Positions 1 through 64,000 of a stretch of DNA of 64,000 bases are shown here, one piece after another (position 1 is the stretch's first letter; each line of letters begins with the position of its first letter). This DNA comes from Catajapyx aquilonaris. Lineage: Eukaryota. Made by a program: the position numbers and the translations under genes. Below the pieces are notes generated by a model, which was not told where the DNA came from, ran no database searches, and saw only the letters and a list, made by a program, of their open reading frames with translations. The stretch is from positions 1 to 64,000 of the forward strand of contig JYFJ02000410.1 of the NCBI GenBank assembly GCA_000934665.2. The letters run 5' to 3'.

Positions 1-134
1 ATTTGTAAACAGTGGCAACAATGGAAGCGCTCTTCATGGGCTGATGTTTGAATTGGCCCGCTGGACGGGGTTGCCAGGTAACGCCGCCGCCGCCGGAAAA
101 AAATATTCAGCGACGGCTATTATGTCCAGCACTG
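1..134. mobile_element. Right arm of a second copy of the same foldback MITE (truncated by the window edge)
   Basis: Closely matches 463-601 and ends TGTCCAGCACTG|TA. Confidence 0.85.
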
Positions 135-251
135 TACAAACAAAGCTAAGAAACTAACAAACAAAGCAGCAAACGAACAAACTTTTCATTTATAAAAATA
201 CAGGAGTGAATCGTTACTAAAACTTGGCAACACTGCCCGGCCCGCCCTGTA

Positions 252-601
252 CAGTGCTGGACAAATTAGCCGTCGCTGAATGTTTTTTTCCGGCGGCGGC
301 GGCGGCGGCGGCGGCGGCGTTACCTGGCAACCCTGTCCGGCGGGCCAATTCAAGCATCAGCCCATGGAGAGCGCTTCCATTGTTGCCACTGTGTACAAAT
401 CGAGTGGGTGAGTGCGCAGGCAGAAGAGACCCGTCGCTGGGTCGTCCGCGTCACTCACTCGATTAGTAAACAGTGGCAACAATGGAAGCGCTCTCCATGG
501 GCTGATGTTTGAATTGGCCCGCCGCACAGGGTTGCCAGGTAACGCCGCCGCAGCTGCCGCCGGAAAAAAACATTCAGCGACGGCTAATATGTCCAGCACT
601 G
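252..601. mobile_element. Foldback MITE, Tc1/mariner-type (TA target duplication)
   Basis: TA|CAGTGCTGGACA...TGTCCAGCACTG|TA. The two arms (about 252-415 and 447-601) are reverse complements over nearly the whole length. Confidence 0.9.
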
Positions 602-1018
602 TACTAGGACATAGTACGAAATGCCACTACCAGATGGCGCACAGGCTCCCTTTCTGCACACTACTGCCCTATCCGGGGGAAAGCAGCACGTTGGCACGTT
701 GGTGATGAGACATCGTGGACAGACAAGTTTGCCTAGTAAATTCTATTAACACTTTATTAAGGATTTATTGTTTCGATTTATGAGTATTGGCCATATCTTC
801 CATATTAAGAAACACCCTGTGCATACCCCTCAATTTAACTCAAGTGTTTTCTCATCATTTTCACCCCAAGTGACACCTTACACTTATCCGAATCCCCCCA
901 TGGAGAGAGCTCAGCCCTTGTCATTGTCGAAACCACTCTTTACTTCAACAATCCTTATGAGACATTCTCCCCATCTAGTGTAAACCTTCCACACACACGA
1001 CACAGACACACACAAAAA

Positions 1019-1062
1019 AGAAGAAGAAGAAGAAGAAGAAGAAGAAGAAGAAGACGAAGAAA
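1019..1062. repeat. (GAA)n microsatellite
   Basis: Directly visible. Confidence 0.95.
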
Positions 1063-1438
1063 GCTGTGGGAGGAGCGATTCTTTATCGGAGTTCGATAAA
1101 GCAAGTAAGAAAAGAAGGAGTGTGGTGGAATGGAGCAACCTTCCCCCCCGTCCCTTTTTCTCCCTCTGAACTTGCCTCTTTCAAGTGCTGAATATTTCAG
1201 AAGGGGAGGGGGGAAGGGGGGAAGGAAGGGGTATAGAGATAGGGCTAGAGGATTTTGCTCCCAGCCCTTTCCATCCAAAAAGGTAGTCGCAAACGGAGTC
1301 TGAATCGCTTGGGTGCCGACCCACTCCTTGAAAATTTTCGGGTCATTTCCGACCTGAGTGCATGGGGGTGGGCCTTTTCCACCCCAAAATTTGTGCAGAG
1401 AAACTCTCGGGAGAATACCATCTGATTAATTCTATCTT

Positions 1439-1439
<1 letters not shown>

Positions 1440-1485
<46 letters not shown>
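1440..1485. repeat. (CT)n microsatellite
   Basis: Directly visible. Confidence 0.95.
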
Positions 1486-1487
<2 letters not shown>

Positions 1488-1778
1488 GAGGGGTTTTGCT
1501 GATAAATTTTCGGACCGTGTTTTGCAATTTATATCAGCGACTGCAGGGAGAGAAGGCCAGGAACGTGATTGCAGGGAAGGTGTCCAAGGACCTTTTAAAA
1601 TTTGGGAGGGTTTGGGAGAGGTTTTCACCCTTCACAAGATATGTAGGACAAGCAGGTTTAGGGCACCTCTGGACGTCCTGAAATAGGACCGCGATGTTCT
1701 CACAGTGTTGGAGCGAATTTTCTCGGGACTCATCCGTTTTGAAACGCCATTATTATTTTTGTTCAAAAATTATTATTA

Positions 1779-2041
1779 ACGAACGCAACCGAGTGCGCAT
1801 CACAGTTCGCGCAGCATGCACGGTTGGCATTATCAATGGCTGTAGGTAAGGTTTGCACTTTCGTATTTCTAACGCTATGCTTGGGGGAAGAAACCAAATG
1901 GCCGACGTTTGCGACTTTGGCAAAACTCTGGAACAGACCTCAGAATCTACCGGTGTGTTTGGCCCCCCTGCGTAGTAACTCTGGCAACGTTGTCAGAACA
2001 CTGGAGCTGCGCGAGTATGGGTGCGCATTAGGTTGCAGCTC
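1779..2041. mobile_element. MITE family B, copy 1 (about 260 bp, TIR GCAACCGAGTGCGCA...TGCGCACTCGGTTGC consensus)
   Basis: Homologous along its length to 11087-11364, 36494-36749 and (inverted, partial) 35593-35747, with imperfect terminal inverted repeats. Confidence 0.75.
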
Positions 2042-3384
2042 TTGAGCTAATATTTTCGACAGTTGGCAATTTTTTGGCCGATTTTGCCACTTTTTAAAAA
2101 GCTTCCTCGTGCTTTTTGCTCAAAGCAAGTCTTGAACCTTTCCCTAAATTCACATCACGTTGCATCACAGTCTTGGGAGCGAAGTAACTGCAAGCTTTTG
2201 TCTTTCGCTGCGCTGAGCCGAAGTGGCTTCACCTTGAAGTTGAGGACCTCCTCCCCCCCCCNCCCCCCCCCCCCCCCCAAAAAAAAGGGCGAAAGAAATG
2301 GTGCCAATGCAGTAAGGGTAGAAGGAGGGGGTAAGGGCATCTCCGGTGCTCGTAAAGGATGTGCGAAACGCCCTATCCTCCATGGAGGACTAGAAGAGAG
2401 AAGAAGGAGGGAAAAAATGGAGGAAGGTTGAAGTTAGTCTTTGGGAAGGGAATAAAGATCGTTGGAGAAGAGATAGGCTGATGGAAATTTAATCTTGCGG
2501 GATCGGTCCACATGAGAACCTCCATTTTCGCTTCTGATAAGAAAAATTGCAATGCTCTAGTTCATACTGACCGCTATCAACGTACTGCCATTTTCCTCTT
2601 AGAGATGGCGTTTTCACCTCACTCTGGACGACCAGAGGAACAGGTTCAAGCCAATGCTACATACTGTATATGATCGTGTAAATTAGAAACTCGGGGACTA
2701 TTGTTACTGTACTGATATTCAATTCGTAATATTAGTAATCAAAGCTTTTTGTGGTCTAAAAATTATCGTTGCCTTACACTCGCGGTACAAAACAAGGACA
2801 GTGTTCAGTGAACTCGCGTTCAGCGTATTTGGTCTTATCGACTGATGACGACGAAAATGAACGTCAGGAAGAAGGAAAAATAGAGATGATTATTCTTTAT
2901 CGCTTCCTCACCCCCACCACTCTCCACTTCAAAAAACTCTCCAGGAATTTATCTGGGCGCTGGGATCGATTTGTTTTGCCCATGGGCCGTTGATAAATGG
3001 TCTTAATGAGATTAGAGGAAGGGGTGTGGAGGGTGTGGGTGGGTGCCTTATAAGGAGCTTCATGGCAGGAACTCTAATCACAGGTTGTTCGCTGAAAGGA
3101 TCTCAAATCAGCCAAAAAAAAGAGAGGTGGGGTCGCACGAAAAGTCGAAAGCTGCCAAAAATTTCCTATAAACTGGCTAGAAAATAACCGGAACAATCAG
3201 GCTCTGTTGGAAAAGATGGTTCTAAAATTTGTTTTAAAAAAGCGATATCCGGTCTCACACTTGGTTACAAAAATGATCGTCATCATTTTCATAGCAAAAA
3301 AAAAAACAAAAACAGATTATCTCGAGATTTTCTAGAAATAGAGCCCATTGCTATATTATCTGATCCATTCAGTCGTAGAATTAA

Positions 3385-3860
3385 TATAATAACTGATATT
3401 AGAACTAATAAAATATATTATTATAACCAATAAGTTGCAATAAACTAATGCTAGAACTAGTACAATAAACTAACGTTACAACTGTTACAATAAACCAACA
3501 TTACAAAAAATACAGCAAACGCTGGTTATAAAATAATATACGTACAGTGCTAAACTAATATCAGAACTCATTTTTATGCAGTATAAATTTTCATTTATTT
3601 ATTGAATATTAATTATTTTACAAAATCAGAAATAATTTAATTAAACAATAGCCCCGGACAAACATAGGCACAGGCTCAATGTGAGGATGTGAATGAATGA
3701 ATGAATAGCAGAACTAATAACTTATAATAAACCAATACCAGAACTAATGTAATTATCTAATGCCAGAGCTAATGTAATTAACTAATGCCGACTATAATGT
3801 AATTAACTAATGCCAGAACTAATACCAGTTTTTTCTGATATTAGTTGAACTAATATCCGA
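3385..3860. repeat. AT-rich degenerate repeat (AGAACTAAT.. / ACTAATGCC)
   Basis: Recurring AACTAATGCCAGAACTAATGTAATT-like units, clearest at 3710-3828. Confidence 0.6.
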
Positions 3861-6800
3861 AAAAATGAAAATTTTAGAAATAATGTAATAAAATATATTA
3901 TGGTGGAAAAACTGTTGCGCTCATTGCAGAAACTGTTACAGTTGTAAAACACTAGTATTACATCCATTTCCAACTAATTTTCTCATTTTAAAAATGGTTT
4001 CTGGTGTAAACAATATATTCGTTACTTATATTCTCAAACCCTCGCCTCGCCTTGAACTGAGAGACTTTGTCAGTGCATTTTGCTATACACAAAACACGCG
4101 AAATCACACTAATGGAGAAAGATTCGCAGTGTTTGTGGAGGGGACGTGGGTATAAACTCCCTCGCTTCATTTCAGATTCGTAATAGAAACGGAGCTTTAC
4201 ATTTTCCTTCTTTATTTCCCCTGGTTCCCCTTCGCACATTAAAATTAACTTGTGTTTTCCCGCAGTTAAAGCTTGAGCTTCATCAAGGACTGTATGCAGC
4301 ACTGATACCATCATCTGCTATAATAAGCATCCTCATTTTCTGCATATGCCAAATCCCGAAATTTCGCATGAAAACAGCACAATCCGTCTTGGTGATGCAG
4401 ATGAGCCGATCACATTTATCCACGTGAATAAACTTTAAAAGTCATTTTCAAACAATCGTGCTTTTTTTCTGTGCCAGTTGCGTGTAAAACGGGATTTAGT
4501 CCGTAAACTGCTAAATCCCACTTCGAAATTAACAATGGCCGCATGGTAATCAACTTTGGCAACAAGGAGAAACAGGGCTCGGATCAAAAACACGGCTTTT
4601 TTAAATATAATTTTTGCACAAAAAAAATTGCTGGGAACTTTTAAGTACTGGGATCAGTTCACAGGCCAGTGCATGATTACCATAATTGCATTACATCATT
4701 TTTTCACAAAACGCACGTAATGTGGCACATAATTATGCATTATGCGACGCGGAATTGAATTTTCTGCATTGAAACAAAGCCTGTAACGTCCACGAACTAC
4801 AGAGAGTTCGAAACTGCATGAACGAATTTGAAAAAAGTATTTAAGTAATGTAAGTTAGACACATGTGTACGTGTGTTACACATTGTGTTACAATCGATAA
4901 AGAATAACTGCTGAAACTGATGAAAATGTGATCTCTTCCAATTTTAATGTAATAATTTTGATGATTGAGTAACTAAATCTGGACAAACAAACAAACAAAC
5001 AAACTTGGCCTTTTATAATCATAATAAACTATAGATTATAGAATTGTAAACCAGAATAATGCAATGTCTTTTATTAATACGAAATATTTTACTGCTGAGA
5101 ATAAAAAGGTCCATTCTGTTCAGTGGGGTTATTTTTGACTCAATCGCGTCTTACTTCCAAATAGCAGCTTACTTAATCAGCTTTGAACTCTAATTTTTCT
5201 ATAAAAAAATAAAAACCTGAAAAACCCGCCCAGCATCCTCCCCTCTGGATCCTTAAAAAAAACCCATCGATCATACTTTGTTGTCAAGAATAGGGCCAAG
5301 GAATGAGATATTTAAAAAAACTCAGATGTGACGTCACGGGTGTTGGCAATAGCTTAACTTTTTTTTGGAGGGTTGAGTCGTGTGAAGAGAGGGAGGAAGG
5401 CCTATTATCCTCTTTCAGGCTTTTTATCGCATTCTTCCTCCAGCAATCTATTATTCCCTTGCCGCTTGTTCCTCCCTAGTGTAGGCCCCTGTACTTTGCC
5501 CTTAGGCCGAGGCGAAGGAACAATCTGGGGAGTCTAGTCATCCGGGCGTAGGTCAGTCACCTCCCTCGGTTTCACTTATCTTTGGGTGATATTTTTCATA
5601 CATGCCTGTTTTCATGCAAGACATGACATGCAACTATCTAGATAATGTGTGTTCAATATAATATGTGTTCAATATAATGTTTTCAAATGTGATATTACAG
5701 CAGTTAGATTGATTAATTAATCACAACAAATAAAAACATAATATGTATATAACAAAATCTGTATGGGTCTATAATTATGTAACATGCGGTGTTTGTTGGT
5801 TCGATTGCTTATACTCTGTATGGGTATGAAACGGGTTTTAAAACTGGGTATGAATTGGGCATGAAATGAGTGTAAAAATAATCTGTTTATGTAGTACACT
5901 TTGTATCTTACATAACAAAAGACAAAGTCTATTTATTGTTCGTTTGTTTGTCCATTTTGGTTACTGTGGAAAACAGGTTTCCATGCCATATAAATTCGGA
6001 TCTGCACAGTATTATTATTTGACGGTGCAAGTGGTAAGAACGAATTCTGCTACTATAAATATATGATAAGTGCTAACATCATAAAATAAGACGGCCAACA
6101 AAATAATAAAACTTAATACACTCTTTAAATTTTTCTTAAAGACCTCAGTTGTCTCCACAGATTTTGGCAGAGAAAATCTGAATAATTAAAGGAAGAGTAT
6201 TTCGCATGGAAATGAGAGACAATCCCGCCTGCACTATTCTTCTTCTTTTTTTATTATTTTTCGCCAAGCTCAATCAGAATGTCAGCTTTTTAGCATAGGA
6301 AGTTAATAAAGGAGGGCATTAATATTCTTCATAGTTTTGCAACGGTCAGAGCGAAACCTAATTGTAAGGAAAGTAGAGAACGTGAATTTTCCTCCACTCC
6401 CATATATTAGTCCAGGGATTTTACCCCCCGCCCCTTCCCCACAAATTGAGATATTGGAAAACGTCAGATGCTTTTCTTCTTTGGGCATTTTCATAATATA
6501 ACTCTCCCTTTAAAATTTGGGGCTGTACAGTCATATTCGTGCCTGGTCTAATCACTCAATTGGTGGTCTTGCAGCCGAGTTTTGACAGGAAGCTGCATGA
6601 AAATCGTTGGCCAAAAAACGTGAGCTGGAAAACCCTTTTTGCAAGACGGAATGTTAAAAGAGAAATATTCCAAAAATTGCACGACATTATGCCAACTTAT
6701 AGTTGAGGAAACAACTTCAACCTGTTTTTTGTTTGGAGAAGGAAAAAAAATTGTGTCTAATCAGCCTGAATTTAGTTGTTAAGGTCTTGATGACAGTGGA

Positions 6801-8123
6801 AGAAACTTTTTGTTAACGCGAAAATGGCACACGATGTTTTGAAAAAGTTAACATGTGGTCTTAAAGTCTTCATCGCGAAGGTTTCGCATGACAACATGCC
6901 AAGACCCCATGATGAGAATTTTGACCTGTAAAGATAGGTCAGGAAAATGCGGAATTTGACCTATTCATTAATATATTGTCAAAAAGACTGGTAGAAAAGT
7001 GATGGTTATTACCCTCTAGATATGCCTTAATTATTTTTATGTCATTTTTAAAACTTTTTATGAACAAATTAATAACTAACACAACGTAACATTTGTTGAC
7101 ATGTTCTACATATAGGACGCTATGCATATCTGGGTTAATTAGTTGAGTAACTGACATGTAAATGACATTATTGCATCAACACTAGAGACACTTTTTAAAA
7201 TCTAGACTCAGCCCTTGAACTATTGTCCAGTGACCTTTTCGTATGGCATTTCATCACTCAGAGACCCCTTGGGAAGGTGGGCTCTGGCTGGTATTTTAGG
7301 AGGGACACAATAATAGAGACAAGCATGTGAAGCTTCCTTTCACAGAGACGTTTGTGGCATTTGCATGGTGGAGGGAATCCATCAATCGACTTTACAATCT
7401 ATTGAACTTTTTTATAATATATATCATGGAGAGATTTTTCGTGCAGGGCTGGCAGGTCTAGGGAGGGGGGGGGGAGGCTATGGACATCCGGGGGAGGAGA
7501 GGAAAGGAATACATCCATTCAGAACGTCAAGTAGAAAGCCGAGTTATTATTTGATGGGCTCAGTCAGGCCAGACTCATTTTTTTTACAGTTTTAAAAATC
7601 GAAAGGGAAAGGTCAAGATAGCCCTATGTACGAAGTCATCCGAATCACTGTGATTTTAAAACGCTTTTAGGCACAGATATGGTCCTAAGTGTTAATATTT
7701 AAGCAGTTCAAAATTCAAATGTAAGTTATACACATTTCATTTCGTCCCATGAACTGAAATCAGCAGCTACTGCAGCAGAATCGCGAGCAAATTAACGCTT
7801 AGTTGTTTCTCGACTAACTGTTCTTCCACTGTTACATTATAGTTGTTACATCTGTTTTTTTAAACTAGTACATCGTACCTGTTATTGTTTTGATTGGGGT
7901 TAAGGTTTACCGAATTTTCTTTGGCATTGTAATTTATTTTATAACGCTGTATGTAGCCAAAGTAAATAACCAATTGAAACATCTATCGCTAGAAAACAAA
8001 CAACAACAAGCTACAAGTGAAAAATTATGTTCAGAGCCCCTTGGATTAAGTATACGGGGTACAAATATAAAACAAACAAACAAACGAAAATAAGTAAATA
8101 AATAGATAGATGAGCACATAAAT

Positions 8124-8194
8124 AAAATGCTAAATGCTAAAATGCTAAATTGCTGAAATGCTAAATGCTAAAATGCTAAAATGCTAAAATGCTA
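8124..8194. repeat. (AAATGCT/AAAATGCT)n short tandem repeat
   Basis: About 9 consecutive 7-8-bp units. Confidence 0.85.
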
Positions 8195-8280
8195 ATAAAC
8201 AAAAATAAATAAAATATCAAATGTCTGACATGCATATTATGCATGTCAGACATTTGATATTTTATTTATTTTTGTTTATT
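8194..8280. repeat. Perfect AT-rich palindrome (43-bp arms, 1-nt spacer)
   Basis: AATAAACAAAAATAAATAAAATATCAAATGTCTGACATGCATA-T-TATGCATGTCAGACATTTGATATTTTATTTATTTTTGTTTATT. Confidence 0.9.
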
Positions 8281-9652
8281 TATTTTCTGCTATTAGTAGC
8301 TAATACATTTATGATAACCACTAAAAGTAACCATGTCAAAATAGCTACTAAGCAGCTTAATTTTAAATGGTCACTGACGGTAAATGCTTAATTTCAAAAA
8401 AAAATGTTACATAATAGTTACTGATTCATTATAAGCAGCTCACTTTGGAATAATAAGCAGCTTAGTGGAAAATTGGCATGAGAAATCGTACAAGTATTTT
8501 GGATCCTGTTTTTCACCGTTTGCTTTGGTTTAAAGCTTCAGTAAAGCGCTTACTCCTGCTAATACAGAGCACGCAGAGCAAAGCTACTCTAGTTGAGACA
8601 TTTTCATTCAAGCAGTGAGAGGGTGGGTGGGTTGGGGGAACGCAATATTTGGAGGAACATGACTCTCGGTATACGGTACACTGCCGGTATATCGATCTCC
8701 CTCCCTCCCTCCCTCCCTCCCACCCCCCTTTTCATGCTGGCAAACTCTGGAATGGCAGGGAACTGAAACAGAGAGGCAAAGTTGGGTCTGCCGTATGTGG
8801 CATTTCAATTGTCAATTATTAATTAGCTCGCAAAATGAGTTTCCGTCATCGACCGCATGAACGTCCATGAATGAATTGTTCCCGATGAATACGCCGACCA
8901 GGAACAATTTGATTACCAGATTTTTTTTTTTTTTGCGGCTGAAAGAGAGAGAAGACACTGCTGCTGCTGGAGAGGGGAGGGTAGTATTTTAATCGCAAAT
9001 AAATCATGAAGCCGTTTGGGTTTGGATGCGCATCTATGTTTTAAACGATAACTAGCTGTAATCGAACCAGACGTTGCATATTTTACTAAAACAGTATTCG
9101 CAGCGGAATTCATGCGGTTCGGAAGCCTGGAAAGGGGAAAACGTGGTGTTACAGCACCGAATTTAGATGAACTATTTATGCCAGGAATGACGTCGCAATA
9201 AGTTTCAACCCAATTTTTAAGCAATATTATTTTACTACATCATGTTCATTACGTGGTGGCAGCACGCGCATGAATTTTGGACTTTATTTCGCAAAGAAAA
9301 TCAGCAAATTGCAATATTCAACATCTTGCGCAGAATCGATTCCTCTGCAGTGAATTAAACCGATGCTTTTATTCTACCTAATATTAAAAGCTAATAATGT
9401 AACAATTCCAAAAGTACCTGATTCATAATAAGCAAGTTAATAAAAAGGTTTCTTATATATAAGAATAATAGTTATTATTGTTAATTAACAGTTATTGGCA
9501 ACAGTTATTTCTGTCGATATAACTACAGTAATTTGGTTTATTACTATGTTCATTATCAATGTAATATTCATATAGCCACTGATGTAAGTTAGTAATACTG
9601 TACTTATTAACATAATAATTAATAATGGGTGTTATTATAGTAATAGTTAAAA

Positions 9653-9923
9653 GGGCGACACGGTGGCTGAGTGGTTCGCGCCGCAGGCTTCCACCTCTAA
9701 GGTCCCAAGTTCGATCCCCGGGTCGGACGGAGGATACTTTATGTGGGTAGAGTTTCGATGGGTTCTCTCCGTGTTCGCGTGGGTTTTCTCGGGGTTCTCC
9801 CGTTTCCTCCCATTATCAAAATCCATCACATTACAGGCAAATGATTAAAGTCGGGTATTCAAAAGCTGATCCCCTAAGAGGCCCAAGGGGCCTATCACGG
9901 GGTATCCATTATTTATATTTATT
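9653..9923 (+). mobile_element. tRNA-derived SINE with V-SINE-like central domain
   Basis: A box TGGCTGAGTGG and B box GTTCGATCC. The body TTCTCTCCGTGTTCGCGTGGGTTTTCTCGGGGTTCTCCCGTTTCCTCCCA resembles the V domain. It has a 3' stem-loop and an (ATTT)-like tail. The 15-bp TSD is TAGTAATAGTTAAAA (9638-9652) / TAGTAATATTTAAAA (9924-9938), one mismatch. Confidence 0.9.
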
Positions 9924-10050
9924 TAGTAATATTTAAAAATAAGAATACAGAATAATAATGATTATTATGGCTACTAATAGTGGTTGGTAATAGTTACTAT
10001 CGATATAACTGTAACTGGGTTAATTCTTATTTTAATGATCGATATAATAG

Positions 10051-10158
10051 TTAATAATATAGCTATCATTACAAGTTAATAATATAGCTATCATTACAAG
10101 TTAATAATATAGCTATCATTACAAGTTAATAATATAGCTATCATTACAAGTTAATAAT
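10051..10158. repeat. 25-bp minisatellite (TTAATAATATAGCTATCATTACAAG) x4
   Basis: Four perfect copies plus a partial fifth. Confidence 0.95.
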
Positions 10159-10197
10159 TCTTATTAATGCAATAGTTATTACTTATTACCAATATAT

Positions 10198-10198
10198 C

Positions 10199-10294
<96 letters not shown>
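10198..10294. repeat. Compound microsatellite (CAA)n(TAA)n
   Basis: Directly visible. Confidence 0.95.
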
Positions 10295-10295
<1 letters not shown>

Positions 10296-11086
10296 GTCAT
10301 TGAATTTCCTTCGAAATATTCTGTTTGGACACAACTATCAGTGAACGGAAGATTATATGGTGACATCACAAGTTTTAAACCGCCATTTAAATTAGTCCTC
10401 TCTGAATACAGTTTCATTATTATTATTAAGACTGTTACGTAGCTTCTCATTAACGCCATTGGTAGGCCTTATCTACATGAGGCCCAATTTAGCAGTGAAT
10501 CTTTTTGGGATGTCGGAGGCTGGGAGAGCTAGGAGACTGAGGAGCGTGACCCAAGTAAATGACTCAACCCGTCCCGCTCCTTAATCAAGTGGGGATAAAA
10601 TCCCCCTCTCCTTCCCTCCCTTCCTCCCACCCCTCCACCCAGTTCCTTCCTTCTATACCACCCACCGACTAAGTGGAAATTGGGTCTGGTCCTTGTCAAA
10701 CTGATCTATCGCGTAGTCTCAAAGGGACCATGGGAGATGCGTCACCTCCCTGTTTGATGGGCTCAGGTCGAAAACGCCCTTCAACGAGCGTTCGATAGAA
10801 CAGGTTTTAACCCACCAATGAGCTTTGAGGTTTTTTTTTTACTAATGAGCGGTTTTCATGATTTGGTTCGCGGCCCTGCCATCAGCGTAGAGCCCACAGG
10901 GGGACGGGGGGGGGGGGGGGNGGGGGGGGGGGAATTCACTGATCACCATTTTACATTTCGAAACATTTTCATACGACGTACTATAGCAGCACTGTAGCAG
11001 AAAAGTACGGTATGTTTGTCCATGTTTGGTTATCATGGCAAATTTTGGCAATGGCTTCACTATGAAATGTATAAGTGAATTTTTGG

Positions 11087-11364
11087 CGAACGCAACCTAT
11101 AGTGTGCACCGCAGTTCGCGCAGCCTGCATGGTTGGCATTATCAATGATAAGATTGGTAAGCTCTGTATAGTGGGTGTATTGTACTACACTTATTTCCAA
11201 CGCTACTCTTGGGAGAAACAAAATGGCCGACGTTTGCAACATTGCCAAAGCTCAGAGGCTACTGATGTTAATTTACATATTTGCTCCTGGGTAGTAACTC
11301 TGGCAACGTTGTTGTCAGAACTATGGAGCTGCGCTAGTGTGGGTGCGCACTCTGTTGCGCTCGC
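11087..11364. mobile_element. MITE family B, copy 2
   Basis: Shares CAGTTCGCGCAGC, CAAATGGCCGACGTTTGC and GTAGTAACTCTGGCAACGTTGT with copy 1, plus the TIR-like ends. Confidence 0.75.
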
Positions 11365-14300
11365 TTAAAAAATCACCCATAGTTTATCAAATTTTAGCGC
11401 TTTCAATGGACGAAATATATCCTCGGAAGAAAGTTTGGGTGAAATGTTTCACTGATAGCATGTTTTTTCATTCCAAAACGTCTGGATTGGTTGGCGGTTC
11501 AGGCGTGTGCGTAATAACGCAATGCAAAAAATGGAGTCTTCCTGGCATGGTTAATCAGAGCGTGAAAACTCTCCCCCTAAAAAGCGAGAAGAGATTATTA
11601 GGGGCCCAACAACCTGCTAAAAGCGCTCGGAATGAACTCGCTCACACTTCCCTCCCCGACGAAATAAGCGGTCTTTGGGAACCCTCAAAAGCAAGGGAGG
11701 GACTTTAATTAATAGCGCACTTTGCAGAGAGTTCCTATTAATACTTGGGTGACTTTCGCTGTCATTTGGAGAGAAGATTCCTCCACTGTTATCCGGCTAC
11801 CATCTCTCTCCAGTTAACATTACGAGGTGGGCTCATCCGAATGGAAAGATGGCTGGTGGCCTCCAGGGTAGCCAGCTCAAGAGTAGTTGCGAGGTTGCCA
11901 GATGCTTATCAGTGCAGGGTTGCCATTCGTGAATTTTTAGCACGTCCACAACACTTGTCTTTTGTATGGCCTAGTCAGGAGAACCCCATTTTGTATCGAT
12001 GCGTTACGAATTGATTTACGGGCCATTGACGGCTGGTTAAACGACGCAGTAAAAGACCCAACGTCCCAGCCTTTTGGTGACTGCAGTCCCCACTCTTTTT
12101 TTCCCCCACTGACGTGTCGTTAAGTCGTTTCGGGTTGGTGACTTCGCACTTCGTCCTCCAACAACTCACAGACATAAACGTGTTACTACTTCTAGAAGTA
12201 TCTTAATATTTTCTAGTTATGGCAGTGCTATTGTTGCATTATTTTCGAAAGTACACAACGTCTACAATCACTTGTAACTTATGTTTGATGCAATCAATAG
12301 TTGAATAAGCCTTCCTATCCACTGCAATATTATGGATCCAGGCTTTTCATGACAAGGAACTGTTTGCATGTCTCTTACCCAAGGACAAGGTGTGCAGCAA
12401 TGATGCCTTTCAGACAAACCGCTCTACCAGACCTTGCTAAAAATGCTGTAAGTTGGCCGTAATGGGCAGCATTAAGCACGTCCTGATCCGGCTCGATTCA
12501 ACTTCATTTCGACTGAATCCATCTGTGCCTCTGTTTGTCCGTGGTGCACCACCCTGAGAGTGGCGCGTTTTGCGAATCATCTTGGGCCGATTATGCGGTT
12601 AATTGCTAAACAACTGGATGGAGATGAAGTCGTGACAACTTGGGCGAAATAGTCTAGGGAGGTATGGTGTTTATCCGAGGATCTTACGACACGCGGAAAG
12701 GTGCACATTTACCAGGGGGTGCCAGGTCTCCTTTTATCCCCCCACCTAACGAGCCTATTCTCTCTCTCTCTCTCTCTGGAAACCTCCAACTGCTTCAAAC
12801 CCCCACTATATTTACCCACAGCTAGAACATTAGTACGGGGCGGAGTAGAAAGTGAATTCCAAGCCTTTTATTGCATTTGCTTACACGAGCAAGTACTCCC
12901 CACGAAGAACAGGGGAAGGGAGGGAGAATTTGATCAAGTGGAGAAAATTAGATTGTTCCTGCAAAGTCTAGGTTGCAAGGTAACCTATGCTACATATCGC
13001 CTCTTTTTTTATTTAACGAATTGTATAACTGATGTGTCATATTTTGACCAAATTTTAGCAGTATTAGTAATACCAATTTTTTTTTGGTGAACCTGATATT
13101 TAGAATCAAACCGCAATGCAGCAGAATGAGGTCGACGAGGTGGAAACCAGGCAATGTCCGGGAGCACCACATTATAGGTATGGAAATGATTCAAATGGGT
13201 GTAAAACAATTAAATAATCTTTGTGCTCGTACACCAGTGACAACGCCAATCAATTACAAAACCGGATTATATGCACGGAATTAATAACAATACAAGGGAG
13301 AAAACACGGAATAAAACCTTCGAAACATGTCGGCTTAACTGCATTTTCCAACCCTGCATTGTGTCGCATCATTGTTCAACACTGCGAAAATTTTTATTGT
13401 AAAATTTTAATTGCGTGAAAGGGTTCGAGATTTTTGCCGGTAAATATTAATTAATATTTAACACCAGAGTTTGTGGGCAAAGTTCAAGCGATGTGGATTA
13501 GTTCACGCATATTTTACCGCCGTACTTGCTTCCCGCCTCCATTTTTATAGCAGAATGTTTGCTTTAAGTCTAGTTAATTACCCTAAGATGTTTCGCTTTC
13601 CTTGTGCAAAATTTGCATACGCATTGTTTACTCTTCTTATTTTCCGCGGTACGAACTTGGGCCTATCTTAGGAATTCGGAACCGGAATTTTGAAAGCAAT
13701 TACTGGTCCTCAAGTCTTGGAGAGAAAGTAAAGTTGGGTTAGCGGCTTCGACTGACAAGTCACTCTCAGGATACAATAAGCCCCTCCACCAACCGCAGGA
13801 AAATAAATCAAATTGAGTCCGCCTTACCACTTCCTCCTCCTCCTCCCCAATGCTAACCCCCTCCATCCCTTTATTTCACCCACTTGCCAAGTCACAGCAC
13901 AGTCACACAACCTACCCCCAAGTGCGTAAAAACTGACGCTAAAACTAGGTCTAAACTGCAACCTCCCGTCGAGCATTTGCGAGTCCACGAATAGCCAAAG
14001 ACTTGTAAGTTTAGAGACAGGAAGAAAGAAGCTGGAAGGGACAATAAGACGACACGAGATGTCACTGGCAGCTAAGGGAGGGTTTAACCTGTTGAGGGCG
14101 ACGTCAATCATATGATTACCGAGCATAGTCGTCGTGCCCCAGGTGATTGTTCGTATTTTGCGCTCTCATTTATTCGCATAAAAATGGCGCCAATGACTTT
14201 TAAGCTGTTCTTGCCATGCCATCTCATGGTTGGTAGTTCAACTATCATGCACTGCTTGATTGGGTGGCGTGAACGAGCGAGGTAAAGATGGATGCTGGTG

Positions 14301-14519
14301 CCCCCTGCTGCATGCGAGACAAATCTCTGGGGATGTGGAGCGCCACAACGGATTCGCATTAGCTGCTATTGAACCGCAAATAGCATAATATCCATAGCTG
14401 TTACTGAGTTGCAGCTATTTCAATTGTTATTGCAAAGTAGCTGTTATTTCCACTGCTCCAACGAGGGATTTGTCCTTAGAGTTGCGCAATTGCACGCGCC
14501 CTTGTTCGCATGGCATATG

Positions 14520-14693
14520 CATTTCTAGTAACTGCTATTTCCAGTAACTGATATTTCTAACGATAGCTCTTTTCAGTACCGGCTATTTCGAGTAACCATT
14601 ATTTCGAGTAACACTTATTTCCAGCAACCGTTATTTCTAGTAACAGTTATTTCTAGTAGCCGTTATTTCCAGTTATTTCTATTTCCAGTAACT
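14520..14693. repeat. Degenerate about 16-bp minisatellite (AGTAACNGYTATTTC)
   Basis: About 10 imperfect units. Similar degenerate arrays lie at about 39385-39620 and 40345-40575. Confidence 0.7.
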
Positions 14694-17180
14694 CCTAATC
14701 ACATTTCCGAAATAAAGGGGAAAGAACTCAGGCCGTGGGGTATTGCAATAATTGAAAAGAAAACGCAGTATTCCACATGTTAAACTGCGTTGTCCGACAG
14801 TTTAATTCATATACCATTAATGATAGTATAACCTGTAATATCGCTATTAAATTATGCAAGTTATTCCGGACAAATAGAGGGCACAGACTTCAGCCAGTTG
14901 CATATAATGGTCATAATCTCACTGGGTTTATTTCCATAACAACGTGTAGTTTACTTCGTATGACTGGATAAGGGAAACTGAATATCTCACTTATCAAGCT
15001 GGCCCAAGGTTATCTGATGTTACCAATATAGGATCATGCGCATGTGGTGTGCAAATATCAGTTATTTCCCGTGCAATAAAAAACCACCACTTTTTTTTCC
15101 TTCGCATGATTCATACCGGTTATCAGCTCATAACAATGCAAAGTGCAGGGCATGTTCCCTGTTGTCATACTCCTTTTTTATATATAACAAAAAAAGGACA
15201 GGTCGTGGATAACAGGCTGAAGGACAATATCTCATGTGGTGAAACCCGCATATCACAAAGGTCAAAGGTCGCACTTCCTCTTGCAAGTATAGCTACATGT
15301 GAGCGAATAAAAAAGGGTCACAGAAGGTCGTGCGTGCATATATCCTGCGTGACTTTTTCCCCCCTCCCCTGTCCCCCAACCATTGATAACACAGAATCAG
15401 CTCAAACATACAGCATATGTTATAACGGTTATAACGGCCTTAACCTGTTTATTTATAAGCAGTTACTTAAATAATAAAAATAAAGCCGTTACTTAAATAA
15501 TACTTACGAATATTAGGGTGCCCCAGCTGAGACAGTGAATAGGGACTAATATCAGCAATTTAAACTGATAAAATTAGCAGATACACTAAACTGATAAATA
15601 AGCGGTTACTCTAAACTGTTAAAATAAGCAGTTGCTCTAACCTACTAAGATAAACAGCTTATGGCAAAAAAAGATTGGAACATATAAGGGTGAGCCAAAA
15701 CTCCATATCATCCAGCGTGTAATAGGTAGATAGCTCTGAAGCAAGTCAAAAATGTAGAGGTGTGAAATGTCGACAATCAAACTGATGATGACATACGACT
15801 ATTAGACACACGCTGCCACCCGCACGTAGCCTTTAACAGTGAGATAAATTATCGCCTGCGTCATTAACAGTTCCTGCACATTTCTTACCCTACATTCTAG
15901 ACTAGTTTTGACCAAATTTAACCACTGGATTTTCCTAGAGTTGTGATTCGTGCATGTAAAGCTGTCGCCCAAAATTGCAAGGGAGGAAAATAGTTCTGCT
16001 CCTGCTGCATTGTCGCAAAAGTTGTCTCTTCCGGCCCCACCATTTTTGCGTACAGTTCAGACTTTAATTTATAGTTAGGTGAGGTAAAATGAGACGAGTA
16101 GGGCCACAATGCGCATGCACTAATTAAGGGCTTGAGGGTGGCATGGTAGAGCTGACAGTGTCTCTTGGGCCCTTGGCACATATCGTGGCGGTAATTAGAC
16201 TCTTGGGCTCGAGTGAGGAAGCGGGGAGTTTGCCGATTTGTCATTTTTCACTCCTGTCCCTCTCTATCTCTCAGGCTCCAGACAGGTAGGAAAAGATGGA
16301 GCAGTTGGGGGATAGACGACCTATCTTCTCACACTCATTACAGCACAGGTATATTGCATTTTTGGAGCATGTAATAAATTCTGGGTGCGGTCCAGGTGTG
16401 ACGTGCGTTGAAGAGTGAAAAACTTAAATAATGTGCGCTCAGCGAGTAATCGTCGGAGGTACTCAAGCTTATTTGCACTTGGGAGAAATTGTCAAGTACT
16501 GCAGATAAAATGAGAAATTACATTCGTCTCGAGGGTACTTGACGTCATGTACTGTATGTGCTAATGTAACGAGCTTTGCCAATACAGATGTGAATGAAGT
16601 GGAAACATGCTTATAGCGTAATTAGTACAAAAATAATTGACCGGAACTAAACAAAACTTTTTTTTACGAAGGAATATCAAATTTAAATAATGGCTGATTT
16701 CAAGCAAAGAACATAAAATGTGTATGAAATCGGAGTGAATGAACTTCATGATTGTGGATTATTATTAAAAATTATCATATAAATTATTCTGCAATAAATG
16801 TATAATTTATAATGTAACTTATAGCATATGACAAAGTTTGTTTATCTATTTTACATCAGTTCCATACCCATCTTATGCAGTATCGTAATTCTATACGGTA
16901 AAAATAATAATACTGTATTAGTATAATGATGACTTTGATCTTACCTGAGTACCTGTGGAGCAATAACCATGAAGCTATAATAATGCGACCGATATACGGC
17001 AGTAATTGTCAATATCGCGACATACGTATTCATACGTGAGGAAATCTGTTCTGACGCACAAATACTGACAAAGATAAAATATTTGATTAAAACACAAGTG
17101 ATTAGCTTATTTCGACACTTCTTCCTCTTTGGTGTTTATCTGCAACCCTGTGTGCGCATTTCCTGATTCTTCGCGAAAAG

Positions 17181-17188
17181 TATATAAG
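17181..17188 (+). promoter_or_regulatory. TATA box of the lysozyme-like gene
   Basis: TATATAAG starts 45 bp upstream of the ATG at 17226, consistent with a short 5' UTR. Confidence 0.7.
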
Positions 17189-17225
17189 CGGAAGGTTAGG
17201 CCGTACAGATATTAATCAATCAGCA

Positions 17226-17914
17226 ATGATGGTAGGCAAGCTGCTTCTGTTCGCCTTCGCCTTGGGTTGCACCCACGGAGAGACATTCATCCAGAGATGT
17301 GACTTGGCCCAAAAAGTTCTGGAGAGCGGAGCACCCAAAGATATGGTAGCAGACTGTAAGTTTCATAAAAATTGTTTCAATAGTTCCAAAAGTCATTTTC
17401 GATAATTTAATTTGGCAGGGGTGTGTTTGGCATACTACCAGAGCGATTATCAAACTGATCTGAAGCGAGGGCCTGATCCAGACGGATCTTACAGCTATGG
17501 AGTATTTCAGGTGCTTTGAAAGTTTGATTGCTATCCAGTTGCAGTGAATTTGTTCAAGCCGCATTTTTTTTGCAGATTAATAGCGAATATTGGTGCACTC
17601 CACCATCAATGCACAACCTTTGCAAAATGCCATGCACCAGTAAGTCCCATATATGTTTTGTATTTATCCCCTTTTTTTTAACCTAGCCCGTATATTCAGG
17701 CCGCAACTCGATAAGGCCAAAGTATTGAGACAACCTGCATGAAAACTACCGTCGTTTTCGTTTTTCATCCCCAGAACTTTTGGACGCCGACGTCAGCGAC
17801 GACATAAAATGCGCGGAATTGATCGAAAGCTCCCAGGGATTTTGGGCATGGCCCGCATGGTCCCAGTTCTGTCAAGGAAAGGACCTGAGCAAATTTGTGG
17901 AAGGCTGCTTTTAA
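17226..17914 (+). CDS. c-type lysozyme / alpha-lactalbumin family (GH22) protein, predicted non-catalytic; 4 exons: 17226-17355, 17419-17510, 17576-17639, 17775-17914
   Basis: Manual splicing at GT-AG introns (phases 1,0,1) gives an intact 141-aa ORF: MMVGKLLLFAFALGCTHG-ETFIQRCDLAQKVLESGAPKDMVADWVCLAYYQSDYQTDLKRGPDPDGSYSYGVFQINSEYWCTPPSMHNLCKMPCTKLLDADVSDDIKCAELIESSQGFWAWPAWSQFCQGKDLSKFVEGCF. It has a signal peptide, the 8 canonical Cys, and the family motifs RCxLA, WVCLA, DGSxxYGxFQIN, YWC, DDIxCA and AWxAW. Confidence 0.95.
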
Positions 17915-17923
17915 ATAAATAAA
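17914..17923 (+). terminator. Polyadenylation signals (two overlapping AATAAA) of the lysozyme-like gene
   Basis: AATAAATAAA directly overlaps and follows the TAA stop, with T-rich sequence downstream. Confidence 0.65.
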
Positions 17924-18085
17924 AGAATGTGACTCAAAATGTGACTTTTGCATTATTGTAGCTTTTACTCCAAAAATAAAATATTTTGCAAACTGGTCTA
18001 ATATTTTTGTTGCGGTCAAAGTTCAAATCATATAAGGCGTTTATAGGGAAGGCGGAACAATATTTATTTATTTAAGAGCAAACAC

Positions 18086-18228
18086 AAAATGGGTATGAAT
18101 TTGGTATAAACCACCACAAAATGGGCATGAAATTGGTATAAACAACCATAAATGGGTATGAAATTGGTATAAACAACCATGAAATGGGTATGAAATTGGT
18201 GTAAACAACCATAAAATGGATATGAAAT
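18086..18228. repeat. About 31-bp minisatellite (AAATGGGTATGAAATTGGTATAAACAACCAT), about 4.5 copies
   Basis: Tandem units with few mismatches just 3' of the lysozyme-like gene. Confidence 0.9.
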
Positions 18229-21200
18229 GTGTTATAATAATTGACAAACAAACAAATTCTGCTTTTATATATGCGTAGATTTATTTATTTATTTATTTAT
18301 TTATTTATTTTTGAGAGTGAACCGTTTGACAAAATTTCGCAACACCGCACCGCCCTGCTTTCCCCCGACTGTCGACGCAGTGTCTCACACAGATGGCTCA
18401 TCCTTCCTCTCGACACATTATTGATGACTCATCGCGGACAAACAGAGGCACAGACCCAATTTCTTTTGATTTTCACTGATTCCATTACTTTTTCCTTACA
18501 TTTTGTTGCACTATTTGCTATTCTGGCGAACTATTCTGATTTTAGAAACACCTTGTTCATGTGTGTACCTCTGGGGATCACCAATACCAAACCCCATTGA
18601 TGTAAAAGGGCTAGAGTGGAGCTAGAACTAGGCACACACACAAAAAAAATGTAGAATCGAAAGTGAACAAGTTCTCTCGTGTGACACGAATAGCAGGGCC
18701 CGGACGCAACTCTGCAGTACGGAAGTCGTGGAGTTAAGGCTTTAAAGAATTTATTTGCTAATTATCACGTGCCGTGTGGGCTCCCTCTGGAGGCTGCCTG
18801 ACAGCGCTCTCAGCTCCAAATCACGCCCGGAAGGCTGCAATAATAATGACCCCTATTTTTTTCTCCTAGTGTTGGGGCTTTTATTCGAGCTCGGGAAAAT
18901 CACGAGTTCATAACATCAGTTTATAAAACCCTGGTTCAATATTCGTTCCGGTTGTTCTGCAACTAATGGCTCTTTTTGCAGAAAAAAAAATTATTTGCAC
19001 CCACTATTTTCTGGGCCATCAGCATCTATATTGCGCAAAAAATCCAGTCATGCAATTTCGAGCCTTGCAAGAAGGAAAAAAAAAGTTCATGCCGGAAACT
19101 ACTTTGCGTGCTTGAAGAATGTTACTTTGGATTTATGGGTCTGCTCATGGAGGTGAGCAGAACCATGCTTTAAAAAAATTGTATTAGAAGAAGGTAGAAC
19201 ATATCCACACATCATAAATGCAACGTATTAAAAATCTACGCACACTATAAATTAGCCTCACACTCCGGCTAAGTACATTCTATTACCACGCCGTGAAGAT
19301 AAGGATTAGAAACAAGGTTGTGTCGTAAACTACTTCGAAAGGTCATAGGGCTGGAAATAGGTGTTTATTTTCCCGGGTTCGATTAGTAGGTCCGAAATGG
19401 GGTGTGCGAGCCACACCTATCTCATGCTATCGGAATCTAGCATTAAATAGTCGATATGTGTGAGGACTGGTTGCCAGCCATGCAGTGTAGAGACAATTCA
19501 ATCAGCACATTTTTAATCATGTTGTCGAATCTCAGCTCGAAAAAGGTTATAGCTTCCATCATAGAATGTTAAGAAATATTCTGAAAATTACAGCCTGAAT
19601 AGAAAATTGGAACCTAGGGAGTGGCAAGTAAAGAAAGTGAGTAAATGAGGCCACCGACTGTGGTATCGCCTCTCACGGAGCACTTAAATTATGAGCTATT
19701 GTTTGCCCCAACTATATGGTCGTCGTAAAAGGAACCATAACGTCGGTATCACTCATGGCACGCGCATTTAGCAATCTTGATTTTTTGGTATACATTTTTT
19801 TTTGTGTGTGTGTAGCCATGGTGTTTGCCTAAAGTGGGTGTGACATCTGGAGGAAGCGTCGGGTAATCAGTAACGGTGGCGACATTTTTCCCTCGAGGAG
19901 TGGAGTTAACTAGTGTGATGAAATTACATGGGGTCAAATGGTGCAGTATCTAGCCTAGTCACACACCGGGACCAATCTAGCTCCGGATACATCTCTCCCT
20001 GACCCAAGCCGTCTTTTGGGCCATCCCGAAGCCGCGACTTGCATCCTGACCCGGGAACCGCAGATGCCCGGAATTGCTTTCCAGAGGAACATTTAGCTTC
20101 GGTCCACTTACAGAAAGACCTAAGATACAAAACACATTTCTGCGGGGGTTGAAACAAAAAAAAAATGTTTTATTGGCCAGGATTCATGTACAGGTCGCAT
20201 CTTGCTGGTTATTTTTATTTGTTATCCGGAGCTCCCAGAATTGACAAGAGGGGCCATAAAGACAGGGGGTGCAGCAGCGTGTTTTGCAATGCAACTTTGT
20301 AGACGTTAGCATGTCATTTCGTATTTTGCTTGCGCGGAGTGTAGTTTTCAGAGAGAGAGAGAGAAAAAAAAGTTAGAGCTGAGTCAACCTCGCCTGGTGC
20401 AACTGTGTTTGCCATTAATCACCGGGAAGCCGTATCTGTTGCAAACACCGTCGAAAGATCCGGGATAATTACAAGGCATTGTAAGCTTCAGTTTGCGTTC
20501 GTTGTCCTCAAAAGCCATGATGCTGCGAGACAGACGAAAAAATGAGGATTGACAGCAAATAGCAATTCCTGAGCTAGACAATGATTAGCAAGGATGATGA
20601 ATGACCTGGAACATGCTCTCGGTGTACGTGAGCTGTACATAGTATTATCATAATATATAGGTCTTCCTCGATGAACGAACCACCCTGTACATTTTCGTCG
20701 TGCCAGTGACTACCAGGACTTTATTATTGGAGAGAGAGAAAAGGAAAATACCATAAAAAGGAAATACCAGAAAAGATGTTCCAGATTGCAAATCCTTGGT
20801 AGCAGGAGGTCCCTTCAAATGAAGCTAGATTTCTTTGGCTATGTGTCCCTCCCTTCCCCCTTTTTTGTCGGGTTTGCTTTGACCTGAGGGCGAACCGAGA
20901 CGTGACTGGGAACAGCTCTCGGAGAAATGCCAGGGCTTGGCGGTTGGTCCCTTTGAGGTTTTTATATCATTTCCTTGCTGCTGGGGGTCGCCTCTAAAGG
21001 AGATTACCCCTAGTGTTACGTGGTCAGTTTATCTCTGAGACCGGAATGTGCCTGAACCTCAGGGGGGAGGGAAAATCAGAAAAAATGATAATAATAATTT
21101 ATTATTTGATCTCTACATACGTTGTGACAAAAGAATGTTCCAATTACTTGTCGAAAGTTCAGTTATATCCAATAGCTGTCAACATAGCTATAATTCGTAG

Positions 21201-24200
21201 CTGTAGACAGTGGTATTTCGAATTAGGAAAGGTGCTGCCTGTAGCACTTATTTTTGTAACCCTTTTTTTCCCCCTCAGACGTACAACTTGCGTGCCAGTT
21301 TTCGTGGCTGGTTTTAAATTGGGACCTTTTTGGCTTCTTGGAGTAGGAAAATCACGAAATGCTTCCATCCATTTGAACACTATCTGAAGTTTGGGTTGGG
21401 TCAATCAATTCGTTACAGTACACACCAACAGCATGGGTACCGGTAGGGCATTCAACTATGTATGAAAAGGGTCGTGTCAGAATATATAAGTATCTGGATT
21501 ACAGTGTACAGTACTTATTAATAATTGAAGGTCTTGGAATGAGGAAAACCGTTGTGTGAAAAAGGTGTAATGGAACCGTGCAATTTGTGTCACTGGAATT
21601 ATTAGGGATTATTCGTATACAACAAGAAGTTCTGGTTATTATCCGCAGACATATCAATTTTTAATAAATTCTTAGCGTCCTAAAGGTGCAGAATCCTTTG
21701 TGTACTGGAATAAATATAGCACCCGGATTTACAGGTAATAAGCTAATATCGTATTTGAGGATTTGAGCAGGTTCACTTTTATGAAGATTGCGAGAATGAG
21801 CTCAAAGGTTTTTTTCCCGACAAAGAAGGACGAAGCGATAAAATTTTTTAAAGGATAATGAGACTCTTTATGTCGAACTGCATCTTTTTCACCGGAGGGG
21901 AACGAAATGAAGAGAAAGAAGAGAAATTGCTGAAAGGGAAGGAGAGGCCTGGAGAGAGGAAAATATTGTCCGATCAATCGGGGAGGATTAGGAGGCGGAT
22001 CTTGGTTAGATCTAGACAAATGGAACTCGACTCTGCAATTCCTAGCTCGACTTGTCTCTTGCCGCTAAATGTCTATGAGAGTTTGTGACGCCTCCAGGAA
22101 CAACCGGAACAGACTAAGCATCTCATGCTTGTAACTCCCACGAGGCGCAAGATCATTGAAGAATCTATGTGTACAGTATAAAAGGCGAGGTTTTGTTTGT
22201 TTGTATCCATTTTCATTGCATACCCATTGTTTCTGTGATGTATTATGCTTTATACACTTTAAAACTGGTTGCTGCATTGAACAATTCACATCTTGGAACT
22301 TATTAGTCATGCAACAATTCAACATACTTCAAGCATGTTACTCCGTATTGTTTAGGAGAGGCGTGATTTTACCATTTTCACACCAAAAACCGGTTCTTTG
22401 TTTTTCTCGCGGTGTATATTTTATTGTTGGGCGTGCATGCAATGTGCAAAGGGCCTGAACCTTTCCGCCCCTTTGAAATATTCCTTATGTACGAACTACC
22501 GGAACTAGGCCTGAGTTGACAGCTTACGACTCCTGACGTCTGATTTAGACTAGGGCAGCAGCAGCAGCAGCCCCAGAGAGGAGGTGAGCATTTAGGCTTT
22601 TCTGGGTCCTTTCCACGCCTGCTTAGGATTCATTGGGCCATGTGCTTTACCCTCTGCCACCAACACAGCCCCCCTCCCCTTTCAAGCTCTCTCACACCCC
22701 AGCTAGCCTACCTTGGCTGACTAATTAGGCTGGACACTTCTGCACGTCACTCCATTACAGCCAAGCCAGCCAAGCCAGCCAACAGCTCCTTTCGCTTTAA
22801 GTCAAATATATTCTGCTTCAGACGCCCGCCTCCGGTTAGTTTGGAGGAAACCTGCTGCTCCTTGGTATAACCAGCCGATTGTTTCATCAAAATCTAAACA
22901 AAATATTAAGCAAAATGAGGTTAAATCTGAGAAAGAATTGGATTGAGTATGTGCCTCTGTCCGCGGTGAGTCATCACTAGTGTGCAAAGGGGCAGGATGC
23001 GCCATCTGTGTGAAAGTTTTGCTACTTCGAAGACAGTCGGAGGCCCGGGCATTGTGGCCAAGTTCTTCCTAAACCAAACTCTCAAAAGAAAACCCATTTC
23101 TCTAAAAATAGTGTACGTAAAAGATGTTATGAATCTCCCTAATATTATGTTTCTTCTTTGCAGGTAAGCGTTGCCTCTCAGACGTCAAAACATGTCACCA
23201 AAAGGTATGTAAAATTCGGCTGATGAATCCTACAGTTCCGTATAAATACACGCAAATATGTTTCAATGATCCATTGCATAATCATGCGAGCCACTTGCAT
23301 TTTCGGATTGCTAAAAGGTTTCACCAGCCGGAGTGTACCAACCGATGCAAAGCCCCCTTTTTCAAAGCGATATATCTCCCCGGAATCGGACCAAGGAGGG
23401 AGGAATGACAGTTATTTATTTTGCAAACAGCACTACCCAATGGGATGTCCCGCTGGGCTTGCGGGGCCGTTTATATCTCCACGACGACCTTTTTGCAATT
23501 GCGAATTGCGCAAAACGGCGGGACCTCGCTTCGAATTTAAACGCCTTACTTTAAGTGCCGGGGCCATGAAAATGATGAGCGTTTTATTTTTAGTTAACGC
23601 TCCAGGCGGCTTTATCGAAGTCATTATCGCGTCGTCTGATTTGAAACCTACCACGGGTTGTTGCAAGACTTGGTTTCTGAACTTAAAGACGTCGCATGCT
23701 ACCTCATATGTCAGCATATGTGAGCATGAGTGGCACGCGTTTAAAGTTCCGGGTAGCGAATAAACGTCGCAGAAATCTTGTGTCATGTGGCATTCAGTTA
23801 TATTGCACGGAAGGTCACGGGGGGAAATCCTGCGAATTCATTAAAGGCATACACTCCTACTTTATCTACCGAAACAATCTCTTTCTTCTCGACTGCTGTA
23901 GCACCGTCCTAGTGTCAAATCCAATAAAAGCATCAGTTTCAAAGCCTTCTTCTGAGCAAACGAAACACAGTAGAGCTTTCCCTGATACCTCTTCTCTTGG
24001 AGCAGGCATCAACGGCGTCCTAACATTGTTGAAGGCCTGTAGGAATAAGTGTGAGGAAGTGGGTGAAGTGGTGTCAGGCAGACAAAAAGGACACGAGTGA
24101 GAGAGATAGGTGGACAAGCATCCCTCAGCACCAGGCCTCCTGCAAAAAGAGCAATAAGAGTTGATGCAGTCCAGCATTTCATTCCTCTCGTGGGACACAC

Positions 24201-25823
24201 GAGGGGAAAGAGGCAGGAATGGGCTTAGGGATAGGAATGACTTTCATGCCCCCTTCAGAGTGACAAAAAAAAGAAAGAAAGAAGAGAGAGGGTTTCGCAT
24301 TTCGGACATGGTTTGACCCCGTTTTACTCTAGGTTTTGCGACTCGCCTCGGGCCATATTATACACACTTTTGTCCAAATTGAAGTGTGGATAGGAGGGTA
24401 AGAGGAGGGCGTGAAATGAAACGATGGCAGCTCGAAGTGTTGGGACATTTTCTTGTCAGGAACAGAGAGAGGACAAAGTGACGATAGGCCCAGGAGAGAC
24501 AACAGATCGAAACAAAATTGAAGGTTCAAGGGAAAGGCACGAAATACTGCACTGAACACCTGTAGTGCATTAATATTTTATTCGCTACTTGAAAATTAAA
24601 ACTCGGAAGGCGAAAAATATTTACCAGCTATTTATTTAAATGTTTATAAAATTGCACGAGTATATTTTAAATTTCAACACGTGCATTCACATGTGTGTGT
24701 ATTCATTCTAATGCGTAAAGATATGATTCATTGAGTGCAATTTAAAACTATTCAATGCGCATTCAAAAATGTGAATTTTAAAGCGCATTTAATGCATACC
24801 TGTATTTATGCGTTAAAATGAATAGTGGGCAAAATTATTCACCTGTCCCAGTTTTAAGTTAAGTGAATAAAATAGTGATGGGAATGACAAAATTTTTGGA
24901 GGCTCAATTATTTGATTAAATTTCAAGTAAGCAAAAAAAAAAATATTGTTGCAGCTGGCCAAATATTGCATGCTGCATGTAACGTCAGGGCGGAATAAAG
25001 AAGAAAATTTGCGACACACCCGAATGTAAATGGCACAATCACGAGCAGTGTGCACCAACTGCTTTTGAGGTCTCATTGTCCCCACTCAAGCTTTCAAATT
25101 TTGTGTGGCTTTCATTTTATCCAATGCTAGAACCCACCCCAGAGCACGACACACACACATACACACACAAAGAGGAGCTAACAATGCTCAAATTATCCTC
25201 AGAGTGATTCAAAATCTAGGACAAGAAATTGGGTCTGCCATAAAAGAGCGGGACAATACTCCCATAATTGGTCCTGTCCGTGGTTTAAAATGGGACACAC
25301 ACACAGACATGTGAAACAACAGTGGACGGTCGAGAAAGGCTAATGAGGCCTCTTCTTTTGAAGCCCTTGTAGATGCCAGTTGGGCGTCGAAATAACAGAT
25401 AAAAAAGAGAGTTGGTGCAGGGCAGGGTCCAACGCGGAAATCGTTTAGGTTCGGAAGCATGGAAGAGAAAAGAGAAAGTTCGGTCTCCCCCCCCCCCCCT
25501 CCAAAAAAGGGGGAAAAAACGGACCGAGTTCAGCCGTGCGAACCGGCCCAAAACGAACGCGGTCGTCCGCAATGGGCCGAGTCTGAATTACAAGCCTGGA
25601 CGCTGCAAAAGGCGCTTTGCTTGGACAGAAAACCCAACCGACATGTTCCGGCCGGTTATATTATTATTGGGCTCAGAAACACAGAGACATGCAACTTGTT
25701 GGAAACCTTTAAAATCCCAGAAAGAAATCGGTTATGTGCCATGATTATTACCGTATTACCATATGCCTCACATAGATGGCGCACTACTGATGACTATCCC
25801 CTGACAGAGGAACTACAAATAAG

Positions 25824-26125
25824 ACTAGCAGCGGAGCCCGTTCATCGCGCGACCTGTTTCCATGGCAGTTCCATGGCTAATGTGACCAACAACAATCAAT
25901 TGCTGATTTTTGATGCCATGGAAACCACGATGCCATGAACAAACAAACAAACCAAATTAATTTTTGAACTCAGGCACGCCTAAACCTGCAATCTTACAAG
26001 GGAACGTTTGTTTGTTTGTTTGTTTGTTTGTTTGTTTGTTCATGGCATCGAGCTTTCCATGGGAACGGGTTGCCATGGCACCCAAAACAACGATTGATTG
26101 TTGTAGATTACACTACCATGGAAAT
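25824..26125. mobile_element. Inverted pair of Helitron-like fragments with (CAAA)n/(TTTG)n microsatellites
   Basis: CTAGCAGCGGAGCCCGTTC end resembles the end at 46229. About 25868-25950 is an imperfect reverse complement of about 26025-26124. Confidence 0.5.
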
Positions 26126-29100
26126 TGGCCGTGCGAAGAGGCGTTGAGGAAAATAGACGAGCAATGTTCACGTTTTGGGACGCCATTTTTGATCAAGTCG
26201 ATTCGAGCATAGCTGCTACTGTCAACCGCCACTTGTTACATTCAACGTGCTTGAATAAACTGTAACTAATATACGAAATATTATGTTGCCCTTGTTGGTT
26301 CAACCTTTTGAGGGGAGCTCGGTACGACCAGAAAAAGTGAGAACAATGCGGGTTGGAAGGGGCAAAAGGCCGACATGCCCCTGCTGTGTGGACATTCTCT
26401 TTTCTGTCGCCGCATCTGCCCGGGGTGTCCCCCCCCTTCCCCTCTCTCACACACATTCAGTATCTGTCAGCGGCACTACACCATCCCTGCGTGGTTTCCA
26501 GGAGAGCCCAGTTTAGCCCATCACTACTGGCCAATATAGGACAATACCACCAACCAGGAGGCTTCCTACACGTATATGTAGACCCCAGACAAAAAAAAAC
26601 TACATTTTCATATGGACACTACACGCTATGTCGTGATGACTCACCCCGGACAATTTTCGTCTCGCGTCTTTAAATAAACTTGGCGGTAAACCTGTCAGTG
26701 GATCAGGTCAAGTTGGAGAGGTCATTAGCCGGCTTCTTTTTCCTGGAAAGAAATCACGAAACAGGTGACAGGTGATTTATAGGATACGTGAATGGAGATG
26801 CGTGCGTGAGAGTCTGGAGATTTATGCAGGGGAGGTCCGGCTCGCATTATACATAAAACCGGGCTCAGGTTTTTCTAAGAAAATTTTTGCCAAGTGCAGC
26901 GTGAGAAAAAGAGGGTAAGAAAATTTGCAGCACTCCAACCAAGACCCGCCCAATATTTCACAGCTCCTTTTTGCCCAACCTCCGCCAAGTCACGTCTGGT
27001 CTGACGAGCACAACGTTGGTGTTTCCATCCTCAATTAAGATATGCAAAAAGTACATCTGGTTACAAAAAAATCAGATTGGCCTGTTAAATATATATTTCC
27101 CTCCGGACTGTTGCAACTGGTCTTTTTTTTTTTACAACAACGACAAGTGAAGAACCGTTTTTAAGGAGAATGGTATAGGGGAATGGAGGAGTGCAAATAA
27201 AATATGGGTAGCCATTCCCTCGAATCTAAATTTGCTGTCGAGACCATAGGAATTCCCGATAAAATCCCAAGCATCCAATCTGTTCTCGTCGTCCGGATCG
27301 ATGTCGAGAGGAGGAAATAAGCCTTTCTCATGGGTGCCAAGATATAAGGGAAGGAAAAGGGCCTGAGAGATGCGCACCCTTCGCTTCAATTATTTCTAGG
27401 AGACCCTTTTTAAATAAAAAAAATGGCAACAACATGGCTAAGTGAATATTAGTCATACGATAAGAACAAAGATGGCATTTAGATATGAATATGGGGCACA
27501 GGTGTACCTGTCAATTTCAATAGGTCGATAGTACTGTACGCTCAGAGAGAAATATATTTATAACCAGGCTTAACATCCCCAACGTTAGGATAGGTCATAG
27601 CCAATTTCATATTCGTTATTCCGAAGTTTGATTGCAACACACTGAATTTTTTAACCTTCGATGCATGCTGTATATACCAGCTAGAAAAGGAGTGTGCGTG
27701 ACGTATAACGAGGGAAAATAGTTGTCACGAACATGTATTCAGTTCTACGCGTGCAATGTGGATTTTTTTTGTGGCAATTTTTTTCGAGCAAGGTCCCACT
27801 TCATTTTTGGACATTGCTTTTGAACTTTGGAGTGTTGATATGCGACCCTCGAGTATTATTCACACTTGAAGGCCTTTGGTTCATTATTCATACTGCTTGT
27901 GCGAGAGAAAAAAATGAGACCTAATTTTATGACTCGGATTTTATCACGGTGTACACGATATACACATATGAAATTTTGCACCCTAAAATAGACATGTAGC
28001 CATCAAAATAATGCACTACACATTTATTTTTACGTAATGTTTTAAAATATTCACATCTTGTGTGCATAATGCGTAAGGAATCTTTGTTATATTATGCAAC
28101 GTAGATTCACTTAAAATTCAATTTATTCGACGTAAACATGATTTGGACTCTTCTGATTTTTTGTTCAAAGACTGGTGTTGTAAAAAATATTGGCAATCGA
28201 TTGAAGATCACTATCGGAGGTTCCAGATCCTAACCACTGGTCAATGAACCTTCATACGAACCTGCCCTAACCTAACATGAATTGGGCCTCTAAACTACCC
28301 TCACTTTGCGAATCATAGTTTTAGCTCATGCCCGCTTTACTTTTTTGTGTGTATGTGTGTGCAACAAGGATAAAAATTCTGTCAGCACGAAACACTTGAT
28401 TGTCATGCCTTTCGTGTGATTTCTTTCGACCGGATTTTTTTTTCTTCTTTTCCTTAAGACCATGCATGTTTTTTTTCTCTCTCCACTGTATCGTGTGAGT
28501 GTCAAAGTAAGAGCCTGGGAATATACACACTGATAGTAGTCATATATCGAAAAGCAGATCGCATGTATGTCCTTTTCAGTGATTCTCTATGGATGTACTC
28601 AACACCATCCAAAAAAAATTTAATCACGAAAACCTTAGTTGGGAATTTTTTTATCAACCAATTTTTTGCCCCCATTTTCATCTAGTTTTTTTTGTAGAGA
28701 GGCCGGTGAATGCGGCACACGTTTTCCTTCTTTCGTGCTGTAATCATTGCCACTATCACACGGAAAGCCTCCTGGCTGTATGATTTATTCCCGGTGGAAT
28801 GGTGCCAAGAGGCGGGAGGAGCAGGCGAGCATGTAGCTTTAGACTCAAAGGAGCCCAGAAGTGGAAGGAGGAGACAAAACGACCAAATGAGCAAGGATCG
28901 TGATTCTTAGCCGTGGCTAGCAAAATGTAGGGGACTCCCCAAAAAGTTCGAGGAGCGATTCACGGAATGGGAGCCCGTTCACCTGCACTGTTTCAAATTT
29001 TTTCGGTAAAGCAACAGTCCACATAGCACAGTACCATATATCTCACATAGATGTCTCTGCAGACTACTGCGCCACTCTCAGGGTCGTGCGAGGGGTAGTG

Positions 29101-32100
29101 GTACTGCATGCACCTCATCCTGGACAAACATAGACGCAGACTCAAGCCAATTCTATATATGATAAAAATTCTTCTCACTGTCAGTGTAATCATGTAGTTG
29201 TTCACTTAAGCTTAAGGGATAGAGGCGAAATGCCTAAACAAACAAACAAACAAGTCATTGCAGTGACAAGAATTTGTGTCGTGTAGAAATACATGATGTT
29301 TAATTGGAATGTAGAAGATCACTTACGTTCAGTTTATGTGCTAGATGTTTATTTTTTACTCATTTGTGCATAATTTTACACACGTTGGCAGCATTTATGC
29401 ATCAAGTGTCTCAAATATATTGCACATGCCAGTTTTCAGCTTGTCAGCAATTGATGTTACTTTTATGCTTGTCTCTTTCGTAACTTTACACGCTTGATGC
29501 AAGAATACTTGCCTGTGTGTGTAAAACTATGCACTTCTATGAAAATGAGGGCACTTTCACTTTTAGAGTATTGCACTTTCTGAGTCACTTCATATCAAGG
29601 CATCTGCTTTAAAATATGCTTTCCCTCAGAGGCGACTCTATTTTTTTCCCTTCCAAACGTAATTTCACAAAGTAAGCATAAAAAATGCACTACGGCTGTC
29701 GGTCTAGTGGCGAACTAAGTCTATGGCTCTTATCATCAGAGGGCCTCATAAAGCCTGAAAAAGTTATCCTAATGGGCTTTTGTGGGATACACTAAAGCCA
29801 GCACGTGACGTTTTGCACTTGCAGGAGCTCTAGACACTTCTCCCTGGGCGATGTACCAGAGATATCTCCTCCATGTTGACGCTTAGGTGCATGGCGTGTC
29901 AACAATGGTTCCATGCCGGCACATTAGCCCAATGCGGAAGAAGAAAGAAAAAGAAAACTGGCAAGGCGTGCCATGAAATATTTGAGTGTCTCGAAAATGG
30001 AGTGCTGAATGCTTCGGATCTTGAGTGAGCCCAAAAGTTTTGTCCTACGAAGCACTTATGAGTTACGACCCTTCCTTCACACGAATATGCCGATTTTTTG
30101 TGTGTTAGTACCGAGAGGCGCGTTAAAGTCTTGAAAGATGCTTGTCTCCTAAGTTATGCACCAGCTTTTATGATGAGTAAGGTATTTATGGCTTCAAGGA
30201 ATCCATCGGTCTAACCATGCAAAGAGATCGTTGGGTGGTGACAAAACGGCCCAAGATATGTGGCGTGTAAGCTGGAATTTTTGATATGCGAAGTAAATCC
30301 TAATTACGAAATACATTCAGAAGTTACGGAGACACGAGCAGTTAGAGGTCAGCGGAATTTGTTGTTGTCAGCAATAATAAACGATGACAACAATAAAACA
30401 ACGTCTTCTTTGTCTACGTCTACTGAAATGCAGAGTTTGTTTCGTTTGTTTATTTGTTTGTCTGTTTATTTCCTTTTTGTTTGTTTGTCCATTTCATACC
30501 CAAAAATATATCTCTACATATTTTGCGCACTCTCAGAACACACTGCACTGTAATAAGACATATACTAATAGCGATCGAGTACGTGCAAAACACGGTTCCG
30601 TGAGATAGACAACTCACTCGTATTACTCATGTAAATTGAGCATCGACATAGCTGTTCTTGAATAGTGCATGTTCCGTTACCTATCTAGTCCAGACAGCGC
30701 TAATTTACCGGCTCAGCATAACCCAAAGCAAATGTTTACTTACAAACCGCAGGAGATATTATGAACAGCACTGTGCGTGCTGGGTGCATGAGATGTGCTT
30801 GCGATAATCTCTACACGGTATGGAGTAATTGGAACGCCGTTACCCAGCACATGGACTTTTGCTAAGAATAGCGCTAATTTTTTAATGTACGATTCACAAG
30901 TCTCTGATTGTGCTGATTTTACCTTCACAATTGGAATCATTATTGCATTTCGCTGCCTTGTAATTACTTGGTACGTATAGTCGAGGATTCAGAATTGCGC
31001 CGCATTGCGCTGACGTACCTCATTAGACACGTACGAGCAAATCACGCTGCAATTGACAAGTCTCACAATGCTCAAACTTTGGTGACTGATGTGTTTCAAT
31101 CGGTGCTACAAAAAAGCGCAACAGTTTACTAAAATGAAAAGGTGTCTGCTAATCGATTGGCCCATACATGATGTGGCATAGAAGCTAGCTCCAGATATAG
31201 GGTCACAAGCTATTCTGATCCAAGAACTATATAAGGCATTGTACTGTATTAGCGAGACTCTCTCTAGGGCGGGCAGATGTTATTTGTGTGGCTTAGTAGG
31301 GCACTTTGTTATGAATTGCCGTGTGGTTTTTGTTATTTTCTTTTATGCTTATAACGAGAGTGAACTCTGTGCCAAGGCTTGACAAAACTATCCACCTACT
31401 GTAGTACCATATCCTGCACATATGTGGCTCATCCTCCCTCTCTGCACACTGCTGCCACTCGCAGTGTCGGGCGATGGTAGTGGTACTACTCGTCCATGAC
31501 AAACAGAGGAATCGACTCCCAGTTCTGTCCCTTGGCCCATGCCCCAAATCCCTTACGACGATAACCTGCACACAATGCATCCTTGTACTTCCGGCGTTAT
31601 AAGTTCCCTCCAAGTACATAGATCCTCGGGGCCATCCTCCACTTGTGAAGGCCCAAGTTGGAAATCCGTTAAGAGGCGGCCCAAAAGGAGGAAAGGGGGA
31701 AAGGTAAAGGCTCTTCCTCCTCCTCTGGTGCGATGCATCGGACCGGAAGTTCCCGAGAGGCCATCTTAACCCCAAAGTCGGAGCCTTCCCCCCAACTCCC
31801 TGATCCCTTCACGCCTCACAGGAACAGCAGCTCGCCTATTGACCTCTTCCTCTTCAGGGGGGTCTCCGCAGGTAATCCATCATCGGCACAGGTTGCATGT
31901 GCTACACACGAGAGGCCAACCACCTTCAAGTACAAGGTGTGTCAAAATTTGGCTCGAAAATATAATGGGCTTATCTGTGACTCTGTCCGGAGTGATTCAT
32001 CATCAATAGTGGGCAAATAGGAAGGATGCGCCATCTATGCGCGGAATCTGGTACTACGTTCGCAGTCGGGGGCAGTAAAGTGTTGCCAAGTTTTTGCAAG

Positions 32101-35100
32101 GGGCTGACACACCCTGTACATTACCATACCCTTTGACCCCACCGCCTACCCTCAAAATACGGACTCTTGGTTCGATGTAAAATCCACATCAGCCTCGACC
32201 CTATAGAAAGAAGAGGAGAGGACTTTGGATGGTCCACGTGTTTTGTGGTCAGGCTGTAATTAGGGCAGATGCGCACTTCAAGGGTCATTTACAAGGGAGG
32301 GATCATTACGTACGACCTTAATGAAACCGAGTGGCTTTATCCAGGGGTTCGAGTAGAGGATTCAGAGTGCAAATGTCAGATGGTAATGAAATTTGTACAG
32401 GGGGTGATTTTTTTTAGAAAGTCGGATAGATATTACATTGGAGTGTGCAAGGGGTTGGAGTGTCGTGCGAGGGGTGTACAGAGCATGAGTGGACATTAAA
32501 ACACGAGTTAATTACTGCTGAAGGTTAAATAAGTCATTGGCAGGAAAGTGCAGAGGGAGTCATTACTACATGTCATGCAGCAGGAAATGGCTCGAAGAAA
32601 TGTTTCAGCAGATTATTATTTTTTCTTCAAAATTTCCAATGTGGCCCGATGCATCCTGATCCCTGTCGTTATGAGGTAAAGCCTGACTGTAAACAGTAAT
32701 CCCTTGACGTCATCATCCCATTACCGTAAAGAACAAATCCGGCTCCGCAAAGGCCCCTAAGGCACCAAGAATCGATGCTCCAATTCCCATTAAATATGCA
32801 TTTTCACCTGCTTAATGCTCGTATTAGGAAGTGGCCAAACTCTGCTAGATGAAACACCAAAAACCATTTTCAAAATTTGCGGAGTTTTAATTTGCCACAC
32901 TCTGTGATTTTGCAAATTTGCCCCCAAATTTTGGGATAAAATATTATCGATTCCTAGACCTCCAACATGAAGCAGTTTTTTTTCCACCACAGAAAGGAAT
33001 CTGTTTGGTTAGTCAGCTATCTAATCTCCAGAGGAGGATTTCGCCCTTCATTAATATGCAAGATAGGACTCCTCCAGACTTTTTCTCTCTCTATCCGTCT
33101 CCTTTAAGAAAAAGGAGGAAGAAAAAAATGCAATCCACTGAGGCTTGAACTTTTAGGTCACGTACTACCCTTTCCCTATCCGCTCCATTACAGGTCAGGA
33201 AGAAAAATCATGCTGGATGCGAATTTTTCATACAATTTTTTTTATGGAGACTGAACCATGCAATGGCAGAGCCTTTTGTATCCTGCAAGTTAGGCTTTTT
33301 GGCGAACAACCCGACATGATGTGTTGCCTTGGAAAGTCAGGATAAAGCGGCCTTGTTTCCAAGCATAATTTCCAGATAATGGTGAATTAAGACACAGGGA
33401 CTTACACAGGGTATTATAAACGAGAGGCTGGGAGATTGTAAACAACTCCCGAGTAATATTCCAAGGGTCTGTACTGTCAAGTTGAAGCAGTTCAGTGCGA
33501 TCACAGGCCGTAGCAGTATTTCAAAGGGGATTTGACACCCGCACATTATAAACTGCGTATTATGTCAGTAGCGTTCGGAGGGAGGAAACAGCTGGTTTTG
33601 CTTCAAAGTCGTCCACTTTGCTTTCCAAGTGAGCCGATAAGGAGAGGAGAGAGCCCTCTGCATATTTTATGCGGGTTCCGAAGTGCCATCTTGTGTTGCC
33701 CCGTCTTTCTCAAAACTTTATTTTTTTCTCTTCCCTTCTCAAGTTCATTGAGAAAGTATTGGTGACGTACCAATAAATGAAAGACTTGACAGGTAAATGA
33801 CGTCAGAAGATGCCCCTGCTGCTGTTTGGATAGATCTCATAAAGATGCTGGATGAACCTTTAGAACGAATTATGTAAAATATTAATGTATGAGTGATTTG
33901 TGAACTCTGTTGGAAGTGAGATGTCATGAAATTGGAAGATCAGTATTGAAAGCACTAGTCTGGGATATATTTCAAATACGAGTATGATCATAGAGAGAGC
34001 GAGGATTATGCCTGCATCCGGCATGAATCCGGGGTTGGGATTTTTTTTTTTTAAATATTTCGCCGGCGTTTGAAGTAAATTCTAGGGCTCATTGTAATCG
34101 TTCCACTCGATCGGTTTTATTTCAATTGAGTCTGCTGGAGTGAGAATGAAATCAGTCCTACTCTCTGGAAAATTTTAGGTTGGAAAATAGGAGAGGGAAA
34201 TATATGTTTTCTACTTGCATTGCGATATAACTGCAAAATGTGAAATAGACGCACGCAAAAAATAGAGGAAAAAACAACAATACGGTATTGAGTTAACGTC
34301 GTAATCTAATACAAATGTTTGTATATTTTTTGCGAATTTTGTACTGCAGGCCTACATTTTTCATACAACTTTAAATGATGATATTTTAAAAGGGGCATTA
34401 CGTATCACGGAAAGAAACGACAAAAAATGACATTATTAGAAGACCTGCTATTGCTTCATAACATAAATGTTGCTGAATCCGTCACTTTTCAAGTCGTGTT
34501 AACATCTGGATAAGCTTCTGAAGCGATGTCTATCTCCGGATCTCTCCCGGATCAAAAGTTTGCGCTTGTCTGATATCCTTTGGCTGACAGGCAAAGTTAT
34601 CCGGTCATCCTGTTAGTAACGCCCTGTTTTGTATCAATCTGAGTGGCGAACTATGTTGCGGAAAAAGAGACATATAGACCTCTTAAAAACCTGTCATTGT
34701 ATCAGGCCGATTACAGCCAATAAGACAGTTTCGATGCCAATTTTTAAGAGGAAAATCATAATGCTTATCACGAGTTTAAAAACAATTAATTTACAATGTG
34801 TCTGCAAATTTTTGTTTGTATGTTTGGACGTTTATCTGCATAAACAGCCGGTTATAATACTGGGGGTGGTGGAAAGTTGGAATGTACACACACAATGCAC
34901 AGTAATTTAGGGATATTTATTAGCAAAGAGCACGCGATGGGTGGGCAGCAACATTAAAACGAGTCGGCTTATGCAATAAAATTACACTGTAGAGCTGAGC
35001 AATTGTTAAAATGTTAAAATGTAATCACTTTTTGAAGTAGTGCGAACTACAATTTATTTAAGCTGCTATAGATCCATGGTATTTAAAGGATTTCCAGTCC

Positions 35101-35592
35101 GGATTAATTGAAGTTCCATATTTTTATTTTTAAATATTTTTTTATACTCTCGTCATTGTGAAGGGGCCAGATTTAATTCAATTCGTCACACTCCTCAGGC
35201 CACTTTGACGGAAGCGCCGAGGGCCGAAGGTGGTTCCAAAAGATTTTCACTTTGCCGCTTTTTGGTCCCTCGAGGCCACCCTTTGGATGTGGCATCCTCC
35301 TCCCCACCCCCCTCTTCCTCTGGTTTCCTTAACTCGAAGCTTCTCTCTCTTTCTTTTCCTCCTGCCCTACCCGTTCCCCCTGGAGACATTGGTAGGGGCA
35401 TCAATGGACCTCCATTTCCCTTCATTTCGCAACTTATGTAAAAGGAAATCTCAAGGGCAAGTCATGACCTCTTCCAGGGGGACCCTTTTCCTTTGTGTGG
35501 TGCATCAACCCCCGGAAACCTCAACCCAACCCTCAGAGAAAATCCGAAAATTATTATCCAAGTAGTAGCATATCCTTCACTAGATGACGCAT

Positions 35593-35747
35593 GCTTGGCA
35601 GTGTCGCAAACGTCCGCCATTTTGTCCCTTCCCCCAATCGTAGCGTTGGAAATAAGTGCATCGCTTATTTAGAGATTAACAGCTATCATTGATAATTCCA
35701 ACCACGCAATCTGCGCGAACTGTGGTGAGCACTCGGTTGCTCTCGTA
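35593..35747 (-). mobile_element. MITE family B, partial inverted copy
   Basis: Reverse complement of the left half of copies 1-3 (GCAAACGTCCGCCATTTTG...GCGCGAACTGTG...GCACTCGGTTGC). Confidence 0.65.
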
Positions 35748-36493
35748 AACAATTAACCTATAAAATTGCTCTACAATTTTGCGCCTTTCAGGACAAGCTG
35801 ATGACATCATTAATTATGAATAATTGTGGAGCTGATGCTAATGTGCGTGTGGCTTGAACAGTACAGAGTGTGACAGAAGAGCACGTCAGCTTTAAAAGAA
35901 ATTAGCGGCCGCATTTTGTCGCTGAAAATTATCCCAGCTCGCCAGTTTTGACCCAGTTAACTACATGATAAATAATGGGCATTGCGTTTACGCTAGTTAT
36001 TATTATTGCTTACTGAGGACATCTTTGCTGACGGTCCTCCGTGAGAAGTGAACCTAGATTTCGCAGCTGGAGTTGAAATGGAGACCGAAAGCCTCATACC
36101 AACTCCCCCCACCCCCTCCCCCCCCACAACCCCTCTCAGTAATTAGGTTTTAATAATCGCCCCAACATTTACGGGTAATTTAAATTCAAATAGACCATTC
36201 CGGCCGCGCCACCACCGAACTAATCTTTCGGCTCTTTAACGTCCAGGAAAAATGATGATACTGCTACTTATAATCATTTCGGGCTCCGGACTAGTGCGAT
36301 TCACTGTTTTTTCCGCCAACAATGAAATCCGGAGTCCGGACACACAACAGGGTGTTTCCTATAGAAGGAGACAAAAATATATAACTTATGTATAAAAGGC
36401 AAAGTTGGTTTGCATGTTTGTCCAGGTTTGGGTACCATGGCAACAGGCCGCCATGCTGACAATCTGATTTTTTCCTAATTATAGCAATGGGGG

Positions 36494-36749
36494 TGCAACC
36501 GAGTGCGCACTACAGTTCGCGCAGCTGGCACTGTTGGAATTATCTGGAAAGCTTTCTGTATCTGCGACGGTGTACTGAGCTGCACTTATTTCCCACGCTA
36601 CACTTGGGGGGGATCAAAATGGCCGACATTTGCGACGCTACCAAGTCTCTAGAACTAAATGTAGAGGCCCGTGGAGAGTAATTCTGGCAGCTTTGTTGTC
36701 ATAACAATGGAACTGCGCGAGTATGGGTGCGCACTCGGTTTCGCTCGTA
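36494..36749. mobile_element. MITE family B, copy 3
   Basis: GCAACCGAGTGCGCAC...GTGCGCACTCGGTTTC termini and shared internal blocks. Confidence 0.75.
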
Positions 36750-39700
36750 AAAATTAATCTCTAATTAGCATTACTTCACATTTAATATTTTGCGGGGACA
36801 TTATTAAGAAGGAATATTTGTGGTCCTGTGGGGCCATCCTATTCATTGATCTTTTTCAACGTTCCTGGGGCTTCATACACATCCTTCCACCGGATTTTCC
36901 CCAGCTGGAAAACTGAATGTTGTTATTCCGGGGATTATTCGGAGTGAAAAATAACATTTCACCCGGACCTAGATGTGCATTTACATATTCATTTTCGAAG
37001 GGGTATGGAGGGGACGACAGATGTGGTTGGACGGACGATGTGATGTAACGCTTATAACCTTGGGCCTGCTGGACACAAAAAGCATGTTCAATGGGCGGGT
37101 CCTTTTTCTATAAGGGATTTGTCAGGAGAGGAAATAGCTAATTTTGGTAGAAAACTATCAACTTTATGGCGCAATATAAAACAATTTGCGTAAATGATGG
37201 ATAGTTTTGTTTCTATAGGAAAATTGTCCTTGATGTCAACTGATGAAACATTTTTCTTACTTAGCGATGACTGTTACTTGCTGGCGCTTGTTTAGTTGAG
37301 ACAGTTGTGGAAAACGTCGCTTAAAATGCAAGTGTTGCAAGATAGCTTGTGTACATAGATTTGACACGGTGAAGTTCATTTTATAGCAACAATTTTTGTT
37401 CCTTTAAGACAGGCTTCATTTGTTGTCACTATTGATTGTTTATTGGCAGACTATTACGAACTTAAAGGCTTGTTGATAAATAGACGCATTCACGTCTCCT
37501 GCGATAAAGACACTGCCGAATGGCGCCCATTAATCTTGTTTATTGCTGCTTATTAACTGGCACGTCAGTAGGTTTCGTGTTCCAGACACTCTGGATGAGA
37601 AACACACTAACACTGTGCATTATTGACCGGTAAGAAACAAACGTCTGCGTGCAGTTGCTGAATAAGAGAGATGTACCCGGGGTATTAACGGGATGTCCTC
37701 CATTTAAAATTGATATTAATTACTTAGGGCGGTTTATCACCCACGTTCCTTCAGGGCAGTAATTGGCATTGTTGTGGAAGTGTCATCGTTCCGAGGGGGA
37801 AAAACTGCTGTCAATTTTGTCTCCATGGTTCATTTTAATAATACGTAGGTCATTGCATTACAATTTTAACGGGGATGTAAGCGATGTTTTAATAGCTATG
37901 CCAGTCACTAGTCGGGTCATGGTGACAGGCAGAAGGTCACGAGAAAAGTGAGTTACTTGGACTGGCAGGGACATAAAGTGTGTGGCGGATAAACATCTAA
38001 CCGACCTTTCTCTGGAGAATATGCCTGCAAGACGTTGACAGATGGCGATGTTAACTTTTTCAAGGTTTTGCGTAAAGAGTGTGACAGCGTCGCATTAAAT
38101 ATTTTTTTCCCTTCCGGAGAGAAGTATGGTGCCTTTTCCTGTCATATGTGGCACGCAGTGAAGACAGAGTATATGTCCAACAGTTCGTAAAACTAATCCT
38201 AAAAAGGAGTAAGGTAGCATAACGTTAGGTCTGCTACCTTACTCCTTCATATCTTTCCGTTGATCGCATATTTCCCTCTTGCTTTAGTCCAATCCTTTCT
38301 GGACAAACTATAGTCCAACTTGACAAAATACAGCCACGAGTGGCGGAGACTAAATATTTGATGTCCCACAAGTTCCATGATTATCTCCGCATTTCCTGGA
38401 TTGATCATTCCCCATTCCGCCCCAGTGTCATTGGACTTTTGGGAATATGACGACCTTTTTTCCCCCCCTTAACATCCTGTTGTGTAAGATGGTGGGAGGG
38501 TTTCTCCCCCCTCTCCGGAAGACGACCATTAGAGTCCAGACAAACTGACTGGCGACGTGTTTGCTTTCCATAAAGGGGCTAGAAAGTGCTGTCGAGGGCC
38601 AAGTGGGCCAGCAATTCATTAGTGTCTCCGCACTATGCTTTCAAAGCAATGTTAGTGAAATAAGGAATCAATCTTCCAACCTCCAATGTTGTATTAAGTC
38701 GTGAAGAAAATGGCGGAATGTTAGAACGCTGGGGTGCAAAATGTTGCGATCAGTTTACAAGGCGGAGCGGACACGAGCAAGGAAAATTAATCACCATAAG
38801 GATGAAAAGGGTCTTGTCGGGGGATGGTAAAAGCGCTGCCTGGCGGGAGAGGAGCCTCGGCTTTTTGGTTAGAACCCACCTCCCCTAGATATGATTGAAG
38901 AGTCCAGGGGCCTTGGCACCTTCCTCTGGCCTAATCTCGGGCTTCATTAGCCACCTATTTCAGCCGGATACAGCGGGTTTGTCAGCGGATGGGAAGCGGG
39001 CCAGCTCTTGATTAAGATGGAGGAAAGTAACGTTGATTCAATCGCGGGCGCCGTCAGAACGGGCTCCAAATTCCCGTGTAAACATTCCGAGACAGCGTAA
39101 ATAAGTGGGGGGGTTGGGGAGGGGGTTGGGGAGAAGGCGACTGGGGGTAACAAGCGACATCTGATGGAAAATCATGCGGTTATGGGCCACCTGGATTTGA
39201 TGTAACCAACATGTGAAGCGTGTCATAATAATGTTATCACAAAAAAAAATACTATCGACAAACAAAAATTGCATTCAAATGTTGGAAAATGATATTTCCT
39301 AGCTTGTAGATTGACAAAGCTTTAATTAAAATTACGCTTTGTTAACTAAAACTGAAATGTATTGTTGTTATAGGGTCTATTAGCCAAATAACTGCTACTA
39401 GTAATCGTCACTAAAGAACTGCTACTAGTCACTAAAGGAGCTTCTACTATGGAAAAATCACCAAAACTGTTACCAACGGCCACTACAAAAACTGCTATTG
39501 TGGAATAACCACTAAAAGAATTGTTACTATAGGGAATAGTCACTGAAATGACTGCTACGAGAGTATTAACAATTAAAGGTAATGCTATTGGAGTACTGCG
39601 AGTGTCAACTGCTATGATAGAGTAATAAATTAATTAACTGCTCTGTGCAAAATAATGCAAGGCTGGCCTTAGGCAATGACTTAGTGTTCAGATGTCAAGG

Positions 39701-42700
39701 TTATTTTTGGCAACATAGAAGATGTGTCGCAGTTCAGGTGACCTTGACACAACTTCAAATAATGACATGACAGTATTTTTTTTGTCCGGATATTCGCGGA
39801 AATATGGCTTAAGCTCGGCGCCTTTGCCACGTGCGTGATTAATGTGCACGTTCAGATCGACTTGTTTTGATAAATGGTAATGATGTGAAGCGGAACATAA
39901 GGCTCCAACGTTACCGGACTGGGAGGGTTACATTTTTTTTTTGCAATGCCATTATTCCAGGAAATTTTAAGTGCAGCTTATTCCACATTTCATGACAAAA
40001 AATAATGTCGTCAGGTTGGAATTGCTCTTTGTATTCAGTTGACACAAACGACATTGACATACCTGAACAGATTTATTTATATGGACTTTCCTCTGCGCAA
40101 TGTCAAGGCAAATAAAAATAGCATGTTGTTGCCATTTCAATAGCATTTTCGTCGGGATAATTTTCGTTCTATAGTTACAAAGGTTTTGCAGGTTATTTAA
40201 ACTCAATTCAATACAGTTTGCCACAGTGTTGAGGTGCCCATATCAAATAAGATCTTTCATCTATAATGCGATTAATAAGCAATTTTTCTGACGGTTTTCT
40301 TAATAGTTATTATATTAGTTTAAAAGCCTAAAATTATTAGATGAAACATAACTGCTAGAAAAGTCACTGTTGTTATTGTATAATCATTAAAATAACGGCT
40401 ATAGTGTATAACCTTCAAACTAACTGCAACCAACATGTAACTATTAAAATAACTGCTCCTTCTGTATAACTAGCAAAATGACTGCTAATAAGTTACGACC
40501 AAGTAAAATAGCAATTAATTGGATCGTACACAGCAAATAGCTACTATTAGCCTACCATCAACAAACCTAACTGCTATGAAGCGGAAAACAAGTGAAATAA
40601 TTTTTACACAAAGAAGGAAAATTATATATTAAGTGGCTTAAAAGTGAATGAAATATATGTTGCCACATTAAAAGCAGTTGATTCTATACCACGTAGAGCT
40701 ATGACATTGCTGTAACTGCTACTCGTTAAAAAAAAAGCCATTTCAGAGCTAGAAATTCCCACGTCGATTCCTCCTGACGGTCGCAATAAACAGCATTAAT
40801 CGCCGGATTTCAAAGTATCGAAGAAAAAAAAACTCGTCTGTTTATGATAACATGGCTCTGGCATGTGCAATGCAAATGCGCAAGGGCCGTAATGCATTTT
40901 TGCCCTGCAGTATTACGTTAGTAACATCAAAGCGAGTAGAAGCATGTTCATTGTGAAAAAAGTGAGGGCTACAGGGGGTGGGGTGGTGTACCCTTCCAAA
41001 AAAAAAAAATGAAAAAAAAGAAGAGAGAAAATACAGGGCGATCGATACACCTCCGCGTGTCAACTTTTGGCATAATCTAAGCACGGAGCAGGTGATCCTG
41101 ATCTTCATGAATTTTGCAGTAAAGGCAGAGGAAGTACTTTGTCATTGCAGGGGTCCCCACTCCCCCTCATCCCCCACTTTCCCTACCCCCTCCTCTACCT
41201 CCTTCTAAAAACTCAAGTAGGTGCTTAGGTTCACCTTCTCCTCACTTTCTTTCGCTGTGACTGAATTCATGATGAGGACATTCTCTTACACCATGCTTTA
41301 CCTCTTTTTTTTCGTCCTTAAAGATGATTTTTTGGGGGAGATGGTGCAACCTGTATGCGCGGTAATTGACGATTTAATCAGTTGGCCATATGCAGCATGT
41401 GTGCTGGATTAATTTTTAGGGGGGTGCTGTGGCAGGATAAGCCTAAAATGCAATTTTAACATATTCCCCTGGTATACAGTGTTGTCAGTAAACCACAATA
41501 CGTCTTAGGAGTAAACTTTGATTGAAGAGTAAAAATAACTATCATCAATTATTATTGTGGTATTGCAAAAAAATCCCACGATAATTATTTGTACAATGTT
41601 TTAAATCAATTCGCTGACTGATTTTATATGATTGTAAATATTATTTTTAACACTTCAGATGCGAAGTTTCGATTTATAAATTGAATGATTTCTTAATTTA
41701 AAAATTCCAGAATTATGGTACTTTTTAGATAATTGTTGAAAAATTACCTGATATTACTAAAGTGGGCCAGATCGTTTTGTATTCGTTTTTCACTAAAAGT
41801 AATCCATTAATTGGTGTCTTACAATAGTCCCATCTAATATGGCATTGAAAATATGTAAATCCGAAATTTCATATTTGCATAATTTCTAAATAAATTCCAT
41901 ACAAAACTGCTCAAATACCAAGTACTTTTGAGTCTGGCGTAACTAAGCTCTTTGTGAAATAACAGAAAAAAATCCTGCCCTTCGCATCATTCATGTAGCA
42001 AAAGTGTACCATCAAAAAAAAAACGGCCTTAATCCCCACTTACTCTAGTGTGTAGCACATGCACGTACCGTGTACATCCAGGATTTTTCCTGTGAGAGGC
42101 CCAGCGGACTCTCGTATTTGTACAGGTATTTTTGGGGGACATTTTTTTTCTACGTGTGTTCCAACCCTGGCTTTGGATCGATACCCACATGACAGAAAGC
42201 AGGAAATGCATTAAAGAATAATTCTGGCGGCATTGGCCGTCATCGATTTCAACCTTCCATTTTCCCCAGCAGCCCTTTATATTCCTGCCAGCTATTTTAG
42301 TTAAGTGAAAACTTCTATATTCACCCTGTTGCTTGCACAGAACTTACCCAAACAAAAATCTGTGTATTAGTATTTGTTTTAATTAAATTTACAACCCATC
42401 GCGTGACCTTTTTTTCTGATATGTATCTCGCCTGTTCAATGCGGCCAATCAATTTCCATTCATTGTCATTGACAATTTTTTGGAAGTTTCTCAGCATGAT
42501 AATGTGACATAAGCATGAATGAAACTCTCAGCTCCCGTTGTATAGGCCTACTCCGCTCTATTTCTGGTTAGTAAATGTCGAGAAAGTAGGCTGACATTTA
42601 TGAGACTGTACATTCCAAATTCAACGCGTGCTTTTCATGTACGGGCGACACGTGATGACCATAATAAATAATTAGGAAATCTTTGGACGCACGACAATGC

Positions 42701-44514
42701 CAATTAATTTCCTTAACCTTACCAGAAGGACTGTCCCCACCGCCATCTATCACTCTGGAACTGATCGCTTCCTATAGGTTTTTAAATTATTCAGAGCCGA
42801 TGTCCAAACAAGCGCCATGGCATAAATTTTTGAACCCAAAGCACGTGAAACCTGTTAAAGCGACGTAAAAACAGGTGACCAAAAAACCGTTAGCTTACAA
42901 AGGACGTGTGCAACGCAGGCACGTACACCTGTAAAGCTTTTACTGTGGACCCACCGTCTCTTTGTTACTTACATGAACAATGAATTTCGCTACAAATTCG
43001 ATTTCGCCCCGTAATTATTTGACCCTCAAAAAAAATCCTCTGTAACTCGCCACGTAATGAACCCTGCCCAAAAATTATATCCAGTTATTAATGAAGTATG
43101 TGAACTATTTTGGGTTTTTGGAAAATGGCCATTAGCATCAACATGTGTGGGAATTTTTTTATCTGATTCGTTGACTACTCTTATGCGACTCAAATTGACC
43201 TGCGACCCACTCTTGAAGAGAGATACTATACATTCTAGTTTTTTTTGAAGGCGAAAGTATCTCTCGTCAAGTTTCGATCAGGGTTTTGCTGGTGCCTACG
43301 AGTCTGGAGGTCAGTAGGGCCTGAGAGGGGGGGGGGGAGTACCCCAGCCAGAAGCATATAGAAGCCAATATAGTTCAACTATGTTGGTGTGTGTGTGTGT
43401 GGGTAGTGGGTTTTGGTATTGACCAGGCGCTTTTGCCTAGTGCAGACCTGCTGGCACCGACAGGCTCTAGTTCTAGACTGGAAGAGTAGTGGGGGGAAAA
43501 ACTATGGTTGTGCCTTGTGACATGTATGGTTTTCATCCATTTTTACGGTTGACCTAAGAAAGAAGTGAGAAGAAAAAAACCGCTGGATTTTCTCTCGAGA
43601 GGTGACGTGATTCTCTTCTGAATCGTGTTCAAACACCGAGGACTTTGGCCTCCAGGCTATTCTTTCGGCCCGTTGCACTTACACACCCCTAATGTAATAA
43701 TTGCGCTCTTCGCCCAGGAGAAACTGGGAGGAGAAGGCGAAAGGCGGAAGGAAACTTGAAAGGGGGGGAAAAAAATCTTGAAATGAAGACGAGAAAAAAA
43801 TTCGGAAGAAATCTAAACGCGAAAATGAATGGGATCATCTGATTTATTGGGCAATCTTAAATGTCATAATCATGCTCACAAATTATACTATTTGGAATAA
43901 CCTGCCCCATTTTTTTTTAAAAAAAAGGAAATGTTCATAATGAGCCAGCCAGCCAGAATTTTCTGCCTTCAATTGTATGCACAGGATTTTAAGTGTGCAT
44001 TGCTAGGTAAAAAAAAACTCAAAATTTTTGCTTATAACAGTTGCACTTTTTAAGACTCCCCGCCTCTCTTTTCCATTCCATATATTCAAATTCGGTCTGA
44101 AAAATGGGTCAAATTATATTGTAATTCATATCCCCTAGGAATAAGACGATAACTTAGTCCCGTCTTCCAGCATGACAACTTTTGACTTATCGTTGGAGAA
44201 AATTTCTCACTTGATCCAAGTTGACGGCGGGAACTAGAAATTGATGGAGCCGCATTGCAGTTTCAGTGCGAATACAAAACGCGCTGTGGGAAACTTTGTC
44301 AGTTGGAGATATTCTCCCCAACATTCCATATCCGTACAGTGCACCTCCGTTCTCCCCAGAAAATGAGCGAAAGAACAGCAAAAAAATACGACCATGCAAT
44401 GTTGCGTGTGCTACTTGTAAGGCGTCAGGCATTACATGTGTGTGGCTAACCTTTGACCTGACCTGGCAGTAAACCTGACACGAATCTAAGACACGTCAAT
44501 CACTAATAGCGGAA

Positions 44515-45397
44515 CACTAACAAGGGAAGTGTCTGTAGTGCAATCGGCCAATCGGCCCGAAAATGACACTAGGGGTAAATCGCAGGCCGGAAATTCATTG
44601 GTGAAAGTAAAAAGTCGCATTAGCCAAGCGTTTTCGAGATATGGGCGACTATAGGTGCCCGGCAAACCTGCTCGGTGACAATGGGGCGCATTCGGCAGAA
44701 GAAATTATCAACCGTCTTCGTGGCTCAGTCGGTAGCATATTTATAATTTTCGTCCTTCCCGGGTGTTTAGCAACACTGCAAACAGGTTGACGTTGATATT
44801 TCGCTTTTCTCATTTGTGTCCTTGTCAACTCGCAATAACTGCTCAATGAAACCGCAACCATAAATGAACGCGTGTACATCGTAAACATATAATTACGAAG
44901 GGACACGAATAAGTTATTATTTACTGAGCTTGTGACTATTCATTTTTCCGAATATGAAGCCATGGAGAGAGTAGGTAAGCATCGGCTGAAGAAAAAAAAG
45001 TAATGCACTTCCCAGCAAGCTGTTTATTTATTCCTGTTGATTGCAAAAGGGAAGATATGCGGTGATAAACTGTGTTGGGGAAGAAAGAAAAAGAAAACGA
45101 TGCTCCGAGACGAGAGAGGGAGGGGGGGGGGGGAAAAGTCGCTTCCCGCGGCCTTGAACGCGGAGACTTCGGATCATGACGCGGACGCGCTACCGACTGA
45201 GCCACGAAGACTGTTTATATTTTCTTCTGCCGAATGCGCCCCATTGTCACCGGGCACCTATAGTCGCCCATATCTCGAAAACGCTTGGCTAATGCGACTT
45301 TTTACTTTCACCAATGAATTTCTGGCCTGCGATTTACCCCTAGTGTCATTTTCGGGCCGATTGGCCGATTGCACTACAGACACTTCCCTTGTAAGTG
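44515..45397. mobile_element. Non-autonomous DNA transposon with about 210-bp TIRs and CACT termini (CACTA/CMC-like)
   Basis: 44515-44736 (CACTAACAAGGGAAGTGTCTGTAGTGC...) is the near-perfect reverse complement of 45189-45397 (...GCACTACAGACACTTCCCTTGTAAGTG). No transposase ORF. TSD is ambiguous. Confidence 0.85.
45138..45211 (-). pseudogene. tRNA-Met(CAT)-derived pseudogene/SINE head inside the TIR element
   Basis: Minus strand reads GTCTTCGTGGCTCAGTCGGTAGCGCGTCCGCGTCATGATCCGAAGTCTCCGCGTTCAAGGCCGCGGGAAGCGAC followed by TTTT. It has A and B boxes and CAT at the anticodon position, but imperfect stems. Confidence 0.6.
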
Positions 45398-46228
45398 TGA
45401 CAAGTCTTGTCGTGTTATAGAGTCTCTCATTTCTTAGGCTTCAAGTCCATTGCATTCTGGATGATACGCGGTTGTTTGCTCACCTTGTTCACTATTCAGT
45501 TCTCTATGTTAATGGTGTCGGAATGGTAGCGCAGCGAGCCGACGGCGGCAAAGGAGCAACCAATACATCACTTCGATTCGCTCTTTTGCCGTCAGCTGCT
45601 CGTGGCTCTACCAGTACATATCCATTAAAATCATGTACAACACTGTTCATAATAGTGAATCGAATTATGTTTTCAGTTGTATCGAATCCGCTCAACTGCG
45701 TTGGAGTAACTTTAAGCCTGGTTAGAAACACTTCTCTTCCAAGCTTGAGGGTTAAGCATTGCCGACACGCAAGACTCTATTCCCGTTGATTGCAAAATAA
45801 GACTCCGGAAAGCCCCGGACGGCTTTGTGCCGCGTTATTATTTAACTGGAGAAAACGAGCCGTACTTAGGACTCCGCCTCATTTGAGGTCGTCCATGGAT
45901 GTCCCTCCCTTTTCATGGTAAAAGGGTAAGAGACGAACTCCTGGTAATTGGATGCAGTAACGGACATTTAGACCCCACGAGACGTCATTTGACTCGAAGT
46001 CACACCGGGGTTCACATAAAAGGGGAAGACTTGCTTCCCGTAACCAAAATGTCTAATTGCAACGCTTGATAGGGGTGGAGCAACAGCAGGGGTTCGGAAG
46101 ATATTATAACAGGTTGTGAAAAATAGCAGTGATCAGTAGCCTACTTCAGTAGCTTAGAGTTGGTTCAACCATACCAATTTTAATCAAAAACTGTAAATTT
46201 TACTATCTTTCAGCAATTTATAAGTAAA

Positions 46229-46535
46229 CTAGCAGTGGACCCGTTCTTTGCACGGGGGATTGATAAATGAGAGAAGTTTGTAAAACCTAGAATCGCCATC
46301 TGTGGGGGCGTGATAATTTCCGTAGATGAAACATCAAACTTCATAAAAACAAAACAAAAAAATGTAGGGTATAGAAACTAAAAAATGTGCAGTTTTCGGA
46401 CTTTTCCCTCACGCAGTGGCATATAAGACATCGGTGTGCCCAATTTCAGCACTCTCAGAGATGTGGAAGTGGTTTAGGTAGCCTGGACAAACATACATAG
46501 ATATGTACAAACTTTCACGTCAATAAGTATAGAGA
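46229..46535 (-). mobile_element. Non-autonomous Helitron
   Basis: On the minus strand: a|TCTCTATACTTATT...GTATGTTTGTCC...CCCGTGCAAAGAACGGG (3' hairpin) TCCACTGCTAG|t. This gives 5'-TC, 3'-CTAG, a subterminal hairpin and insertion between A and T. Confidence 0.8.
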
Positions 46536-48684
46536 TTACTGCTATTTCCAACCGCCGCGCCTCGCCGTGCGTGTTAAAAATCGCTGCTACTTGACACCAT
46601 CGACGTAACAGCCGCTATTACGAGTGATCAAATCCAGCTACTATGCTATATTGGGCCTAATGCCCGCTGTGCCCCACCAAAACGCCTAATTGCGAGCCAG
46701 AAGTGCCTCGTCCTTTTGACAGTGTCCGGATGATTGCAACCAGTGATTTTGAGGATTTTAGCTATTGATTTCCAGTTGGGAGGGGAAAAGAGCAGATTTT
46801 TTTTTTTCCTTCAAAAAAGAGGTTTTTCAGAGGCCATTGGTTGAATGCGTTCGACATGGTTGGGCGTCACACTTTGCCGTCGTAGATAGGAAGCCTCTGT
46901 AAAGACAAATGCGGCTCTTCTTTAGGGATCAACTGAGAGAGATGATGATCCTGCTTTCTGGCTCCAGAAAGTAGGGATTAAGGAGGGAGTCCTGTGGGTT
47001 GGAGGAAGGAAGGAGGGAGTGGAGGAGACGACTATAAATACTCTAATGAGAGCCAAGTTGGGCTCAAGAACATTTAGGTGGCATTCAAGGTAATATACGG
47101 CGGCAGAAAGCGCAATATAATGTTTCAAAATTGCAGATTAAGCGAAATCTGGAGAAGCTGGGGGTGATCTTTGCAGGTTCTGGTGAGAGAGAACTGTAGT
47201 TGTTGCAAGTGATGAGTGAAGTAATGATGTAGTGTGCATACTGTTTATTGAATGGCCACTGACATAACGAATGGGCAAATTCAAAGTTGTGCAAAATTTT
47301 TGTTCAAATCAGTAAACAAGTTGTAAACAAAAATCACATCATACAATCTTTTTACACTACAGTTGGGTGTATAGCTCCAATAGCAAAATGCATTCCGCCC
47401 TAGCAAGCACTCAAAAAAGCTCAAATTGTGTGAACCAATCTGAACGAATAATGCAGCATAATTTCGGCAATGAATCCAGCCTGTTTTCACTGCTCCATTC
47501 AGCTGGAAAGCATAACAGTGCCGTCATATATATGAAACCTATAACAAACTCTAGAAAAAATGTGGATTCCCTCAGGTGTAATGTAAAATATTCAGGCCAA
47601 ACGTAACCCTTTTGCATCTGTGAATTAATCAATGTTACAGTAAATTGCGCTGCCAATAGAAGCTCCAGTGAAATTATCTTCAAAACGGATAAAAATGAGC
47701 GAGAAACGTGCAGTATGAGCAGAAAAAATTGTTAGTTTTTAAATCAATGAAAATGGGTGTCTTAAAAACAGTGTAAAATAACAAAATAATATTTCAATAT
47801 AACATGTAATAGATCGCTTTAAAAGTGAAAAAATAATTATTCTAGATTAAACTGCTGAAAGATGCATCAAGATTCATAACATAATGACAAAAAAGATAAA
47901 ATTAACTATCATGTGAGAAATAGAGATAAGAAATGTTAATTTTAAAAAATGTCTGTCCAGTGGTCTCTTACTGTTAGTCGTAGAAAATATTTGGTGAAAA
48001 GTCATGGTGTTTTATTTTGTAATTACAAGTGACTAAAACAATGCAAAAATCTTTGTTATTACGGGAAAAAGCATAATTTATTTAACATTCTCTTCAAACC
48101 ACTGCGGTATGGTTTAGCTATTTTTTCACGGCATTGCAGACTATCTCTCTTTAATTAGTATACCGTAACACAAAAGCCGGCATTATCACACACACACCAC
48201 GAACAAAAAAAAATATGTAAATCGATCTGCTCCTGTGGCCTGTTTAGGTAGTCAACACCTTTAAAATTTCCTACCTCACTGTACTCATTTTCCCAAGCTG
48301 TTTCCATCTAAAATTACCTCTCGAAATACAGGGTGTTTCATAGCAGGTTTGATGATCATTATGAAACACAATGTATTTTTCATACTCGGTAGGAGCGTAA
48401 TGTGCATAACAATAGTTTGCAAAAACATTACAGCAAGTTCCATTACCTAGCATGTAGGATGCATGTAGGCTACAATACAGTGGATTCCCGAATGATGTGC
48501 CAGTGCGAACCCTTTTTAAAGTAATTAGTAATTAAGAGTATTCGCGTCGCTCACAGCTGCATTCAGATTTAAAAGGATTATAAGCTAATTACATTTATGC
48601 ATGAGTTAAGTACCTGCGCCTGAATCCAGATTTTATTAACTCTTTAAAAGTGAGCTCTCTACGATCATACATACAGAATGGGCT

Positions 48685-48840
48685 TCAGTCTGTGCCTCTG
48701 TTTGTCTTCTCAGATAGGTGCATGTAGTACCACCACCCCTCGCACAACCCTGAAAGTGGCAATAGTGTGCAGAGAGATCCGCCATCTACGTGAGGGATAT
48801 GGTACTACGTGGACAATCCCGGGAAGTTTGGACCAAATTT
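48685..48840 (+). repeat. Representative copy of dispersed repeat family C (about 150 bp; GTCTGTGCCTCTGTTTGTC...CGCCATCT...GGTACTAC)
   Basis: Related segments at about 604-725(-), 12518-12570, 18385-18458(-), 22945-23065, 29030-29150(-), 31400-31520(-), 32015-32095, 55190-55285 and 62155-62265(-). Confidence 0.7.
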
Positions 48841-50019
48841 TGTATATGTCTTCACTCTCGTTCATTATATTCGATATTCGACAGCAATAAATTCACAAAA
48901 GCAGTTTAGTAGGAAGCAAATTATTCAAAATAACATGCAAACATTTAATTTTCCAGGCGATTCATTAGTTCGTCTAGTATTAACAATTCGAATTATCATT
49001 AGCTGGCAAAATAACATTTAACATATGCCCGCGCAATATGTACAGTATGTGCGAAGGAATTTTAAAAAAAACTACACAATGGAAAAGCAATAATGCAGGG
49101 ACCGAAATATATAATTATATAAAAAATTAGAATGCGGAAATCAATATGTCAATCACAACAATTCAGTTAGAGTTTATGATCCGATCTAATCTGAACTATC
49201 TGACAATAATATCATCTGCTAATATTAGCTCGAATTAAATCCTTTCATGTCAAGGAACTAGTCGAATTTACGAATTATTTTCAGCAGAATTCCGACCAAC
49301 AGCTAATAACTTATAGCTGTTAACAGCCACTGATTAAAATAAACTACTTGTGTACAGTCAATACAACCCTTTAATACAGCTTTTTTGTTGATGTGGCATT
49401 AACCATTAGTTTAAAGTATTACATTGTTGAACAAGCTGCTTATTTCGCAATGTATGAAATATTAGTTGATAACATTATATTATTTTGTAACCGTTACTTT
49501 TCTAACAGTTCGGGAAACTGAGCTTTAATATGAGTCTGAACCAGAATCTATGATAAAGTAGGCTACAATATTTGCACTAGAGTATCGCAATTTCTCGTAA
49601 CGTATACAGCCGCAGTAATAATGATCCGTACTGCGTAACACAATGAACTCTCTTACGCTGATTAACGGCATGCATTTGGCTACGGGTGTTTTTATCCATA
49701 TAAAATTTTTAATAACCCCCCTATTCCCCTCCATCACTTTTTGTGTGTGTTTGTACACCGGCGGTGCATTTCAATGTTGGGGACGTGGCTGCGTAATTTA
49801 TATCAGTGGTACACACAAAGTACCTTTTTTTTGTCGGAGCATGTAACCTTTTGACGGGTCGGAAATATGCGTTGGGAAATATCCAGGACACGAAGTTGAA
49901 CAATGCTGACAAGTACTGGAAATGCTCATAGAATTTTTAACCCGTTTGTTTCGAGTAGTCACATGCCAACAATCTTTGCAGTTACTGACTTGTAATGTCG
50001 GTTACAAGGGTTAGAAATG

Positions 50020-50121
50020 CAGTTGAATACGGATATAACAGACTTCAAGGAGCATCGGAAAAAAGTACGTTATAACCGAAAGTACGTTATAGCTGAAGCT
50101 GTTATAGCTGATTCACAACTG
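50020..50121. mobile_element. Small degenerate MITE (pogo/Tc1-like CAGTTG...CAACTG ends)
   Basis: Imperfect TIRs CAGTTGAATACGGATATAACAG / CTGTTATAGCTGATTCACAACTG, with an internal AAAGTACGTTATA duplication. No clean TA TSD. Confidence 0.45.
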
Positions 50122-50150
50122 AAAGAATTTTTGGAAGAATTTTGTGTGAC

Positions 50151-50700
50151 TTATAAAGGTTAATGTGAGAAATAAGGACGAATCAAGTGATGCCAACTAG
50201 AATCAGGCTAACAGTAGCAAAAAAGGCGGGGTCAAATCTAAGCTCGGCATTTATCGCCACAGTTATCGTGACTTGAATCCCTAACTTCAATATATTCCTC
50301 CCTCCTCACATAACGTCGGTTACAATATTATTGGAAATATTTAAAAATTATTTTGCCTGAATTATAAAGTGTAGTGTGAGAAATAAGTGTTGCAATCTCT
50401 AATGCCAACTGGAATCAGGCTAACAATAGCGTTGAAAGCGGGGTCGAATTTAGGCCCCGCCCTCATCGCTACAGTTATCGTGACTTGAGTCCCAGACCTC
50501 AATAGAGTCTCCCTCCTCACATACGGTATCATAGGTTACAATTGTTGGAAATATTTAAAAACTTTTTTTCCTGAATTATAAAGGGTAGTGTGAGAAATAA
50601 CGACGAATCAGTGATGCTGGATCAAATGCTGGCATTCATCGTCACAGTTATCGTGACTTGAGTCCCAGACTTCAATAGAGTACTCCCTTCCTTCTCACAT
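50151..50700. repeat. Tandem repeat, about 210-bp unit, about 2.6 diverged copies
   Basis: TTATAAAG..GTGAGAAATAA at about 50151, 50362 and 50576; CAGTTATCGTGACTTGA occurs three times. Confidence 0.8.
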
Positions 50701-50779
50701 AGAATGACAACGAATGAAGTTGCAACCAGAAAAAGTCAATCAATCACTTCCCTACTATTTCCTCCTCTTACCGCATCCA

Positions 50780-51010
50780 AAGCATCTCTTCTCCAAAAGA
50801 CCTCCTTGACCCTTGGTATCGCCGCGCGCACCTGCTCTCTCTATCTACCCTCCCTCTCTCCACCCTCCCCATCGACGCTTCCCGCCCTCCACCACCACCC
50901 ACTTTCCGGACCCACAAGCCGTAGAAGAGCGTCGTATTCGGCCATGCCCTGCCAGTCCGTGCACGGCAGCCCTCGCCAGCGAGTCTCTCCAACACACGCG
51001 GCGAGGGACA
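50780..51010 (+). promoter_or_regulatory. GC/CpG-rich and CT-rich island, possible promoter of the 52031 gene
   Basis: Locally high GC and CpG with CT-rich tracts in an otherwise AT-rich region, about 1 kb upstream of the first coding exon. Confidence 0.35.
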
Positions 51011-51034
51011 CTTATCTGTCCCCTCTTCTAACCC

Positions 51035-51960
51035 TTGACGTGACCTGAGGTCACGTTCTGATCCTGTTTCCCCCCAGAGTGTGGTGACCCAGTTCCCTGG
51101 ACGGTCGTATTTTATGTGGAAAAGTGTTGTGCGAGTACGGCCTGAGGTCAAACTGACGGTGTGACCTGGGTCAGGAAGACAGCAAGGTCACAAAGTGGCA
51201 ACAAGCGACAATAGGTCAAACAACAAGTTTCATCATATCCAGAGATAGGTCAACTAGCGACCCAGGCTGGCAAGTGACACGAGGTCAACCAGTGACACGA
51301 GGTCTTCATCTCATCCAGCGAGAGGTCAACTAACGACCTAGGCCAACCAGTGACACTACGTCAGACAACAATCCAAAATCAGCATGTGACCGAGGTCATC
51401 CGACGATCGTCAGGAAGTTACTACAATGAGCAAGTGACCGTATCCAGATAATCATCAGACTCAATAGTGACACGAGGTCAACAAGTAGCCTAACAGTGAC
51501 ATCTAGGTCAGGAAACCAGCGAGTGACATCAGCAATTTTCAACTTCACCAGTGATAAATCAGCGAGTGACCAAATTCAGCAAGTTTCAATTCATCCTAGG
51601 TCAACCAGTGACACGAGGTCAACAGTGACACCCGATCCCAAGTGACCATGTTTGTCCCTTTAACCCCTTCCTTATCCCCTACTCTCAGGTTAGATTAGCT
51701 AATTGTGTAGGCGCTTCAGGGAGTGACCTGTGACCTCTGACCCAGTGCAGTGTGAATGTTGGGTCAGGAACCACGTCGTCCGGTTCGTCTGAATGAACGA
51801 AGCTGCAACGCCATACCTCTCCAGTCGTACCGTAGGATATCTAGGTTAGGTCACACATACAGGTACACGTACTACTTCTGGGAGTCTCCACCGCACACAC
51901 GTTAACCTCTGACCTTTTTGACCCAAGTTTTCCATACATTGACACTTTTTTGACCTCACC
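51035..51960. repeat. Degenerate tandem array of (CA)GTGACACGAGGTCAAC-like units rich in AGGTCA/TGACC motifs
   Basis: GTGACACGAGGTC(A) recurs at about 51274, 51291, 51467 and 51608, with many variants. There is a perfect palindrome ACGTGACCT-G-AGGTCACGT at 51038-51056. Confidence 0.75.
51660..51690 (+). other. Candidate 3' splice acceptor upstream of the 52031 coding exon (exon would start at 51689)
   Basis: TTTAAC branch-like motif, then a polypyrimidine tract (CCCCTTCCTTATCCCCTACTCT) and CAG at 51686-51688. Confidence 0.4.
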
Positions 51961-52030
51961 TCCCGCAAACAATGCTTCTTGTCTACTGAGACATGGGACT
52001 TAGAAGACGTCGAAGGCGGTCTATGGCCCC

Positions 52031-52307
52031 ATGACCCCAGGTCACCTCTGGCCACGGGGGCTGTGGCACAAGCGGCCCCCACCACCCTCCCCCAACCCGA
52101 ATCCGGGTCACCACAGTAACCCGCTGACCTCATCCCGCATCCTCCTGGTGCTGTTTCTTCTGCTGTGTGCAAACGGACCCCGGACGCTCCGGGCCAGCGA
52201 GTTCCCGGAGAGGGAATGCTGTGACCCGGTTTATCCGGGGCCCCCGCCCCCGCCCCCCGCTTCCACCACACCGGAACCGATCATCACCACAGCCACCGGA
52301 TTACCAG
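52031..52307 (+). CDS. Gfrl: First coding exon of a secreted/cell-surface protein, tentatively GDNF family receptor-like (Gfrl); no further exon identified in this window
   Basis: GC-rich ORF segment of 92 codons plus 1 nt ending at the donor CCAG|GTAAAT. It encodes a hydrophobic signal-like core (RILLVLFLLLCANG), then SEFPERECCDPVYP and a Pro/Thr-rich linker. The reading frame past the donor becomes AT-rich repeat. The SEFPERECCDP motif is recalled from arthropod Gfrl N-termini, so the identity is from memory and needs BLAST confirmation. The exon itself is more certain than the name. Confidence 0.6.
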
Positions 52308-52319
52308 GTAAATTTTGTT

Positions 52320-53295
52320 TAAAAAATCGCGAAATTTTGCCAAAAATTGAGAAATGGTATGGGAAGTCCCCAAAATGTGCGATGGAGATTACACGTTTTC
52401 AGCAAAATCGTTATGTGACATGTGCAAAGTTTTCTCACAATTCGTGAATTTTTTTGCACAGTTTACGAAATTTTGCGAGGAGTTGAAAATTGCAAAAATG
52501 TGCGCAGTTGAGAAATTGTATGGAAAGTCGCCATACACATTTATGAAGCAAATTTGTTACGTGACATGTGCAAAACTTTGGCACAATTCGTGAAATTTGC
52601 ACGATTTGCAAAATTTTGCGAGAAAATTTGCCCAATTGAGAAATTGTATGGGAAGTAGCCAAAATATGAGATGTGTGGAGGGGATCACAGCTTTTCAGCA
52701 AAAATTTTCTGCGACCTCTAAACAACAACAACTGTGTGTAAAGATTTTCGCAAAATTCATAGTTCGTGACAAGTTGCAAAAAGTGCGATGGAAGTCACAC
52801 ATTTTCCGCAAATGTCTTCTGTAATCTTTCACACTGTCCGAAAATGAGAAAATTAGCAAACTGTGCTGAAGTCACATAAGTCGACAAAACAGTACGACAG
52901 CGTTTCTTAGCCACCTTTTTTGAAGAATTCGCGAATATTCGACGATAAAGGACGGGCCTTGTTCATTTATGACGTCATTTTTATATTTTTAGGGTGGGAA
53001 ATAATTGAGACAGTTGGAAATATAATGCAAAAATGTGCGATGGAGCTGACACATTTTCCGCAATATTTTCGCATATTTCTGCAAAAGTTTTGTATATTTG
53101 TGCAAAATCGTTTACACATATGTGCGAAATTTGCACAATTTGCGCTGTGGTCGTCCCAGTAGTGAATAGTCGACCCAACAGCACGCCAGCGTTTCTTAAC
53201 CACCATTTTTTAAATTCGCGAATTTTCGCGGACAAAAGTCGCCTGATATCAGAGTTGCCTTTCAGAGTGGGAAATAATTCAGACAGTTGGAAATA
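52320..53295. repeat. Degenerate AT-rich tandem repeats at the start of the intron
   Basis: TTGAGAAAT(G/T)GTATGG(G/A)AAGT recurs at about 52348, 52509 and 52637. About 52880-53020 is duplicated at about 53165-53295. Confidence 0.65.
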
Positions 53296-56200
53296 GAGTT
53301 AGCTCCTCACTTCCTTCAGGCGATAGATTAAGGCGACCGTACTGTCCAGATCCTAAACCCAGCGGAAGGGAAGGGGGGGATCGATTCAGTGCAAATATTC
53401 GCACAAACTAAACTTGAGCCCGATTTTGACCCCCCAAGTTAGTCCCCCGGTGTTGCAAGCGGTTGTTTTTCCTCGCGGTCTGAGACCATCGCCCAAAATT
53501 TCATTCCGTCTCTTGGAGCGACACCGCAAGAAAGTTGATAGATGAGCGGAGCTTGGATGGAAGGGAAAAGGCAAGAGAGGGAAGGGAGGACATGACCCGG
53601 AATCGGATTCGAACTGTGCAGAATCTCAATTCGGAGACTCATGTAATATCAAGCTGCCAGGAGTATGCAAATGTCATGCTCCGATGATATGACACGAGTC
53701 GATCTGGAAAAGCGGGGGAAAAAAAAAAGTCTTGAGTGATATTTTCTGCGATGTTGAGACAACACATGACACGGATTACCAATTTCGAGAATTTGTACGA
53801 ATAATAGGCTATTATCACAATTTGCAAATTTCTGTGCATAAATGCAGATTTTTAAAATTCACTAATATGTATACACAATTGGCGATATTACATATTTGCG
53901 AATTTGTACGCTTAATTGAAAATTGTTGAAATATTTATGCGTACGTAATTGAAAATATTCGAAAATTTGCACAATCGGCTATACATAAATATTTTAACAA
54001 TATGTATACACTGCATAAGTTACGTTAAATCTTTGCGAATTTATAAGCACTGTACGTGATGATATCTAATAATTTCGTGAATGTGTACGCACAACTATTG
54101 TAGATTTTAAAAATTGCAGATTTTTACCCATAATAGGATATTTTGACATTTGCGAACGTTTACCCATACTATAGCATAAGTGCAGATTAGAATCATTGGG
54201 ATTTATGCAACCGGATTAATAAAAAAAACGCAAAAAGAACCTGAGGGTAATATTCTGTACCGTATACCTGCTAATGTTAATTATACAATATATTATGTGC
54301 AGGAATTCACAATATCAGACGTAATCGGAGATTTTTGTCGTTAATTTAAGAGCCGTTCACTAATTCAAATTGAAAAATGTAAAAACTGTAGAAATTCGCA
54401 ATTTTTCGCGAATTTTCAGGCTTCACGAAGCTCAAATTGAAATCTTTGAACTATATTACACAAATCATTGGATATTTTCTCTCAATTTTGCTACATAGGC
54501 TACAATAGATAACGCGTCTAATAAAAATATATTGTGAGTTTTGGCACTTTTCAATCTTGTGTGCGAATAATATGATCCACTCCTCTTTTCGCATAAAATA
54601 AATTCGTCGGTTGGTTCAAAGGGGATTTTCTTTAAGAGATTCCTCCTCAACATGTATAGCTAGAAATTGCTGCTTTCCTGACCTTACAAGGTGGACTAAT
54701 TGTTTGTAAAGTATTTTCAATTTCCCGCAAGACTCCCCCCTAGAGCGAAAAGTTTAGCAAGGAACGCCGCTGCGGCCATGTTTTGGCGGCGGTAATAATT
54801 GGGTGGTGTAACCGCACCCGATTGGGACGAAATCCAATGAGAGGGAGAGAGGAAAAGGCGGAGAGAAATCTGCACAAAATAATAATAATAGTAGATTTTG
54901 AGAAAGTATAAGGTTGGGCACGAAAATTGTGCAAATTTTAGTGCATTGCGCACGTAATTCAATAACGACGCACGGTAATGTATTGACGCGCGTGTACTCG
55001 CAGCAATCCTCATTACATGCAATTATCACGGGCTAATAAATCGGGATTAAAATTTGCGAGATAAATATCAGCACTGCGGATTTTCCCACAATCGTGAATG
55101 TGATACCGTGTTCAAGAAATTTTATTTGTTTATTTTTTAATCGAAGAAACAATTATTCTGTTATAATCGCATAATATGAAATTGGTTCGAGTCTGTGCCT
55201 CTGTTTGTCCAGGATGGCAGTAGTGCGCCATCTATGGGACAGATGTGGTACTACATCTACAGCCCGGGCAGTGTTGCCAATTTTTTGATTATGAATTAAT
55301 TATTGTCGGCTTTGTCGCCATACTGTACTGATAGCATTGAAAGAAAATATTTGCATTTCGATTTGAAATTTTGCACTGCCTGACTTCATTTGATATATTT
55401 TTTTGAAAAGAGTTTATTGAAACCACTTGTTTTATATCCAGCATGTGCACCTCATGGTTTTTAAAACCCACTCTCTCTGCAACCCTCCATTCATATTCAA
55501 CCCCTGCAATTTCTGCCCCATAAAAGCCCGAAATTGATAATTTGTTGAATAAGGCCGCCCCCTTTTTTGGGGGGGTATTTATACCGAGCTTTTCCTGTAT
55601 GCCCCGCAACGAATGAAAATGATTGTACCACAGCTTTCCAAAAATTTAAAACCCTGTTTTTAAATATTTCGCTTCCAAACACGAGCCACATTTTATGCCA
55701 TTTTTAATCCCATGGAATCAACCGCATGTATATGAAATCAATAGAGAGCACCGTGTGTGTGTGTGAGCTTACAGGGTGAAACAATAATAATTGGCACTCC
55801 ATATACTTTGCATGAAACGTGCTTTTTACACGTTTAATATTTCCTGACCTAAGTAGGTAGAGTGGTGTACTCAAGTTTATGCATCTATTCTTGTTATGCG
55901 CAATAGCTTATCATTATTGCGAGCGCAAAACTACTGCGACATACCATTAGTGAGGGTAGATGAAAGGCGCGAAACTTTGCTGTCTTGCTGGTAATGCATC
56001 TAGGAATTATGCAAAATGCACAATGCTGGGTCCATTAAATGCCAACGGGTCACACTTTTTTTCCACCAAAATGTCACAGCTACTCCGCCCACCTCCCTTT
56101 GACCATTTATTTTTAACTACCATTCCAGAATTGGCCATTTTTTTTTAAAAAAAAGAGGAAAGGTCTAGCATTTGAAGTGGCAGTATATAAAAAGCTATGC

Positions 56201-59200
56201 TCGTATTTCATTCATGCTCTATTTTTGGACATGTCGTAGTTTAGGTCAGGCTTAATTTAAAAAATGGAGTGAATATTGGAGGCAAAAATGCGCGTAACAT
56301 TATGAGTAAAAACGGTGTCAGTTTGTGGTTTTATTCATGGCGTGATGTAGTTACTGTTATTTCGGCGCCGTCAATCCTGGCTGGTCACAACAGTACTTGC
56401 GTGTCTGGATTTATAAAGCGGCAAACTACCAACGGTGCTAAGGTAGAAGAGTCACAACAGACCCAACAAAATAAATTATATAAATACAATAAACATGTTT
56501 GAGACAAAGTGAATGCTCGTTACAACAATGACCTTTCCTATGAACAATTTTAGCAATGTTGTTACCCCTGCAATTGATTGCTCTGTTGGACCCTATAGCC
56601 TTTCTCCCTGCCTAGAATAAAGTGTGCGTCATGCATTATTTACCTGGTAATTACACTGACAACGATCAGAAATAAGTACAGCTGAACATGTCCGGAAGTT
56701 TGCACTACCTGATACGCCTTTTTTTTGTATCTGTCCAAACAAGACTACATTGTTATCACAAAAATAAATTTTAATATTACACAATGGTGTAAATATTTTA
56801 AGGCATCACAATCATAGAGTTAGTGTGCACCGATTTTTCATCAGGATTTTGTGAGCTTATTCTTCTCTGCTCTATTCTAAAATCGATTACCTGTAATTGC
56901 TATCAGATCGTTAAGGAGTATCCCCCCTCCCAGAGTAAGCGTCATTTACAGGGATTTTTCATTCCGGCGTCACTTTTTTCTGGTTAAACTGGGTTTGAGC
57001 GGCTGATTACCTAGTGACGATTGGAGATAACACCCGGTTCTCTGATAATGTCAGTGCGTTTTGTGTGCTCCAATATGCGCATTATTCAGGATCGAATCGA
57101 GCCTTTCGAAGGTCTTTCGGGGAATCAGATTTCACTCAGCAAACCAATCCATTTTTTTTTTGCTGGTATTGTTGTCATATGTGGGGAGGCCAGCTAATAA
57201 GCGACCAAGGGCTTCTAATGGCGACGGCTAATTGATTTTGTTCATTGTTTATTGCGTCGGTTCTTATACCAAAGGCGCCAGGCGAGATTGTTCTCTCTGT
57301 TTCTTTTTTTTGGCGAGACTTGTGTAATAGATGTTTCCCGAAAATTAGTGGCGGCCGAAGAGAAATTACCGGAATGGAAAAAAGTAATAATGTTAAGTAC
57401 CGAGAGCGGTAGGTATATAGTAGCGTTTTATCTGAACGTTGAGTAAGACTTGGCCTTTTGCATTATTTCGCATGAGGTGGGCGGACTTCCTGTTGCAAGA
57501 ATTATATTGGCGGATGGACGATGCCGGTATTGGCATAATTCTTGCATTCAATTGCACGAGTGCATATGTCTGGTGACGTAAAAGGAGATGTTTCTAAGAA
57601 AATTATTTGCGTCTTGAGCAGCTGTGAATATTTAATGAGTATCCACATTTAGTTGCGAGTTTGCAATTCGTGTCTAAGTTTATTTCTAAATGCAAATGCA
57701 GGTAAGAATATGCAAATTATTAAGTACATGCTGCCAATATGAATAATTAAGCTCAGAATTATTAAATATCACTAAAAGTTAAATTACTGGTCTAACAGAG
57801 TACGAATTTCATAAAGTATATTATTCTGCATTTTTGCTAACATTTCCTGCAGCTTATCAGTGGATAAAAATAGATACAAAGATTTTGCAGACTCATGTGC
57901 ACTCAACTCTGTTCATGTCGCTGCCATTTAAAATTAATGCGAACCTTGCTCTTTTCATTGCATACTTTCTTCCGGACATAAGTAAAGTCTCCAATTATTT
58001 TAACTGTTATTATAAAGCTCACCCTGAAAATATCACCACGAATGTAACGGACAGACATTGAACGTCACTTTTTGCAACAAAATAATGTTAGAGAGAGGGG
58101 GGAAAAAATCGTTCATTAAATCCCCACCGCGTTAACCGATCCTTGTTTCAACGAGCTCTCACAGTAATTACCAAGGCGAGTAAAAAAAATGAGGGTAGAG
58201 AACTCTCATAAAATGTTAAGCACTACTATTTTTGCGAAATTTTCCTGCACTACGACAAACGCACATTATGTCATGTAGTACGCTTCAAGTCCCCTGAGTT
58301 AATCCTAAAATAATTCGCAGGACCCGACACGACCTTTAAAAACTTGAACACAACAGTAAGTCTAGACTTGTTATGTAGCCTACAATAATAAGTTAATTCT
58401 ACAAAATAACCGAGTGCAGGAGTCGATGGGTACTTATTCTGGTATTGTCCCTTTCAGGTATTAATAGCTCATATTCCAGGGAGTTATAGCCAACGAGGGA
58501 GCCCTCTTTTTATAGTCGTTTAATAGACCATAAGATCTGGCCGCTACACCTAACGCATTTTCGTATATAGCCGGTAATATCACTTGCGATACACGACTTC
58601 CTGTCCTTGCATTTTGATATTTTTGGTGTGTCCCAAATTCAAAGTATGGCCCTCCCCATACCACTCCCCTTTGAATATTGACTTTTCTGTTGATACAGTC
58701 CCTTTATTGACCCAAGCAATAGGAGTGTTTGAGTTTCCATGGCGAAACTTGACTGCGAGACATAATCCTCTTTGAAGTATTCGCAACTACCCAGGATGTC
58801 ATAAAAATAAGCACATACATTGTAGCTGTTAAAAAAAACTGTATACGCAAAACGTTGGGAGTTTTAAAAAAAGAGGTCAAACACGATAGGAACTCATTCC
58901 GGCCACTCGGCTCCGATGTCAAACTCCAAATATCCCGGGCGATTCATAACCGGGCGCAATTAACATGATGGCGGCTTTCAATAACGCGTGATTGGGCTGA
59001 CATTAATCGTCACCTTCGTTTGGCTGCGGGCCTAATTGCAAAGCTCTGGCTCTGGCAAAACGTATTATTTTTTTAATACAAAAAAAGGATGTCGACAACC
59101 TGAGAATAAATAAAATAAAATGGCGGTGGAAGTGATAAATAAAATGGCTGGCCGTTTGAAGGTAATAAATAAAATGGAGGACTTCTCTAAGCCTAGAGGG

Positions 59201-62200
59201 GTGGGGATGAATGACTCGGGGGCCATCAAGTCGAAAATAATGGAGGCTGCTCTTTCCCCCATTTGGCGCAGCTAACTGCCTCCATTACTAGCCCGGTCTA
59301 TCTCCTACATTTTGGGGAGGGGGGGGGGGTTGAACTAGAGGAAGGTAAAAAAAAAATGGTGAGTGGCGCTGGGAATGTATGCAGTAGCAACAGGGGTTTG
59401 TTTTGCCAGCGTCTGCTTCGAGGCTCTAAACAAATATAGGGCTCCAGCTCTGGGCCACCCGACACTCTGTGATTAGCATAAATCATGGGACTTTCATAGC
59501 GCAATAACGATTTCCCATTTGCTCACTGATCCGAAAAATGGAAAAGCACTTTATTCTAGGCCCGTGGTCATCTAGGATTTCTCTTTCTATGGACGGTCTC
59601 TACACACACAGAAGAGAAACCCAAATTGCATCCGTGGTCCAGCGTGGTCCAGACATAATTTGGAACCACCCTGCAAAATGTTAGACACATATGAAATATC
59701 GCATATCATCCGATCCCATAATATTGTGAGCTTATCAGGCTACGGTTCCGCAGCTTTGGAGAAACGTTGTCAACAGAGTGAGTGAGAGTTGTCAAGGGCT
59801 AAAATAGACACAACCCAAAATCGTGGCATGTTGCGGGTGACGGAAAGTCAACACTGTTTGGGAAGAGATATCTGCTGTGAAACTTGGGAGGCGCAGCACA
59901 CACACACAACCCAACCGACACCTGAGGCGAGCGCCCAAATTTTGCAAATGCAATTTTGGGCGGCAGTACCAGCCGGTTTCTCCAGGGACAAGGTTTTCTG
60001 CCAAGGGCCATTTGCACTCCCGTATACATTTATGTAGGCAATAATAAATTTTGTCTTGTCAGTTGAAACCGTTTTTCTAAGCGCAAAAAAATTTGGCAAA
60101 CATTCAGACTAATATTCGCAATATTTTACGTCATTGCTGTTGAAGCTGTTCAAGAGTATGTGGCCAACAACAACAAAGTTGTCCGCAATTTTTGACAAAA
60201 TTATCACTAATCGAAGCAGATGTTTCAACTGTACATTTTATAGTAATAAAATCAAAACGTGCAATAAGAGCAGGACTTCCGGCTTACCAGAAGCTCCCCC
60301 CCCCTCTCTCTCTGTTTCATTTTCGCTTGCAAAACTATTTCAATTTTCTTTACAAAAGCCCGGTCGGAATTCCATAAACTATTGTGAGTGTCTGGGAGTT
60401 TGACGCAGTTTACTGGTTTTGGTTCTATAGTCTTCCTATTGACCAAGCTAGAACCAAGTTCGAACTCTCCACATCCCCAAATGGCAATTTCTATTCCTTT
60501 AGTCCCACTTTTGTTACCAGATTCGCCAAGCCCAAAAGGGGGGAGGAGAGGAGAATGCCCGAAAACTATGCGAGTTATTGTTGCCCAGAAGAGAGATGTT
60601 CTTGCTTAGACATTCGGGTTGTTGCAATTCGCATAGGGAGATTTAAATTGATTCAAAATGCTAGAGCATTGTGTGTGCAGATTGCGATAAAAATGGGCTC
60701 CCAGCTACAATATACGTAATTATTAAGCATTTAATTCAGAACAGGTATGAAGTGGGACAAATAAACAAACTTTGCCTTTTATACATACAGATAATGACTG
60801 GTAATATTTAGATCACGTGCTGCAAATATATAAATGAGCAGTTTAATGGGCAAAATATTATAACCATTACTACATTGTGACTGAATCATACTGTAATTGA
60901 CAAACATTGTAATTAGCAATTTTTATATGCATCGATAGAAAATTACAGTGCTGTAAATACCGTACGGTCCACCATCAACTCGGGATGCTGCTGGCAAATT
61001 AGTATCAACTGTTGTATCTCTATTTGTTTTAAATGTTGGCCGTTAATCATCAGTAAAATTTGCAAACAATAGCGTGTAAATAACAACACAAAAACCATTC
61101 CCCCCGGTGCAAATCCGGAAATTATGGGGGGGGGAAAAATTTTCTACCGTGATAGTTTTGGGGAAAATTTTTATACTACGATAAAAATTTACTCGCATCG
61201 GAGTTCATAATCACCGCACTTTGTGGACTTAACACCGACATTGTAAACGGATCTATCAGCAGTTAACATGCCAGCAGGGATTATCTAATCAGGAATAAAT
61301 CTCGCAACATTCCCCCCCCCCTCATATGAGCCACCCCTCGATAACTCTCAATCACACGCCATTCACATATGGAGAGTGGGTGTGTGTAGAGGGGAGGGGG
61401 GTAAAAATGCGCAAAAAAAAATCTGATCAATCACATATTCGGAGAGTATGGTGTTGCAGAAAACTCTCGTTTTTATCTCATTACTGGGGCTGGGCTGAAA
61501 ATCCTAATTGATTTTTTCCCCCCAGCATCCATGGTCCAGGGTTCGAAATGAACAACACGTGGAAATTAATGCCAAATTCTGGTTGTCATTCAAAGGACCG
61601 GGTCGCCATATGCGACGGTAAAAAAATGGCCCATATGCGACACGTTTTTCGGAAAATGAACGCGTCATATTTAAAAAAAAAGTGTCCACTGAAGGCTTCC
61701 AAAATGCTGGAAAAATTCATGGGGGAAAAAAATGTGAAAGTATTTTCCTCGCCATCTTAGCAGTTTTCGCCATATCAGTCAGATACTGTGCATCCGGATT
61801 TTTCCGTTTGCGAAGGTGCGTGACAGATAAGTCCCAAAAGTGTCTGGGGCAAACCGGGGCCTAAAAGAGGCAGCGTTTGGCCCAGGGGCCGGCATTTCAA
61901 TCTCGGCATATATCACTACCCATGCCGAATCGCTTCATCAGGTGGCTTAAGTCGATTTATACTGCCCCATAAAAATTGATGACCAAGGGAGAAAGTGCAA
62001 GTCGCAGAGGGGGGAGGTTACGTTAAGGAAATTGGACGCCCAGGGATGATCTGGGGCTCAGCTAGCATGCACCCAAAATATTTTGTTCAAAAAAAATTTT
62101 TTTTCGAAGTTTAAAAACCGAAAAGTTGTGGTGTGTTAATCAGGAAAGTAGTTAGTGTGTCTGCCATAGATGGCGCACACTCCCTCTCTGCACATTACTA

Positions 62201-64000
62201 CCACTCGGGCCATGCGGAGGAAAGCGGTACTACATGCAACCTGGGCTAACAGTGGCACAGATTGAAGCCTATTTTTATGTAGAATTTTAAGCTGAAATTG
62301 AGCTCAAATTTTTCCATACAGCTATATGCGATGAAAGGACTGAACTTTTGGGACGATTTATTCGTAAGATCAACTCGAAGCGCATTTGGGGAACGGTTAG
62401 AGGCTTTGCTGCACTGAGTTAAGGGGAAAGCAGTTGTTGTTTGGAGGGAGTACGAGGAAGGGAGAGGGGGGGTTCGGTAATGTTTCTGTGGAGCCAATAT
62501 ATATCGTAGCAGTCGGCTGGAAACGTCTCCAGTGCGGTTTCTGAGGACCCTGCGGTGGACCTCCAAAAAATTTCCCCTGAAAATCACGTGGCGCCACAGA
62601 TGTTACCAATAGACGGCATGAATTGTTGTTGAAATTATGCTTTACAAAATATGGCTATAATATAGCTATAATACGACGGAAAAAAATACCAGGCCATGAG
62701 AAAAACTTTGCTGTGTTTTGCTCCATTTTCTTCCCAACATTTCGGAGGATTCAGCATCTGCAACTTGGGGCAATGTCGCAACATCTAGGGAAGGATATGC
62801 CACATTTACGTTTACTGCTATGGTTTTTTTCTTCTTTTTCTTTCTAACCTCCCCATCCGCATCTCTACAGCTCCTTTTTCCAGCCATTATTTTTCCTGCG
62901 GAGCTCCAGACATTAGACCCACCTGCATTGCAGTGTGTATACACATGTAGTACCTTTTATTCATCCCATCTTTCGTGCTCGAAAAACATAAGAGACGAGT
63001 TGGAATGAAAATTGGATTTTAATAATTGATGCTCCGATGTCCTTGCTTGGCTTGCTGATTTAACGTATGTGCAGGTAGAGTAATTAATTATGCCAAGTTC
63101 CAGTTTCAACTTTTGGAACGTAAAACAATGGACGTCACGGTTAAGAGATGATTTAAATTGGGTTTTAAACTGCCTCTAGCAATGTGGGAGTAAGTTTGTA
63201 ATTGCGAGTAATCAGTTGGCAAATTATTGGCCAGACGATTGGAGATTAATTATAGGCGAATCAAGTACTGAGCTTTTACGTAAGGAAGGTATTGTATTAA
63301 ACCAATGAAAATATTTACAAACGAATAGCGCAGATGTAGATTTATATTAAAATGCAACTACTAAAACTTATTTAAAATGGCCTGCTGACATTTTATGTAA
63401 ACGTGAACTGGCATTGTTTTGCACATATTTTTATTAATGCCCTAGTGTGAGAAATATTAAACTTGTAAGAGCCGTTTGAATAATATTATTTTGAAAATAC
63501 CGAGTCATAAGAACCAGTTAAAGAGTAAGAAAAACTCGACTCTGAAAAGTTAGAGAATCCATCAGGCGCAGATTTTCCTCCACTTCGATTTTGCCGCTCA
63601 AGTTTTCAAGCAAAGAGCTATGAAAGTTTCCTTGCAAGTTAACTTCGCCCCAGTCCCAGATCCTAGTTTTCTCTTTTTCCAACTTAAGACACCCCCAAAA
63701 ACTATTTAATGCCTGGCCACTTTTAAGACAAAAGAAAAATCCAGTGACCACCATCGATTATCATTAAACATTTTAAGTGTATGCGACCACATCCCCCCCC
63801 CCACCCCAAATCTTGCAACATTGAATGGGAATATAAAAAAAGCGAAGNCCCCCCCACCCCAAATCTTGCAACATTGAATGGGAATATAAAAAAACGAAGA
63901 GTTGGTTCTAGACGCTATTATCTGTATTGGTTACCGTGACAGATAATTGGCTATTAGGCGCACAGCACGTAGCGTTTAGTTGAATCGAACTTCTCGCATC

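Follow-up and report, generated by a model that had tools for sequence, protein, structure and literature searches.

We find, in the genome of Catajapyx aquilonaris, a single-domain c-type lysozyme homologue in which both catalytic residues of the family are replaced, Glu35 by Gln and Asp52 by Ser. The gene lies in the window (the whole 64,000-nt stretch of DNA analysed here) and is referred to below as the window gene. We put the probability that it has lost catalytic activity and has been selectively retained at roughly 85%. A retained pseudo-enzyme, as proposed in an earlier note made from the sequence, is the best reading of a spliced transcript, of a frame and a cysteine set that stay intact at saturated divergence, and of the roughly 0.1% activity known for the E35Q mutant of hen lysozyme.

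Table 1. Features of the window gene (positions in the window; residues in hen lysozyme numbering)
Feature	Position	Strand	Content	Basis
TATA box (putative)	17181..17187	+	45 nt upstream of ATG	sequence
Exon 1, coding part	17226..17355	+	ATG at 17226; predicted signal peptide (about residues 1-18); first mature Cys	
Exon 2	17419..17510	+	catalytic region: Gln35, Asp46, Ser52	PF00062 29-57; PDB alignment
Gln codon CAG, replaces general acid Glu35	17439..17441	+		sequence; PDB alignment; X5 contig
Ser codon AGC, replaces nucleophile Asp52	17493..17495	+		sequence; PDB alignment; X5 contig
Exon 3	17576..17639	+	Asn59, Tyr62, Trp63 and three Cys kept	both junctions in X5 contig
Exon 4, coding part	17775..17914	+	Asp-rich calcium-loop-like motif; three Cys; stop TAA at 17912-17914	PF00062 78-123
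Exon 4, cleft residues	17775..17914	+	Ile98, Ala107, Trp108 kept; Pro at 109	PDB alignment
AATAAA, first copy (putative polyA signal)	17914..17919	+	directly at stop codon	sequence
AATAAA, second copy (putative polyA signal)	17975	+		sequence

The window gene comprises four exons and three GT-AG introns (63, 65, and 135 nt), which splice to 426 nt encoding 141 amino acids with zero internal stops. Nine cysteines are encoded, eight of them in the predicted mature chain; the signal peptide was predicted from hydropathy and from alignment with paralogues. A clean spliced frame with eight cysteines had been described in the earlier note, and its ATG, two catalytic-site codons, stop, TATA box, and polyA signals were all found where it had placed them. 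The phase-1 intron after exon 1 splits a Trp codon, as it does in most paralogues. The assignment to the GH22 family, for which a Pfam alignment had been suggested, also holds: exons 2, 3, and 4 match PF00062, with exon 4 alone passing the curated cut-off on its own (36.9 bits; cut-off 27), and the best lysozyme C matches in the PDB have E-values down to 9e-10.

Exon 2 aligns with solved c-type lysozymes without a gap, placing Gln on Glu35 of the chains and Ser on their Asp53, which we take to be the hen Asp52 position. This rules out a misalignment of the catalytic positions. Both the general acid (Glu35) and the nucleophile (Asp52) of active GH22 muramidases are thus missing. A single base separates the CAG codon from its counterpart GAG in the nearest paralogue, and two bases separate AGC from the GAC that all intact paralogues have. 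Two further changes affect the catalytic centre: Asn46 has become Asp, and Pro aligns with Val109 of the PDB lysozymes, a residue that a passage in PMC5668862 assigns to subsite D, adjoining the catalytic pair. As summarized in PMC11576321 (citing Malcolm 1989), hen lysozyme retains 0.1% activity as E35Q and about 5% of its lytic activity as D52N. By inference from these hen mutants, the window-gene protein is predicted to have no muramidase or chitinase activity. Its two replacements are ones used in laboratory studies of hen lysozyme, where the D52S protein was reportedly crystallised and examined with oligosaccharides.

Both codons recur in the four sequencing runs compared, out of five listed, none of them as RNA. 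Across 17000-18100 there are no differences in three DNA runs of the probable source sample. Run X5 comes from another sample and another study, with no library type on record; in it, one 214-nt contig covers 17419-17824, skips introns 2 and 3 at GT..AG, and starts with 8 overhanging nt identical to the last bases of exon 1. Over 206 aligned bases it has no differences in exon 2, none in exon 3, and two in exon 4, at a depth of 897 that we do not take as an expression level. Because the introns are removed precisely and the window gene has only one DNA match in the assembly, a transcript is the simplest source of this contig. The single match also means that no retrocopy or recent duplicate was found. 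Since the spliced contig carries both codons unchanged, an assembly error and a silent gene are both ruled out, and the agreement of DNA runs and spliced contig on both codons likewise rules out RNA editing. Loss of both residues, the central claim of the earlier note, therefore stands on the gap-free alignment and on identical codons in the genome and X5. GAG and GAC, which it had held would speak against that claim if seen in reads, were looked for and are absent from the three DNA runs and X5, and the splicing that it had predicted is seen in the join of exons 2, 3, and 4.

Around this altered centre, most conserved residues of the family are kept. All 8 conserved Cys columns are present, and 26 of the 32 columns that most intact lysozymes share (at least 80% of 27) are unchanged, including all 8 Cys and 4 Trp. 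The six changes fall at positions 35, 46, 52, and 60 and in two conservative swaps, so that it is mainly the catalytic centre that has been damaged. The hen lysozyme table in PMC5104373 gives Gln57, Ile58, Asn59, residue 62, Trp63, Ile98, Ala107, and Trp108 as chitotriose contacts. The window gene keeps 57, 58, 59, 63, 98, 107, and 108 and has Tyr at 62, while Asp101 is not kept in the PDB alignment. These kept cleft residues are no proof of sugar binding, because they are also fold-core residues and are retained in most dead homologous domains.

The mature chain is acidic (pI 4.40, net charge about -8, with 10 Lys/Arg against 18 Asp/Glu). Because the sister paralogue is acidic as well (pI 4.7), the acidity is older than the catalytic loss. 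The aspartates of the Asp-rich loop align with the calcium-loop aspartates of milk-isozyme lysozyme chains, which we take to be residues 82, 87, and 88 in lactalbumin numbering. We dropped this loop as a special lactalbumin-like trait: it is ordinary, occurring in 312 of the 424 homologous domains of the protein set described below.

A PF00062 search of the genome gave 15 matches among 28 candidates scored, and with neighbouring stretches 15 open gene models could be built, all predicted, with canonical or GC-AG splice sites. Three pairs of models differ by just 2, 7, and 5 bases and look like alleles, which leaves 12 genes as a lower bound. Five of the 12 keep both catalytic residues, three keep only Glu35 (with Asn at 52), and four have lost both: the window gene, C5301a (Gly/Arg), C2572 (Gly/Tyr), and C2458u (Val/Ser). 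C5301a and C2572 have a Glu one position before 35. The window gene is alone on its own contig, apart from the C5301/C8824 cluster. It shares 54% identity and the same three intron positions with C5301c; the intact acidic paralogue C5301c/C8824c differs from it in having none of Gln35, Asp46, Ser52, or Pro109.

Several other members of this family are unusual in their own right. C8824 and C5301 share blocks of 92-97% identity, as if they were two versions of one lysozyme cluster. The intact C8824x occurs in one contig only (L018:2487-3828 in G000:C8824, against L017:4893-4930 in G000:C5301), which may be a presence/absence polymorphism or may reflect a second cluster. A basic lysozyme at L017:5402-6092 and L018:4284-4975 keeps Glu35, has Asn52, Asp46, and a GC-AG intron, and is a candidate for a shifted catalytic carboxylate. 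C5301a (L016:2053-5565) and C2572 (L020, minus strand) form a diverged lysozyme-like pair (tree support 100/99) with Gly35, long introns, and neither Trp63 nor Trp108: a separate dead lineage. In G000:C2458, two very diverged, acidic lysozyme-like genes with 9-10 Cys lie in tandem (L021:375-971 and L021:2511-3112), with a shortened beta-hairpin and, in one of the two, loss of both catalytic residues. Another acidic lysozyme-like gene (L019:3391-6192, G000:C674) has Asn52 and fused exons 2 and 3; an additional intron interrupts it at Trp108, and its C-terminus is extended by about 35 residues.

To place the window gene among its homologues, we used a set of 173 proteins (the best 150 of 1524 profile hits plus 25 earlier proteins) with 424 lysozyme domains; all frequencies below refer to this set, which is skewed to multi-domain proteins. 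Of the 403 domains ungapped at both positions, 239 have the full catalytic pair and 113 have neither residue. Glu35 is most often replaced by Gln (53 of 125 non-Glu domains) and Asp52 by Ser (34 of 156), and these two replacements occur together in five domains. The first domain lacks both residues in 61 of 98 multi-domain lysozyme proteins (P0026-P0148). Double loss is thus ordinary, both in this genome (4 of 12 genes) and among homologues. Only 2 of 74 single-domain proteins lack both residues, and a single-domain Gln35/Ser52 protein was looked for and not found among the 173. Nor did these include an orthologue, the best identity being 41-45%; among named database entries, the nearest are lysozymes of ticks, spiders, scorpions, ostracods, and insects. 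Exon 4 alone, used as a query against longer proteins, gave 0 of 10 candidates scored, and a profile based on the paralogues gave 25 of 58, with double loss in none of those aligned.

Pro109 tracks the dead domains of this set. Among domains with a residue at that position, none of the 227 intact ones carry it, whereas 36 of 108 dead ones do, as do 7 of 38 that keep Glu alone and 3 of 11 that keep Asp alone. These counts are not independent, since 31 of 48 carriers are first domains of multi-domain proteins. Asp46 occurs in 15 of the domains that lack Asp52 but in only 3 of the 254 that retain it. Because of its link to dead domains, Pro109 could offer an extra marker for pseudo-lysozymes, with the proviso that its carriers are mostly relatives of one another. 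A literature search covering mostly open-access papers, by terms other than species, found no paper on the window gene or on Pro109 as a marker.

Divergence from the nearest paralogue, C5301c, is saturated at synonymous sites (pS 0.86) and lower at nonsynonymous ones (pN 0.30), which would point to selective retention. The ratio of 0.35 (bootstrap 0.26-0.45) is pairwise to a paralogue and cannot separate the time before the loss from the time after it. When the coding sequence of the paralogue was randomly substituted to a distance of 0.5 in 5000 trials, the frame stayed open in 0.3% and all Cys were kept in 0.02%.

In a tree of 36 proteins (two partial ones left out), C5301c/C8824c is sister to the window gene (support 94/81), and C5301c is once more the nearest row in a second tree, whose 32 rows include dead domains. 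Two other placements survive the AU test, one with C5301d (p 0.38) and one with four dead domains of multi-domain proteins (p 0.14), and the sister relationship is favoured, not established. The window gene has a branch length of 1.31 against about 0.38 for its sister, and relative-rate comparisons gave 16-21 unique changes against 5-8, with χ2 > 3.84 for five of six outgroups. The window gene is probably a duplicate of an active acidic paralogue of the C5301c/C8824c lineage. We infer copying by DNA duplication, because all intron positions are kept. The catalytic loss is probably of independent origin.

Such a history, with duplication of the active acidic paralogue, faster evolution, and four catalytic-centre changes (35, 46, 52, and 109), is part of our preferred account. 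We give about even odds that the product is secreted and binds GlcNAc polymers (chitin oligomers or peptidoglycan) in the retained cleft without hydrolysing them. An acidic protein, predicted to be secreted and to fold as a four-disulfide lysozyme, would with Gln35 and Ser52 be unable to protonate or attack the glycosidic bond, and might still hold GlcNAc chains, lectin-like, in the non-catalytic subsites of the upper cleft. Its role could then be an immune one, such as that of an opsonin, or that of a secreted protein associated with chitin. Against this account stand the loss of Asp101 and the charge of about -8, which is unfavourable for anionic cell walls. Rat lysozyme-like proteins without the catalytic pair, in the results excerpted from PMC5017655, bound peptidoglycan more weakly than the proteins in which the pair is intact, and for some of them the ligand was hyaluronan instead. 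Their poor peptidoglycan binding also favours the main rival, that the dead lysozyme has been kept to bind, in a secretory or reproductive tissue, either a protein partner or some glycan that is neither chitin nor peptidoglycan, on the model of SLLP1, LYZL4, or alpha-lactalbumin. The sections of PMC5104373 on the mammalian proteins add that SLLP1 and LYZL5 are likewise acidic (pI 5.2-5.6) and that LYZL4 shares Pro at 109, reading Ala-Trp-Pro at 107-109. The faster evolution of the window gene would also fit this rival, as would the lack of kappaB-like sites in its 600 nt upstream. The missing site does not discriminate, because 13 of the 15 gene models, some of them intact, have none either; four upstream GATA sites against 2.6 expected are uninformative. 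Nor does the calcium loop help the lactalbumin parallel, being so common. We consider this rival somewhat unlikely.

The remaining alternatives have lower standing. A non-enzymatic antibacterial protein like silkmoth BLLP1 and ALLP1 is improbable: the part of PMC10115842 that treats non-enzymatic killing by lysozyme attributes it to the cationic nature of the protein, so that cationic killing is unlikely for a mature chain of pI 4.4 and charge about -8, and the trees favour an intact sister within the genome, with no sign of membership in the lepidopteran clade. Slightly less credit still goes to a recently inactivated duplicate that is decaying while still transcribed. The long terminal branch would suit decay, as would the lack of an orthologue among the 173 proteins and a catalytic loss that may have come late on that branch; yet four changes at the catalytic centre have come with no stop, frameshift, splice-site damage, or loss of Cys or Trp, and the spliced transcript of a second sample differs at only 2 of 206 aligned bases. 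Least probable of all, to the point that we would be surprised by it, is a rewired enzyme in which Asp46 (or Asp37 or Asp48) serves as the catalytic carboxylate on another substrate. Asp46 does accompany the loss of Asp52, in the window gene and C5301d/C8824d and across the homologous domains counted above, but C5301d retains Glu35 whereas the window gene has a Gln that provides no general acid (E35Q, 0.1%; as summarized in PMC11576321), and Pro109 marks dead domains. As a broader idea, and a doubtful one, Gln35, Pro109, and the loss of Asp52 might together be a repeatedly selected switch to a glycan-binding or enzyme-modifying protein, reached independently here. If so, the window gene, as a free single domain that has a calcium loop and an acidic surface, would be an arthropod parallel to alpha-lactalbumin.

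Non-catalytic c-type lysozymes are already known as a class in insects and mammals. The window gene shares the eight-Cys fold, cleft residues, and Asp-rich loop with ordinary arthropod lysozymes (Ornithodoros, Darwinula, Centruroides, Liphistius, and others among P0001-P0009; 41-45% identity for the best database proteins of the 173-protein set) and differs from them by Gln35, Asp46, Ser52, and Pro109. With the dead domains of the multi-domain proteins, which presumably resemble Anopheles lysozyme c-6, it shares Gln35, the Gln35/Ser52 pair of five domains, and the frequent Pro109. Unlike them, it stands as one free domain, and the trees place it beside an intact paralogue. Lepidopteran BLLP1 and ALLP1 are, as characterized in part of PMC8071013, also single-domain c-type homologues without the catalytic residues; immune induction and antibacterial action are reported for those proteins. 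SLLP1, LYZL4, and alpha-lactalbumin are likewise non-bacteriolytic, and SLLP1 is acidic with both residues lost (PMC5104373). Its replacements differ, being Thr or Ala at 35 and Asn at 52. All three proteins belong to vertebrate lineages of independent origin, and sperm or milk roles are theirs. The dead copy and its intact acidic paralogue, at 54% identity, make a clean natural pair for asking what survives catalytic loss.

In its surroundings the window gene is on its own. There is no second lysozyme domain in the 64-kb window, the single 141-aa frame having its own stop and polyA signal, and neither a Pfam match nor a linked pathway gene was identified in the 10 frames scanned of the 32 long open frames. 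Tandem repeats with 16-nt and 32-nt units flank the window gene at 14521-14712 and 18055-18244, and the 32-nt unit has a related copy in inverted orientation at 16850-16877. An open frame at 52004-52447 (+ strand), with no Pfam match, has a hydrophobic signal-like stretch, a Cys-Cys motif, and a proline run, and is probably the first coding exon of a long-intron gene. At 220-702 there is a duplicated stretch whose translations resemble sequence within the first intron of C2572 (L020), which suggests a dispersed repeat.
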